In this document: positions 1-64,000 of the stretch, one piece after another
How the letters are laid out: every line of letters starts with the position of its first letter
Numbering within the stretch: position 1 is the first letter of the stretch
Assembly: GCA_963707295.1 (NCBI GenBank)
Contig: CAVPPL010000012.1
Coordinates: 488,066 to 552,065 of the forward strand
Reading direction: 5' to 3'
Length of the DNA: 64,000 nt
Source: an uncultured Planctomycetia bacterium
GTDB taxonomy: Bacteria; Planctomycetota; Planctomycetia; Pirellulales; Thermoguttaceae
The notes under the pieces: generated by a model
Database searches by the model: none
What the model was told of the DNA's origin: nothing
What the model saw: only the letters and a program-made list of their open reading frames with translations
Translations under genes and position numbers: made by a program

Positions 1-125
1 GGCATGACGCCATCGTGCCAGTAGTGGACGGCCGGTTCCTGGGCGCGGCCGCAAGCAGCCAGGCACAAGAACACGATCGCCACCCCAGCCAGTTCGCCGG
101 CAACTCGGTTTCCCGGATGTCGCAC
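1..125 (-). CDS. putative lipoprotein, N-terminal fragment running off the left edge
   Basis: The reverse strand from GTG at 125 reads VRHPGNRVAGELAGVAIVFLCLAACGRAQEP..., a hydrophobic signal segment plus a lipobox-like LAAC, and stays open to position 1. It is too short for the ORF track. Confidence 0.3.
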   Translation of the reverse strand, partial: MRHPGNRVAGELAGVAIVFLCLAACGRAQEPAVHYWHDGVM

Positions 126-133
126 GCGAGTTG

Positions 134-1288
134 TCAAGCGGAGCTTTCGGACCATTGTCGCGAGTAATTGAGGTTGAGGATTACACGATTTTGGTCCCCT
201 CTCCGGGCACCATGCGAAACATGGTCCGGAGAGGGGAAGCGAGTTTTTATCAGTTGCTGCTTGGAGCCGCAGGAGCGGAACTGCTCGATGCGGTGCTCGG
301 TGGGCACGGCGCCGCGCCGTCGGTCGCGCCGGCCGTCCCGGCCGCGCCGCCATTGGCGCGTTCCACGATGCGGACGTGATTGACCGGCTCCGGATAGTGG
401 AAGCCGGGTTCCTGCTTCACGTCGACGCGCATCTTCGTCTCCGGCTGCGGCAGACGAGACGCGTGTATGGTTGACCATCACGTGCTGTTGCAGACCGGCG
501 GGCACTCCCAAGGGAACGTGCGGCGGTCCGGCTAGGCCGATCGGCGTGCCGGTGATCGGCATGCCGTATTGCGGAGCGTTCATGCCGGCAACGTAGCCCG
601 GCATAAAGGCGCCGGGACCCGCGCCACCCATCATTTCTCCATTCGCCGAGGCGATGCCGAGGTCCTTGTTGCCTAGGCGAACGATGGCCATGATCGCGCC
701 TTTGCGGTCGGCTTCGACGATCGGATCGACGCCCGGATCGAGCTTCGTGCTGACCAGCGTGCCGACGCCGGCCAACGCAGGCTCCTGGAACTCGGGATCG
801 GGCAGGTAAATCACCTTGGTGACAAAGTTGCCCGTCATCACCTGGTCGAAATCCTCGTCGGTGAATTCCACCGGGATCGCATTGTGCGCCAGGAAGGCTT
901 CGGTCCGCGGCAAGGTCGGAGCGACTTCGATCGACGGGAAAAGCTCGACGCCGGGCCGGCCCGGAATGTTCGTCAGCTTCAGCCGATACAAGGCCCCTTG
1001 CGGAAAGTTGTAGCGTGCGGGCGCGACGAGCTGTTCGGAATCGAAGCGGCCCGGCGCGGTAACATCCCAATTGATCGCGAGCCCTTCCTGTCCCACAAAG
1101 TAGATCTGCGACGAGGCCGCCACCGGCGTCATTGCCGGCTGGTAGCCTAGTACTCCCGGTCCCGGGCCTTCGACGCCCGGCCCAGGGTGGGCCAGCATGC
1201 CGCTGGGCGGCAAGTTGTTGTGAACCGGCGTATGGCAGCCGACGGCGGCCACCGCCAATACAAGCAATAACACTCCCGTAATCCTCAT
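134..1288 (-). CDS. conserved hypothetical lipoprotein (3' end uncertain, probable frameshift)
   Basis: ORF 134..1303. The ATG at 1288 is preceded by GAGGGGGG, and MRITGVLLLVLAVAAVGC is a signal peptide plus lipobox. The first ~270 aa look protein-like (RYNFPQGALYRLKLTNIPGRPGVELFPSIEVAP). The last ~110 aa are Arg-rich and implausible. A better continuation (VDVKQEPGFHYPEPVNHVRIVER) lies in ORF 250..432, so an indel near 430-470 is likely. Confidence 0.6.
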   Translation of the reverse strand: MRITGVLLLVLAVAAVGCHTPVHNNLPPSGMLAHPGPGVEGPGPGVLGYQPAMTPVAASSQIYFVGQEGLAINWDVTAPGRFDSEQLVAPARYNFPQGALYRLKLTNIPGRPGVELFPSIEVAPTLPRTEAFLAHNAIPVEFTDEDFDQVMTGNFVTKVIYLPDPEFQEPALAGVGTLVSTKLDPGVDPIVEADRKGAIMAIVRLGNKDLGIASANGEMMGGAGPGAFMPGYVAGMNAPQYGMPITGTPIGLAGPPHVPLGVPAGLQQHVMVNHTRVSSAAAGDEDARRREAGTRLPLSGAGQSRPHRGTRQWRRGRDGRRDRRRGAVPTEHRIEQFRSCGSKQQLIKTRFPSPDHVSHGARRGDQNRVILNLNYSRQWSESSA

Positions 1289-1546
1289 TGTATCCCCCCT
1301 CAATTGACATAGACCCCTATGCAGGGTCGGCTTACAATACGAGCCCCGTTTTCCGCCGCCCTCCGTGCTGACATTGACAGCGCTGCGGCGCGAAGCCAGT
1401 GAACCGTGCTCGGAATGCGGCGAAAGCCGATACTACGAGCGTTGGCTGCGCAAGGCTTGAACGGGTCGAATAGCTTTCTTGGTGTATGGTCGTCCTGTTA
1501 CAACACGAATCTTTGGCAAATCCGGCATATCCTGCAAATTAGAGAC

Positions 1547-2565
1547 ATGCGGAAAAAGCTGCCCATTCTGCTTGCCCTGATACTGGCGGTCATCGCCATA
1601 GCGCCGTGGCTGCGCTCGCTCCCCTGGCAACAATTGACTTGGCTTGCCAAACCGACGACCGTTCCGCCGCCCAACGCCATCAATGTGCCCGGCGCCGACA
1701 CCTCCGGTCTCCCGACTGGAGAGGGGCAAGGAGCGAGAACCGGCAACGCATCATCCGAGACCGCAGCACCCGATTGCGGAAAGGCACAAACCCTCATGGA
1801 CTACGCCGTGCTCGCCGTGGAGGGCCAGCACTATATCTCTGCACAAGTCTCTGAAGAGGGCGAACCGCTGGGCCGTCCGCTGGCTGGCGTCGGCCGCTAC
1901 TACGAAGTTCCGACAGGGCCCAATTCCGTTGATCCACTTCGAGATGACGATCCAAGTTCGACTCCGTCTCCACGAGCATGGTTCAGGTTTGCGATAACCT
2001 CGAGACATTGTGGACCTACCGCAAGCTGCCGAATGGGGAATCTTTATCCAAACTCAACGCGGTTCGGGCAATAACCGCCTTGGACCAGGCGGCGGGGCGC
2101 TTGCCGCCCGCTGCAATGCTGACCGCGCCCGGGCTAGGTGGCATGGGCCGCTTGATGCGGGGACTCAACGGCCAGTTTGACTTCGCCACCGCGACGCCCG
2201 GCGAATTGGACAGCGCACCGGTCTGGAAGCTCGCCGGCGCGTGGAAGCCGAGCGTGCTGGCACGCTTGCTGCCTGAGCAAAAAGACGCCGCTGCCAAGGG
2301 TCGCCCATACAATCTTGCGAAGTTATCGGCCCGCTTGCCGGATGGCGCGGCGGTTTACTTGCGGCAGACGGACTACTTTCCATTGCGTATCGACTATCTC
2401 CGCGGCGCGGCCGGATCATCGCCGCTTTGCCTCTTGAGTCTCAAATTCACCGACGTGAGTTTTCGCGGCCCGATCGATTCCGGCCAATTTCTCTTCACGC
2501 CCGGCAGCCTGGAGTTCAACGACCGGACCGACGACTTCGTCCGCGCGCTGGGAGGCCAAAACTAA
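1547..2565 (+). CDS. hypothetical secreted/membrane-anchored protein (frameshifted as written)
   Basis: ATG at 1547 (MRKKLPILLALILAVIAIAPW, an N-terminal hydrophobic segment) lies within ORF 1406..2074. The protein-like sequence continues in ORF 1978..2565 (NLETLWTYRKLPNGESL...RIDYLRGAAGSSPLCLLSLKFTDV). At least one frame change occurs near 1950-1990. Confidence 0.5.
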
Positions 2566-2646
2566 GGAGCCATAGATCGCGCCGGCACGATTCTTGTGGT
2601 TATTGCCGATACTTCCTGTATTTGGCGGCTGTCACAGTTTATCTTT

Positions 2647-2700
2647 CGCGCTGGAGTCCCGGCTTTAGCCGCCCGCGCTGGAGTCCCGGCTTTAGCCGGC
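2647..2700. repeat. 27-bp direct tandem repeat, 2 copies (cgcgctggagtcccggctttagccg)
   Basis: Two adjacent near-identical copies are read directly at 2647-2673 and 2674-2700. They overlap the 3' end of the glycosyltransferase fragment. Confidence 0.8.
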
Positions 2701-3360
2701 TGCGTTGCCAAGCACGGCCTGCGTGTCCGGCCGGCGGCTCACGCGGCTGAAGAAGTCGCGATAGAGCGGCGCGAGACGATCGGGATGCCACGCTTGGGCA
2801 CGCTCTCGCGCGGCTCGGCTGGCGCGATCGTATTCCGCCGCGTCGTCCCATAACCGGATAATCGTATCGACCCACGGCGCGACCTCCTCGGCCGTCGGCA
2901 CGTCGCGGGTTTCTGGCGTGTATCGCGCCGGGATGTCGAACAAGAATCCACCAGTCCCCTTGCCCTCCGGGAGAGGGCTAGGGTGAAGGCGTGTTGAGTC
3001 TGGGAGAGGGTTAGGGTGAGGGCTGCCTCCAATCGTCTCCGGCAAGCCGCCACGATTGCTGGCTAGCACCGGAATGCCGTTGGTCATCGCCTCCATCGCC
3101 ACCAGCCCGGCGGATTCGATCAGCGACGGCATCAGAACGAGCTTTGTCACCGAATAGAATTCTCGCGGATCGGGCGATGCGCGCATGAAACGCACGTTCT
3201 TCAATCCGCCGAGATCGATCCCCAGCGCCGGCAAGAAGTCCGCCTTGCCCACCGCTTCCACCACTAAGAGCGGAATATCCGGCCGCCGCCGCGACAATTC
3301 CTCTGCTATCCGCGCGAATACGTAACCGCCTTTCAACGGTGTAGGATTGACGAACGTCAC
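2692..3360 (-). pseudogene. GT-B glycosyltransferase (GT4-like), C-terminal half only, 5'-truncated
   Basis: ORF 2692..3360 shows typical GT4 C-domain motifs (VLMPSLIESAGLVAMEAMTNGIPVLASNRGGLPETIGG...GGFLF). It begins mid-domain (VTFVNPTPLKGG) with no N-terminal Rossmann half. The IS end lies immediately upstream. Confidence 0.7.
2955..3023. repeat. palindromic REP-like element, family 1 (ccctccgggagaggg-tagggtgaRggc), about 1.5 copies inside the glycosyltransferase CDS
   Basis: The hairpin core ccctccgggagaggg plus the gggtgaaggc / gggtgagggc tails. Related copies are at 3367-3397 and 55594-55630. It translates in frame as SPHPNPLPDSTRLHPSPLPEGKGT. Confidence 0.65.
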
Positions 3361-3366
3361 ATACTT

Positions 3367-3397
3367 CCCCTCTCCCTCCGGGAGAGGGTCAGGGTGG
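3367..3397. repeat. REP-like element, family 1 copy (cccctctccctccgggagagggtcagggtgg)
   Basis: Perfect inverted repeat ccctctccc/gggagaggg. Its tail overlaps the first bases of the IS terminal repeat. Confidence 0.7.
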
Positions 3398-5088
3398 CCT
3401 GATAAAAGCTTCTAAGCTGCTGCGCGGGCTGGCGTTGCGCCTCCAGAGGGTCTGGCTTTTGCTTCCCGGAACATAAGTTGGCGTTTGGAGGCGACCGTGT
3501 TTGGTAAGTACGTTGCAATCCATTGGTTCACATCGACAGTCTTGATCCGTTTCAAGCTGGCCGTCACTTCTTCGGGCGTCGTAGGCCGAAGCAATGTGGG
3601 ATAGGCCAACAACAAGCCTGTGAATCCGCTTTTGGAGTGTTGCTTTTCCAGTTGTTTGTAGAGTGCGAAACTGGATTCCAGAATCTCGGTGCTCATCGGC
3701 AAACACTCGTTCGGCCGTAGTTTTCGTTCGTGCTTGCGCAAAAACGCTATCGTAGTCTGGAAGAGCTGCCGGCTCAGGGAATGATGTACAAGAGGGGCGC
3801 CCAGCGCGTGAAACTGCTTCGCCGCCCCGCGAAAGATACCTCGTTGGTTGATGAACGTCAGCGCCGTGGCAATGACCTCTTGACACTCTTGCCACGATTG
3901 GATGCACGGCGCGAAGTCTCGCAGCCACCCCAGCTTTTCTGTCATACGACATTCCTTGATCCCCTCGCGGCTTCGGGATTCGGGATGATTCAAGTGCCAC
4001 AGAATCGCGGAAGCCCAATTCAGCGTCGGCGCCAGATTCATGAAGCGGGCCTTCATCTTGAAACCTGGCGGGAGGAAGTGCGCCAGCTCAGTTTGCTGTA
4101 AAGCGCAACGCATCCCACCGATTTGTTTGACGAACGCTTCATAATCGGCGTCTTGCTTCAATAATCTCTCGAATTGGTTCGCCAGGAAGTGTTTGGGATC
4201 GCGGATCACCAAGGGCTTTTTTCCCGCTTTTCTCAGGTCCTAGGCGGGATCTCGTAACTCCACGGCCCCATCCGACTCGATCGCCCTGGGCATCCCATAA
4301 TGCTCGGCCGTTTCCTGATAGACCTTCGCCACGTCCTCGCATTTCCACGCTTCGCCGGGCCGCACCGCCAGAACCTCCACGTCCCGATGGCGTAGCGGGG
4401 TTCCGCGACGCCGCAATCTGGCCTCAGGAACCCTCAACATCACCAGCACCTTTTCCTTGCCGATTTGATTGGTGTGATCCGTCAGCCAAATTCCGCCGGG
4501 AACTTTTTTCGCGTGGTCCATGCGATCCAAGCCGATCCTCTGCATCCACAGACGAATCGTTTGGTAACGCGGAATCTCTACCGCCACATCGAGCCAGTCG
4601 AATACGACCTCCAGGGTTCGTCGTGTCGGTCGAAGGCCAATCTGGCGTGCAAGATTGACGCACAACGCAATCAGGCCGGCTCCGTATTGAAGACCCCGCG
4701 GCGGCTTTCCCAGCGGCAACGTCACCGGTTGGGGTTGAGCAAGCTGATTTTCCAATTCACACACCCGCTGGCGCAGTTTCATCCTCTCTTGTTCCACTTC
4801 CACCCGCCCCGCCTCGGACTGCGCCAGCTTCGCGCAATTGCTCCAAAGCTTCACGTGCTTCCTTGAACTTCTCTCGCCAACGGGCACGCCCCAGAAAACA
4901 ACTTCTGGCAATGGCGGATAAACGGGACTTGCACTGCGATCCAAACTTCGACCATAATGACACCACTGTTGCGTCCTTCGCTTCTAGGCGTTCGGTCTGG
5001 AATAACTTCACAGAAAGAAGCGCAACAGTTTTTTTCTTTCAAATCAAGTCCAATTGCCGAAATCAAGCAACTTTTTATCAGGCCACCC
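3392..5088 (-). mobile_element. IS element (~1.7 kb) with ~17-bp terminal inverted repeats, family undetermined
   Basis: 3392-3408 gggtggcctgataaaag matches the reverse complement of 5071-5088 (gggtggcctgataaaaag). One long transposase reading frame fills the interior, and its stop (3412-3414) lies 4 nt from the repeat. No flanking direct repeat was found. Confidence 0.75.
3412..5011 (-). CDS. DDE-type transposase, interrupted (one in-frame TAG, one N-terminal frameshift)
   Basis: ORFs 4240..4944 and 3412..4212 are in the same frame, separated only by TAG at 4237-4239 (ELRDPA*DLRKAGKKPLVIRD). The N-terminus probably starts in ORF 4757..5011 (MKLFQTERLE...RARWREKFKEAR), with a frame change near 4800-4860. 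Transposase-like features: IPRYQTIRLWMQRIGL, WLTDHTNQIGKEKVLVML, STEILESSFALYKQLEK. Confidence 0.6.
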
Positions 5089-5181
5089 TACGGGTCCATT
5101 TTTTCCAAGAATTACTTCGCGGCAGCGAATAACCGCGATAGTGCTCAATATCCACTTTCCCCCTTTTCCAGGAGAGAAGCT

Positions 5182-6873
5182 ATGAAGAAGTGTCTATCCA
5201 TGTTCCTTGCCGCGGCCGTAGTGTTTGCCGGGGGCCTGTCGCGGGCCGGCGCCGCGGAAGCGAAACCGATCGCCGCGGTGGCCGTCGCCAGCTACAACGA
5301 CCTCATCGGCGACATCAACTTTGTCGGCGGCCTGGTCGACCGTCCACAGTTGGGCGCCGGGCTGGACGGCCTGGTCACGCTGGTGACGCAGGGCAAAGGC
5401 CTGGCCGGCGTCGATAAGGCGCGGCCCTTCGGGGCGATCGTCCAGGCCAGCGGTGCGGACGACGTGACCGGTTACGTCTTCCTGCCGATCAACGACTTCA
5501 AAGCGGCGCTCGACCTCTTGAAGCTCTACAACAAGGTCGAGGAGGAGGGGGAAGTCTACAAGCTCACGCCCAAGGACGGAAAGCAGGTCAATTTCGTCAA
5601 GCAGCACGACACCTGGGCGTGCTTCTCCGACAAGGCCGAGTCGCTCGCCCACATCGCCGGCGATCCGCTCGCCGTGATCCACGGCATGGAGAAGAATTAC
5701 ATCGTCGCCGGACGGGTCTTCCTGGCCGACGTGCCCGACGCGCTCCGCGAGAAGTTTCTGACGGGGCTCAAAGACGGGATCGAGAAGGAGGCCAACAACA
5801 AGAAGGACGACGAGACCGACGAGCAATTCGCCCAGCGGAAGAAGTTCCTGGAGCAGGTCGAGACCTACCTTGTGCGCGTGGCGGGCGACATGGACCAGCT
5901 CAACTTCGGCTGGGGACTGGACCGCAAGGCGGCGCGGACCTTTGTCGATTTCAGCGGGACCGCCAAGCCGGGCACCGAGACGGCCGCGGAAATGGCCCTC
6001 GCCGCCGAGGCCAAGAGCTACTTCTCCGGCTTCCGCATTCCCGGCGCGGCTGCCCTCTATGCCGTAGCCAGCCCAATTCCTGCGGTCAAGCAAAAGCTTG
6101 CCGAGAGCCTGATCGAACTCGTTCGCAGTCATGCGATGAGCAAAATCGTCGAGCGCGCTCCGGAGAACAAACGCGAAACCGCCAAGGTGGTCGTCGGCGA
6201 TAGCCTCGATCTGTTGACCAAGATGGTCAAGTCGGGCCGCACGGACATGGTGATGACCGGATTGCTCAGCGAAGACTCGGCTACCGGCCTGGGCGCGTTC
6301 TACGTTGCCGACGGCAAGTTGTTCGATAAGATTGTCCACACCATCGTGAAAGCGATCGAGGAGGACAATCCCGCGGTGGGTCAGTTCGTCACGCTCGACG
6401 CGGAAACTGCCAATGGCCTGAACATCCACAAGGTTACGATTCCCATTCCGGAAGGTGCCGAAAACCGTGATAAACTGGTGAAGTTCATCGGCGAGAAGCT
6501 CGACATCGTCGTCGCGGTGGGTGACGAAAACATCTATGTCGCCGCCGGACGCGACGCGGACGCGAAGCTCAAGGCGGCCGTCGCGGCGTCCAAGGAGGCT
6601 GGGGCGAAGTCTGTCGGGCCGCTGAAGGTTTCCTATGCCGCTCAGCCGTTCGCCGGCGCAGTCGCGGCCACAGGCACGGGCCAAGAACAAGCCGCCGGCA
6701 AGATGATGGTCGCCGAACTGAAGAAATCGCCCGGCAAGGATCATATTAGTCTCACTTTGCGGCCGATCGATAACGGTGTGCGGATGCGGTTGGAAATTGA
6801 GCCGGGCCTGTTGCGGCTGGCTGGGCAGTTAATCGTCGGGCGGATGGAAGGCAAGAGCCCGGGGGCAGAATAG
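5182..6873 (+). CDS. hypothetical secreted protein (563 aa)
   Basis: ATG at 5182 is preceded by ccaggagagaagct. MKKCLSMFLAAAVVFAGGLSRAGAAEA is a signal peptide. The long intact ORF has ordinary amino-acid composition, and the antisense ORF 5194..6744 is a G+C shadow. Confidence 0.7.
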   Translation: MKKCLSMFLAAAVVFAGGLSRAGAAEAKPIAAVAVASYNDLIGDINFVGGLVDRPQLGAGLDGLVTLVTQGKGLAGVDKARPFGAIVQASGADDVTGYVFLPINDFKAALDLLKLYNKVEEEGEVYKLTPKDGKQVNFVKQHDTWACFSDKAESLAHIAGDPLAVIHGMEKNYIVAGRVFLADVPDALREKFLTGLKDGIEKEANNKKDDETDEQFAQRKKFLEQVETYLVRVAGDMDQLNFGWGLDRKAARTFVDFSGTAKPGTETAAEMALAAEAKSYFSGFRIPGAAALYAVASPIPAVKQKLAESLIELVRSHAMSKIVERAPENKRETAKVVVGDSLDLLTKMVKSGRTDMVMTGLLSEDSATGLGAFYVADGKLFDKIVHTIVKAIEEDNPAVGQFVTLDAETANGLNIHKVTIPIPEGAENRDKLVKFIGEKLDIVVAVGDENIYVAAGRDADAKLKAAVAASKEAGAKSVGPLKVSYAAQPFAGAVAATGTGQEQAAGKMMVAELKKSPGKDHISLTLRPIDNGVRMRLEIEPGLLRLAGQLIVGRMEGKSPGAE

Positions 6874-6897
6874 GAACAACAACTTAGGCTTGATTCG

Positions 6898-6981
6898 GGT
6901 GGCACGTCCCTGAGCTTCGAGCGAAGGGCGTGTTAACCCGCGCTGCCACTCCCTTCGCTTGAAGCTCATGGCGTGCCACCC
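6898..6981. repeat. 84-bp palindromic element, family 2 (ggtggcacgtcc..gagcttcRagcgaagggcgtg / cccttcgcttgaagctca..cgtgccac)
   Basis: Long inverted arms around a variable loop. A second copy with nearly identical arms is at 48098-48181. Confidence 0.8.
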
Positions 6982-7000
6982 AACTTGCGTTAAATCCAAC

Positions 7001-7031
7001 GGAGTGCGGCGACTTTTGGTCGCCGCACTCC
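7001..7031 (+). terminator. strong hairpin downstream of the 5182..6873 gene (possible terminator or REP)
   Basis: GGAGTGCGGCGAC-ttttg-GTCGCCGCACTCC, a perfect 13-bp stem. It is followed by gtggttctt, only a weak T tract. Confidence 0.4.
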
Positions 7032-7436
7032 GTGGTTCTTGGCCCTACAAAGATGTCAGCTCAATCAGTCGCGGGCCAAGTTGAATGCCTTGCTCCTTGC
7101 TCCAAGCTCCCTGCTCCCAGCCTTACAAAGACGGCTGGCCGCCGAGGCAGATCCAAGCTCCACAACCGCGCAAATCCGGTCCTGGGTGAAACCGGAGGGG
7201 TGACTAGAAGTCGGCTGCGTATACTCCCTGCCTCGGCGTCCAGCCCGAGTGACGTGTAATCGTGACAACGTCGCCATTCTGCCCCAGCTTCGTGAGGCGT
7301 TTGTGAACCGAGGGCAAACATTCGGTTAGCAATCAGTTTGCGTTTGGTTAGCGCGTGCGGTAGGCCAGCCGCAGCACCATCGCTATAATTGGGCATTCCT
7401 AGTTGACCATGTCTCATCACAGCCAAGCAACTAACC

Positions 7437-9746
7437 GTGCAAAAAAGATCCGTATTAGGAGTTGTGTGCGTTGCCGTGGGCATGGTCGCCCTGGCAGAAG
7501 TATCACTCGCATCCGCCCAGCGGCCGGCCATGTTTGAAACCGAAGCCATCGACGCCAAAGTGGCCGCCCTGCTGAAGCGGATGACACTCGCCGCAAAGCT
7601 CGGCCAGTTGACGCAGTTCTCTAACGGCGCGGCGACCGGGCCGGGCGGAGCGAAGGTCGATCAAAAGGAACTCGCCGCGCGGGCGGACTCGGCTCGGTCC
7701 TCAACCTCACCGGGGCACGCGAGTGCAACGAGTTGCAGCGGCAGGCGGTGGAAAAATCGCGGCTGAAAATCCCCATCCTCTTCGGCCTGGACGTGATTCA
7801 CGGGCATCGCACGGTCTATCCGATTCCGCTGGGGCTTTCCGCCGCGTGGGACGCCGAGCTTGCCGAGCGCTGCGCCCGCATGGCCGCAGTGGAGGCGACC
7901 GCCGACGGCATCCGCTGGACATTCTCGCCGATGGTCGATATCGCCCGCGACGCCCGCTGGGGCCGCATCGCCGAAGGCAGCGGCGAGGACCCGTTCCTCG
8001 GCTCGGTGATGGCCGCCGCCTGGGTCCGCGGATATCAGGGCAGCGATTTGTCCGATCCGACGGCGATGCTCGCCTGCGCCAAAGCATTTTGTCGCTTACG
8101 GCGCAGCGGAGGGCGGACGCGACTACAACACGGTCGATATCTCCGAGCGCGTCTTGCGCGACGTTTACCTTCCGCCGTTCAAAGCGGCGCAGGATGCCGG
8201 CGCGGGCACGTTCATGGCCGCGTTCAACAGTCTACAAGGCGTTCCCGCCTCGGCCAACCATCATACGTTGACCGACATCCTGCGGAGCGAATGGGGTTTC
8301 AAGGGTTTTGTCGTCAGCGATTGGGGCTCGATCGGTGAGTTGGTGCAGCACGGCGTCGCGCTGGACGGCCGCGAGGCGGCGCTGAAGGCAATCACCGCCG
8401 GCGTCGATATGGACATGCAGAGCGGGCTATACGACACGGTGCTGCCCGAACTTGTGCAAAACGGGCAGTTGAAGATGGACGTGATCGATCGGGCGGTGAC
8501 GCGCGTGCTGCGGATCAAGTTTGCGCTGGGGCTGTTTGAGCGGCCGTATACGGTCGAAAAAAGTGGTGCGGGCGTCCCGCCTGCTGAAAAGTCGGGCGGA
8601 TCGGCAGCCGGGACGGCCGCGCCACGGGCAGCGGAGCACACGGAACTCGCCCGTCGGGCGGCAGAAGAATCGTTCGTGCTGCTGAAGAATGATGCTGTGA
8701 ATGGCAAGCCCCTGCTGCCGCTGCCAGTCGAACAAAACGATTGCCCTCATCGGCCCACTGGCTGACGATCAGGCGGGGACGCTGGGCGCCGTGGGTGATG
8801 AAGGCCGACGTTAAGGAGGTAGTGACGTTGTGGCAGTCGCTCGATGCGCGGTTAAAGTACCGCCTCCATTACGCCAAAGGTTGCGACACACGCGGCGAAT
8901 CCGAAGCCGGCTTCGCCGAAGCGCTCGCCGCGGCCAATAAGGCCGACGTCGTGCTCATGGCCCTGGGAGAAGCGCCGGACATGAGCGGCGAGGCAGAATC
9001 GCGTGCCCACTTGGACTTGCCCGGCGTACAACTCAAACTGCTCAAGGCGGTCGTCGCCACGGGCAAGCCAGTCGTGCTTATTCTCTTCAGCGGCCGGCCG
9101 CTGGCGATTCCCTGGGAGGCCGAGCACTTGCCGTCGATCCTCGCGGCTTGGTTTCCCGGAGTGCAAGCCGGCCCGGCGCTCGTGCGAACGCTCTACGGCG
9201 ACGCGAATCCATCGGGCAAGCTGACGGCCACGTTCCCGCGGAGCGTCGGGCAGGAACCGCTCTACTACAACCACTTCAACACGGGCCGGCCCGCGCCGGG
9301 CAGCGACCGCTACGTCACCGGCTACATCGACGAGCAAGCCACGCCGCAGTTTCCTTTCGGCTGGGGCCTGTCGTACACGAAGTTCAAGTACTCGCCGACC
9401 GCGATAACCTCGCAGACAGCCAGCGCGGCCGAGTTGAACCGCGACGGCACGATCGTAGTAGAAGCGACCGTCACCAACACGGGCCAGCGCCGGTGCGGAG
9501 GTCGTGCAGCTTTACATCCGCCAGCGCGGCACGAGCGTTGTACGGCCGGTCCGCGAGCTGAAAGGTTTCGAGAAAATCACGCTCGCACCGGGCGAGTCGC
9601 GGCGGGTGAAGTTCACGCTAACGAAGAAGGAGCTTGCTTTCTGGAACATCGACATGCATCACGTCGTCGAGCCGGGCGAATTGACCGTGTGGATCGCACC
9701 GAATTGTCAGGAAGGGCATCCGGCGAGGTTGATGATCGGGCCGTGA
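7437..9746 (+). CDS. bglX: GH3 beta-glucosidase (BglX-like), about 4 frameshifts as written
   Basis: The protein can be followed through ORFs 7437..7766, 7733..8338, 8154..8765, 8741..9781 and 9504..9746. Motifs: signal peptide, KIPILFGLDVIHGH, WGRIAEGSGEDPFLG, GFKGFVVSDWGSI, GEAESRAHLDLPGVQ, PFGWGLSYTKF, VQLYIRQRGTSVVRPVRELKGFEK. Frame changes lie near 7675, 8088, 8745 and 9495. Confidence 0.8.
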
Positions 9747-9754
9747 CGGGTCGT

Positions 9755-10307
9755 CTACCGCGCTGGCCGCTTCTTCTGTGATCGCCGGACCTTCAATTCG
9801 CGCATTTTCCCGGCCAGCACGCGCCGCCTTTCGGCCGTGTCTCGCCTCCAACGGACAGCCACCTCGGTGGAGCGCCGTTCCTTGCCGTCCACCGTGTCGC
9901 GGACCATTTGATAGTGTCGCTTTAAGCGCTCGACGTAGGCCGGGTCATGGAGCATGAGCGCGTTAACCATTGATAGCAACCTCGTAGCGTATTTCGACTG
10001 CGGACTGGTGGGGTTCAGGATCGGTCCTTTCAAATCCTCAGCATCGGCGATCGGCGCCGATTTCAACCAGCGCTCGTAGAACTCGAGGCATTCCCAACCA
10101 TAGGTGATGACGGCCAGCGGTCCGAGCTTCTTTGCGACGATCATCGAGCATGACGCGGCGACAGTCGCAGCCTGGCTCGTCGCAATACAACTCTACCGCG
10201 GCGTAACTGTCGGCCGGCAGCCCGTTGGTCGGCTCCATAAGAATCGCATGGCGGGTTTCGGCTTCCGCCAACTCGGGATAGAAATCGTGAAAAGGCACGA
10301 AGAACAT
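9755..10307 (-). CDS. conserved hypothetical protein (CDEPGCDCRRV motif), one frameshift
   Basis: ORF 10038..10307 (MFFVPFHDFYPELAEAE...LYCDEPGCDCRRVML) continues in ORF 9755..10144 (AKKLGPLAVITYGWECLEFYERWL...). The frame change is near 10140. Confidence 0.5.
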
Positions 10308-10452
10308 GGCGGGTCTCCCTACCGCAAGATGTCTGGATTATCTTTGCCGACAACCACCATTTTACCGGAGACAAAAAGTGCGTCCAGAGGAAAATGAACG
10401 GGCGGAAACTGGTATAATGAGAGGAAACTCGCGCAGGCGGAGATTGCAGGTT

Positions 10453-10803
10453 ATGACTACCGTCGATTTTGAGCCATTGTCCGTCGCCCTGCCGTTGCGG
10501 GAAGATCCGCCGGGCGTATTCCGCGTAGGGCAAAGCCGGGTGCTTTTAGAACTGTTGCTTCGCGCCTTCCAGCGCGGCGAAAGCGCCGAGGGCATCGTCC
10601 GCTCCTATCCGACGCTTCAGCTTGCCGACGTTTATACGGTCATCGGCCGCTACTTGGCGGACCGCGCGCCTTTCGACGACTATTTACGACAGTGCGAAGA
10701 GCAAGCCTTAGCCGTGCGCCATGAAATCGAGGCGACCCAACGGCCGGCGATTGGCAAGGAGGAACTGCTCGCCCGCGCCCGCGCAAAGGGATTGATCCCG
10801 TGA
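10453..10803 (+). CDS. DUF433-like antitoxin-type protein
   Basis: ATG at 10453 within ORF 10306..10803. FRVGQSRVLLELLLRAFQRGESAEGIVRSYPTLQLADVYTVIGRYL matches the DUF433 pattern. Its stop overlaps the next gene's start (GTGA). Confidence 0.7.
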   Translation: MTTVDFEPLSVALPLREDPPGVFRVGQSRVLLELLLRAFQRGESAEGIVRSYPTLQLADVYTVIGRYLADRAPFDDYLRQCEEQALAVRHEIEATQRPAIGKEELLARARAKGLIP

Positions 10804-11150
10804 TCGCGTTCTTGGTTGATCAGAACTTCAACGAACATATCGTCGATGGTTTGAGCCGGCGTGACCCAAGTCTGAGCTTTACGTTCGTGTGCGACGTTGG
10901 CTTGGCAACAGCCCTCGATCCCATTCTTCTCCAATGGGCGGCGTTGCGCGGTTTGATACTCCTGAGCCATGACGCCAAGACCATTCCACCGGCGGCTTAT
11001 GCCCGCGTGGCGGCAGGCCAAGCGATGCCGGGCGTTTTCCTTGTGGATGACCTGATGCCGATTGGACAGGCGATCGAGGAGATATATCTCGCGGTCCACT
11101 GCCTGACTGCCGAGGAATGCAAGGACATCGTAATGTATTTCCCGCTTTGA
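10800..11150 (+). CDS. DUF5615-like (PIN-like) toxin-type protein
   Basis: MIAFLVDQNFNEHIVDGL...LILLSHDAKT is the typical DUF5615 partner of DUF433. It overlaps the upstream gene by 4 bp. Confidence 0.7.
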   Translation: MIAFLVDQNFNEHIVDGLSRRDPSLSFTFVCDVGLATALDPILLQWAALRGLILLSHDAKTIPPAAYARVAAGQAMPGVFLVDDLMPIGQAIEEIYLAVHCLTAEECKDIVMYFPL

Positions 11151-11489
11151 TAGCGGCGATCCGCGCGAGCGACAACTGAAGACTAATTTTCCTCTACAAT
11201 CAGATAAAGGCCATCGTGCTTACCAACCGAACCCAGCGCGGATTCTAGCTTGTCCATTCCATCGCCCTCAAGGACGATGCCAGCGGACCAGCCGCGCGGA
11301 ATTACTTCAATCTTTCGACGGTAAACTTCCACCTCCTTAACGATTAAATGAGTCGATGCAAAAATGCCAAGGTCGATACTCTCGTAGTTTGGGGGTTCAC
11401 ACTTGTATTTGCCCATCGCAGTAAAAACCGAGCCGACGGGGATGTCAAACTCGCACCCGTTCGTGATGACAATGGTGTCATCAATGCGA

Positions 11490-14182
<2,693 letters not shown>

Positions 14183-14215
14183 ACTGTCGTCGGCGTTGCG
14201 AATCGCTCGCCTCCT

Positions 14216-14464
14216 CTACAGGCTTTCGTGCGGACCGCCGGGTTCCTGCTGATGCACGGGATTGGGCGGAAAGTGTGGATTCATTCCGCGCTCAATCATC
14301 GCCATCCGTTCGCGGTGGCGGATAAGCGTCTTAAGGATCGCGACGATGCCGAACATCAATATGAAGACGATCGGAACGAGAAGGACGAGCGTTTCTGGAT
14401 GGCTGAAAACTTCCAGCCATCGCGAATCTGACTGCGCCGCCTGCTGTGCGAAAAGCGAGTTCAT
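14216..14464 (-). CDS. small membrane protein (82 aa)
   Basis: ATG at 14464 is preceded by GGAGG with a 7-nt spacer. It has one clear TM helix (TLVLLVPIVFILMFGIVAILKTL) followed by IRHRERMAMIERGM. Confidence 0.5.
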   Translation of the reverse strand: MNSLFAQQAAQSDSRWLEVFSHPETLVLLVPIVFILMFGIVAILKTLIRHRERMAMIERGMNPHFPPNPVHQQEPGGPHESL

Positions 14465-14599
14465 GGGGAGACCTCCGACAAGCCTACTGAAAACGTGATT
14501 CATTCTAATGCAATTCGCCGGCGAGGAATAGTTCTTGGAAACGGCGCGGCACACCACTCTGTCGAGGGGGATGCGGATCGAATGAGAACCAGTTCGGCT

Positions 14600-15559
14600 T
14601 TAACGCAGCAGTGCCGAAAGACTCAAAAACGTCATCGCGATGGAGAAAACCACTGCTCCAGCGGCTACGCGAAGGAATAGCGGCTGGAAACCGGCCAGCA
14701 GCGAGATGACCGCTTCACCGCTTTCGCGGCAGATCGAATCGAAAGCTGCCTCCAGCTTTCCGGCCTCCTCGCCCGCCACGATGGTCGCCCGATAGCCAAG
14801 TGGAAGGCTCGCGACGGCCGAGAACGCCTCGGCGATCGAATGGCCGGACTCGATGCGCTCCGCCGCGCGAAGGAAATCGGTGCGGAGTGCGACGTTTGCA
14901 GCCGAGTCGGCGGCCAGACGGATCATTTCCTCGACGCGCCGACCGCCGGTCGAATAGAGGACGTTCATTGCATGAAAGAATCGGTTCATCGTCAATTCGC
15001 GCTCAGCCGGTCCGATGACGGGCACGAGGAGCCTGACGGTATCCGCCAGCAATCGGAGCGGTGGCACGTAGAGCACAGCGGCCACGCCGGCGACAAGGAT
15101 TGCGTAGAACCTCAGCCAGTCGAGAACGTAAGCGATCGTCATCGCGCACGGCGCAATGAAGCAATAGGCGGCGGTGCAGATAACCGAGTCGGCTAGCAGC
15201 AGGCACAGCGGCGCGAACCACATGTTGCGCATGATCCTTGCCGGCTCGATGAGAAGGCGGCAGTGGCTTTCTAGGTAACGCAGCGTTTCGTCCAACCGCC
15301 CAGCCTCTTCGCCGCAGCGGAACGCGGGCAGGAAGAAGGCGGGAAAAGAGCGCGCGTGCGGCTTCAGGGCGTCGAACAGACTCATGCCGGCGGCTGCTTG
15401 CTTGGCGGCCGCCGTCAAGATTTCCCGCAGCACGGGGCTTGGCGCAGAGCGCTGGCACGTCGTGAGACTTCTGGGGATGTCCAGCCCCGCCGCGATACAC
15501 GTGGCCAGATTGCCCGAGAAGAGCGAAAGCTGCTCAAGCGTGAGCTTCCGGCGACTCAC
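14600..15559 (-). CDS. type II secretion system F (GspF/PilC) family platform protein, orphan
   Basis: Two T2SSF-like repeats (LATCIAAGLDIPRSL...GMSLFDALKPH...FRCGEEAGRLDETL and LYSTGGRRVEEMIRL...GHSIAEAF...IVAGEEAGKLEAAF) plus hydrophobic segments. The GTG start overlaps the rhuM stop (GTGA at 15556-15559). No GspE-type ATPase or pilin lies nearby. Confidence 0.8.
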   Translation of the reverse strand: MSRRKLTLEQLSLFSGNLATCIAAGLDIPRSLTTCQRSAPSPVLREILTAAAKQAAAGMSLFDALKPHARSFPAFFLPAFRCGEEAGRLDETLRYLESHCRLLIEPARIMRNMWFAPLCLLLADSVICTAAYCFIAPCAMTIAYVLDWLRFYAILVAGVAAVLYVPPLRLLADTVRLLVPVIGPAERELTMNRFFHAMNVLYSTGGRRVEEMIRLAADSAANVALRTDFLRAAERIESGHSIAEAFSAVASLPLGYRATIVAGEEAGKLEAAFDSICRESGEAVISLLAGFQPLFLRVAAGAVVFSIAMTFLSLSALLR

Positions 15560-16563
15560 GATTGTTTACCTTCCAAGCGTTTGATCTCGCGGTCGAAATC
15601 AGAGACGTATTCCAAATCTTGGCGCTTGCGGTAGACCTCGTATTCTCCTTCGGCCTTGAGTTTTGCCTCCAAGGCGCTGACCTTGCCCTTGTCTTGCAGA
15701 ATCGGATAGTTCGATAGCTCCAAGAACTGGTTCAAAAACTCGATCCAAGCGGCCATCTTCATCACGATGCCGCGCTCGGCGCGGTTCTCGGCCAGATCGA
15801 GGTAGGCGGACACAATGCGGTTGAGTTCCTTGACGTGTGCCTCGCTCAGATAGTTCTTCGCTATGGCTACGTCGGATTTCAGAATCTTGCCATCGGGAGC
15901 GTGCTTCCAGGTCGTCAGCCCCATCGCAAATTTGGTTGCGTCGGCGGAAGTATAAGTCAGCTCTGCCGCCGTTTGCCCGGTGATGGCCCAATGCAGCTTG
16001 TTCTGTACGGTGGCGAAGAAGTCCTTGGTCAGCGGCGCACAGGCGTCGTAATCGACACTGAGAGCGTAAATATCGGTGATTTTCTGGTAGAAGCGGCGTT
16101 CGCTGGCCCGGATCTCACGGATCCGCTCCAGAAGCTCGTCGAAATAGTCCTTGCCGAAGACCCGCTTGCCCTGCTTCAGCCGCTCGTCGTCCAGGACGAA
16201 GCCCTTGACGATGAATTCCCGCAAAGTTTTGGTGGCCCAGATGCGGAATTGAGTCGCTTGGTAGCTGTTGACGCGGTAGCCGACGGCGATGATGGCGTCG
16301 AGGTTGTAGAATTCCACTTCTCGGGCAACATTGCGATCACCTTCCGCCCGAACTATTTCCATTTTGGAAATAGTTGCCTCCGGCTGCAATTCGCCCGATT
16401 CATAGATATTTTTCAAATGTTTATTGACGGCCGGCACCTTGACGCCGAATAGCTCCGCCAGCGCCTTTTGCGTCAGCCAGACAGTTTCGTCTTTGAAGAA
16501 CACCTCGACCCTTACGGCACCGTTTGGTGCGGTATAGAGCAGAAACTGGTTTTGGCTGCTCAT
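15556..16563 (-). CDS. rhuM: RhuM family virulence protein
   Basis: FLLYTAPNGAVRVEVFFKDETVWLTQKALAELFGV...NLDAIIAVGYRVNSYQATQFRIWATKTLREFIVKGFVLDDERLK...RASERRFYQKITDIYALSVDYD is the characteristic RhuM sequence. The ORF is intact and preceded by GGGAGG. Confidence 0.85.
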   Translation of the reverse strand: MSSQNQFLLYTAPNGAVRVEVFFKDETVWLTQKALAELFGVKVPAVNKHLKNIYESGELQPEATISKMEIVRAEGDRNVAREVEFYNLDAIIAVGYRVNSYQATQFRIWATKTLREFIVKGFVLDDERLKQGKRVFGKDYFDELLERIREIRASERRFYQKITDIYALSVDYDACAPLTKDFFATVQNKLHWAITGQTAAELTYTSADATKFAMGLTTWKHAPDGKILKSDVAIAKNYLSEAHVKELNRIVSAYLDLAENRAERGIVMKMAAWIEFLNQFLELSNYPILQDKGKVSALEAKLKAEGEYEVYRKRQDLEYVSDFDREIKRLEGKQS

Positions 16564-16933
16564 GGTTGAAACCTCCCATAGATAGCCAATTGTACACTTG
16601 CCGAGTGCCGATTAGAATACGTTCTTGGTAGATTACCGTGAACTCCCGAGCAAACACGAGATCAGGAAGGTTCAGCATCGCCAAAGCAATTACTTTTACT
16701 CGCTCATCCGAAAACCGATTGTGGTGTCGAAACTCGATTCGGCCAGGCGACATCATCCCTGCGAGCGCATTGCCCTTGGAGTCGTCCTTGTAAGTCAACC
16801 CCTGAATACCGGCATCACGATGCTCGGTCGTTCGAGGAAAGAAAACGGCCGCCTGGTCGTTGGCAAGAAGCTTGACGACGTAGCCGCCGCTTTCGAGTTC
16901 CATGCGGATTGAGTCGAGGCCGTAGACTTGCAT
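16421..16933 (-). CDS. hypothetical protein (3' end doubtful)
   Basis: 170-aa ORF, lower in G+C, starting 27 nt after tssL. The first ~105 aa look protein-like. The tail reads through the rhuM RBS and start and overlaps rhuM by 143 nt, so the stop was probably lost to an indel. Confidence 0.4.
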   Translation of the reverse strand: MQVYGLDSIRMELESGGYVVKLLANDQAAVFFPRTTEHRDAGIQGLTYKDDSKGNALAGMMSPGRIEFRHHNRFSDERVKVIALAMLNLPDLVFAREFTVIYQERILIGTRQVYNWLSMGGFNHEQPKPVSALYRTKRCRKGRGVLQRRNCLADAKGAGGAIRRQGAGRQ

Positions 16934-16960
16934 TGTCTTTGCTTTCGACCGGCAATCTAT

Positions 16961-17614
16961 TTATGGCGTCGGATTATAAATCAGCAGCCAATAGACGATC
17001 GCCACGATTACCGCCAGCACGAGCGCGAAGAACGAGCCCCAGACGAGCATTTGCGGGCCATTGAGCGGCGGGGCGCCGGACAGCGGGGTGTTCGTCTCGG
17101 AGATTGGCGGGCGGCCCATGCCGAGGCGTATCGCCATCGCCGTTTCCCGCGTCCAGGTTTGAAGATCGCGGGGAATCTGCAAGGCCTCGGCCGCCATTGA
17201 GGCAGCGGCCGGGTCGCGATAGAGGCCGCGGAAGCCGAGCACCACGCAGACGTAGAAAGTCTCCAATGCGTCCTTTTGCGGCAACGCGAAAGCCTCCTTG
17301 GCCTTCTTGTAGAACAGATCGTAGCGGGAGTTCGTCTGGAAGATTTCCCACTCGAGCTTGTTCTCGTTCCACCAGTCGCGGTCTCGCCACGGGGCATCGC
17401 CGATCAGCATCTCATCGATCCAGGCCACCAGGGCGTACTTGGCCAATTGCCAGTCCGGCGTGCGGCCGAGTTGCGCCTCGGCGTGGTCCAACCGGCTGCG
17501 AATCCGCACACGCTCCTCCTGCGGCGAAGGGTTCTCGCCATTGCCGATCCGTTCCAAGAGATCGAGCACGTGCTGAAATACCAGATCGACGGCGGCGCTG
17601 AATTTTGGCGTCAT
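16961..17614 (-). CDS. tssL: DotU/TssL family type IV/VI secretion membrane protein
   Basis: WQLAKYALVAWIDEMLI, DLFYKKAKEA and ETFYVCVVLGFRGLY are DotU signatures, and there is a C-terminal TM helix (MLVWGSFFALVLAVIVAIVYWLLI). The ATG overlaps the tssK stop (ATGA). Confidence 0.8.
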   Translation of the reverse strand: MTPKFSAAVDLVFQHVLDLLERIGNGENPSPQEERVRIRSRLDHAEAQLGRTPDWQLAKYALVAWIDEMLIGDAPWRDRDWWNENKLEWEIFQTNSRYDLFYKKAKEAFALPQKDALETFYVCVVLGFRGLYRDPAAASMAAEALQIPRDLQTWTRETAMAIRLGMGRPPISETNTPLSGAPPLNGPQMLVWGSFFALVLAVIVAIVYWLLIYNPTP

Positions 17615-19039
17615 TTGCGCCCCCCGGATGCGGCACGGCGAACAACGCGAACTGCAAATTGACGTGCTTGCCGCCCACCGTGACGACGATGTTCCGCTCG
17701 CCTTGCAGCTTGTCGCGATTGACGATCAGGCTGTCGGTAAGCCGCATGGCCAGCGTCTGCGTTTCCAGCACGTCGCGCCAAGCGACGTTGTCGCGGCTGA
17801 CCTCGAAATAGAGCCAGTCGCGCCGCGGCGGCAAGGCCCGCGGGGCCTGTGAGAGCGGCCGGATGTGCAGGCCCTCGGCGCCGAATTGGTAAAGCGAATC
17901 GACCTGCCGCGCGCTGCCCAGCTTCCAGTTGAGCGCCGGGCCGCAAGAGCGCCAAGCAATCCTGCTCGCTCAGATTTCCGTAGAGCACACCGATGAACCA
18001 TTGCCAATCGCTCGCGAGCCACTTCGACTCGATCGTCACGCGCATGCCCTTGCCCTCCCCAACGAAGAATCGCTGCTCGTACTCGTAGTCGCGGACGCGG
18101 CCCAGCAAGAGCACGATCCAGTCCTTGATCTTGTGGAAGATCGTCGCCAGGTCGTCGTGATCGTAACGCGGGATTTCTGGCGGACGTCGTTCCTGGCTGA
18201 AGATCGAGAGGCGTCCCACGAGCCTGCACAGTTCCGCATAGGCGGTAATGGGATGGATCCCGCCGGCGAAGGCCAGCACCTGGAGCACGGAATAGGAAGC
18301 GTTCAGCTCGTTGAGCATGAAGAGGCGGTCGAGGTCGCCCGGCTCCTGGCTCACCAGCGTGATGCCGCGGTTGATCACCTGCTCGCTCAAGACTTCGATC
18401 TTTTTGCCCAGGATGTCGTAGATCGCGCGGACGACGTCGCGGCCCAGCGGGGGCCAAGCGTCGATGGCCAGCATGGGCGGGAAATAGTTGTCGTCGATGC
18501 GAGGCGCGGCCTCCTTTTCCGTCGCCCGTTGGACTTGGGCCAGCGGCAAAACTTCATAGCCGGCCATGTCCTGCGAGGAAAGCATGAGCCGCGCGTCCAA
18601 GCGGCGGAAACGAAGCTCCTGGTCGCTGCCGCCGGTGCTCTCGTCCTGGACCGATTGCACAACTTCCACGTAGCGGGACTTGGACGTTTGGCTGTCCGTA
18701 CGGACGTTGGCCGAGCCGATCTTCAGCTTCGGCACCGCCAGATAGACCTTCACGGCGGCCTCGCGCGAAGGCATCTTTCAGGTCGAGCCGGTCCAGTTCC
18801 TGGCCCGGATCGAGGGCCACGAGCGTGCCATCCTTCATGCGAGCGTGGCAAACGTTGACCTGGAACTGGTAGTTGGCGATGGCGTCGGCGCTCAGTTCCA
18901 GCCGGCGGACGCCGTACCCGTAATGGTGGTCCCAAAGCTCGGAAGTCTGCAACGTCTCGGCCCAAGACCGTTCCGCCGCCTGGAAATGCTGGGGCTGCAG
19001 GAAGAGCCCTTCGGACCAATGTACGGGCAGACTGTTCAT
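17611..19039 (-). CDS. tssK: type VI secretion baseplate subunit TssK, about 3 frameshifts as written
   Basis: The N-terminus MNSLPVHWSEGLFLQPQHFQAAER is the canonical TssK start (ATG at 19039 in ORF 18554..19096). It continues in ORF 17611..18774 and ORF 17412..17834. Frame changes lie near 18780, 17935 and in the C6 run at 17620-17625. Confidence 0.8.
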
Positions 19040-19125
19040 ATCGAGCTTCCGAGCAATACTCGCAGCGGCCCGAAATTGGGCCGTGCGCCATTCCAAGGCC
19101 AGTTTACTCGGGAGTAAAGCCTAGA

Positions 19126-22100
19126 TCAATGGGAGCGTGGCGGCGCGAAGGCCGCTCGCGCAGCCTTGCCGGCAGCTACTAGGTCAGCGACATGTGCGAC
19201 CAAGAGGGCAATGTCGTGGTCACGGTCGGATGAAGAACCCGTAGTGCCGATGGACGAAAGCGGGATGAAAAGCGATGCCGCCGACCGATTATTCACGGTC
19301 AATTGCACCAACAACGCGGCGTCGTGAACGCTCACGTTAAGTTGGGCGGTGGCCGTCGTCGCGGTCGAAGACGTCACGCTGGCGCGGGCGGGTTCGATGG
19401 AACCGCCGCACTCGAAGTGATGGCCGCCGCGACAATTGGCGCGGTGCCGGCTGAAAGGCCGCGGCCCAACCAATCGTGAGCGATCCTCCATCCGGCAACG
19501 CTGTCGGGTCGGTCACGACCAACGTCCCACCGGAGATATAGGTCCCGCCGGTGTAGCTGTTGGGACCGCCCAGCGTTGCCACGCCGGGACCGGTTTTGAC
19601 GACGCTCACGGGGCCTTCGATGCCGCCTTGGACCGTGCCCGACTGGATCGTCACCGCGCCGTCGGGCAGAATGGTCATGGTGCCCGTGGCCGTGGCGTTA
19701 GTGTAATCGTGGATGGCACTATCGACCGTAAAATCGGCCACGACTGCATAAGTGCCCGGCAAGCTCGGCACGGTCGGCGAGCCGTTGTAAGTAAAGCTGA
19801 ACGTGCCGGGAACGGGAGTCACGCCATCGATGTTGACGGCCGTCGCGCTCGCCGCTTGCGGCGCACCGGTATTACCGAACGGGCCGTCGTCGATGACGAT
19901 TGTCGGCGCGATTGGATTGATGACGATCGTCGTCGTTGCCGTCGCGTTGCCATAGCGGGAATCGCCGCTGGTGAAAGTAGCGGTAACCAGATAGGTTCCC
20001 ACGCCATACGGGGCCGCCTGGTATGGCTGGATGGCCGGCGGTACGGCAGTATAGGCGATGGTGATCACGCCGTTCAGTTTCGTGACGCCGTCCGTCGCGT
20101 AGGCCGCGGCCGAGGCCGGATGTTGCGACGGGCCGAAACTTGGATCGAACGGCCCAAAATTGAACGTTCCACCGTTAACGACAATGATCGGATGCTCTAG
20201 GACATTGAACGTCAAGACCGTGGTTGCCGATCCGGCAAAATTGGTTGCCTGGAAAGTGGCCGTGGCGGTGCCGACTTCGCTCTCCGTTGGCGAGTAGGTG
20301 ATGGTGTCGGTCGTCGGGTCGAACGACATCGTCGGCGAGCCGCTAAGCATCGAAATGCTCGGAGCGGGGTTGCCGGAGTAAACGAGCTTGTACTGGGTTG
20401 TCGAAAGGGCTTCGGCCGAGGGAGTGTTGGGGGTGTATACGCCGTTCGTGTAGAGAGTGTAGCCCGTACTGCTGGGCGGAATCGCCACCTGGGGATAAAT
20501 GTAGTCCGTCTTTGGCGAAGCGACGCCATTGCCGTCGACCGAATTCACCGCAAACGAACGATAGCCGGCGGGCACACTGAACGTATAGCTCGTTGACGTG
20601 ATGCCGCTGGCAAATGTCTCGTAGGTTGTCGTGCTGCCGTGGCTGCCCTTTCCGCCACCGTTTGGTGTTACGATTTTCTCAGTGATCGTATAGGAAGTCG
20701 CGGGCGTGAGATTCGCGTTGGCCTCCCAGGCTGCGCTCCAAGAGAGAGTGGTTGACGTGGTCGAAGCCGGCGTGGAAACAAAGTTCGTCGGAATCGTCGG
20801 ATCGGGAATCGTGACCGTTATCGTGCTACCGGAGTACTGCTGCGGATCGGACCAAGTGTAGTAGTTCGGATCGCTGCTGTTGAACGTGGCGACCGCACTG
20901 TAAGTTCCCGGAGCGAGCGGTACCGTTGACGAGCCGTTATACGTGTAAGTGAACGAGCCGGCGACGGGCGTGACGCCGTCAATTCCAACTTCCGTGGCCG
21001 TGATCGGGTGCGGTTGGCCGTCGTAGGGGAACGTTCCCCCGCCGGTGGCATTGATCGTCGGTATTGCCGGATCAATCTCAAGTTGGCCGGCGAGATAGGC
21101 GTCCACGTAGCCTGGATCGTTGCTCGTGAAATGCACGAGCAACGGATACGTGCCGGCGTTGACGGGCGGAGTCGTTGAACCGTTGTAAAGGAAAGTGAAC
21201 GATCCGTTGACGGGCGTGGCGCCGTCGGTCCCGTAGGCGAAAGCTGCGCTGGCGCTCGCCGTGCCGTCGTAGGAGAACGTATCCGCGCTATAGTAAGTGC
21301 CGTTTTGCTGGAGCGCCAAGGTCGGGTACGCGGGCAGCCCTACCGGCGGCGTGCCGACCGGAGTCGTCCAGACGTTCGTCACGGCCGAACCGGCGGCATT
21401 GGTTCCGCCAATAACGTCGATGTTCCCGTCGGCATCGATCACCGTGGCGGCGTCATAGACGGCGGAGGGCAACGGCGCGTCGGCGGTCCACACGCCCGGC
21501 GTGGCGATTCCGTTCTGGACTGTCGTCAGCACCGGGTCGAAGTTCCATACCGTGGCTACCGCGCCCTGGGCGGAGCGGCCGCCGATGATGTACGTCAAGC
21601 CGTAGGCCGCGTACAGCGCGCTGGCATCGCTCATCGCGACCGGCAACGGTGTGGCGGCGTCCCAAGTGTCGGTGGCAATCGTGTAGCGGTAGACTGCGTT
21701 TACCGGAGAGCCGCTTGAGTTCTTGCCGCCGAAGACGAAGATGTGTCCCGCGCCGTCAAAGGCTGCCGTCGTGTGCGATAGACCCTGGCCTGCCGACAGG
21801 GGCAATGGCGACATGGTCGTCCATGTGTTCGTTGCGGCATTGTAGCGCTCGACGCTTGACAGGGCCTGGTTCGAGCCGTTCAAGCCGCCGATGGCGTATA
21901 GATACTCGGACGTTCGTGGAATCGGTGTTGCCCGGCGCGGCAACGTAGGCGAAGTACGACCGCGCGGTGGACATCGGGGCGAAGGTCGATTCGCTGGTGT
22001 AATTGCTGACCGAGTTGGTTGTTTGTCCTCCGCTGACGCCGCCGAAGTTGAAGATGTCGGTGGTGGAGTCGCCATTATTGCTGGGATAGAAACCGCTTTC

Positions 22101-22454
22101 GGCCGCGCCGCCGGCGGCGCGGCTTGAGTTCAGCGATGTGGTCGTATTCCATGCCGTCGCGCCGTAAGCGAGTTGAAGAACCGCGGATGTCGCTTGCGTG
22201 CCGTGATAACCGCCGAAGAGGTCAACCGCGCTGCCGTAGGCAATCGCGGCCGCCGCCGTGGTTGCCGTCGGCAGACTCGGGCCAGCGACCCAAGGCGCCA
22301 CCGACAAGAGCCTTCGGTTTTCCAGCGATTCAATCCGCAGTTTGCGTAGGCCGAGGCCCCACGCTGCGCCGCTAGAGATCCTCGCCCGATCGCGAGTTGG
22401 TGAATAGTGACTAGAAATGCGCCGCACGTGTTGCCCGATACGCCGACATGTCAA
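19126..22454 (-). CDS. giant secreted surface protein: Kelch-like repeats, repeated Ig-like (MBG-like) modules, an Fn3-like module, and an autotransporter-associated beta-strand (PATR) repeat. At least 2 frameshifts.
   Basis: N-terminal LRKLRIESLENRRLLS motif. Kelch-like YLYAIGGLNGS...VERYNAATNTWTTMSPLP and IFVFGGKNSSG. Five or more modules with Y-D-G...G-T-Y signatures (FPYDGQPHPITATEVGIDGVTPVAGSFTYTYNGSSTVPLAPGTYSAVATF). PATR-like GPGVATLGGPNSYTGGTYISGGTLVV. ORFs 21756..22454, 19337..22075 and 19126..19491 join near 21905 and 19450. The TTG start is uncertain. Confidence 0.75.
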
Positions 22455-22575
22455 CCTCCCAAAGTAAAAGTCTTTGGTGATGAGAAAGAAGAGATGAGGT
22501 GGATTGCCCGAATTGGGTTAATATTACACGTGCCGGCAATTCTGTCAAGTAAAACTGGCTAAATGTAATTTGGCT

Positions 22576-24282
22576 GGGTGTACGTCAGCTTTTGCGCGGT
22601 CCGGGGAGAAGCAAGAAACGTCAATAGGAGTTTTTGCGGTTTATCGGTTAAACTGGGTGGCCTGAAGGGACGTAGGAAGGATTTTCATGGACCAGGAGTG
22701 ATTGTCATGGACGACAAGGGGCAGATTTTGAAGGAGAAGCTGGAGCGATTATTCCACGAAGCAGCCGACATTGCCGTCGAGCTTCAGTGGCCAGAAGGGC
22801 AATTGGGAAAGCCGATTCACTTCAGCCAAATCGAGGCCGCGGCGCACGATGTCGGGGTCCAACTGAGCCGCCGCATTCAACAGCAAGCGGCACGCGAGGT
22901 GGCGGCCAGTTCGCCTGCCGCCGCCCCCTGCCCCAAGTGCGGAACATCCTGTGGCCTGAAAGTCGTGAGTCGTATGATCAACTCGACGGATGGGCCGATC
23001 GAGATCAGCGAACCCAAGGGCTATTGCACCCGCTGTCGGCGGGCTTTTTTTCCCTCAGCGTGAAGCCTTGGGACTGGACTCGCGGGAATGCACGCCCGCA
23101 TTGACGCAGAGGATGGTCTACGCTGGCAGCGAGGCGACGTTGTTTGATTGCGCGGCGGTGCTGTTGAAGCAGTTGGGCGGCAATGAAGTTTCGGCGAAAA
23201 CCATCGAACGCGTCACGATGGCTGTTGGCAACGAACTGACCGAACTGCGCGACGCGGAAGCAGCCGACAACTTGCCGACGTGTCCGACGGTGGAGGCGCC
23301 GCCGACATTGGCCGTAGTGCAGTGCGACGGAGGCCGCGTGCAAACGCGCAGCGAAGGCTGTGGAGCGGGAGTGCATGAGCAGCAATGGCGCGAGACGAAG
23401 AACGCCGGCCTGTGGCGAATGACGCATCAGACGTTTGACCAAGATCCTCAACCCGAACTTCCCTCGGCCTTCGGCGATCCGGAAAAAGTGGCGCAATTGG
23501 CCGGAAAAGAGCCGCTTTCTCTGGCTGCTCTGCCCCAGGAAGCGGTGCTCGACAACGCATCGTGCCCTGTGGATTGGCGTCCTCAACGCATCGCTCGGAC
23601 GTGTCTGAGCAGCATGGTCGCCTCGCACGAGTTCGGTGGACAGATGGAGCGCGAAGCGAGTCGCCGCCGCTTCTTCGAAGCCGCTGCACGTGCGTTTCTC
23701 GGCGACGGCTTGGCCTGGAACTGGTCGATCCAGCAGGCGCATTTTCCGGACTTCATTCCCATCCTGGATTTTGTCCATCCGCTGGAGTACCTTTACACGG
23801 CGGCATCGGTCCTGGCGGGCGAGGCGCAACCAATTTGGAAGTGCTACCTCGGCATGGCACAAGCCTGTTGGCAGGGCCGTGTTGACGAGGTAACTTCGGC
23901 GCTGCGGAAATGGCTTGCCGACGAGGGCATTGACGCCGAGCACCCGCTGGCCGAAGATGATTCACGTCAGGCAGTGGCCGTGGCTCTGCGCTATCTGGCG
24001 AACAACCGGGAGCGCATGGACTATCCGCGTTATCGGCGGCTTGGCCTGCCGGTGACCAGCGCCTTGATGGAGTCTCTGGTCAAAGAGGTCAACTATCGGG
24101 TGAAAGGGACGGAAAAGTTCTGGAACGATCCCAGCGGAGCCGAGGCGATTCTCCAAATCCTGCGCCGCGGCCTTGTGCGACGATGACCGCCTCGCACGTT
24201 ACCTTGCCCACCGTCCGGGGTGTTCCTACTACCGCCGCTCCACCGCCGCTGCACTTTGACTTACAAAAGCTGACATGCACCC
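22576..24282 (+). mobile_element. complete IS element (1707 bp), ISKra4-like, with a 9-bp target-site duplication
   Basis: The left inverted repeat at 22576-22596 (gggtgtacgtcagcttttgcg) matches the reverse complement of 24263-24282 (gggtgcatgtcagcttttgt). An identical AATTTGGCT lies immediately outside both ends (22567-22575 and 24283-24291). Confidence 0.85.
22707..24259 (+). CDS. ISKra4-family-like transposase, 2 frameshifts as written
   Basis: ATG at 22707 follows AGGAG. CPKCGTSC...GYCTRCRRAFFPQREALGLD...VSAKTIERVT is the ISKra4-like N-terminus, and LMESLVKEVNYRVKGTEKFW is near the C-terminus. The frame breaks in the T7 run at 23045-23051 and again near 24160. The corrected frame would stop at 24257-24259, 4 nt before the right inverted repeat. 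Confidence 0.75.
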
Positions 24283-24305
24283 AATTTGGCTTTTCAGCTT
24301 CAACA

Positions 24306-25949
24306 TCAAGCGAACTTCACTCGTCGGGCAGTCAATACCTCTTCGGCAGCACGGAGTCCGTGATAGAACGCTTCTTCCATCAAAGCCACGCCGCTCAAAT
24401 CGGTATGAGCGAAGTGAACGCCGTGAAAAACTTGCGCGGCCTGGCGGCGAGCCTCGCTCCAAATGAAACCTGGCCGCGGACGAATCATTGCATGACCCCA
24501 CCGCATGATATCCAATCGCTGTACAAGCCGTTCTAGTTCCGGATGGGCTCGCCCGAGATCGGTTAATGCTAGCGTCGCACAGTCGTCCCAATTCATGTTC
24601 AATAGCTCCTCTCGCGCCTCCCACGGCGCGTCGCTTGCAAAAGCATGATAATACGTGAGCACGGTTGGGCCGTAGTCCGCGCCGGTCTGATGCGTCGCCA
24701 CCACGTAGCCCAGCGAAGGGCTTTCGTAAAGCACGTTGTCCCATGCCAACGGAAACCCGAGGCCGCCGGGCCGATCGCGAAGGAACAAGTTCGCCACCAT
24801 CCAGGGCGCGTATTGGAATTCCTCGATGTGCTTCGGCGGCGCGCGGCGATAATCGCGGATGACGTTTTTCGCGATAAACTGCGGCGCGGCGAAGATGACC
24901 TGATCGGCGTACAGTCCGCGAACGTGCTCGCCGGAGGCATCGAGCATGACGACATCGGCGCCGTTTTCATGTGGAATGATCTCCGCCACGAGCCAGCCCA
25001 GGCGGACGCGCTGCTTGATCCGCTCGTACAAGTGAGAGACGATGCGGCCGTTGCCTTCGGGCCAGGTGATCAGCGGCTGCGACTTCATGCCGGGCCGGCG
25101 GATTCGCGCGGCAAAGTAGAACACTCCCGCCCAGGCGCTGGTCTGGTCGCACATCGTGCCGTAGTCATCGCGGCAGCAATAATCGACCAGCCACCGCAGT
25201 CGCGGCGAGGTCCAGCCGTGCCGATCGAGCCATTGGCTCATGTTGATCTTGTCCAGCGCGGTCACTTCCGCGTCGTCGGAGCCGGCGGCCACGGGCAGCG
25301 CGAAGGCCCGGCGGCCGCGGCCGTCGCGCCAGCCGGCCCAACGGTCCATTTCGGCCTGGAACGCATGAAGCTGGGCCAGATCGTCGGCCGTCGCGCCGGC
25401 GTAGAGATAAAGCCCTTCGTACCAGCGGCCCTTGTAGAAGACCCGCTCTTGGGGATCGCGGCAGAGGAACTGCTCGGCGACGATCGGCTCTCCCTCGGCG
25501 TCGCGGCCTTCGAGGACGCCCATTTCGTCCAAGAGCGCGACGAGGTCCGCGTTCTCCTTCATTGGCACCGGCACATAATGCGCGGCCCAAGGGAAAGCCG
25601 TGATCTCGGACGTGCCGCTGGTGGACGTTCCGCCCGGCCGCGGTTCCATTTCAATGAGCGTGAAGTCGTGGCAGCCGGCCTTTTGCAGCCGCCAGGCGGC
25701 TGCCAGTCCGGCGATTCCGCCGCCGACGATGACGACACCGCTCGGCTCCCAAGCGTCGTCCGGCGGACTGGGCCGCTCTTTCTTCCAAAGGCGGTGGCCA
25801 AGTTTTTGCGACAGGCCCACGATCCGGCCATCAAACTGCGGCGGCTTGCTCGCGCCACGACAGCCGCCCAGCAGCGCCGGAACGCCGAGCATGGCGGCAA
25901 GCATCTGGCGGCGGTCGAAGGCGGACGCTTTGTTGTGGGAGTCGCTCAT
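24306..25949 (-). CDS. FAD/NAD(P)-binding oxidoreductase (amine-oxidase/desaturase-like) with Tat-lipoprotein-type signal
   Basis: SAFDRRQMLAAMLGVPALLGGC is a twin-arginine motif plus lipobox. VVIVGGGIAGLAAAWRL is a dinucleotide-binding fold. The ORF is intact, and the ATG at 25949 was chosen over upstream alternatives. Confidence 0.75.
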   Translation of the reverse strand: MSDSHNKASAFDRRQMLAAMLGVPALLGGCRGASKPPQFDGRIVGLSQKLGHRLWKKERPSPPDDAWEPSGVVIVGGGIAGLAAAWRLQKAGCHDFTLIEMEPRPGGTSTSGTSEITAFPWAAHYVPVPMKENADLVALLDEMGVLEGRDAEGEPIVAEQFLCRDPQERVFYKGRWYEGLYLYAGATADDLAQLHAFQAEMDRWAGWRDGRGRRAFALPVAAGSDDAEVTALDKINMSQWLDRHGWTSPRLRWLVDYCCRDDYGTMCDQTSAWAGVFYFAARIRRPGMKSQPLITWPEGNGRIVSHLYERIKQRVRLGWLVAEIIPHENGADVVMLDASGEHVRGLYADQVIFAAPQFIAKNVIRDYRRAPPKHIEEFQYAPWMVANLFLRDRPGGLGFPLAWDNVLYESPSLGYVVATHQTGADYGPTVLTYYHAFASDAPWEAREELLNMNWDDCATLALTDLGRAHPELERLVQRLDIMRWGHAMIRPRPGFIWSEARRQAAQVFHGVHFAHTDLSGVALMEEAFYHGLRAAEEVLTARRVKFA

Positions 25950-26182
25950 GGGCTTGTATCTTCTTTTGAGTGTCATGACTTTATCCGCTGACTTCTCGAC
26001 TCGCAATCGGAGGAGATCAGACAGTGTGGCGGCAGGTTACGCAGTCTGCGTAGCGATCCCGATTCATTCGTCTTCCATGCTGGCGGAGGGTTGTTGCCAG
26101 CCTTGGCGTCTCGCCGTGGGCTTTTCGGTCGCGACATTCCGCTCGAAAAAACTTTGCGCAGTGCCAGATTTGGCACTTTTGT

Positions 26183-26227
26183 CACCGGTTTGACGCTGTT
26201 TGGCACCGGTTTGGCGTCGTTTGGCAC
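26183..26227. repeat. 21-nt tandem repeat (caccggtttgRcgYYgtttgg), about 2.1 copies
   Basis: Read directly: caccggtttgacgctgtttgg caccggtttggcgtcgtttgg cac. Another tttggcac lies just upstream at 26168-26176. Confidence 0.6.
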
Positions 26228-26348
26228 GATCGCAAGCTTGGGCGGACCCCCGTTTTTCCGCGGGGAAACTGCATGTGTGGCACGAAATGTCCCACTTTGG
26301 CTCGCTTTTCGCGCGGGCCGACGATCGGGTGCGCAGGCTCGACAAAGT

Positions 26349-26508
26349 CTCGCGCAAAGCGCAAAGCTCGCAAAGGAATTGGGCGCGCAAGGGAACGAAG
26401 CCTCCGACTCGCGTGACAAACGAACGGCTTGCGCGTTGGTGGGTATGTGGTTCATCGCTTCAAACTACTCTTTTCTACCTTTGCGAGCTTTGCGCCTTTG
26501 CGTGCGAC
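26349..26508. repeat. REP family 4: inverted pair of gcaaag-rich arms (ctcgcgcaaagcgcaaagctcgcaaagg / cctttgcgagctttgcgcctttgcgtgcgac)
   Basis: The arms at 26349-26378 and 26478-26508 are mutually complementary. A related pair is at 56172-56321. Confidence 0.6.
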
Positions 26509-26854
26509 ATTTTGCAGCGACGGCCGCTGGCGCACAGGTTGTCGTTTTGGCCGGCATTTTTTCTTCGCGTTTGGGAATACACGGTTTTCGGCTGCATTCT
26601 TGGGGTTTTCCAAGGCAGGATGGGAGTAGGACGGCAGCAGGATGCAAGTAGAACACAAGCAGAACGCGAGTAGGACCGTAATAGGGTGCGAGTAGGAATA
26701 CATCTTGTGGGTTGTCCGAGGGTGGCGTCAGCAACGTGTTGGAACACTAATTACCGCTAATCATCACTAATGGAATGTCCTATCATCGTTAATCAGTGTT
26801 AATTAGCGTTCCCTCCTTTCCGTATATGCTTGTTCGGCGTTGGGGAAAATGCAG

Positions 26855-26965
26855 GAAAACCACGAAATACACGAATCACACGAAAGCCGGACGGAGCCAC
26901 GGATGAGACACGGACGGGACGCGGAAACGATCCGTGTTTGATCTGTGTTCCATCCCTGGCTAAAT
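26855..26965. repeat. REP family 5: cacgaa/cacgga-rich element ending in the hairpin acggatc/gatccgt
   Basis: ccacgaaatacacgaatcacacgaaagccggacggagccacggatgagacacggacgggacgcggaaacgatccgtgtttgatctgtgttcc shows internal short direct repeats. I recognise this as a common intergenic repeat type in Planctomycetota/Verrucomicrobiota (from memory, not searched). Confidence 0.5.
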
Positions 26966-27968
26966 CTCTCTTATCCCTGATCCTTCATCCCTTTCCTCTA
27001 TCCACTATTCACTGATTACTAGCCACTGTTTCGCGCCAGTATAACACAGATATTATCTCATGTCAACAGTTGTTTGATTTGGCGAATACAAAACGGTCGT
27101 AACCTGTTGGCGGACTTGGACTTGCGCCGCCGTTTGGTTGATTGCGCTCGGCCCCCGCGCACGGGTGGTGGCTAGGGATTGCATCGACGTAAACTATTGC
27201 CGTATAAGGGGTTCGGCGTCTGCCGGGAATTTCAACGGTCCGCGCCGAGCAAATCGGCGGAAGGAAGATTTTTTCCCCCGCCGTCACGATGCTTGTCCTG
27301 AGCCCCTCCGGGCCTGTCACGGGACAAGTCCGGCGGCGGCGTTTACATCTTGTCTCGCTACGATTTCCTGCCTGTCCCCGTTTGACCAGACCGAGGGCGA
27401 GCGGCTGCTCCGGCGGCTGACCGCGCGGGACTTCCCCACGCGCCTGCTTCGGCAGCGGTAAGGCTATCATCGGCGACGCCGCGCGGATGTTCCGCCGGCG
27501 GTGGCCGGTGCGAAGTGCCCCAGACGCCGAACCAGGCGCTGCACCTGGCCGCGGCCGCAGGTAACGATTTCGGACTTGAGGGCGATCAGGGGTGATCCAC
27601 TGACCGGACCCTAAAAGTCGAGTATATGCGCAAGCGACGTATGTGCAAACGCCGTTGCCGGGCGTGCCGCGAGAATTGACATTTAAGGTCCTGGCCCTGC
27701 TGACCGCGTCGCCAACCCGGCGCTGGGATTGTGGGCGCATCGGGATCGGCTTCAGTAGCTTCCATGTGCCGAGTGGGAAAATGTCGGCACCTCGCGATTG
27801 ATTCGAGCGTACGGGTGCTGTCCGGCGCAACGGACCTTCGCCTTTACTGGCGTGGGCCGCTGCGACAAGTGGAGCAGGGAATACGAGGGCAGCTTGGCAA
27901 AATGACTTTTTGGATTCCGAGGTTGAAATCGTTGGTGGCTACGATGTGGGGGTTGCGAATTGCCGAGT

Positions 27969-28392
27969 TCACTCGTAAATGTCGCCGCTTTTGGCTACTG
28001 GGTCCCAGCGAACCTGAGCCGTCGCATCGACAAGCTGATCCATCCCGAGGATTTCGCTGCCATAGTTGTTGGGTTTGACTCCCACATCGAGACTATTTTT
28101 CGTCTCAGTTCGCGCTAGGCCCGTGGAGGCCAGCACAGTAAAAACAACGGTCAGGCCGGATTTCATGACGAATGCCGGCACCGCCGGTTGTCGCCGACGC
28201 CGAAGCGCCCGTGGCGACGAGATCAAATTGATCGCCAATTTGTTTGGTAACTACGGAAACGGTTGCTCCAGTATCCACAAGCCACTCAACCTTCGCACTG
28301 TTGGGCTTGCCATGATGCGTCCCTTCAGCGCTCCCGTCCTGGAAAGGCCGTGGATCGCTACTGCTTGACGTTGATGCTTTGAGATTCCCCAT
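27969..28392 (-). CDS. retropepsin-like (clan AA) aspartic protease, one frameshift
   Basis: VEWLVDTGATVSVVTKQIGDQFDL contains the DTGA active-site motif (ORF 28105..28392). The C-terminal half continues in ORF 27969..28238 (MKSGLTVVFTV...NNYGSEILGMDQL). The frame change is near 28165. Confidence 0.7.
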
Positions 28393-28404
28393 GCTGCATC
28401 ACGT

Positions 28405-28668
28405 TCAAAAAAGGTCGAAGCCGACCGGTTCAAAGTAGACAATGCCACCTTTTCGACGGGCCTGGTTCAAAACCACTTGTACGGTGACGCCTGCCACAAG
28501 CTGCCCCTTCACATAGCCAACAACTTGGTACCGATAGGCCTCCCGGATATGGTCTTGATTGGCAACAAAAAGCTCCTTTTGATCCAGAAGCTCGGCGCGC
28601 TGGTCGGCACTCATCCGCTCAGCCAGAACCTCGTCATTAAGCCAATTCTGGAAATCCGTGTCGCTCAT
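28405..28668 (-). CDS. hypothetical small protein upstream of the retropepsin gene
   Basis: Intact 87-aa ORF lying 12 nt upstream of the protease gene. A small partner followed by a clan AA protease is a recurring arrangement. Confidence 0.5.
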   Translation of the reverse strand: MSDTDFQNWLNDEVLAERMSADQRAELLDQKELFVANQDHIREAYRYQVVGYVKGQLVAGVTVQVVLNQARRKGGIVYFEPVGFDLF

Positions 28669-28782
28669 TTCCCCTGCCTAACCTGATCGCCTGCCCTCTT
28701 ATTGCTATCACACGCAATCGATGATATTATATCTTCCTCCGCGGCACGGGGCAACACGTTTGCTTTTTGCGTACAAGATGCC

Positions 28783-31165
28783 ATGGCAGCAGATATTTCT
28801 TCGGTTGTGAATGCCTTGCAATCTTCCACCTTGATCCACTCGGTGGCCGGAGAACCCCGGGGGATAGCGTGGTTGATTGGCGACGACCTCTTGGTCACTT
28901 CGGCGGAGTCGGTGCGCCCTGCGCAAATCGGGCGATGAAGTCACGCTAAGTTTTAACCGCGTGGATATCTTCAACGCAATCATCGATGATATCGAGCCGA
29001 GCGGGCTGGACCTGGCAGTCCTTCGCCTTAGGGAAATGCCAGCCAGTCTGGTTCCGCTCCGAACCCACGGGCAGAAGAGATTCGACGGTCCCTATTTGAT
29101 CGGGCAGGTGACAGATTTTGATGACCTTGCACAGCCAATCCTGGATAAATTGAGGGTGCAGGTGCAAGGGTCAGGCCTGCTTCTCTGCAATTGGGACTTG
29201 CAAATTCCCAAATTCAAACTGCCACTGGTTGGTTCCCCCATATTCAACAGCAAGAATCTTGCGATTGGCATGTACTTGGCTGGTGACCGTGTTCTGTCCA
29301 TGCGGGACATTTTGAGCGTGAAGCAGTTGGCTGCTGCCCAGGCGAGACCTCCTCGCACATTGGAAGAGGTTATTGCACCCGTTGCTACGCCTGGCATGGC
29401 GGAAGAGGTTGTTGCACCCGTTCCGCAAGCTTTGGCGTCACCGTTCCACCATCCTTTTGCTGTGTTTAAACGCGTTAACGCAACTGGTCAAGTGGAGATA
29501 ATTCCTTCTGGGAACGCACTAACCGCCGAGGGTTCGCTTCAGTTCGTCTTCGGATTTGGCCAGGCGACGAAGGGAATTCCGTTTGCAGGCAAGGAACCGC
29601 TCCTGACTAAGCCGGCCGACCTACCGTATCCGATCACGCTCCTGGTTGACATTTGGTCGGAAGAGCTAAAATTTCCTGAGACGAACAAGCAATTGACGTT
29701 GGCCGACGGCAGCTCCGAAGCTGAAGTAACCTTTCCGCTGGTTGAATGCGGTGCCTTTGCTGTGGGCAAAGAGCAAGGCAGTGTCTTTGTCTTTGTACGC
29801 CATCCAAGCAAGGATGCGGAAGGAAATCCGGGCACGCACTTGATCGGAGTTTTCCGGGTGTCTGTGGCTCTAAGCGAGCCGGCGCCGATTCAACAATCGA
29901 TTGAGTACGCCTATCTGGACAATCGTTGGTTTCGTTTCGCCAAGGAGGAGCTTACCGCGCCGGCATGCACGATTTATTTCAGATCCCGGGAGGGGCATGT
30001 GCGAGTTTTCGCTTTTTCCCGCGAGGGTTCGCAACGAATGTGGGCGATGCGAGGCATGAGCGTGGAAGCGATCCGTAAGGCCACTTTGGGCGTCTATCGT
30101 GTCGTTACCCAGAGAGCAATGGTTTTTGACGCCGAGCCACCGGCTTATCCAGACCTCACTGACGAGGAGCTTAATAGGCGAAAGTCGGAGTTTGAGCAGG
30201 CGCAACGAGTCGCTGACCGGGACACGGCGAAAGTGCTTGCCGAACATGGCAACCAACTTTTTTCCGATTTGTTGTTCTGTGACGGCCCGGCTCCGCGTGC
30301 GTTTGCCGAACTCCTGAACAAACTGCCGGAGGGGTCCCAGGTCACTATCGCTGCCGATGTCGGTAGCGACCAGGTAATCCTGCCCTGGGGATTTGTTTAC
30401 GATGCCCTTGACGCGGCGGACGTCGACAGAAACAGGTTCTGGGGACGCCGTTTCAAGTTAGCCATCCGTCCGAGCCTGCATCCGCAAACGGTGGCTGCGA
30501 AACCGCGGAACTCCAAGGAACTGGTCATGGGCAGCATCTACGAGTTACCGGAGGCCGACGGCGTCAGCCGCTACGCCTCGGATTTGTTACAGACGAAACG
30601 AATCGCTAGGCTGGAGCCCGTTGAAATAAAAGATGAATGGTTGCCGGGACTGGAGAAGCAGCCGTTTGATTTGCTCCATTTTCTTTGTCACGGACATACT
30701 CAGTTCTCCGACGTGCTTCTGGCCAACGCTATTCAGCACGTCGTACACGGCGGCCGTTTGCTATATGTCAACGTGGAAACGGGTTCCTTCCTGCGCACAC
30801 GTGGGGACATGGCAACGCTCGCTAGGCTGCAAATAAAACTTCGGACCTTGGACAGCGCCTCAATCGTGCTGCTGAGCATGTGCCATTCGGCACAGGTTTC
30901 CAGTTCCGAATCCAGCTTTGTGCTTTACTTTCTGGAGTGCGGAGCCTGCGCCGTGGTCGGCACCGAAGGGCCCAACCCGTTCGTACTTGCCAATGACATG
31001 GACCGACATATCCTCGAACGGTTGGTGTCGACGAATTGTGACTTAAGTACTGCGGTATGGGAGGCACGCAAAACCAAGATCGAGGATAACATTCTCGCAT
31101 TGATTTACACTGTCTACGGTGACGGCCATGCCACGCTGCCGGCGCCGCTCCCAGGGCGTGGCTAG
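28783..31165 (+). CDS. multidomain protease: N-terminal trypsin-fold domain (degenerate triad), central unknown domain, C-terminal CHAT (caspase-like) domain. One frameshift.
   Basis: The N-terminus (ATG at 28783 in ORF 28702..28938) reads GIAWLIGDDLLVTSAESV...GDEVTLSF...GLDLAVLRL...LPLVGSPIFNSKNLAIGMY, which follows the PF13365-like trypsin pattern. The frame changes near 28931 into ORF 28877..31165. The C-terminus FDLLHFLCHGHTQ...IVLLSMCHSAQV...FLECGACAVVGTEGP carries the CHAT His/Cys dyad context. G+C is visibly lower than in the flanks. Confidence 0.75.
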
Positions 31166-31183
31166 CTTGCAAAGGAGACAATC

Positions 31184-31669
31184 ATGGCTCTTGATCAAGA
31201 ACTGGGGCTACAGATGCTGGACTTCGCCAATAAAATGGACGAGGACGCCCTTCTGGCTGAACTTGGGCAACGGGTCGAAACCTTGAAAAAGGAACCCGCC
31301 ACGAAATCGCAACTTTCGACGCTATCGGCCGTCATGCCGCTGGCGCCTCAACCGACGGCAGGCCCATGGCTGGATGCAGTTGTGAATATGGGCAAGACTT
31401 TCCTGAGTCGATTCAACAGGGACCTATACCGCCTGATGTGCGACAAAAGCGATCCGGACAATAAGGAGATTCGCGATGCCTTCGCTACGGGAGAAGTGGC
31501 TGCGTCAACATACGTAGCCGGGTTGCTGGTGTCTACGTTTGCCTGGTTGCCGGCCATTGTGGCGATCGTGGGCGGCCTGATAATTCGCCGCTTCATTAAG
31601 TCGGCTGCTAACGAAACATATGATCAGATCTGCACGACGTGGGGTAAGGAACTCGGTATCGTCAAATAG
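31184..31669 (+). CDS. hypothetical small protein with a C-terminal transmembrane helix (161 aa)
   Basis: ATG lies 19 nt after the CHAT gene stop and is preceded by AAGGAG. A soluble ~110-aa N-terminal part is followed by VAASTYVAGLLVSTFAWLPAIVAIVGGLIIRRFI. No recognisable family. Confidence 0.6.
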   Translation: MALDQELGLQMLDFANKMDEDALLAELGQRVETLKKEPATKSQLSTLSAVMPLAPQPTAGPWLDAVVNMGKTFLSRFNRDLYRLMCDKSDPDNKEIRDAFATGEVAASTYVAGLLVSTFAWLPAIVAIVGGLIIRRFIKSAANETYDQICTTWGKELGIVK

Positions 31670-32647
31670 CGCGGCGCGTAATGCAGGCCCCTACAATAGG
31701 CGCGCTTCGTGAGCTTATTTGCTTCGATCTTTGGTTGAATACACTTGGCTGGTGGAAAAAAGGCAACATCACTGATTAATTGCCGACATTAGAGTCGCGG
31801 TAGGGACGCCAGTTGCCCGGCGTCCCTCGCACAGATCCGTAGGTGAAGCACGATTTCATACCGCTCTTACCTCGGGTTGGTGACGATCAGTCGCTCTCGC
31901 TGCTGCACAGGTCCAGGCCGCGGGGTCACCTATAGCCGCCCGCAAGTCAAGACCCGGACTGGGGATTCTTGGCGTGCCGTAGCGCGCCGGCCGCATGATA
32001 CCAATGCTTGGTGAAGCGCGGTCGGCTCTGCGCGCGACGCAAGCGAGGCGAGGAATAGCCAAGCCACGGGTGCGCCAAGCATGCATCGGGCCTTCGGGAG
32101 GGCATCGCCGAGCGTCCGACGGCAGCCTCAGGCGTCGCTACGCGACGCACCCGTGCATCGGGGCATCCGTGCCGCGGGATAAATCCCACGGTTACCCTCG
32201 CAATGTCGCTACGCGACAGATTCTTTCCCACCGTCGCGCCGCGACGTTACGACGGCGAGCAGGACCTTACCTTAATTCTCAATTCTGCGTGCCAGTCCGT
32301 ATCGCCCAGCGGCCGCTTGCAACGACCTCCGTTGCGGAAACGCGAAAGGGCACGCGTTTACTAGACCGATCAACTGGACGGTGGGTTAATCCTCGCTCGC
32401 CCGTCCCGCGCTCCCCCTTACCCGCCGCTGGCAAAAGGCTAAACTGAGATGGGGAGGCAAGCCGCATGGCGAAAGGCCCTTTGCCCGACTGCATTTGTCT
32501 CACTGGATTTGTCCTAGTGGGGCCGATTTGTTACAATCGACGGTTTGATCCCGCTCACAAGGCCCCCACATACGCGGGGTTGCAGGGGTAGAGCTGCCAG
32601 ATTGCGGTAGCCACGCCCGTTGGCGATGATTCGAAGGAGTTTACTCT

Positions 32648-33049
32648 GTGCAGATCAAGATTTCCGCGCGGCATGGGCATCTCAGCGACGAGACACAGGC
32701 CAAGATCAAAGAGAAACTGGAGAAACTGCCGCGCTATTACGACCGATTGTCGTCGATCGATGCCACGGTGGACCTCGAACACCGCGAAGCGCCGAACGTC
32801 GATCTTCGCGTATCCGCCGAACATAAGCACGACTTTGTCGCCGTCTGCCATTCCACGGAATTGATGGCTGCGGTGGACGAGGTCGTGGAAAAGATGGAAC
32901 AGCAGTTGCGCAAGTACAAAACCAAAATTCAAGACCGCCACCGTGGCCCGGGACATCGCCAGGCGGGCGAGGCCCTGCCCTCGGCCAGAGTAGAGGACGA
33001 GGGGCCGGAGGGCGAGGAAGCCCCTGCGGACACGGAGAGCGGCATATAA
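32648..33049 (+). CDS. hpf: ribosome hibernation promoting factor (HPF/RaiA family)
   Basis: The GTG start follows GAAGGAG. MQIKISARHGHLSDETQAKIKEKLEKLPRYYDRLSSIDATVDLEH is typical of sigma-54 modulation protein/HPF. Confidence 0.85.
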   Translation: MQIKISARHGHLSDETQAKIKEKLEKLPRYYDRLSSIDATVDLEHREAPNVDLRVSAEHKHDFVAVCHSTELMAAVDEVVEKMEQQLRKYKTKIQDRHRGPGHRQAGEALPSARVEDEGPEGEEAPADTESGI

Positions 33050-33092
33050 CAGATAGCGCCTACGCGATAGGCAACCGAAGGGAGATTGGTGC

Positions 33093-33569
33093 ATGAAGTT
33101 TTCCGACTTTATCTGCCGCGAGGCGATTCGCGGCAGCATGTCGGCGGCCGACAAGCAGGGGGCCATCCGCGAGATGGTCCAATCGCTGGTCGACGCCAAA
33201 CGAGTCAGTGCGGACGAGTTCGAGAGCATCGTAAAGGCCATATTGAAGCGCGAAGAGTTGGGCAGCACGGGCATCGGCCGCGGCGTTGCCGTGCCGCACA
33301 CCAAGCACCCCAGCGTCGATCGCCTGGTCGGCACGGTTGCCGTCAGCGCTTCGGGGGTCGATTTTGCCAGCCTCGACGGCGAACAAGTCCACCTGTTTTT
33401 TCTGTTGATTTCGCCGCCGGACCGGCCGGGCGATCATCTTCGCGCCTTGGAGAACATTTCGCGGCAGCTCCGCGACGACACGTTTTGCCGCTTTCTCAAG
33501 GCGGCCAAAGCGCCGCAAGAGATTTCCACGCTCCTGGACGAGGCGGATAACCATCAATTTGGATCGTAA
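33093..33569 (+). CDS. ptsN: PTS IIA-Ntr type protein (PtsN)
   Basis: [21 protein letters not shown] contains the phosphorylatable His context. [26 protein letters not shown] is typical of PTS EIIA type 2. Confidence 0.85.
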
Positions 33570-33915
33570 GGCACGCGGCGGCGGAAGTTGCGTGCCGACT
33601 GCCGCGCTTTTCCACCCGCTCGCTGTGCCGAGCGCCTATGCCCGAGCCGCTCTGAAGCGAACCGTTGTCGTTGCCAACCGCGCGGGGCTGCACGCGCGGG
33701 CGGCGGTATTGGTCGTCACCGAGGCGCGGAAGTTCAAGGCGCGGGTTACGCTCACCAAGGGGACGCAAGCAGTCGACGCGACCAACGTGCTGGAGATGAT
33801 GACGCTGGGGGCGGCGCAAGGAGAGGAGTTGTCGCTGGAAGGTTCGGGGGACGACGCACAACAGGCGATCGATGCCGTGGAGCAGCTTTTCCTGCGGAAG
33901 TTCGACGAAGAATAA
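33559..33915 (+). CDS. ptsH: HPr family phosphocarrier protein (start uncertain)
   Basis: [24 protein letters not shown]...[40 protein letters not shown] is the HPr signature around the active His. The true start may be an internal GTG near 33625. Confidence 0.8.
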
Positions 33916-33998
33916 TACAAAGCAGGACGGGCCTCCGGGTCCGTCCCATAACGCCGGGACGGACTCGGAGGTCCATCCTACGGAAGACATAAGACGGA

Positions 33999-35765
33999 AT
34001 GCAGAAGCTACAAGGAATCGCCGTTTCGCCTGGCGTCGCCATCGGCGAGGCGCTGGTCATGGACAACGAGGGATTTCGCATTCCTCGGCGGTTCGTGGCG
34101 CGCGACGCGGTGGACGACGAGTTGGAGCGGCTGGAAAAGGCCATCGGCGGCCGCGTCGACGGAAATCTCCGGCCACCGCGAGGCCGATTGCCGAGGAGCT
34201 GGGCGAGAAGTACGCCGCCATCTTCGAGGCCCATCTGCAAATGCTCCAGCGACGCTCGGCTGCGGAGCGAGCTGGAAGACATGATCCGCCAGCGGCATTA
34301 CTCGCCCGAGTATGCCGTGAGCCGCATCCTGCGGCGCTACGCCCAGGTCTTCCAGCGGTTGGAAAGCGCGCACCTGGCGGAGCGGGCCAGCGGACATCTT
34401 CGATATCGAGAAGCGGCTGCTGCAGGCACCTGCTGGGCCGCCGCCGCGAAGGGATCGCGCACCTCACGTCGCCGGTGCTCGTGTTGGCCCACAACCTCAC
34501 GCCCAGCGAGACGGCCAATCTCGACCGCAGCTTCGTCCGCGGCTTCGTCACCGAAGTGGGCGGGCCGGGCAGCCATACCGCGATCGTGGCCGAGGCCCTG
34601 GAAATCCCCGCCGTCGTCGGCACCGGCCCGTTCCTGACCGACGTTTCCGGCGGCGAATTGGTGATCATCGACGGCGACAAGGGCCTGGTGATCCTCCAGC
34701 CCGACGAGGAGACGCTGGCCCGCTATCGGCACGAGGTCGAGACAGAACCGCACGGCCGCCGTCCGCCTGGAAGCCCTCCGCGACCTGCCGGCCGAAACGG
34801 CCGACGGCGTGCGCGATCAGCCTCTACGGGCAACATCGAGTTTCCCTACGAGGTCGCGCACTGCGTCGACCGCGGGGCCGACGGCATCGGCCTGTACCGC
34901 ACCGAGTTCCTGTATCTGGGCAGCGAGACCGAGCCCGACCGAGGAGGTCCACTACCAGGCCTATGCGCAGGTCGTCGCGGCGATGGGCAACCGGCCGGTC
35001 ACGATGCGCACGTTCGACCTGGGCGCCGACAAGTTGCCGCACTTGCCGCCGCCCGAGGACGAGCGCAACCCCTGCCTGGGCCTGCGCAGCATCCGCCTGG
35101 CGCTGCGGAACCTGCCGATGTTCCGCACGCAGTTGCGGGCCATGCTTGCGCGCCAGCGTGCTGGGCAACCTGCAGGTCATGTTCCCGCTTGATCTCCACG
35201 TTGCTGGAGCTCGCCAGGCCAAGATGGTGCTGGCCGACGTCATGGAAGATCTCGACGAGCACGGCATCGCCTTCAATCGCGACATGCCGGTGGGCATGAT
35301 GGTCGAGGTGCCCGCGGCGGTGATGATGATCGACCGTTTCGTCGAGGAGGTCGATTTCCTCAGCATCGGCACCAACGACTTGATCCAATACACCCTGGCG
35401 GTCGACCGCAGCAACAAGGACGTCGTCGGCCTGTACAACCCGGCCGATCCGGCCGTGCTGCGGCTGATCGCCATGGCGATCGAGGCCGCCGACAAGAAGC
35501 CGATGCCGATCAACGATGTGCGGGCAGATGAGCGGCAACCCCGTCTATCACCATGCTGCTGCTGGGGATGGGGCTGCGGCACTTCAGCGTCACGCCCGGC
35601 GCGCTGCCGGAGATCAAGAACATTTGCCGTCGCGTGACCATGGCCGAATGCCGGGCGGTCGTGGACCGCGTGACGACCATGGAAAATGCCCGAGACATCA
35701 CGAATTACCTGCGCGAGGAACTGAAGAAGTCGCATCCCAGGGTTGGGAGGCGAAGGATAAACTAA
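33999..35765 (+). CDS. ptsI: phosphoenolpyruvate-protein phosphotransferase (PTS enzyme I), 10 or more frameshifts as written
   Basis: The sequence can be followed across all three frames: [105 protein letters not shown]. It ends at 35765. Confidence 0.85.
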
Positions 35766-35886
35766 CAAAGCCGCGTTTTCGCGCCGAGCGCGGGAACGCA
35801 TTTAAGGCCGTTCCGCGGCCACGTTACGCGGCGCAGAGCGTCCGAGCGAGAACGTTACGGCGCGGATCGTCGCCACGAGAGGAAAC

Positions 35887-37540
35887 ATGAAACAAGAAAT
35901 GCTGATCAACGTCGCGCAGCCGGAGGAATGCCGGATCGCGATCGTTGAAGACGGAGTCCTGGAAGAACTCTACATCGAGCGCACCGGCCAGGACAATTAC
36001 GTCGGAAACATCTACAAGGGAGTAGTCGTCAACCTGGAGCCGAGCATCCAGGCGGCGTTCGTCGATTTCGGCGTCGGCCGCAACGGCTTCCTGCACATCA
36101 GCGACATCGAGCCGCAGTACTTCCGCCAGGGCGGCTACGATCCCGACAAGCCGCTCGGGCCTCCCGGCGACCGCCGCGCGACCGCGCGGCCGGCAGCCGA
36201 CGACGAGTGCGACGAGCCCGACGATACCGACTTCGACGACGAGCCGCCCGCGCGGTCCGCAGCGGCAACTCGCGCACCGGCGGCCGGCCGCGCTTCAAGC
36301 CGCCGATCCAGGAGATCCTCCGCCGCGGCGACGAGGTGCTGGTGCAGGTCATCAAGGAAGGCATCGGCACCAAGGGGCCGACGCTCTCCACCTACATCAG
36401 CATCCCCGGCCGCTACCTGGTGCTCATGCCGGCCTTGGGCCGCGTCGGCGTCTCGCGCAAGATCGAGGACGAAGACGTCCGCCGCAAGCTGCGCGACATC
36501 ATGCTCGAACTCAATCCGCCCAAGGGCCTGGGCTTCATCGTCCGCACCGCCGGCAGCCGACCGCACCAAGCGCGAACTTTCCCGCGACCTGGCCTATCTG
36601 CTGCGGCTGTGGAAGGTGATCGTGCGGCGGATCAAGAAGCTGCCCGCCCCGGTGGACATCTACGAAGAAAGCGACATGATCATCCGCACCATCCGCGACA
36701 TCTTCACCGCGGACGTGGACGCGATCTACATCGACGAGCCGTCGGCCTACGAGCGGGCCAAGGAGTTCCTGCAACTCGTGATGCCGCGCTACGTCAACCG
36801 CCTGCAGCTTTACGAAGGCAAGGAGCCGCTGTTCCACAAGTACCGCCTGGACGAGGAGATCGCCAAAATCCACGCGCCGCAAGGTGCCGCTGAAGGCGGG
36901 CGGCTCGATCGTCATCGACCAGACCGAGGCCCTGGTGGCCATCGACGTCAACAGCGGCAACTTCCGCGCCGAAGACGATCGCCGAGGAGACGGCCTACCA
37001 GATGAACCTGCTGCGCGGCCAAGGAGATCGCCCGGCAACTGCGGCTCCGCGACCTGGGCGGCGTGATCGTCAACGACTTCATCGACATGCGCAAGGAGCG
37101 GCACCGCCGCGGCGTGGAGCGGGCGCTGCGCGACGCGGTGAAGCCGCGACCGGGCGCGGACCAAGATCCTCCGCACCAGCCCGTTCGGCCTGATCGAGAT
37201 GACGCGGCAGCGGATCCGCCCCAGCCTGAAGCGGAGCGTCTACAAGGACTGCCCCGGCTGCCGCGGCACGGGCGTGGTGAAGACGGCCGAGAGCATGGCC
37301 ATCGACGTCGTGCGGACTGTTGATCGTGATCGCGCCAGAAGCCATCGATCGTCCGGGTCACGGTGACCGTGGCCGCCGGCGGTGGCCGACTACCTCAACA
37401 ACCGCAAACGGCACGAACTGGCCCGGCTGGAGGACGAAGGCGGCATGAACGTGCAGGTTGTAAGCGACGAACACGCCGGCCCGGAGCATCTCGTTTTTCA
37501 ATACTGGGACGCCGACGACCGGGAAGTGAAATCACTCTAA
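35887..37540 (+). CDS. Rne/Rng family ribonuclease, 6 or more frameshifts as written
   Basis: [28 protein letters not shown]...[23 protein letters not shown] is an S1 domain. Other motifs: [89 protein letters not shown]. The stop is at 37538-37540. Confidence 0.85.
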
Positions 37541-37555
37541 GCGAAGGAGCCTCCG

Positions 37556-38220
37556 ATGCAGACGCCATCTCGATGCCAACTTGGATTTGCAATAGTTGCG
37601 CTGGCCGCGATTTCCACATCCGGCTGCGGACCGGCGGTCGTCCGCCCGCCGGAAATTCCTTCCGGCGCGGGGGACCGCGCGATTGCCAAGTTCGACACCA
37701 ATAAGGACGGCGCGCTGGATTATCAGGAATTGGCCAAGGCGCCTGGACTGGCGCGGCGGTGGCAACCATCAAAAAGCTCTACCAGCCGCGCCGTCCGACG
37801 CCGCCGGAAAGCGAAGTGCAGAGCGCGAAAATCACCGCCGAGGAAATCGACGCGCGGATCAATGAATGGAAGAAACGCGGCACTGGCCGCATCAGCGTGC
37901 TTTGCTGCGTAAAACGCAAAGGAAGCTCAGAACCCGTCGCCGGCGCCGAAGTGAAGTTCGTGCCGGAAGACTTTTTGGGAAAGGAATTGCCGATCGGCAC
38001 CGGCACGACCGACGCCAAAGGCTTCGCGAAGATCTCGCAGCCCAGCCGCAGAAAAGGCGATCCGACGATCGGCATGTGTCCTGGCTTCTATCGGGTGGAA
38101 ATCACGAAGGGCAATGAGATCCCGGCCAGGTACAACACGGCCACCGAACTCGGGCAGGAAGTGGCCGTGGACGCCCTCGGCATCTCGAACGGCGGAGTGG
38201 TTTTCGAATTGAGCTATTGA
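37556..38220 (+). CDS. lipoprotein with an EF-hand-like motif and a carboxypeptidase-regulatory-like domain, one frameshift
   Basis: LAAISTSGC is a lipobox and DTNKDGALDYQEL an EF-hand loop. It continues in ORF 37759..38220 (AEVKFVPEDFLG...GFYRVEITKGNEIPARYN). The frame change is near 37750. Confidence 0.55.
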
Positions 38221-38230
38221 GCGGCGTGAA

Positions 38231-39247
38231 TCAGTCGCCGCTGATGTCTCCCGGATGCCGCGAATTGCGATCGCCCCAAGCGTTGTAGATGGTTGGATCG
38301 ACATCGTACCGAACGATGTGGACCGCCCCGTCACCGTAGCATATATGGGCACCCGCCGTGTGGGCGCTGCCGAAATTGCCGTAGCTGAGGACGCCCGGCA
38401 CGTCTTGCAGAGGTGGGTTCACCGTTGTGCGGTAGATATCGTTGTCTTGGCCGACATAGATCGACTCGTTGTCCCCGGGGTCCGATCCGTCGGTGTAGTG
38501 TTGCGGGTCGGCCGATTTCTCGCCGATCATGATGATGTGCGCCAGCCCCCGCGTAACCATTTGCGGGGTCACAAGCGAACGCTGAAAACTGATGCCGGAC
38601 TGGTAATCGCCGGACTTGGGGTTGCTCACATCCTGCCATGCAAAGGATCTCGCGGCTTGGTAGTTAGGAAGGCCGCCCTGCCATGTACTGCCGGGACCGC
38701 CGTTGAACTCGGGATTCCCGATTGAGCTGTTGCAGGCGGCGTAATCGCCGCGCGAGGCCACGTTGTCAGTCGAAAGGTTATCTTGTGCATTGTAGGCGAT
38801 GTCGGGCGCGTTTGGACGGCTTATCGTAAAGTTTCGCCGCGCAGTCGCGAGGGACAATTAAACGTGGGAACGGGCGTATGCACCCGCTGCATCGCGCCAG
38901 CATCTGCGCCGTGCTTCCCGGCCCTCCGCCCGAGCCCATTTCGTGCAAGCTGTTGAACTCAATGAAGGGCAAGATGTTGTAATACCAGCCGCCGGGCTGC
39001 GCATCTTTGAATCCGCAATTCGGATCTCCCACCCAGTTCCAACCCCAGCCGCCGGTCGGGAAAATGCCCTGCGTGCTGAGGTGGTTCTGGCAGCCCAGGC
39101 CCATCTGCTTCAAGTTGTTTTTGCAGCTCAACCGCCTGCCGGCCTCACGCCGCAGGAATTGATGGCGGGCAGCAACAGCCCTATTAAAATGCCGATGATC
39201 GCAATCACGACGAGAAGTTCAACAAGAGTAAACGCGCCCCGCTTCAT
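38231..39247 (-). CDS. DUF1559 protein with a prepilin-type N-terminal cleavage/methylation domain, two compensating frameshifts
   Basis: ATG at 39247 follows [34 protein letters not shown] is a type IV pilin-like leader. [16 protein letters not shown] is the DUF1559 motif (ORF 38778..39131). The C-terminal part lies in ORF 38231..38857, which is in the same frame as the ATG. Confidence 0.8.
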
Positions 39248-39607
39248 GGCCGCACCTCCAAGGAGTTCACCAGGTTTGCCCCTCCGCCCCACCTCAGAGC
39301 GAATCAAGGCCGATCAAATGAAAAGAATTTGGGCGCTAACCGCCCGAACAACAACACATACTATTGCAATCGAACGGAAAGTGCAAGCACGGCCCTCGCC
39401 GCCGCACGAATCGCCCTCCAACCCTCAATTGTGCCGATGGCAGCAAAGCTGTCAAGTGAATTTCACGTCAAGTTTTGAAGTTTTTAGGTCAAATTGAGGC
39501 TCATGCTCCGGCCTTGCGGAAGTATGCCAAAGGCGGGACATACCGAATTATACAGGCGAACTGATTTACGACATAGACGTATGTGAAAAACACCTTTAAT
39601 TTTCGCA

Positions 39608-39635
39608 TTGACATATTCCTTATCACGCGTAGATT
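39608..39635 (+). promoter_or_regulatory. possible sigma-70-type promoter for the BON-rnhA genes
   Basis: TTGACA (39608-39613), a 16-nt spacer, then TAGATT (39630-39635). It lies ~100 nt upstream of the ATG at 39736 in an AT-richer intergenic region. Confidence 0.3.
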
Positions 39636-39735
39636 TAAGGTTGCCGGACAATCCGGGCTGCGCGGCTCGGGAGCGGGATCGGATCTCGCATGCGCAACAA
39701 AGCGCGTGCCGCCAAAGCATGGAAGGGAGGATCGC

Positions 39736-40011
39736 ATGAACGATCTACAGGACGGGCAAGGCGTGTCGCTGGAGCTTTTGGCCGTCGTTCCCCAGACGTT
39801 GGCCCAGGCCGAAGCGCTCTCTGCGTCGATCGAAAAGGCCGTTCAGCAGCAAACCGGCGGCGGTATCGCCCATCTGGCCGTCGTGGTTGATGACGGGTGC
39901 GTCTTTCTCCACGGTTCCTGCTCCAGCTATTATCACAAACAGCTTGCCCAGCACGCGGCGATGACAGTGCCAAACGGGCTAACTCTGACGAACTGCATCG
40001 AAGTCGATTGA
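39736..40011 (+). CDS. BON domain protein
   Basis: ATG follows GGAAGGGAGG. HLAVVVDDGCVFLHGSCSSYYHKQLAQHAAMTVPNGLTLTNCIEV fits the BON pattern. Confidence 0.65.
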   Translation: MNDLQDGQGVSLELLAVVPQTLAQAEALSASIEKAVQQQTGGGIAHLAVVVDDGCVFLHGSCSSYYHKQLAQHAAMTVPNGLTLTNCIEVD

Positions 40012-40024
40012 ACCCCAGAGCTAG

Positions 40025-40498
40025 ATGAGTGACGGGCAGATTAAAGACGGCGAAGTCCAGCTCTTCACCGACGGCGCATGTAGCGGCAACCCCGGTCCGG
40101 GCGGCTGGGCGTTCATTCTTCGCCATCCTGCCACAGGCAAGGAACTCGAGTCTTCCGGCAGCGAACCCGACACGACCAATAACCGCATGGAATTGACCGC
40201 CGTGATCCGCGGCCTGGAAATGCTGAAGCGGCCCACCCACGTGGAAGTCGTCAGCGACAGCATCTACGTGCTCAAGGGCCTCGCCGAATGGATGCCCAAG
40301 TGGAAGCTCAACGGCTGGAAGCGTCGCGAAGGCGGCAAGCTCAAAGAAATCAAGAACGAAGATCTCTGGCGGGAACTGGACGCCTTGGCGGGTCAGCACA
40401 CGATCAAGTTCACGCACATTCGCGGCCACCAGGGCCACGCCGAAAACGAGCGCTGCGACACGTTGGCTGTGGCCGCGTATCAGAAGTATCGGCGGTAG
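40025..40498 (+). CDS. rnhA: ribonuclease HI
   Basis: VQLFTDGACSGNPGPGGWAFIL, TTNNRMELTAVIRGLE, VVSDSIYV, NEDLWREL and HIRGHQGHAENERCDTLA are canonical RNase H1 motifs including the DEDD residues. Confidence 0.9.
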   Translation: MSDGQIKDGEVQLFTDGACSGNPGPGGWAFILRHPATGKELESSGSEPDTTNNRMELTAVIRGLEMLKRPTHVEVVSDSIYVLKGLAEWMPKWKLNGWKRREGGKLKEIKNEDLWRELDALAGQHTIKFTHIRGHQGHAENERCDTLAVAAYQKYRR

Positions 40499-40514
40499 CT
40501 ACGCGACAAGTGCG

Positions 40515-41909
40515 TCATGCCTTCACCGCCGGATGCGCAAGTGTTTGGCTCTCAAGTCCCACCTTGGCAAGGATGATATAGAGCACAAAGCCGACGACGT
40601 ACGCGGCCACTGGCGGACAGGGCATCTGGAAGCTGGAAACGTGGAGCAGATCGACGAATAGACCATTCCACGCTCCAACGACGAACCCGACTGCCCACGA
40701 AATCCATCCGGCGGGGTTGAATCCTGCACGTGGTCCGGGCCATTTGCGGCCGGCCAAGAGAAAATCGGCCGTCATGGCGCCGCAAATCGGCCCGAACAAC
40801 GCGCCGATGATGCCGAAGACCGCGGCCGCGTTGCCGGCTTTCCCGGAGAGCACAAGCGCGACTGATGCCGCGGTCCCGATGCCGCAGGAAATGAACGGAT
40901 TCACCTTGGGCAACGTGTTCTTGAAGCTCGCGGCCGCGATCAGTGAACTAAAACAGGCGGGTGGAAAAGCGGCGATGGCGAGCAAGAGCCAGAAGATTTT
41001 CGCAGTGCTTTCGCCCATGATCGTGCCCATCATCCCTGTAGGCTTCAGTTCGATTGGCTGGCCTTTCATCATTCCCAGACCATACGCTCCAGCGACGATA
41101 AGCAGCGCCAGGCAGCCCGTGAAGATCGTTGCGCCCGCGACGCCAACGAGGCCGCCAAGCTGGACGTCTTTCGTATCACGGTTGCTCGAAGCAATATCAA
41201 CTCCTGCCGCTCCCGCGGTGGCAAAGAAGCCGACGATGTTGGCAATCGCAAACAGAATCAAGTCCGTGCTTGGCGGCGTGGCCGCGGCCGGCGCGGCAGC
41301 ATCCGCGATCATATCGGGATTGAAGTTGCCGACCCCGGCCATGGTCTTCGCGGCAAGAATCAAAAGGATCACCAGCGGTATCAGCGGCAAGAACGTGGCG
41401 ACTTTGGCGACGTAGTTAATGCCCTTGAGGCCGACAAAAGCGGCCACGACGGCCCAAATCGTGCCAATCGTCAGGTGCAGCGGAGACATCGCTTTTTCGC
41501 CGAAAAACCCCGCCAGAAGCTCGGAGGAAAAATACGCGTTCACCGCCAGCCAGCCGAATTGCAGCAGACCCATCAGGAAGCCGGGCATAAGAAAACCGCC
41601 TTGCACTCCGTAGGTCAACGTGCCGACAACCGCCAGCGGCAAGCCGGTCTTCATTCCCATCAGTCCAGGCGCGAGATAGAAGAGAAAATGGCATATAAGC
41701 GCGGCCACGACTACGCCGACGATCGCGGCGCCGAGTCCATGCCCCAATATGCCCGCTGAGCCCGGAGCGCCGCTGCTGGGCACGCTCATCCAAAATACGA
41801 ACCAAAGCATGATCCCCGCGTAGGTTTGCGCCGTCGTCTTGTACCACGGCGCACGATTGGCTTGCGGAACCGGCTGTGCGGCAGCCACATAATTGGGAAG
41901 TGAGGCCAT
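40515..41909 (-). CDS. NCS1/cytosine-purine permease-like membrane transporter
   Basis: Intact polytopic ORF with about 12 hydrophobic segments. The general resemblance to CodB/CytX-type permeases is judged by eye. The ATG at 41909 (MASLPNY) is preferred to 41948. Confidence 0.6.
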   Translation of the reverse strand: MASLPNYVAAAQPVPQANRAPWYKTTAQTYAGIMLWFVFWMSVPSSGAPGSAGILGHGLGAAIVGVVVAALICHFLFYLAPGLMGMKTGLPLAVVGTLTYGVQGGFLMPGFLMGLLQFGWLAVNAYFSSELLAGFFGEKAMSPLHLTIGTIWAVVAAFVGLKGINYVAKVATFLPLIPLVILLILAAKTMAGVGNFNPDMIADAAAPAAATPPSTDLILFAIANIVGFFATAGAAGVDIASSNRDTKDVQLGGLVGVAGATIFTGCLALLIVAGAYGLGMMKGQPIELKPTGMMGTIMGESTAKIFWLLLAIAAFPPACFSSLIAAASFKNTLPKVNPFISCGIGTAASVALVLSGKAGNAAAVFGIIGALFGPICGAMTADFLLAGRKWPGPRAGFNPAGWISWAVGFVVGAWNGLFVDLLHVSSFQMPCPPVAAYVVGFVLYIILAKVGLESQTLAHPAVKA

Positions 41910-42243
41910 AAGACTTCTCTCAAATGAATAGATGCGCTTGCCGCGCAAGGATTTGCTCGGGCAAGCTGGTTCAACGTTTGGCTGTTTTCGCCCCCCAGGC
42001 CCAGGTTACAGAAATCCGCCGGAGGGACTTGCGATAATATACATCCCGGCAACAAGTTGTGAAATAGAGGCGTTTTGATAAATTGGGCGAGCGGCAGAGG
42101 AAATGTTGCCGCAAAGCGCCGCATCGCCATTATTTGTCCCAGATTTACATCATTCCTTTCTTGACCTGCGCTCCCAGCCGCGAGTACTATACCCGCCTAT
42201 TTTTGTCAGCATTGTGGCGCGTTGTGTATTTGAAGCAAGCAGT

Positions 42244-42285
42244 GGTGGGCCGGTGCTCGCTTGAAGCGAGCTTGTCCCACCCTAC
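42244..42285. repeat. REP family 3 half-copy (ggtgggccggtgctcgcttgaagcgagcttgtcccaccctac)
   Basis: It matches the right arm of the full palindrome at 52831-52938. Confidence 0.55.
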
Positions 42286-42331
42286 GCCTTGCGCTTGTCC
42301 GTCCTCGTTCGGGGGCTCGAAAGTCCATCCG

Positions 42332-45300
42332 GTGACTCGCCTAATCAACTTCTGTTGGTGCTGGTTCAAGTGGGGCCTGATCGCCTGCGTGATCGGGGCC
42401 GCGCTTTTGGTCCCCTATTTCTATCACCGCATGGACGACGAGATTCGCCGCCGCTTCGAGGATCTGTTCGCCAAGCAATATCCCAATCTGCAAGTCAAAA
42501 TCCGCTCTGCCGTGCTGTTGAAGGGAGAGGGGATTTCCGTCCGCGGGCTGTCGATCGTCGATCCGGCGGCCGAAGGTCCATGCCCCGAACTTCTGAGCTA
42601 CGACGAATGTTTCGTCGCTTGCCCCACCGATCTATCGGACTTGATGAGCGGCGAGCCGCGGGCGACGCAGGTCATTCTTCGCCGGCCGACGCTGCGGATG
42701 ACGCGCCGCAGCGACGGCACCTGGAGCGCCGCGCGATTGTTGCCGCTGCCGCGGCTCTCCAACGGCGCGACGCCGGAAATCCGCGTGGAGAACGGCACGA
42801 TCGAAATCTTCGACCCGACAAAGTCGCCCGCTTGCGCCTGCACGCTTCGCGACGTGAACCTTACGCTATCCCCAGTTCCACCTCCCGATGGCCAACCGGA
42901 AACGACCCGCCGCCGCCATATCCGCGGAACGGCCAGCGGCGATTACTTTCGCCAGGTGTCCTTTGAAGGCGATCTCGACGTGGATCGGCCGACGGTCGAG
43001 CTATCCGGCAAAATCGACGGCCTGGAAATCTCGCCCGAAATGCGCAATGCGCTGCCTGATGCCAACGGCTGCAATCTTGCCTGGTTGAGTTCGCTGCGCG
43101 GAGAGACCGAGGCGCAATTCCAAGTGAGCTACGATCCTGCGGCAACGGAGAAGTGGAAGTTCAACGTCAGCGGGCAGTTGTCGCACGGGCGGATCGAAGA
43201 TTCCCGCCTGCCTAATCCATTGACCGAAATCCATGCGGTGGTCCACGTCGATAACCGAGGATTTTGTGTTCGCGATTTGGGGGCTAAAAGCAACCAGGCT
43301 ACGCTCTCGCTTTCGTGCAGCGGCGGCCTTGCGGCGGGAAGTCCGATGGACCTTCAGTGCGCGATCCGCCAGATGCCCTTGGACGGCCAGCTCTTTGCGA
43401 TCCTGCCGGCAAAGCTCCAGGAGTTTTGGCAGAAGATCCAGCCGGATGGCGTAATTGACGCCGGCGTTCAGCTTCACTGTGATGGCCGCGCCTGGCAGCC
43501 GTGGGTGCGGATCAACTGCCAGAACGTCTCATTCTTCCACGCGGCCTTTCCCTACCGGCTCGACCACGGAAGCGGCGCGTTGGAACTCAGGGACGACCTG
43601 TTGACGCATCAGTGCCAGTGGCTTGTTCCCGGAGAGTGGAAACGCGGCGCGCTGGAACTCAAGGACGACGTGTTGACGCTGGGACTTAACGCTTACAGCG
43701 AGAACCAGTTGGTCCGCCTCGCGGGAGAGGTCCGCAACCTGTTTGGGGAGCCGACTGGCTGGCTGCACGTCAAATGCGACGCGCTGCCGCTAGACAAAAA
43801 GCTGCTGGAAGCGATACCGTGCGACGTGCAGCCGATGGCGACAGTCGCTCGATCTGCGGGGCACGGTCGAGGCCGATCTGGAGCTCTCGAAGGACATTCC
43901 GGGGGGACCGCTGCACAAGCACTTACGCGCCACGTGTATCCGCTGCTCGCTTCGATGTGATCGTTTCCCATACGCAATCTCGGAGATCAACGGCCAATTG
44001 GAGATGTACGATGGAAATTGGTGGTTCCGCAAGCTGGTAGGCTGCAACGGGACGAGTCGCATCACCGTCAACGAGGGCACGTTCGTCTGCTCGCCCAAGG
44101 GCGGAAAGTTGACTTTACAACTTGCGGCCGGGAATGTGCCGCTAGAAGGCGAGTTGCGCGAGGCACTACCTCCCGGCATGAGGCAGGTCTGGGCACTCTT
44201 GCAGCCGCGCGGCATCATCGATCTCACTTCCACCGTAAATTACTTCAGCGCGAATGACCTTTGGGACGTCAACGTCCGCGCCGAGCCGCGGAGCGGTAGC
44301 TCGCTCGAACCGGTGCAGTTCCCCTATAGTTTGGAAAACGTGCAGGGCGTGTTTACCTATGGTAGTGGAGGCATAACTTTCGAGCATTTCAACGCGTGGC
44401 ATGGTCCTGTGAAGCTCGCTTGCAACGGTTCATGCAGCTTCCGGCCCGACGGCGGTTGGCGGCTTCAACTCGATCGCCTTGTCGTCGATCGTTTGCGGCT
44501 GGACAGGCAATTCATGCAAATCTTGCCGCAGCAGCTCAAGAAAAACCTCGGCGAACTGAACGCCACGGGTCCGATCAGCGTGAAAGGCAACGTCGTTGTC
44601 TCCCATAGCGGCAAGCCGGTGGAGCCGACCATTTTGCAATGGAAAAACATCGCGCTGGACTTGACCAGAGTGGGGCTGGATTGCGGCTCGCGGTTGGAGA
44701 ACGTCAACGGCACGATTCGGGTCAACGGCTGGTCAGATGGGACACGCTTCCAGATGCGCGGCGAGCTGGACATCGAAGACATGACCTGCCACGACATTTT
44801 TTTCACGCAGGTCATGGGACCCTTCTGGATCGACGAGCAAAAGGCGAGGTTTGGCTCTTGGGTCGCGGCGCTGGACAATCAATCATTGGCGCCCGGCGCG
44901 AAGCCGTCGCCGCAGCGCGCCATCGTGGCAAAAGTCCTTGGCGGCACGATTTACGGAGACGGTTGGGCCTCCTTCGGCGAACAACCACAATTCGGCATCC
45001 AAGCGCAGCTCGCCGACGCCGACTTGAAGGCCTGCGATCGCGACCTGACGGGAAAGGACCGCAACCTAGTGGGACGGGTTTATGGAACGGTGCAATTGAA
45101 AGGCGCCGGCCACAACCGCACTGCTTTAAGTGGCGACGGCACTTTGAGACTCCGAAATGCGAATATCTATGAACTGCCGGCGATGGTCTCCCTGCTGAAA
45201 TTCCTCAGTTTTAAGCCGCCCGACCCCAATGCATTTAGCAACTGCGACAGCATTTTTCACATCCAGGGCGAACACGTCGATTTCAGCAAGCTAGACTTTA

Positions 45301-45548
45301 ATGGCGACGCTATCAGCCTGTCGGGCAAGGGCGAGATGGACTTCCAGGGCAATATTTCACGGATGGTATTCGCTACGACCCTTGGCCGCGGTGATGCCGG
45401 AGTGCCGATAGTCCGCAACCTGTTTGGTGGCGTGAGCCAGCAAATCATGCAGATCCGCGTTACCGGCAACATACAGGATCCCCACATCGACCGCGAGGCA
45501 TTTCCCGGCGTCAACCAGGCCTTAAAGAACTTGCAGGATCAACGTTAG
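42332..45548 (+). CDS. large membrane-anchored AsmA/TamB-like protein (hypothetical), about 2 frameshifts
   Basis: The GTG at 42332 gives an N-terminal TM helix (WGLIACVIGAALLVPYFY). A long beta-rich sequence runs through ORF 42083..43960 and ORF 43998..45548 with frame changes at about 43830-43990. The family call is tentative. Confidence 0.5.
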
Positions 45549-45631
45549 GTCCAAGGACGGGAACTAATTACTTAACAAAGCATGTTTAAGAGTATCGGCG
45601 GAGCTTGAAGAGAACAGAGGAAGCCATAACC

Positions 45632-45961
45632 ATGAGCATCGGATTCCTTTCCAATATCGGCGGCAGCGTGGCGGGCACCTCGCTCGCACAGCTTCGCGGT
45701 TCGGACGCGGATCGCGCTCAACAGGATAGCAATGCCCGCGACCTCCGCGTCCAGAGTGATCAAAAAGCCGAACTTGCCGCCGGCGTCGGGCAGGCCGATG
45801 GCGACGACCACCAGACGGCCGAGCGCGACGCCGACGGCCGGCAACTCTGGCGTCTTCGCAATCCCCAAGGCCAACACGAGACTAGCGAGACACCCCCACC
45901 CGAAAGCCGCGTCAAAGACCCCACCGGGCAGAGCGGCAACATGCTTGACCTGAGCGGGTGA
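45632..45961 (+). CDS. hypothetical small acidic protein
   Basis: ATG at 45632. MSIGFLSNIGGSVAGTSLAQLRGSDADRAQQD...HQTAERDADGRQLW resembles a small conserved planctomycetal protein (from memory). The overlapping antisense ORF was rejected. Confidence 0.5.
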   Translation: MSIGFLSNIGGSVAGTSLAQLRGSDADRAQQDSNARDLRVQSDQKAELAAGVGQADGDDHQTAERDADGRQLWRLRNPQGQHETSETPPPESRVKDPTGQSGNMLDLSG

Positions 45962-45971
45962 CGAATTTGGA

Positions 45972-46148
45972 ATGACTCCGGAAAAGGACTTCAACGGCGT
46001 CAACCGCTACGGCAACACATCCTCGGCTAGCATCCCGCTGGCGTTGGGCGAGGCCTATCGCCTGGGCCGAATCGGCCGCGGCGCTCACGTCCTCTTTAGC
46101 GGCTTCGGCGCGGTCCTGACGTGAGGAACGGTCCTCATGCGGTGGTAA
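45972..46148 (+). pseudogene. fabH: 3'-terminal remnant of fabH (3-oxoacyl-ACP synthase III)
   Basis: It reads MTPEKDFNGVNRYGNTSSASIPLALGEAYRLGRIGRGAHVLFSGFGAVLT*GTVLMRW*, the canonical FabH C-terminus with an internal TGA where the conserved Trp is expected. About 270 codons of upstream sequence are absent. Confidence 0.7.
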
Positions 46149-46429
46149 CTGGCCCGATTCTCACGTCGATTGACCATTGTGGGTGCATTCAATCTGGCCA
46201 TTCGGGCTATCTCTAGGTCAGTTTTGCCAAAAAGAGTAAAATCGACCGTAACCTGTGTCCTTTTTTGGGGTTACTAAATTATTGAATCATTTTGGATATT
46301 TCGTTTTTCACGTAACACCCGGAAATTGAGTCCGTTTAAGGATGCGGCGATCCGCCGAACCTGTCGCCATCGACGGCGATGGGCGCGAGACCGCCGACGA
46401 GAATAAACCGATCGGACGTTGAAAGGCCA

Positions 46430-46891
46430 ATGGAACTTGCTCAAATGCCGCCTACCGCGGCGCCAATTAATAGCGGTTCGCAGCATGCTGTTGCTCCCGA
46501 CTTCGAGTTTGTCGGCCGGCACATGATGTCCAGCTATGTCGGCTGTGATCGCGATGCGTTGCGGGACTTGGACGCTTTGGAAGAGGCTATGCAGCAGGCA
46601 GTCGAGGCCAGTGGCGCCACGCTCCTTACCTCAGCGCGGCACGTTTTTCCGCCCGACGGAATGACCATCGTCATGCTTCTTTCGGAGAGCCACGCCAGCA
46701 TCCATACTTATCCCGAACACAATTCCTGCTTTGTTGACCTTTTCACCTGTGGTTTGGACTGCCGGGCCGAAGAGTTCGACGCCGTGTTGCGGGCCTATCT
46801 TCGTCCGGCCGAAAGCAATGCGACCACGTGGATTCGCCACAGCGGCATCCAGCAGGATCAATTTCACAGCCGCCGCCGCCCGACCGTCTGA
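46430..46891 (+). CDS. speD: S-adenosylmethionine decarboxylase proenzyme (small bacterial type)
   Basis: MTIVMLLSESHASIHTYPEHNSCFVDLFTCG contains the Glu-Ser self-processing site motif. The start is uncertain (46430 or later). Confidence 0.8.
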   Translation: MELAQMPPTAAPINSGSQHAVAPDFEFVGRHMMSSYVGCDRDALRDLDALEEAMQQAVEASGATLLTSARHVFPPDGMTIVMLLSESHASIHTYPEHNSCFVDLFTCGLDCRAEEFDAVLRAYLRPAESNATTWIRHSGIQQDQFHSRRRPTV

Positions 46892-46903
46892 ACGCGGAGG
46901 AAG

Positions 46904-48046
46904 ATGCGAATGCCCGATACGTCTCCTCCCGCGTCTTCCGCATCGTCAGGCGACCCGTTGATGGTCGTCAACAGCGACGGCAAACTCGTGCCCGCGATGC
47001 AAGTCGCGCCGCGGCCTTACCAACTGCCGCCGCTGCCGCCGAACCGGTATTACGAAGACCCATTACCTGCGGATGCCGGCCGCAACGCCGTGACTTTCCT
47101 GGAGAAGACCGACCCGTTCGATATCTTCTCGTTTGCCTTGCAGAAAGTCGTTTACTCGGGCAAGACCGCCTATCAGGACGTAATGATCGCCGACACGTTC
47201 AACTATGGGCGGGCGCTCTTTCTGGACGGATCAATTCAAAGTTCGGAGGACGACGAATCGCTGTATCACGAAATGCTCGTTCAGCCGGCCATGCTCCGCC
47301 ATCCGAATCCCCGCGACGTGCTGATCATCGGCGGCGGCGAAGGCGCGACGCTCCGCGAAGTGATCGTCCACGCTTCAGTCAATTCGGTCACGATGGTGGA
47401 CCTCGACCGCGAAGTGGTGGAACTTTGCCGCGAGCACCTTATCCACTGGCATCGCGGCGCTTTTGAAGACCGCAGAGTCCGCATGGTCTATGGCGACGGG
47501 CGGAAGTTTGTTGAGGAGGACGACGGCCGCTACGACGTGGTCATCGTTGACGTAGTGGACATGCTGGATAACGGCCCGGCGCAGGCCCTTTATACGCGGC
47601 AATTCTACGAGACGCTCCGCCGCCGCCTGCGGCCCGATGCCATCGTCGTCGTCCAGGGGTTGGAGTTTTCTTTCATGGACGACAAGCCGCACGTCGCCCT
47701 CTCCCGCACGCTGCGGACCGTCTTTCCGGAAGTTCACAGCTATCGCGTACACATACCGTCGTTCCTCGGTTGCTGGGGCTTTTTGCTGGCCAGCGATTGG
47801 GCGCGGCCCGGCGAGTGGCGCGATGAAGACATCGCCCGCACGATCCAGGACCGTCTCGGCTTGGCCTGGCTGGATCATTTGAATCCGCAGTTCCTCAAGG
47901 GGGCATTCTGCCTCTGCAAGGAAACGCAGTTCCTGCTCTCGCAGCCGGGCCCCGTGCTGGAAGACGGCGTCGATTTCATCGCGCCGCCCAACATCGAGGA
48001 CATCGAGCCGCCTTACGCCGAGTTCCCCATCAAGCCGGCGGGGTGA
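46904..48046 (+). CDS. speE: polyamine aminopropyltransferase (spermidine synthase-like)
   Basis: YQDVMIADTFNYGRALFLDGSIQSSEDDESLYHEML, VLIIGGGEGATLREV, VTMVDLDREVVELCREHL and DVVIVDVVD are spermidine synthase motifs. The ORF is intact and follows speD by 12 nt. Confidence 0.8.
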   Translation: MRMPDTSPPASSASSGDPLMVVNSDGKLVPAMQVAPRPYQLPPLPPNRYYEDPLPADAGRNAVTFLEKTDPFDIFSFALQKVVYSGKTAYQDVMIADTFNYGRALFLDGSIQSSEDDESLYHEMLVQPAMLRHPNPRDVLIIGGGEGATLREVIVHASVNSVTMVDLDREVVELCREHLIHWHRGAFEDRRVRMVYGDGRKFVEEDDGRYDVVIVDVVDMLDNGPAQALYTRQFYETLRRRLRPDAIVVVQGLEFSFMDDKPHVALSRTLRTVFPEVHSYRVHIPSFLGCWGFLLASDWARPGEWRDEDIARTIQDRLGLAWLDHLNPQFLKGAFCLCKETQFLLSQPGPVLEDGVDFIAPPNIEDIEPPYAEFPIKPAG

Positions 48047-48097
48047 TATACTGGCGTTGCTCATACTAACCCAACGCGCTCGTAAGGAGAAGATTTG

Positions 48098-48181
48098 GGT
48101 GGCACGTCCTGAGCTTCAAGCGAAGGGCGTGGTGAAAGTCAAAAACACGCCCTTCGCTTGAAGCTCAGGACGTGCCACACC
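48098..48181. repeat. 84-bp palindromic element, family 2, second copy
   Basis: ggtggcacgtcctgagcttcaagcgaagggcgtg...cacgcccttcgcttgaagctcaggacgtgccac. The arms are nearly identical to those of the copy at 6898-6981, and the loop differs. Confidence 0.8.
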
Positions 48182-48190
48182 GAATGGCAT

Positions 48191-48550
48191 ATGCCTCACA
48201 CCGATCCGCCGCCGCCTGATGCGCCGCAACTCTACTGCGTTCGTTTTGTGGAGCACGTGCCGGTAGGCCAGTCGATGCTGCGCGAGTTCACCGACCCTTA
48301 TTCACGTCCACGCTACGCGTTCATGGAGCTGATCGGGCTGGATCGGCTGCGACCGCCCGTCTGGCCGCCGGAGGCTGAGGATCGCGATCGCTTCTACTTC
48401 CTCTTTCTGCCGGGCGGTTCAGCCACGGCCTTTGACGAGCAGAAGCGCGGCGAGCAGTGGATGGCGAAGCCCGACGTTCCCGCGGCCGAACCGACGGTCG
48501 AGATCCTCATGCGGAGCGATCGGGTCCTTTGGCGCCCGGCCGCTCGATGA
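48191..48550 (+). CDS. hypothetical protein (possibly the N-terminal part of a split DUF155/RMD1-like gene)
   Basis: ATG at 48191 lies just after the repeat. The stop overlaps the next ATG (ATGA at 48547-48550). Confidence 0.45.
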   Translation: MPHTDPPPPDAPQLYCVRFVEHVPVGQSMLREFTDPYSRPRYAFMELIGLDRLRPPVWPPEAEDRDRFYFLFLPGGSATAFDEQKRGEQWMAKPDVPAAEPTVEILMRSDRVLWRPAAR

Positions 48551-49065
48551 TGCAAGGCGCGGCCGACCGCATGCACGAAACGCTGCTGGCGTTGGCCGAC
48601 TTCTCGTACTTTGAAACCGAGCTCCGCAAGCTGGAGCATCGACTCCACGCGGACGCTGAAATCCTCGCCCACGACGTGCCGCTGACGACGGCCGCGGTCA
48701 ACAAGCAGTCGCTGCGCGCCCTCCGCCATGTCCATGAGCGAACCTGCACAATGACCCAGCGACGGATTCGCTACTCGCGGTTGGAGCGGCCATTGGAAAA
48801 GCCCTCCATCACGCTGCCCGGCGCGGGGCGGCGGCTGGCCAGCGAACTGCTGGTGCAATGCGAGGTCCAGGACCGCCTCAAAGCAGTCGACGAGCGGTTG
48901 GAAGTCTACGAAGACACCTACGAGTTGGCCAACGACCGCCTCTTGGAGTACGGAAACTTCCGCGCGGAAGCCAAGCTGGAAATTTGGATCATCGTGATCC
49001 TGCTTGGCGAGCTTCTGCTGATGCTCGCGGAAATCGGGCTCTTGGTCTGGTTTGAACACAAGTGA
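48547..49065 (+). CDS. hypothetical protein with a C-terminal TM helix (DUF155/RMD1-like C-terminus)
   Basis: RLEVYEDTYELANDRLLEYGNFRAEAKLEIWIIVILLGELLLMLAEIGLLVWF resembles the DUF155 C-terminal pattern (from memory, tentative). Confidence 0.45.
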   Translation: MMQGAADRMHETLLALADFSYFETELRKLEHRLHADAEILAHDVPLTTAAVNKQSLRALRHVHERTCTMTQRRIRYSRLERPLEKPSITLPGAGRRLASELLVQCEVQDRLKAVDERLEVYEDTYELANDRLLEYGNFRAEAKLEIWIIVILLGELLLMLAEIGLLVWFEHK

Positions 49066-49078
49066 CGTGGCTGCGGAT

Positions 49079-49158
49079 GCAGGGTGGTGTCGAGCGCAGC
49101 GAAGACCCACCACAGTGCGGCGATATCTGGCGGGTCTCGTAGAACTCGACCGCACCCT
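49079..49158. repeat. REP family 3-like palindrome (gcagggtggtgtcgag...ctcgaccgcaccct)
   Basis: Inverted arms lying between convergent genes. Confidence 0.5.
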
Positions 49159-49173
49159 ATCTCATTACTGGTC

Positions 49174-49844
49174 TCACGGCCGCGAAAGCGTCCGCGCCCA
49201 CTTGCGAAACGAGCGGATCCAGGTCGTTTCGTCCGTCGCGTTGCGCCGCTGAGAAATCCTTCAAGGTTCTCCAAAGGGAGGAACGGGAAAGTTGGACTGT
49301 TATCTTGAAGTGCATAGGAACGGTCGTCCTGTAGACGATAGACCCGCACCGCATCGTCCTCGTAAGTCCAGATTTCCGGCACGCCGAAATCGGCATAAAT
49401 GTTGAACTTGTTGAGTGAATTACGCGAGATATCCACCTCGATAACAAGATCGGGCGGGGGATCGACCGCCGGGTCGTAGTTGTCGTGCCCGCGCATCCGC
49501 GGCTCGTTCGCGACGTAATAGCACTCGTCCGCCTCCACGCCGCGCTCTTTAAGTGCCAGTTTCAGCGTTGTTGAACCGCCGCTGCTTATGGGGATGTTCA
49601 ACTCTTCGGTCACGGCCCCGATCATCCGGCCAAGAAGACGACTGACGCGATCATGCTTTCGAGACGGCGACACGATTTCCAAGTACCCCCGATCGTAAGT
49701 GAGTCTGGTGCCGCTCGATTCAATTTCCTCAACGAGCGCCTCGTACGTCGAATAGCTCACGCCGGACAACAAGACGCGACCCTCCAACGACAAGCCAGCG
49801 GACGGCAAATTTGCAATCGACATCATATCGGCCCCATTATCCAC
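49174..49844 (-). CDS. Uma2 (DUF820) family putative endonuclease, C-terminal frameshift
   Basis: SYSTYEALVEEIESSGTRLTYDRGYLEIVSPSRKHDRVSRLLGRMI, VEADECYYV, PDLVIEVDISRNSLNKFNIYADFGVPEIWTY. After FLS the protein-like reading (QRRNATDETTWIRSFRKWARTLSRP*) is in another frame and ends at 49174. The ORF-track tail to 48918 is implausible. Confidence 0.75.
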
Positions 49845-49926
49845 TTAGATTAATTCTAGCTGAAGAGAGGTGGTGTATCAAGCCGCCGTGCTTGACCATC
49901 CACCATCGACTTGCCAAAATCTCTCC

Positions 49927-51744
49927 ATGACTCAAATCAAACAACTCCCCGCCCGTAGCGAAGTCAACCCCGCCGACACCTGGGACCTATCCAGCCTCTT
50001 CCCGTCGGACGATGCTTGGGAAGCGGCCTTCACCGCTTGGGACGGCCGTATCGCCGAATACGCCGCCTTCCAAGGCAAGCTGGGCGAGAGCCCCGAGTCG
50101 CTGGCCGCCTGCCTGCAATTCGATCTCGATCTCGATCGCGCCGGCGAGCGGCTGGGCAACTACGCCTTTCTGAAAACGGCCGAGGACGTCGGCGAGAGCC
50201 GTTACCAGCGGATGCAAGGCCGCTATATGAACGTCGGCCAGCCGCGCGGCCCAGGCGGCCAGCTTCATCCGCCCGGAGATCCTGGCCATTCCCGCGGCCA
50301 CGATGGACGCCTTCCTGGAATCGCCCGTCATCGCGCCCTACCGGCTGCTGCTGGAGCGGCTGCTGCGCTACAAGCCGCACACGCTTGGCCAGAAGGAAGA
50401 GAAGCTGCTGGCCATGCAGACCGAAATGGCCCAGGCGGCCGAACCAGGTCTTCCGCCAGCTCAACGACGCCGACCTGAAGTTCGGCACATCATGACGAAC
50501 CACGAAGGCCAAGTCGATCGAGCTGAGCCACGCCACGTTCAGCGCCTTGCTGCACGTCGCCCGACCGCGGCGTCCGCACGGACGGCCTTCCATCAATATT
50601 ACCGCGCAATACGCCGACCACGACCACACGCTGGCCGCGTCGCTGGCCGGCTCGATGCAGCGCGACATGTATTACGCCAGGGCGCGGAACTACCCCAGCG
50701 CCCTGGAGGCGGCCCTGTTTCCCGACCAGCGTGCCGGTGGCGGTCTACGACAACCTGATCGCCTCGGTCCATCGCCACCTGCCGGCGCTTGTACCGCTAC
50801 TACGACGTGCGGCGGCGGAAGATGAGGCTCGACGACATCCACCACTACGACACCTACGTGCCGATCCTGGCCGAGCTTGCAGACGCCGGCACACGTGGGA
50901 CCAGGCGGTGGACGTCGGTGCTGGCCGCGCTCGAGCCGCTGGGCAGCGACTACTGCGGCGCGTTGGAACAAGGGCTCAGCGGCCGCTGGTGCGACCGCTA
51001 CGAAAACCGCGGCAAGCAGAGCGGCGCCTTCAGTTCCGGCTCGTACGACGGCGATCCGTACATCCTCATGAACTACCAGCCCGACGTGCTGGACCACGTC
51101 TTCACGCTGGCCCACGAGGCGGGCCACTCGATGCACAGCTGGCTATTCGGCCCGGCACCAGCCGTTCGCCTATTACAACTACACGATCTTCGTGGCCGAG
51201 GTGGCCAGCACGTTCAACGAGCAGCTCTTGAGCCGCTACCTCTTGGAGAACGCCCGCGAACGACCAGCAGCGGGCGTTCCTCATCAACCGCCAGATCGAC
51301 GCCATGCGGGCACGATCTTCCGCCAGACGATGTTCGCCGAGTTCGAGAAGCTGGCCCACGCCTCGGCCGAGGCGGGCGAGCCGCTGACGGTGGAACGGTT
51401 CAAGCGAAATCTACCGCGGGCTGTTGAAGCTCTACTTCGGGCCCGACTTCGCCATCGACGACGAACTGAACCTGGAATGCCTGCGGATTCCGCACTTCTA
51501 TCGGGCGTTTTACGTCTACAAGTACGCCACCGGCATGTCGGCCGCGATCAGCCTGGCCGAGCGGGTCACCGACGGCGGCAAGCAAGAGCTGGACGATTAC
51601 CTGGACTTCCTCAAAGGCGGCTGCTCGAAAGACCCGCTCGATCTGTTGCGCGACGCGGGCGTCGACATGGAAAAGCCCACAGCCGTCGATGGGGCGCTCA
51701 AGCAGTTTGGGAAGATGGTGGAAGAGCTAGATGCACTGCTTTAA
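49927..51744 (+). CDS. pepF: oligoendopeptidase F (M3B), 8 or more frameshifts as written
   Basis: MTQIKQLPARSEVNPADTWDLSSLF is the typical PepF start. Other motifs: LLRYKPHTLGQKEEKLLA, NYQPDVLDHVFTLAHEAGHSMHS (HEXXH), FVAEVASTFNEQLL, MFAEFEK, IPHFYRAFYVYKYATG. The pieces are spread over all three frames. Confidence 0.85.
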
Positions 51745-52773
51745 ACCGGCTTCATCGTGCTGACCCACAAGAACGGCTTGCCGGCCTCGTCAACGCGAAG
51801 CTCGAACTTCAGCCCGACCTTCGCCAACATCCTCCGCAGTCCGACGCTGTAAGTCGTGCGGGCTTGCGGATGCGAAAGGACCGCCTTGTCGAGGTCGATA
51901 TTGTATTTCGCCAAAGCGTTGTGGTCGTAGAGTACCGGCACGCCAAGCTGTTTGCCGATCACTGCCAAGACCTTTGTGGCGGCCACGTTGGAAATGTTGA
52001 CATTGTGAAACTCGTAAATGCTCGGCAGGACTTTGGGGCCATTTTCCGCCGGCCAGCCGATCGGCCAAATTTCCTTGTCCAAGTCGGCTTTCCTCACCGT
52101 GTAGGCGAGCGTGTCGCCCGATTCGTGCGGCACGAAGCAGAAGCCGATTGGCCGCAAGATGCAGGCCAGGGCGGTGCCGCTGGAAAGGCCGGACAACTCC
52201 TCTTCGATCTTGTCGTCTTCTTTCGCACCGTCGGTCAGCGAACCGTCGATCGCGAGTTTCAATCCGAGTTGCCCGGCGATCTTGTCAACAGCGTCGCTCC
52301 GTGACATACCCTTGGTGGAAAAGCCGACGGCCTTGGCGAGGTCGGCATTGACCTTTTGCAACTGGCTGCCGGTGAGGCCGAACGCGGAAACTCTTTCCCG
52401 CTTATCCGGCGGCCCGCGCTTGGCCAGATCGTCCAGCCAGGCCGCCACCTTCTTGCTCTCGCTGCGGCGGAAGCGTGCCGCCTGGCAGAAACAGCACGTC
52501 ACCCGGTCCGATGACGCCCGTGACCTTGTAGATCGGCGCCTGTGGCGTGCCGCCAACTTCGATGCCCGGCTTGTCGCCGTCATTGGCAGAACGGAGGGAA
52601 CTCTTGACGCCCGCGTCGGCCAAGGCCCGGCCCCATTCCTGGAACGACATCCCGGCCCCAAGTTGCGTGTCGCCGGTGATATCCAGTTCCACCTGTCCTT
52701 GCGTGGCGGCCCGGACGTAAGGCGAAAGAACCAAAACGACCGAAAACGATAGCAGGCAAAGCGAAAAACGCAT
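51741..52773 (-). CDS. hypothetical secreted protein, one frameshift
   Basis: MRFSLCLLSFSVVLVLSPYVRAA is a signal peptide (ORF 52402..52773). It continues in ORF 51741..52661, with the frame change near 52490. It is convergent with pepF and overlaps it by 4 bp. Confidence 0.5.
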
Positions 52774-52830
52774 GAGGACGCTCCTCCGAAGGCGAGAGGG
52801 AATGGATATAGGGATTATAGCACGTGAAAT

Positions 52831-52938
52831 GTAGGGTGGGACAAGATCGCGAGCGAACGCCGGCCCACCAACTCAAGACGCCGAGACAGTCGAGGTTGGT
52901 GGGCCTGCGCTCGTTGATACTCGCTGGTCCCACCCTAC
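52831..52938. repeat. REP family 3: 108-bp palindrome (gtagggtgggacaag...ggcccaccaac / gttggtgggcc...ctggtcccaccctac)
   Basis: Long imperfect inverted arms read directly. Related copies are at 42244-42285 and 49079-49158. Confidence 0.75.
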
Positions 52939-53017
52939 GAATCGTAACCTAGACTTCAACAGCCGGGATAACAGACATCCCGGTCCCGCCTTTACTTCCC
53001 TCCATGAGGTAACGAAC

Positions 53018-53254
53018 ATGACCCAGGAACTTGCCACCTCCCCCGAATACTTTGTCGATCGCCGCGCGAACGACGTATCGGCCCGCAGCCCGGCCTTCGA
53101 GCACCGGCAGTTCTCCAATTCTTACGAAGAACTTTCGCCCGAGGCCCTCGATCTGGCCCGCGCGATCGACGGCTACAAACTGCGTCACCGCCGCCGATTC
53201 ATCACCTACGAAGAAATGTTGTCGGTAGTGAAGTCGCTGGGGTATCAGCGGTAG
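53018..53254 (+). CDS. hypothetical small protein (78 aa)
   Basis: Intact ORF with ordinary composition, bracketed by palindromic repeats. The hairpin ggcacgc-tcc-gcgtgcc follows the stop. Confidence 0.45.
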   Translation: MTQELATSPEYFVDRRANDVSARSPAFEHRQFSNSYEELSPEALDLARAIDGYKLRHRRRFITYEEMLSVVKSLGYQR

Positions 53255-53320
53255 GCAAAGCGGCAGGCACGCTCCGCGTGCCGTCCGCCGGCGATGCGTG
53301 CCCCGAAGGGGCGTCCGTTG

Positions 53321-53479
53321 ACCCAGCGAAGGGCGTAGCCCTGGAATCGACGGCCTCCCGCGCATGATTCCTCGGGCCAACGGCCCAACAATTCTCCTCG
53401 AAGAATAACGGTTGGCCCGTTGGGCCGGCAAGGTATTCATATCGTACCCGTGTTCCAGGGCTGCGCCCTTCGCTGGGGT
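53321..53479. repeat. REP family 6: nested palindromes (acccagcgaagggcgtagccctggaa ... ttccagggctgcgcccttcgctggggt)
   Basis: The outer arms at 53321-53346 and 53453-53479 are complementary. An inner palindrome ggccaacggcccaac...gttggcccgttgggcc lies at about 53374-53427. Confidence 0.7.
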
Positions 53480-53601
53480 AACGCCTGGGCCTTCGGCCCG
53501 AATGTCAAACGTGCGCTCGCGTATCTTGCACACGCCGGTTCCGGCGGTTACGCTGAACGAACCTCCCACGTCCATTCCCGCCTTTCCTGGAGACCCGCAT
53601 C

Positions 53602-56131
53602 GTGTTTATCCGCCGCGCTGCCCTGTCGTTTCTTGTCCTGACTGCTTCACTATTCGTTTCCTCGGCCGACGCGGCCGTGGGCGGACGCCGAAGGAACGCG
53701 ACCGCGGCGGAGACCGAAGCCGCCGTTCACGCAGATGAAAACGTCAAGTTCGAGAACGAGCCGACAACCTCGCCCGGCAAGCTTTGCCTGTGGTACACGC
53801 GGCCGGCGAAGACGTGGACCGAGGCCCTGCCGGTCGGCAACGGCTATATGGGGGCGATGGTCTACGGCGGCGTGAACACGGAACATATCCAGTTCAATGA
53901 AGGCACCGTCTGGACCGGGCAGCCACACGACTACGCGCCACAAGGGCGCGGTCAAGTACCTGCCCGAAATCCGCCGGCTCTTGCAGGAAGGCCGCGCGGC
54001 GGAAATCGAAGCCCGGAAGCTCGATCCCGATCTGAAATCGCCCGAGGCGCGGGCGAAGATGCGCGTGGCCCAGTCGCGACAGCGCGAGGCCGAAGACCTG
54101 GCCGGCCGCGAGTTCATGAGCGAACCGCTGCATCAAAAGGCGTATCAGCCGCTGGGAGATTTGTGGATTGAGTTTCCGAAGGTTGAGACGGTGTCGGAAT
54201 ACCGGCGTTGGCTCAACCTTCAAAGTGCGTTTACCATCACCCGTTACCGAGTTGGCGATGTCACGTACACCCGCGCAATCGTTGCATCGCATCCCGGTAA
54301 TTTGGTTTTCATTACTATTGCCGCGTCGAAACCGGGCAAGCTCGACTGCACGATCCACCTCACAAGTCCACATAAGGACAATTCTGTATCGGTATCGTTC
54401 GGAGGCGACCGCACAACGCTTCGTGGTGAAGTGGAGCAAGGTGGCGTCGCATTCGAGGCCGTCGCACAGATCAATAATCTTGGCAACCGCGCGGCCAAGG
54501 TCTCCGTCGAAGGAAGCTCGATTCATGTCACCGGTGCCAATGCGATGGACTTGCGGCTTGTAGCGACCACGAGCTTCAAGAATTATCGCGAACTTGGAGG
54601 CGATCCCGGAGCGCAATGCGAAGAAGTTCTCCAGGCTGTGCCTAAGGAGCCGAATGATGTCCTACGAGCGCATTACTCCGACTACCATTCCCTCTTCAAC
54701 CGCGTCTCCCTCGACCTCGGCCACACCCCTGCATCGGACAAACCGACCAACATCCGCCTCCGCGACTTCCGCGATGGCAACGACCCCGACCTAGCCGCGC
54801 TCCTCTTCCAGTACGGCCGCTATCTGCTCATTTCCTCCAGCCGCGAGGGCGGGCAGCCGGCCAACTTGCAGGGCATCTGGAACGATTCGCTCAATCCGCC
54901 GTGGGACAGCAAGTACACCTGCAACATCAATACGGAAATGAACTACTGGCCCGCGCTGACCACGAATCTGGCCGAATGCCAGACGCCGCTGGACGACGCG
55001 ATCACCGACTTGACCCATACCGGCGCGGCGGTGGCCAAGGAACAATACGGCGCCCGCGGCTGGGTCACGCACCACAATTTCGATATCTGGCGGGGCGCGG
55101 CGCCGATCAACGCCAGCAACCACGGCATCTGGGTCGTCGGCGGGGCCTGGCTTTGCCAGCACCTTTGGGAACAATACCTGTTTACGGGCGATAAGAAGTT
55201 CCTTGCCGAAAAGGCCTATCCGGCCATGAAAGGGGCGTCGGAGTTCTTCCTCGATTTCCTCGTATAAGGACCCGCTCACCAGCTACCTGATCAGCGGCCC
55301 CTCGAACTCGCCCGAACAAGGCGGCCTGGTGATGGGCCCGACGATGGACCACGAGATCATCCGTAGCCTGTTCGCCAACACGGCCGCCGCCGCCCGTGAT
55401 TTGACGATCGACGTCGATTTCGCCGCCAAGCTCGACGAAACCCGCAAGCAGATCGCCCCGCACCACATCGGCCGCCACGGGCAGTTGCAGGAATGGCTGG
55501 AGGACAAGGACAATATCCGACGAACCAGCATCGCCACGTCTCGCATCTCTGGGCCATATTTCCCGGAGCGGATATCACTTGGCATGATTCCAGCTCCCTC
55601 CCTTCCGGGAGAGGGGCAGGGGGTGAGGGCCTGTTCGATGCCGCCCGGCAGTCGCTCATCTATCGCGGCGACGCGGCCACCGGCTGGAGCATGGGCTGGA
55701 AGGTCAACCTCTGGGCCCGCTTCCTGGACGGCGACCATGCCTACAAGATTTTGAACAATCTCCTCGTGCCCGTCGGCTCGATACCGGGCCAGGGCGGACT
55801 TTATCCGAATCTCTTCGACGCCCATCCGCCCTTCCAGATCGACGGCAACTTCGGCGCGACCGCCGGCATCGCGGAGATGCTCCTGCAGAGCCACACAGGC
55901 GAGGTCCAATTGCTGCCTGCGCTGCCCAGCGCGTGGCCCGACGGCAGCGTAAAGGGCCTGCGTGCGCGGGGCGGCTTCACGTTGGATATCACATGGAAGA
56001 AAGGCAAGCTGACCGGGGCGCGGATCACGTCGGATAACGGGAACCCGTTGCGAGTGCGCTATGGCGAGAAGGTGGTGGAGAAGAAGCTCGGTAAAGGCGG
56101 GGCGTTGCAACTCGATGGCGGGCTTAATTGA
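53602..56131 (+). CDS. GH95-like glycoside hydrolase (alpha-L-fucosidase family), about 3 frameshifts
   Basis: Signal peptide. [44 protein letters not shown] is the typical GH95 N-terminus. Other motifs: [73 protein letters not shown]. Frame changes lie near 53935, 55262 and 55520. Confidence 0.75.
55594..55630. repeat. REP family 1 copy inside the GH95 CDS (ctccctcccttccgggagaggggcagggggtgagggc)
   Basis: It has the same hairpin core and gggtgagggc tail as the copies at 2955-3023 and 3367-3397. It translates in frame as [14 protein letters not shown]. Confidence 0.65.
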
Positions 56132-56171
56132 GTGCGGGCGCGACGGTGTTGCGAACGCTACGATCAAAAGC

Positions 56172-56321
56172 CTCACGCAAAGTCGCAAAGGCGCGAAGGC
56201 GCAACGATTAGACAATAGGCGTTGCCGAACGAAAGAGGTCATTCTCCATATATCGGTATTAAATGGATAGATTGCTGGTAGTGGTTCCTTTGCGACTTTG
56301 CGGCTTGCGCCTTGGCGTGAG
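56172..56321. repeat. REP family 4, second inverted pair (ctcacgcaaagtcgcaaaggcgcgaaggcgcaacg / cctttgcgactttgcggcttgcgccttggcgtgag)
   Basis: The arms at 56172-56206 and 56287-56321 are complementary and related to 26349-26508. Confidence 0.6.
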
Positions 56322-56391
56322 ATTCAATTCTGTTTGCAACGGCAGAACTGGTTCGAAGTCTTTTGTATGAATTCCAATGAACGAGATTACC

Positions 56392-57021
56392 TCACGTCGT
56401 AGCGTGAGGAGTACGCCCCAGCACATACACCAGCGCCACGAAATCATACACTGCGTGCGCAACGATCGGCACGGCCAGATTGCCGGTGGCCAGGTAGAGC
56501 CAGCCGAGATAGACGCCGATGATCGCCGCCAGCACCGCGTAGGCGGCATTGACAGCGTGCAGCGCGCCGAAGAGGATTGCCACAACAATAATCGCCATCC
56601 AATCGCCCGCCAGCGCCGCGGCCGGCGTGTGCGGCAGGAAGTCGCCTGTCCATTGGGCGATTCCGGTTTGGAGCAAGCCGCGGAAGAGAAGCTCTTCGCC
56701 CAGCCCCGCGAGGAACGAAATCGCGGCAATCTCGACCCAATTGCACGTGCGGAAGAGCGGAACGACGACCTCATCGAGGACTCGCCACAAGTTTCGCACT
56801 GGCTGCCATGCAATCTGCCGGCACGCGAGCAACAGCGCCGCCAGCGGCAGCACGGCCGCTGTGCCCAAGGCGATGGCGGAGCCGTTTACCTTGATCTCCA
56901 GCCACGGCGTCTGGCTGGACATCCAGCCAAGTCCGATCGCTAGCGCCGCCAGCCCCGCCTCGAAGAGCGCGGCTTGGAGTGGAAAGTACGGAACCGACAC
57001 CGGTTTTTCGTTCGTATCCAT
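56392..57021 (-). CDS. CPBP family intramembrane glutamic endopeptidase (CAAX protease-like)
   Basis: GLGEELLFRGLLQ, ILFGALHAVN and VPIVAHAVYDF are the three CPBP motifs, with multiple TM segments. The ATG at 57021 (MDTNEKP) is preferred. Confidence 0.8.
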   Translation of the reverse strand: MDTNEKPVSVPYFPLQAALFEAGLAALAIGLGWMSSQTPWLEIKVNGSAIALGTAAVLPLAALLLACRQIAWQPVRNLWRVLDEVVVPLFRTCNWVEIAAISFLAGLGEELLFRGLLQTGIAQWTGDFLPHTPAAALAGDWMAIIVVAILFGALHAVNAAYAVLAAIIGVYLGWLYLATGNLAVPIVAHAVYDFVALVYVLGRTPHATT

Positions 57022-57217
57022 GCGAGAAGTATGCGGCAAAACAATCGATTTGCCGCCTTTTAGATTTTTATTTTATATAACCGCCCAAAGGATGCGCTCG
57101 ACAGCTCGTTCTGCTTTTTAACATGGCCTCGACATGCCTTTGATTATTGACGATCGCCCCGCCCACCGATAGACTAACACGTTTCGACCGTCCGGCAAAT
57201 CAATAAGGATAAAAACC

Positions 57218-60020
57218 ATGTCAACTGCAGTTCTCGCGCCCGGTAGCCACACGCCGGACGAAGTGGCCACGAAATACGTCTATAGCTTCGGTCCTTGGGG
57301 GGCTGAAGGCAACCAGAATATGAAGAACAGCCTGGGCGGCAAGGGGGCCAACCTGGCGGAGATGTGCCACCTGAAGCTGCCCGTGCCCGCCGGATTCACC
57401 ATCAGCACCGAGTTCTGCACGGTCTACCTCCAGGAGGGCAAGCAGTTCTCCGAGTCGCTCCAAGCGACGAGGTCGACGACGGCCCTGCGCCAAGACCGAA
57501 GAGGCGATGGGCATGAAGTACGGCGACCCGGAAAACCCCCTGCTTGTTGTCCTGCCGCAGCGGCGCCCGCAAGTCGATGCCCGGCATGATGGAAACCGTC
57601 TTGAACGTCGGCCTCTGCCCGGCGACGATCCCGGGCTGGTGAAGAAGTCGGGCAACGAGCGGTTCGTCTACGACGCCTACCGCCGGCTGATCATGATGTA
57701 CTCCGACGTGGTGATGGAGAAGGCCGAGGACATCGAGCCGGCCGAGGGCAAGGGCATCCGCGTGCAGCTTGAGCACATCATGGCCAAGCTGAAGAAGGCC
57801 AAGAAGGCTACAAGTCCGACACCGACCTGACGGCCGACGACCTGAAGAAGCTCTGCGAGCGAGTTCAAGAAGAAGGTCAAGGAAGTCCTCGGCAACGAGT
57901 TTCCCGGACGATCCGCAAGGAGCAGCTTTGGGGCGCGATCGGCGCGGTGTTCAAGAGCTGGCACGGCACGCCGGGCCGTCTCCTATCGCCAGATCGAGGG
58001 CATTCCCGAGCGAATGGGGCACCGCCTGCAACGTGCAGAGCATGGTCTTCGGCAACATGGGCGACACCTCGGCCACCGGCGTGGCCTTCAGCCGCAACCC
58101 GGCCACCGGCGAGAACAAGTTCTACGGCGAATGGCTCGTCAACGCCCAGGGCGAAGACGTGGTGGCCGGCATCCGCACGCCCAATCCCCTTCAACGAGGC
58201 GACCAAGAACGAGCAGAACAAGCACCTGCCCTCGCTGGAAACCGAGCATGCCGGGCCTGTACAAGCGAACTCGACGACATCCGCACGCAAGCTGGAGCAG
58301 CACTACCACGACATGCAGGACATCGAGTTCACGATCCAGGAAGGCAAGCTCTACATGCTCCAGTGCCGCAACGGCAAGCGGACCGGCACCGCGGCCTTGA
58401 ACATGGCGATGGACATGCTCGCACGAGAGGCTGATCGACGAGCAGACGGCCGTGACGCGCGTCGAGCCGGCCCAGTTGGACGAGCTGCTGCACCCGATCA
58501 TCGACCCGGCCGCCGAGAAGAAGGCCGAGGCGATCGTTTCCGGCCTGCCGGCCGGGCCGGGCGGGGCCTGCGGCAAGATCGTGCTTCACCTCGGCCGAGG
58601 CCGTGGAGTGGGCCAAGCAGGGCGAGAAGGTGATCCTCGTCCGCGAAGAGACCAACCCCGAGGACGTCGAAGGCATGCGTGCGGCCGAGGGCATCCTCAC
58701 CGCCCGCGGCGGCATGACCAGCCACGCGGCCCTGGTGGCCCGCGGCTGGGGCAAGTGCTGCATCGTCGGCGCCGGCGACGCTGAAGATCGACCTCGGCGC
58801 CAAGACGGCTGACGGTCGGGCGAGTGAAGCTCAAGGAAGGCGACGTGATCACGCTCAACGGCACCAAGGGCAAGGTCTACCAGGGCGCCCTGGCGATGAT
58901 CGACGCCACCGAGAACCCGCGCTTCCAGGAGTTCATGAAGATGGTCGACAAGTTCCGCACGATGGGCGTGCGCACCAACGCCGACACGCCCGAGGACGCC
59001 AAGCGTCGCCCGCGAGTTCGGCGCCGAGGGCATCGGCCTGTTCCGCACCGAGCACATGTTCTACGGCAAGGGCTCGGACGAGCCGCTGTTCCTCCTGCGG
59101 AAGATGATCGTCTCGAGCCAAGCACGGTCAGAGGAGCGCCGAAGGCACGGCGCGTGGCAACGAGCTGTTCCCCTTCGTCAAGCGCGACATCAAGGGCACG
59201 ATGGAGGCGATGGACGGCCTGCCGGTCACGATCCGCCTGCTTGGATCCGCCGCTGCACGAGTTCGTGCCGCAGGACCCGAGGCCGAGCAGGCGGAACTGG
59301 CCGCGGCGCTGGGCATCACGGCCGGCCGACGTCAAGAAGCGCGGCGAGGACCTGCACGAGACCAACCCCATGATGGGCCATCGCGGCGTCCGCCTGGGCA
59401 TCACCTATCCCGAAGTGACCGAGATGCAGATCCGGGCGATCTTCGAGGCGGCCGCCGAGCTGATCAAGGCCGGCAAGACGCCAAGCCCGAGATCATGGTG
59501 CCCGGTCACCTGCGACGTGAAGGAACTCGACGTGACCAAGGTGATCGTCGACCGCGTGCAAGCCGGAAGTCGAAGGAGCAGACGGGCGTCGACGTGCACT
59601 ACCTCTACGGCACGATGATCGAGATTCCCCGGGCCTGCCTGCTGGCCGACCGCATGGCCAAGACGGCCGCAGTTCTTCTCCTTCGGCACCAACGACCTGA
59701 CGCAGATGACGCTTCGGCTTCAGCCGCGACGACATCGGCGGCTTCCTGCCCGACTACCTGAAGACAGGACATCCTCGAGGCCGATCCGTTCCAGACGATC
59801 GACCAGGACGGCGTGGGCCAGTTGATCAAGATGGCGGTCGAGCAAGGGCCGCGCCACGCGGCACGACCTGAAGATCGGCATCTGCGGCGAGCAGGGCGGC
59901 GATCCGGCCTCGTCGAGTTCTGCTTCAAGCGCGGGCTGAACTACGTCAGTTGCTCGCCCGTACCGCGTGCCGATCGCCCGGCTGGCCGCGGCCCACGCGG
60001 CGATTAAGGCGAAGAAGTAG
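57218..60020 (+). CDS. ppdK: pyruvate, phosphate dikinase, 10 or more frameshifts as written
   Basis: KYVYSFG...[34 protein letters not shown] is the canonical PPDK N-terminus. Other motifs: [52 protein letters not shown] (phospho-His region), [43 protein letters not shown]. The fragments lie in all three frames and the stop is at 60018-60020. Confidence 0.9.
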
Positions 60021-60074
60021 GGGCGAAGGGTGGAACTCACGCGAGTTTTTTGAGGATCCGTGCAAGCCAGAAGT

Positions 60075-60118
60075 GGCCGTGAGAGGGAGGGCCGCAAGCC
60101 TTTCTCCCTCTCATGGCC
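60075..60118. terminator. hairpin between convergent ppdK and kinase genes (possible bidirectional terminator)
   Basis: ggccgtgagagggag - 14-nt loop - ctccctctcatggcc, with 14 of 15 positions complementary. A weaker aactc/gagtt stem followed by a T6 tract lies at about 60036-60056. Confidence 0.35.
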
Positions 60119-60159
60119 GCGTGATCATCAGGCTAATGCTCGCCGCGATTGCTATTTGC

Positions 60160-61065
60160 TCAGAAGACCACGCCTTCCAAGTCATGCGCGCGTTTCACCG
60201 CATCAAAAAATACGCCCTGCCATGCAATGATGAGCTTCCCGGCGCTGTCACGTTTCTCCGGGTCGGGAACGAGCATATTCTCAATAAGATTCACGATGGG
60301 TTCACCGAGCGCCCCTTGAATTCCGGCGAGCCGATTCAGTTTAACCGGATCGGCAAAATCCTCATGTGGCAGAAGCGGATTCTTGCCAGTAAACAGTTCT
60401 GCAACGACGAGTCGCAACTGAAAAACGTCGGATTTCGGAGTTATCGGTCCTTCACGCTTGTAGTAGGTGACGAGGTCTGGCGTCCGGTAGTGCCGCGGCA
60501 TGCCGGGGCCCACGCTTTCTTTGAGAACCACCCGATCCGGTTCGTCGGGCGACAGCATTCGCTTCATTAGCCCAAAATCTCCCAAGACGCACGAGTGCCC
60601 CTTAAGGAACGTGTTTTCCGGCTTGATGTCGCGATGGACGACCGCGGGCGAAAGATTCGCCAAGTAGTCCAATGCGGACAGGAGTTGAAGAGTGTATGCG
60701 ATCTTGTGCGTGATCGGCTTTTTGGCGTACGCGATCACGGAGCCGAGCGTTTCCGGCAAATACTCGGCAACAACAAACGGGTAGCTTTCATTGTAGATGC
60801 CGCGGTCGAAAACACGCATAATGCTCGGATGCTCGCAGTTCTCGAGAAAGCGGATTTCATCGAGAAAGGAAGCCCGGCGGTCTGCCTTGGCCAGACGACG
60901 AAAGACCTTGAGTGCAAATGGAACGCCTTTCGCGCTTCCGGAGGTGGCCACAACCAGAAAGGCATCGGCGTTCCCGCCGGCACCAAGACGCTGAATGACA
61001 CGGTACAATACACCGCTTGCCGCAGAAACGTCCTCACCGATGCCAAGAGTAAGCAAGTCGGCCAT
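60160..61065 (-). CDS. minimal Ser/Thr protein kinase (Hanks type), 301 aa
   Basis: LGAGGNADAF (Gly-rich loop), FALKVF (VAIK-like Lys), VVHRDIKPENTFL (catalytic loop), LGDFGL (DFG), and a PDPEKRDSA-type C-lobe. The ORF is intact, has no extra domains and lies in a lower-G+C stretch. Confidence 0.8.
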   Translation of the reverse strand: MADLLTLGIGEDVSAASGVLYRVIQRLGAGGNADAFLVVATSGSAKGVPFALKVFRRLAKADRRASFLDEIRFLENCEHPSIMRVFDRGIYNESYPFVVAEYLPETLGSVIAYAKKPITHKIAYTLQLLSALDYLANLSPAVVHRDIKPENTFLKGHSCVLGDFGLMKRMLSPDEPDRVVLKESVGPGMPRHYRTPDLVTYYKREGPITPKSDVFQLRLVVAELFTGKNPLLPHEDFADPVKLNRLAGIQGALGEPIVNLIENMLVPDPEKRDSAGKLIIAWQGVFFDAVKRAHDLEGVVF

Positions 61066-61089
61066 GGCATCAAGCTCCGGCGAGGCACT

Positions 61090-61356
61090 TTACGAAGCGG
61101 GCTGCGGCTGCAGGACGCGACGATGAAACCACGGAGGTCCAGGATTGTCAAGGTTGAGACCCCAGACTAATTCCCCACTCCGAAACAAATCATGCCAGAT
61201 ATTTAAGAGCTCCTGCTCCTGGTCCTTCTCGCCACGTATGCCGAGCCTTTCCGCGGCGACGCGAAGGACGACGCTTTGTTGCGCGAACCCAGCTCCTCGG
61301 CGAATAGCACCGTCCACTTCCTCAAGCAACACGGTTCTCAGATCTTCTGACTGCAT
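61090..61356 (-). CDS. hypothetical small protein upstream of the kinase (88 aa)
   Basis: ATG at 61356 within ORF 61090..61473. It ends 24 nt before the kinase start, on the same strand. No recognisable motif. Confidence 0.4.
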   Translation of the reverse strand: MQSEDLRTVLLEEVDGAIRRGAGFAQQSVVLRVAAERLGIRGEKDQEQELLNIWHDLFRSGELVWGLNLDNPGPPWFHRRVLQPQPAS

Positions 61357-61695
61357 TTTCAGTACCCTTGTAGAAACAAAGCGCGGCCGTGAATGCCCTA
61401 TTATAGCATATACACGGCCTGGAAAACCGACGATTTGGCCAGTGACGTCAGTTAGCTGTACTCGCCCCGGCACGGATTTGGCTGAGCCTAAACGTCAGTT
61501 GGCCAAACTTCCTTGTCGCGGATGTTTCGGCAAACTTGACATAGCCGTGGCCGTCGCCCGCACTTTGCCTATGGCGCACGCGCACCACCGCACAGTCCAG
61601 TCAGCCCCTAGATCCCCAGCGCGGTTCTTGCACTAACGAAAACTAGGGAAGAGACGGTTCACAACGAATTCTTCATTCTTCCCAGTATGGCCGAT

Positions 61696-62079
61696 TCACC
61701 AGCGGAAATAAAGAGCCGAGATTAGGGATTCGCTCTGGCGCAGGTCAAAAGCGCGATCGTGGACGCGAATCTGAACGACCGGCTCGCGATCGGCGCTGAC
61801 CGTTCCAGTAATCACCGGTCTCTCCGCGGCGCCGAATCGTCGGGTAGAGGGGTAGCCAATGCGGATCATCCATGTCTGCGCGTCGGGAAGACGCTGGCGA
61901 AGGCGGTCACCCGCCGCCGCGCGATCGGCGTCCATTTCCCAGGCGCCCGTCTCAATGTCAATCGCGACGAACTTGCCCTTATTGCCGGCCTCTACCTGCG
62001 CGCGAATCTCGCGCTCGTAGAGTTCCTTGCCCCGCTGGGCGAATTCTTCCTTGGGGTAGCGACGTTGGCGAATTGCCAT
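61696..62079 (-). pseudogene. remnant: small retropepsin-partner-like gene fused to the first ~30 codons of a clan AA protease
   Basis: MAIRQRRYPKEEFAQRGKELYEREIRAQVEAGNKGKFVAIDIETGAWEMD...WMIRIGYPSTRRFG resembles the small partner genes. The tail PVITGTVSADREPVVQIRVHD resembles a retropepsin N-terminus but stops before any DTG motif. This is interpretation by eye. Confidence 0.4.
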
Positions 62080-62245
62080 TTTTCCTCCCTTCCGAACGAA
62101 ATCGAGTCCACATGGTCCCACCGTTCAATTATATGCCAAACGGGACACCAATGGTTATGGTTTTGCTGCAAAGCCGGCGATGTTCTTCTGCTGGCGCGAA
62201 GCCGGTGCGGTTGACAGTGGCCGGGAAGAAGTGAAAAATGGACGT

Positions 62246-62530
62246 ATGAAGAAGATCGTTTCCTTAAGAGTACTTGAGGACTACCGGGTCTGGCTGCGGT
62301 TCGACGATGGGGTCGAAGGGATAGCCAACCTTTCAGAGTTGGTGGGCCGAGGTGTCTTTGCAGCTTGGCGCGACTACGTTTTCTTCCGCCGCGCCTTCGT
62401 GGCCGACTACGGCTCGCTGACGTGGCCCGGCGAATTGGATCTCTGTCCGGACGCACTCTGGTTGCAGATTACGCGGAAGCAACCGGAAGACTTGTTTCCC
62501 AACCTGAAAGCCCTTGCCGACGATGCCTGA
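62246..62530 (+). CDS. DUF2442 domain protein
   Basis: MKKIVSLRVLEDYRVWLRFDDGVEGIANLSELVGRGVFAAWRD...WPGELDLCPDALW is the DUF2442 pattern. Confidence 0.7.
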   Translation: MKKIVSLRVLEDYRVWLRFDDGVEGIANLSELVGRGVFAAWRDYVFFRRAFVADYGSLTWPGELDLCPDALWLQITRKQPEDLFPNLKALADDA

Positions 62531-62782
62531 AGTCAGCCGCTTTCTCGGCATAGTGGTCCGTTTCAATTACAACGACCATTTACCCCCGCACTTTCACGCG
62601 GAATACGCTGAGCATCAGGCAAGATCGCCATTGGCTCGCACGCGCTTCTCCGGGGCCAATTGCCCGGTAGGGTGCTGGGTTTGGTGCAGGAATGGTCTGA
62701 ACTGCACCGCGATGAACTCGAGCTATGTTGGGAACAGGCCCGGCGCGGCGAAGTGCCCGCAAAGATTCCGCCGCTCGTTTAG
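62523..62782 (+). CDS. DUF4160 domain protein, one frameshift
   Basis: MPEVSRFLGIVVRFNYNDHLPPHFHAEYAEHQA is the DUF4160 signature. After about 62618 the protein-like reading (IAIGSHALLRGQLPGRVLGLVQEWSELHRDELELCWEQARRGEVPAKIPPLV*) is in another frame and stops at 62780-62782. Confidence 0.7.
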
Positions 62783-62846
62783 AAGTGGAATCGAATTATA
62801 ATGGGTGCGTAGAGCTTGCAGCAAACCCCCAAAGGGACACTGACGA

Positions 62847-63863
62847 ATGCCCCAACCGCGCACCTTCCTCCCCGCCGACGATGCCCAAGCCCCGATCTTC
62901 GTCGGCATCGATGTCGGCGGGACGAATATCAAGCTCGGCCTGGTCGATGACCTCGGCCGACCGCTGGCTTGGAATTCCATTCCCACGGTCAGCAGCAACG
63001 GTCCCGAAGAGACCGCCCGGCGGATGGGCACGGCCGTTCGAGCGATGATCGCCGCCGCTGGGCTCAAGTCGCAGGACATCGCCGGTGTCGGCCTGGGGCT
63101 GCCGGGCATTCTCGACATCCCCGGCGGGCGGATCATCCGCGTCGTCAACATGAAGTGCTGGGACGGCTTTCCCGTCCGCGATCGCGTCGCCTGGCACTGC
63201 GGCCTGCCCGCCGCTATGGCCAACGACGCCGACGCTGCCGCCTACGGCGAGTTCTGGGCCGGTTCCGGCCGCGGCTTCAACAGCATGGCGCTGCTCACGC
63301 TGGGCACCGGCATCGGCTGCGGCATCGTGCTGGGCAATCGCGTGCTCAGCGGCGAACACAGCTACGGCGGCGAATGCGGCCATATGATCATCGACTGCAA
63401 CCCGATCGCTCGCATGTGCGGCTGCGGCCGCCGCGGCCACCTGGAGGCCTATGCCAGCGCCACCGCCGTCATTCAGCGGACGCAAGAGGCGATGAACAGC
63501 GGCCGCGACACGTCGCTCGCCGCGGGCGCGACGCTCACGCCCGAACTGCTCTGCAAGGAGGCGGAAAAGGGCGACGCCCTCAGCCTGGAACTCATCGACG
63601 AAACGGCCGATTATCTCGCGGCGGGCGTCGTCAATCTGATGCACACTGTCGATCCCAGCGGCATCTTGCTGGGCGGGGCGATGACCTTCGGCGGCGCGGA
63701 GAACGAGGTCGGCCGCCGCTTCCTCGATCGCGTCCGCGCCCAGGTCCAAGTCCGCTCGTTTGATATCCTCTCCAGCCAGACGGTAATCGACTTCGCCTCG
63801 CTCGGCGGCGACGCGGGCTTCATCGGCGCGGCGGGAATCATGCGGTTGAAACTTGAAGGTTAG
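62847..63863 (+). CDS. glk: ROK family glucokinase
   Basis: IFVGIDVGGTNIKLGLVD, ANDADAAAYGEFWAG, LTLGTGIGCGIVL and GECGHMIIDCNPIARMCGCGRRGHLEAY (ROK zinc motif). The ORF is intact. Confidence 0.85.
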   Translation: MPQPRTFLPADDAQAPIFVGIDVGGTNIKLGLVDDLGRPLAWNSIPTVSSNGPEETARRMGTAVRAMIAAAGLKSQDIAGVGLGLPGILDIPGGRIIRVVNMKCWDGFPVRDRVAWHCGLPAAMANDADAAAYGEFWAGSGRGFNSMALLTLGTGIGCGIVLGNRVLSGEHSYGGECGHMIIDCNPIARMCGCGRRGHLEAYASATAVIQRTQEAMNSGRDTSLAAGATLTPELLCKEAEKGDALSLELIDETADYLAAGVVNLMHTVDPSGILLGGAMTFGGAENEVGRRFLDRVRAQVQVRSFDILSSQTVIDFASLGGDAGFIGAAGIMRLKLEG

Positions 63864-64000
63864 GCATCAACCATCGCCAATTCGTGGTAAACCGTCTCCA
63901 CCACGTCGGCGTCGATGCTCTGCAAGTGTCGGCCCGCGCCGGCCACGAGCGAAAGGTCGGCCAGCAGCCGCACCTGCCGCGGCACGCCGTGCGAGAGCTC
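63860..64000 (-). CDS. C-terminal fragment of a gene entering from the right edge (ExeA/AAA-ATPase-like tail, tentative)
   Basis: The reverse strand reads ELSHGVPRQVRLLADLSLVAGAGRHLQSIDADVVETVYHELAMVDA*. The G-x-PR-x-(I/V) pattern resembles ExeA-type ATPase C-termini. The stop overlaps the glk stop. Confidence 0.3.
   Translation of the reverse strand, partial: ELSHGVPRQVRLLADLSLVAGAGRHLQSIDADVVETVYHELAMVDA

Follow-up and report, generated by a model that had tools for sequence, protein, structure and literature searches.

A rare, mobile four-gene set encoding predicted CHAT and retropepsin-like proteases with two small partner proteins in a planctomycete genome

The two adjacent genes considered here, C and D, are real and form part of a rare, mobile set of four, A, B, C and D. 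They were found in a 64,000-nt stretch of DNA from an uncultured Planctomycetia bacterium (the window), in which the pair C and D is transcribed divergently from the pair A and B. C would encode a CHAT (caspase-fold) protease, D a small helical protein and B a putative aspartic protease, with A as the partner of B. We regard it as evenly balanced whether the set is a horizontally acquired protease-effector module in which protease-triggered membrane damage kills the cell. On the best reading, the kind of defence is a known one, the protease-effector module of the EACC1-caspase type, and the parts used here are unrecognised.

The preliminary description of this DNA proposed a two-gene operon. 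C and D are indeed adjacent, co-conserved and co-varying, but the unit comprises four genes and includes a retropepsin-like protease and its 87-aa partner. The left flank, which had been called non-coding, holds these two further genes of the system (27969–28668, minus strand), missed at the first reading. The divergent intergenic region between A and C (28669–28782, 114 nt) contains overlapping promoter-like sites facing both ways, TTGCTA-17-TATTAT on the plus strand (28702–28730) and TTGCCC-17-TATAAT on the minus strand (28754–28726), each identified by consensus match only. The islet is AT-richer, as had been remarked (G+C 0.55 versus 0.61 for the whole window), and GC3 is 0.53–0.63 in the module versus 0.69–0.78 in neighbouring genes; its composition is foreign. 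The flanks within the window are of a housekeeping nature, with an FAD oxidoreductase and hpf-ptsN-hpr-ptsI. They had also been described as filled with repeats, but only short, low-copy tandem repeats were found, at 26.18–26.95 kb. Rfam and tRNA scans of the module flanks gave no match, and there is no CRISPR-like repeat array in 25.9–33 kb. Flanking direct repeats were considered as attachment sites and rejected: the only pairs are of 16–31 nt with 71–88% identity and an inconsistent order, and are therefore treated as chance.

Gene C (28783–31165, plus strand, as are all its features given below) would encode a protein of about 794 aa after repair of the frame, comprising a pseudo-trypsin domain, a beta-sandwich, a helical insert and the CHAT protease. 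Frame 1 runs from the ATG at 28783 to a stop at 28936–28938, and frame 2 stays open over 28877–31165. Homologues of C align across the junction, and the +1 switch is placed at ~28922–28926 by profile matches and within 28918–28933 from the codons; the single frameshift reported earlier near 28931 is thus confirmed, one repair being needed.

The trypsin-fold domain (residues 16–185; 28828–29335) lacks the catalytic His (TSAESV) and has a degenerate Ser motif (VGSPIF). Both losses had been noticed from this one sequence and both extend to the family, with the His replaced in seven of eight members (by Glu in the window) and a conserved Ser absent from all eight, where the motif is [PG]G[ATLMS][PAM] and GSP occurs in the window only. 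The triad Asp is kept in six of the eight in the motif alignment. Lacking a complete His-Asp-Ser triad, the fold is, to judge by sequence, catalytically dead across the clade. The Trypsin_2 profile reaches only E 0.053 with C from the window but 5e-9 with two of six relatives, and Foldseek matches this part of the C model to HtrA, MucD and thrombin (E 2e-4 to 4e-3) and also to the S1C domain of RsgI9. The first trypsin barrel is modelled confidently; residues 96–145, in the place expected for the second barrel, are disordered (pLDDT about 32). An interdomain linker (residues 188–217; 29342–29431), disordered in the model (pLDDT below 50), contains a 39-nt imperfect tandem duplication at 29351–29422 (EEVIAPV/EEVVAPV) and shows a motif, EE[VI]IAP, that is common to P0001 and P0022. 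It is followed by an all-beta middle domain (residues 222–413; 29444–30019; strands at pLDDT above 90), which is common to the core family, and about 25–30 representatives match C from this domain through to the C-terminus. The N-domain is one of several interchangeable N-terminal modules found across the family.

The CHAT domain itself (residues 520–780; 30338–31120) was assigned by Pfam profile, alignment and Foldseek. Repaired C scores 23.5 bits against Pfam CHAT (PF12770), for which the cut-off is 24, and the family relatives P0008–P0027 score 23–46 bits, nine of ten being above the cut-off. The His and Cys of the domain, which had looked intact, are H637-G638 (FLCHG) and C701 (LSMC), in the strand-end positions where they are conserved; conservation of these residues is at least 90% over 66 aligned sequences, and close homologues show no variation. 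The codons of His637 and Cys701 lie at 30689–30691 and 30881–30883. The AlphaFold model of C (pLDDT 82.5) finds Csx29 (E 2e-10) and separase (E 1e-9) as its best Foldseek matches, with probability 1.00; a PDB sequence search with the C profile gave no match. As modelled, C has a caspase-like alpha/beta fold in which the CHAT catalytic pair is intact.

Gene D (31184–31669, plus strand) encodes an all-helical protein of 161 aa and starts close downstream of C, as first described, with an operon-like gap of 18 nt after the C TAG and a ribosome-binding site, AAGGAG (31172–31177, plus strand, assigned from sequence), 6 nt 5' of its ATG. Lengths across the family are 153–161 aa. The model of D is of medium confidence (pLDDT 70, from an alignment of 13 sequences). 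It shows helices at 3–36 forming a consistently acidic N-part, a disordered, Pro-rich linker at 38–60 that ends in the conserved residues AGP (LAGP in the majority of homologues), and a hydrophobic helical hairpin at residues 104–139 (31493–31600, plus strand). The preliminary description gave D a single C-terminal transmembrane (TM) helix. There is one hydrophobic stretch, with a Kyte-Doolittle 19-residue peak of 2.25 at residues 111–129, but the protein is not strictly tail-anchored, since about 25 residues lie beyond it and the model makes it a helix-turn-helix. Residues C86 and C150 are invariant.

D lies outside the housekeeping families and is unrecognised, as suspected at the outset, with no family or fold match in Pfam, PDB or Foldseek. 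The only match in Pfam-A at E up to 1 was FeoB_associated (0.28), a PDB sequence search with the D profile gave none, and the D model, compared by Foldseek with PDB and BFVD, returned noise, a mixture of globin and Bcl-2 helical bundles with E above 1 and TM about 0.2. At such values D is not claimed as a relative of Bcl-2 or the colicins, and no resemblance to known pore-formers was found. An identity of A or D with EACC1 or CATASP was likewise rejected, as neither matched in Pfam. Searches with D by tblastn against plasmids and phages gave no match, nor did the D and B profiles in scans of IMG/VR. The D family is rare, with 13 clusters among 5.8 billion protein clusters, mostly from planctomycete-like, soil, peat and marine metagenomes; the sole homologue returned by the genome scan belongs to a Gemmataceae MAG.

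Gene B (27969–28392, minus strand) encodes about 139 aa with one frameshift near 28168–28172, its ORFs 28105–28392 and 27969–28238 corresponding to profile positions 1–75 and 74–139, respectively. A conserved N-terminal extension of 35 aa (MGNL...RPFQxGSxEGT) is followed by the invariant active-site motif D40-T41-G42-A43 (DTGA), and ILGMDQ is invariant too. All five members tested match Pfam gag-asp_proteas (best E 1.5e-5, below the gathering score), a profile covered at positions 6–90 of 92. For B of the window the scores are 25.7 bits with PF13975 (cut-off 28.2) and 16 bits with TIGR02281 (cut-off 58); its matches to ApRick and TIGR02281 are weak (E 0.01–0.6). From its sequence B is thus classed as a single-lobe, retropepsin-like aspartic protease, with DTGA present and scores below the curated profile cut-off. 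Gene A (28405–28668, minus strand; 87 aa) is always immediately 5' of B, preceding it in 30 of the 30 loci that hold both, and has no match in Pfam, NCBIfam, PADLOC or PDB.

With one frameshift each in C and B, the module in this genome might be a decaying pseudogene remnant with no functional product, which we think unlikely, if not strongly so. Repaired C is also absent among 5.8 billion database proteins, where A and D of the same contig are present, a pattern that suggests a depositor's annotation without an intact call of C. Breaks are at least as frequent in housekeeping genes of the window: over 34193–35720 ptsI is split into four frame pieces, and a gene for a PEP-utilising enzyme around 58.6–59.7 kb is in at least two. 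The frameshift in C therefore does not show decay, and was set aside as uninformative on that point. Furthermore, beyond its one shift C retains an open frame of 762 codons with every conserved motif intact.

Co-conservation of the two genes, one of the first expectations for this locus, is borne out: D lies 3' of C wherever the 3' flank of C is visible, regardless of the N-domain of C, at a spacing of −4 to +114 nt. This arrangement is seen in the window, L001, L002, L003 (also L004/L005/L014), L006, L007 (also L008), L009 (also L010, L011), L012, L013, L018, L030 and L037, and in the P0007 and P0014 contigs D follows C as judged by gene size. A constant protease and a constant D are in this way combined with a variable N-domain. 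Relatives of C with other N-domains retain D, and two of these have N-terminal TM helices of their own; D is therefore more than a membrane anchor of C, and that simple role was rejected. Pairwise identities of C and of D are correlated (r = 0.89 over 45 pairs), and the corresponding correlations for all four proteins are r 0.81–0.94.

Across unrelated metagenomes A-B is found with C-D in four arrangements: A>B>C>D, <B<A C>D>, C>D>A>B and A>B> <D<C. It also occurs between a CHAT gene and a metallophosphoesterase (MPE) gene in L016, 3' of a Peptidase_C14 gene in L024, and in L019 5' of a GroEL-fused, C-like CHAT protein that is followed by an MBL-like gene. At least five loci have A-B with ordinary neighbours, so the link between A-B and C-D is frequent but not obligatory, and A-B may be an independent mobile pair. 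The module is inside a conjugation gene cluster in L003–L005 and adjoins AbiEi/AbiEii in one lineage; with AbiE in one lineage, a conjugation cluster in another and housekeeping flanks in the window, the defence-island context is thin. PADLOC, NCBIfam and PHROG-type resources yield no defence annotation for the module, and PADLOC and NCBIfam gave no usable match to any of the four proteins. This absence from current defence catalogues is attributed to the rarity of the family.

The EACC1-caspase two-gene conflict system was described by Kaur et al. 2020 (PMC7159879) and its mechanism by Evans et al. 2025 (PMC12642450). EACC1 and Pepco are small proteins that turn into pore-formers once cut by adjacent proteases; in EACC1, cleavage takes off an autoinhibitory N-part and the remainder permeabilises membranes (PMC12642450). 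MBL and MPE proteins are published protease-gated or protease-associated effectors (PMC12642450), and their presence beside A-B therefore suggests that D is the occupant of an effector slot. The match to this protease-effector logic, which had been drawn for C and D at the start, is sustained by a co-conserved protease and small partner (PMC12642450, PMC7159879), and the present set resembles the modules of Evans et al. 2025 in that the two genes are adjacent wherever a flank is visible, and in their r = 0.89.

As to the trigger, the cleavage events, the action of D on the membrane and a role in defence, we infer the following. C would be the executioner, an active CHAT protease, with its exchangeable N-terminal module, here the dead trypsin fold, as a sensor or regulatory part. 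D would be a latent effector, made of the acidic two-helix N-part, the flexible Pro-rich linker and a helical body with the hydrophobic hairpin. On a trigger that is probably phage or other invader stress, C would cut D in or near the linker, and the freed C-terminal body would insert or oligomerise in the inner membrane, leading to cell death or arrest. A and B may form an upstream regulatory pair, with B as a dimeric retropepsin-like protease and A as its inhibitor, substrate or sensor. A tandem B-B fusion in L033 gives indirect support to a homodimer of B with one joint active site. The pair would probably license the caspase-fold protease, for instance through a cut in the disordered linker between its domains.

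D could instead be bound to the membrane and serve C as an adaptor or pseudosubstrate inhibitor, much as securin serves separase; in that case released C would itself be the effector and degrade proteins of host or phage, as has been suggested for effector-less caspases and for single-gene CHAT systems such as Borvo. We consider this rather unlikely. Separase and Csx29, the best structural relatives of C, are both controlled by bound partners, the conserved disordered linker of D could fill an active-site cleft, caspase-like defence proteins without an effector exist (PMC12642450), and C matches BovA weakly. However, the C-like protease of L019 has its MBL-like gene in the usual position of D, and a hydrophobic hairpin with an acidic, prodomain-like N-part better suits an autoinhibited membrane effector than a soluble inhibitor. 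It is quite improbable that the module is a signalling rather than a death switch, with D as a membrane-tethered regulator whose cutting frees soluble N-helices to alter gene expression or some other process, on the model of Csx30 and CalpT, or that the four genes serve mobile elements as a cassette for addiction or stabilisation. In favour of such readings, tethered regulators are cleaved by known defence proteases of the CHAT and Lon types (PMC12642450, PMC11506125), the module sits among conjugation genes in L003–L005 and the A-before-B order recalls a toxin-antitoxin layout. Against them, the N-part of D amounts to about 37 residues in two acidic helices that show neither a DNA-binding nor a sigma-factor-binding signature, and no sigma factor or regulator gene is conserved beside the module across loci.

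The reading of D as a protease-released membrane effector can be taken further, to a three-tier proteolytic cascade that would be new to prokaryotic immunity. B, restrained by A, would initiate and license the caspase-fold executioners, namely C here and, elsewhere, the CHAT and C14 proteases with MBL or metallophosphoesterase effectors; C would then release D, a hitherto unrecognised helical pore-former whose hydrophobic hairpin would insert in the membrane in the manner of colicins or Bcl-2. We hold this extension to be doubtful. The retropepsin-like protease and its partner recur next to four different modules with a caspase-fold protease, a hint of an initiator tier. Were the cascade true, A-B would be a portable ‘initiator cassette’ serving several such modules of protease and effector, and no aspartic protease before B would have been given a part in bacterial immune signalling.

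Death effectors gated by proteases are coming to be seen as one of the main principles of bacterial immunity, with parallels in animal caspase/gasdermin biology. To these the module would add D as a new family of helical effectors, which has a hydrophobic hairpin and lacks relatives in family or fold, and a dead trypsin fold as the exchangeable front end of a CHAT protease. All of its parts are small and directly testable in E. coli.

As in the EACC1-caspase system, a caspase-superfamily protease is encoded beside a small protein that is non-enzymatic and has a conserved hydrophobic or TM segment, and the pair is constant while the domains fused to the protease vary. Unlike EACC1, D has no EACC1 match in Pfam-A, which we take to contain an EACC1 model; it is all-alpha and of 153–161 aa, whereas EACC1 is alpha+beta and about 13 kDa; and it is encoded 3' of the protease rather than 5'. 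The protease here has its CHAT domain at the C-terminus, after a beta-sandwich, and a retropepsin-like protease with an 87-aa partner is added. The type III-E Craspase (Csx29, a TPR-CHAT protein, with Csx30) includes the best structural match of C, and the product of an adjacent gene is the substrate of the CHAT protease, as is predicted here. However, the module has no Cas7-11, CRISPR array or TPR domain, the N-domain of C is a trypsin fold, and D is unrelated to Csx30, a soluble regulator roughly 560 aa long. Bacterial gasdermins resemble the predicted arrangement in that a protease gene lies beside a latent membrane-disrupting protein freed by cutting off an inhibitory part. D differs in being small and helical rather than of the gasdermin beta-fold, without a match in Pfam, PADLOC or PDB, and its inhibitory part is proposed to be N-terminal; that of gasdermins is C-terminal.

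Borvo (BovA) shares a CHAT protease domain with C and is the only PADLOC model to match any of the four proteins (E 0.004). The match is to 36 residues of C around the catalytic Cys (693–728, E 0.0043) rather than full-length, and Borvo is a single gene without partner genes. The type III-B CRISPR SAVED-CHAT/PCaspase cascade (bioRxiv 10.1101/2023.06.23.546230) also has several co-encoded proteases, their action in series being a proposal in the present case. That cascade is driven by cyclic oligoadenylate via a SAVED domain, which is absent from the module, and has no aspartic protease, whereas the module has B. Finally, B resembles APRc/ApRick of Rickettsia and TIGR02281 of clan AA in its DTGA, single-lobe size and ILGxD-type motif, but differs from these bacterial retropepsin-like proteases in being cytoplasmic, in its unique conserved N-extension and in always being preceded by A. 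The two-lobe arrangement of pepsin is mimicked by a natural B-B tandem fusion of 297 aa in L033.

The gene for the pseudo-trypsin/CHAT protein (C) and that for its 161-aa partner (D) belong to a module of four, and there is strong evidence that the four form a functional unit. Diverging from C are A (28405–28668, minus strand), whose 87-aa product has no recognisable family in Pfam, NCBIfam, PADLOC or the PDB, and B (27969–28392, minus strand), which encodes a retropepsin-like protease of ~139 aa with one frameshift near 28168–28172; the DTGA and ILGMDQ motifs of B are invariant and its 35-residue N-terminal extension is conserved. The whole set reappears in unrelated assemblies, arranged in four ways: A>B>C>D (L003–L005/L014, L009, L011 and the contig of the C homologue P0007), <B<A C>D> (the window and L007/L008), C>D>A>B (L012, a TARA ocean scaffold) and A>B> <D<C (L018 and L030). 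Linkage kept despite such rearrangement argues for a functional unit, and the pairwise identities of A, B, C and D co-vary (r 0.81–0.94; for C versus D, r = 0.89 over 45 pairs). The preliminary description saw a two-gene operon; the adjacency of C and D stands, but not the two-gene extent, since A and B recur with the pair in four orders. It also asked whether D homologues co-occur with CHAT or trypsin genes, and D does lie 3' of C wherever the sequence past the 3' end of C can be seen. D is kept by relatives of C with unrelated N-domains (L013, L018) and by those with N-terminal TM helices of their own (P0014; P0020 in L037). The layout thus combines a front end that varies with a protease and a small partner that do not.

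C starts at the ATG at 28783 in a frame that stops at 28936–28938 and continues in a second frame, which stays open between 28877 and the TAG (31163–31165); joined, the two encode 794 aa. Profile matches place the switch at ~28922–28926 and codon limits at 28918–28933, with short CCC, AAA and GGG runs adjoining. The 48 upstream codons are part of C because five full-length homologues align straight across the junction. In Pfam, the CHAT domain of the window protein scores 23.5 bits where the cut-off is 24, and Trypsin_2 reaches only E 0.053 but 5e-9 in two relatives. Among 1.84 billion representatives scanned in full with HMMER there are 705 relatives, ~25–30 of which share a region from about residue 220 to the C-terminus; CHAT scores among these core relatives are 23–46 bits (above the cut-off in nine of ten scanned).

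The AlphaFold model of C (pLDDT 82.5, pTM 0.76) has an N-terminal beta domain (confident over 16–83, disordered over 96–145), a disordered linker (188–217), an all-beta domain (222–413), long helices (428–514) and an alpha/beta domain (520–780). Its best Foldseek matches, over 425–540 columns, are Csx29 (2e-10) and separase (1e-9), while the N-domain matches HtrA, MucD, the inactive S1C domain of RsgI9, FAM111A and thrombin-type proteases (2e-4 to 4e-3). A dead trypsin fold beside a live CHAT domain had been proposed, and the residues bear this out as far as sequence can tell: H637-G638 (HF.CHG) and C701 (LSMC.SAQ) show at least 90% conservation across a 66-sequence alignment, the trypsin-fold catalytic His survives in one of eight family members that have this N-domain (L007), and the conserved Ser in none, the motif being [PG]G[ATLMS][PAM], with GSP in the window only. 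The linker carries an imperfect 39-nt tandem duplication (29351–29422, 82% identity) that doubles EEV(I/V)APV. Among the relatives, P0016 (1101 aa) has an N-terminal GMC oxidoreductase/FAD-binding region before the CHAT core, which is an unusual sensor fusion or else a fusion produced by gene calling. In P0022 (585 aa), similarity ends at about residue 454 and unrelated Arg/Pro-rich sequence follows, so that contig is probably frameshifted too.

D (31184–31669) starts 18 nt past the stop of C, with AAGGAG 6 nt before its ATG. The family comprises only 13 clusters among 5.8 billion; no sequence match was found in Pfam, NCBIfam, PADLOC or the PDB, and the model (pLDDT 70, pTM 0.61, built from 13 sequences) matches nothing significantly in the PDB or BFVD by Foldseek. 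Seven helices are predicted, with a disordered stretch at 38–60. The hydrophobic helices 104–119 and 123–139, joined in the model by an invariant WLP turn, form the sole hydrophobic segment (Kyte–Doolittle 19-residue peak 2.25). Invariant residues include A59, C86, D90, D92, G103, F119, P123, R136 and C150, and G60 is nearly so. N-terminal to the AGP motif, all 11 homologues examined are acidic (-2 to -8), and the remainder is neutral to basic.

The system is best filed as one of the protease-effector type. A precedent is the EACC1–caspase two-gene conflict system of Kaur et al. 2020 (PMC7159879). Four protease partners were studied by Evans et al. 2025 (PMC12642450): the MBL and alpha/beta-hydrolase partners are zymogens, the Pepco and EACC1 partners pore-formers, and all four are unleashed by site-specific cleavage. 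The same work lists MPE and CATASP as further protease-associated partners and describes proteases fused to many different sensors. By analogy, the C–D pair would follow the same protease–partner logic; D occupies the slot held by MBL or MPE genes in related loci. The original observation is confirmed, and its reading as a protease-gated membrane effector gains support in part. An identity of D with EACC1 was rejected: D has no Pfam match, is all-alpha in the model and is encoded 3' of the protease, where EACC1 is 5' of it. No published account was found of a retropepsin-like protease in protease-effector systems. What is new is an unrecognised putative effector family (D) and an added retropepsin tier (B).

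We suggest that a trigger would activate C, whose CHAT domain would cut D in or near its linker 38–60; the freed C-terminal body, with the hydrophobic hairpin, could then attack the membrane. A–B would act upstream of C, perhaps processing its linker 188–217. D might instead be a securin-like inhibitor or adaptor, with C itself the effector, or the module might be a signalling or addiction cassette. As a third alternative, the module may be decayed in this genome, but housekeeping genes are frameshifted too. A tblastn search with E. coli PtsI finds ptsI in four frame pieces over 34193–35720 and matches a second PEP-utilising enzyme gene (~58600–59714) in at least two frames, in agreement with jumps in GC3 phase. 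At two in 3.7 kb, indels are no more frequent in the module than in housekeeping genes, so no sign of decay can be read from them. It seems that the assembly has many single-base indels or that these two genes are pseudogenes.

The module is flanked by an FAD oxidoreductase gene (24306–26006, minus strand) and hpf-ptsN-hpr-ptsI (32648 onward), with no tRNA or Rfam element in the flanks. The AT-richer islet noticed earlier is confirmed (G+C 0.55 versus 0.61 for the window; GC3 0.53–0.63 versus 0.69–0.78 in neighbouring genes). Short degenerate tandem repeats (periods 7–22 nt, 2–5 copies) cluster at 26178–26950, and a 21-nt inverted repeat (26356/26478) lies in the same ~2 kb without a convincing ORF. 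In the soil metagenome loci L003, L004, L005 and L014, the module is lodged in a conjugation (type IV secretion) cluster, between VirB4/TraC-like genes and those for TrbL, CagX and TrbI, and AbiEi/AbiEii genes lie ~1 kb downstream of it in L009 (5195–6960) and L010 (3164–4929), followed by DUF2201, NUDIX and DUF1653 genes. These surroundings fit a mobile accessory cargo. A planctomycete host is likely. Of the homologues in named genomes, the closest belongs to a Gemmataceae MAG (L002), where a NucA-like non-specific nuclease with a DRGH motif, recognised by eye, is encoded just downstream of D (2197–2880, minus strand).

A scan seeded with B gave 23 metagenome loci, in which A and B are always paired and C–D is not always alongside. 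Besides C, the pair adjoins three further proteases of the caspase fold: in L015/L016 a canonical CHAT protein, accompanied by a metallophosphoesterase gene; in L024 (4160–6709) a Peptidase_C14 caspase-domain protein whose end abuts the start of A; and in L019 a Cpn60/GroEL-fused distant relative of C. Neighbours look ordinary in at least five loci. The L019 protein (7930–11418, 1163 aa) directly follows A–B and precedes a weak MBL-fold gene (11387–12520); it joins a full Cpn60/GroEL domain (residues 1–529) to a C-core region (profile E 5.7e-14) that retains the Cys motif as GCD, and recalls the published EACC1–DnaK chaperone fusions. Downstream in L024 is a large protein (11141–14098), SIR2-like by eye (ILATTNYDRL). 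A single 297-aa ORF of L033 (537–1427; also in L032 and L031) carries two retropepsin-like B domains one after the other, a natural pseudo-dimer mimicking the two-lobe layout of pepsin.
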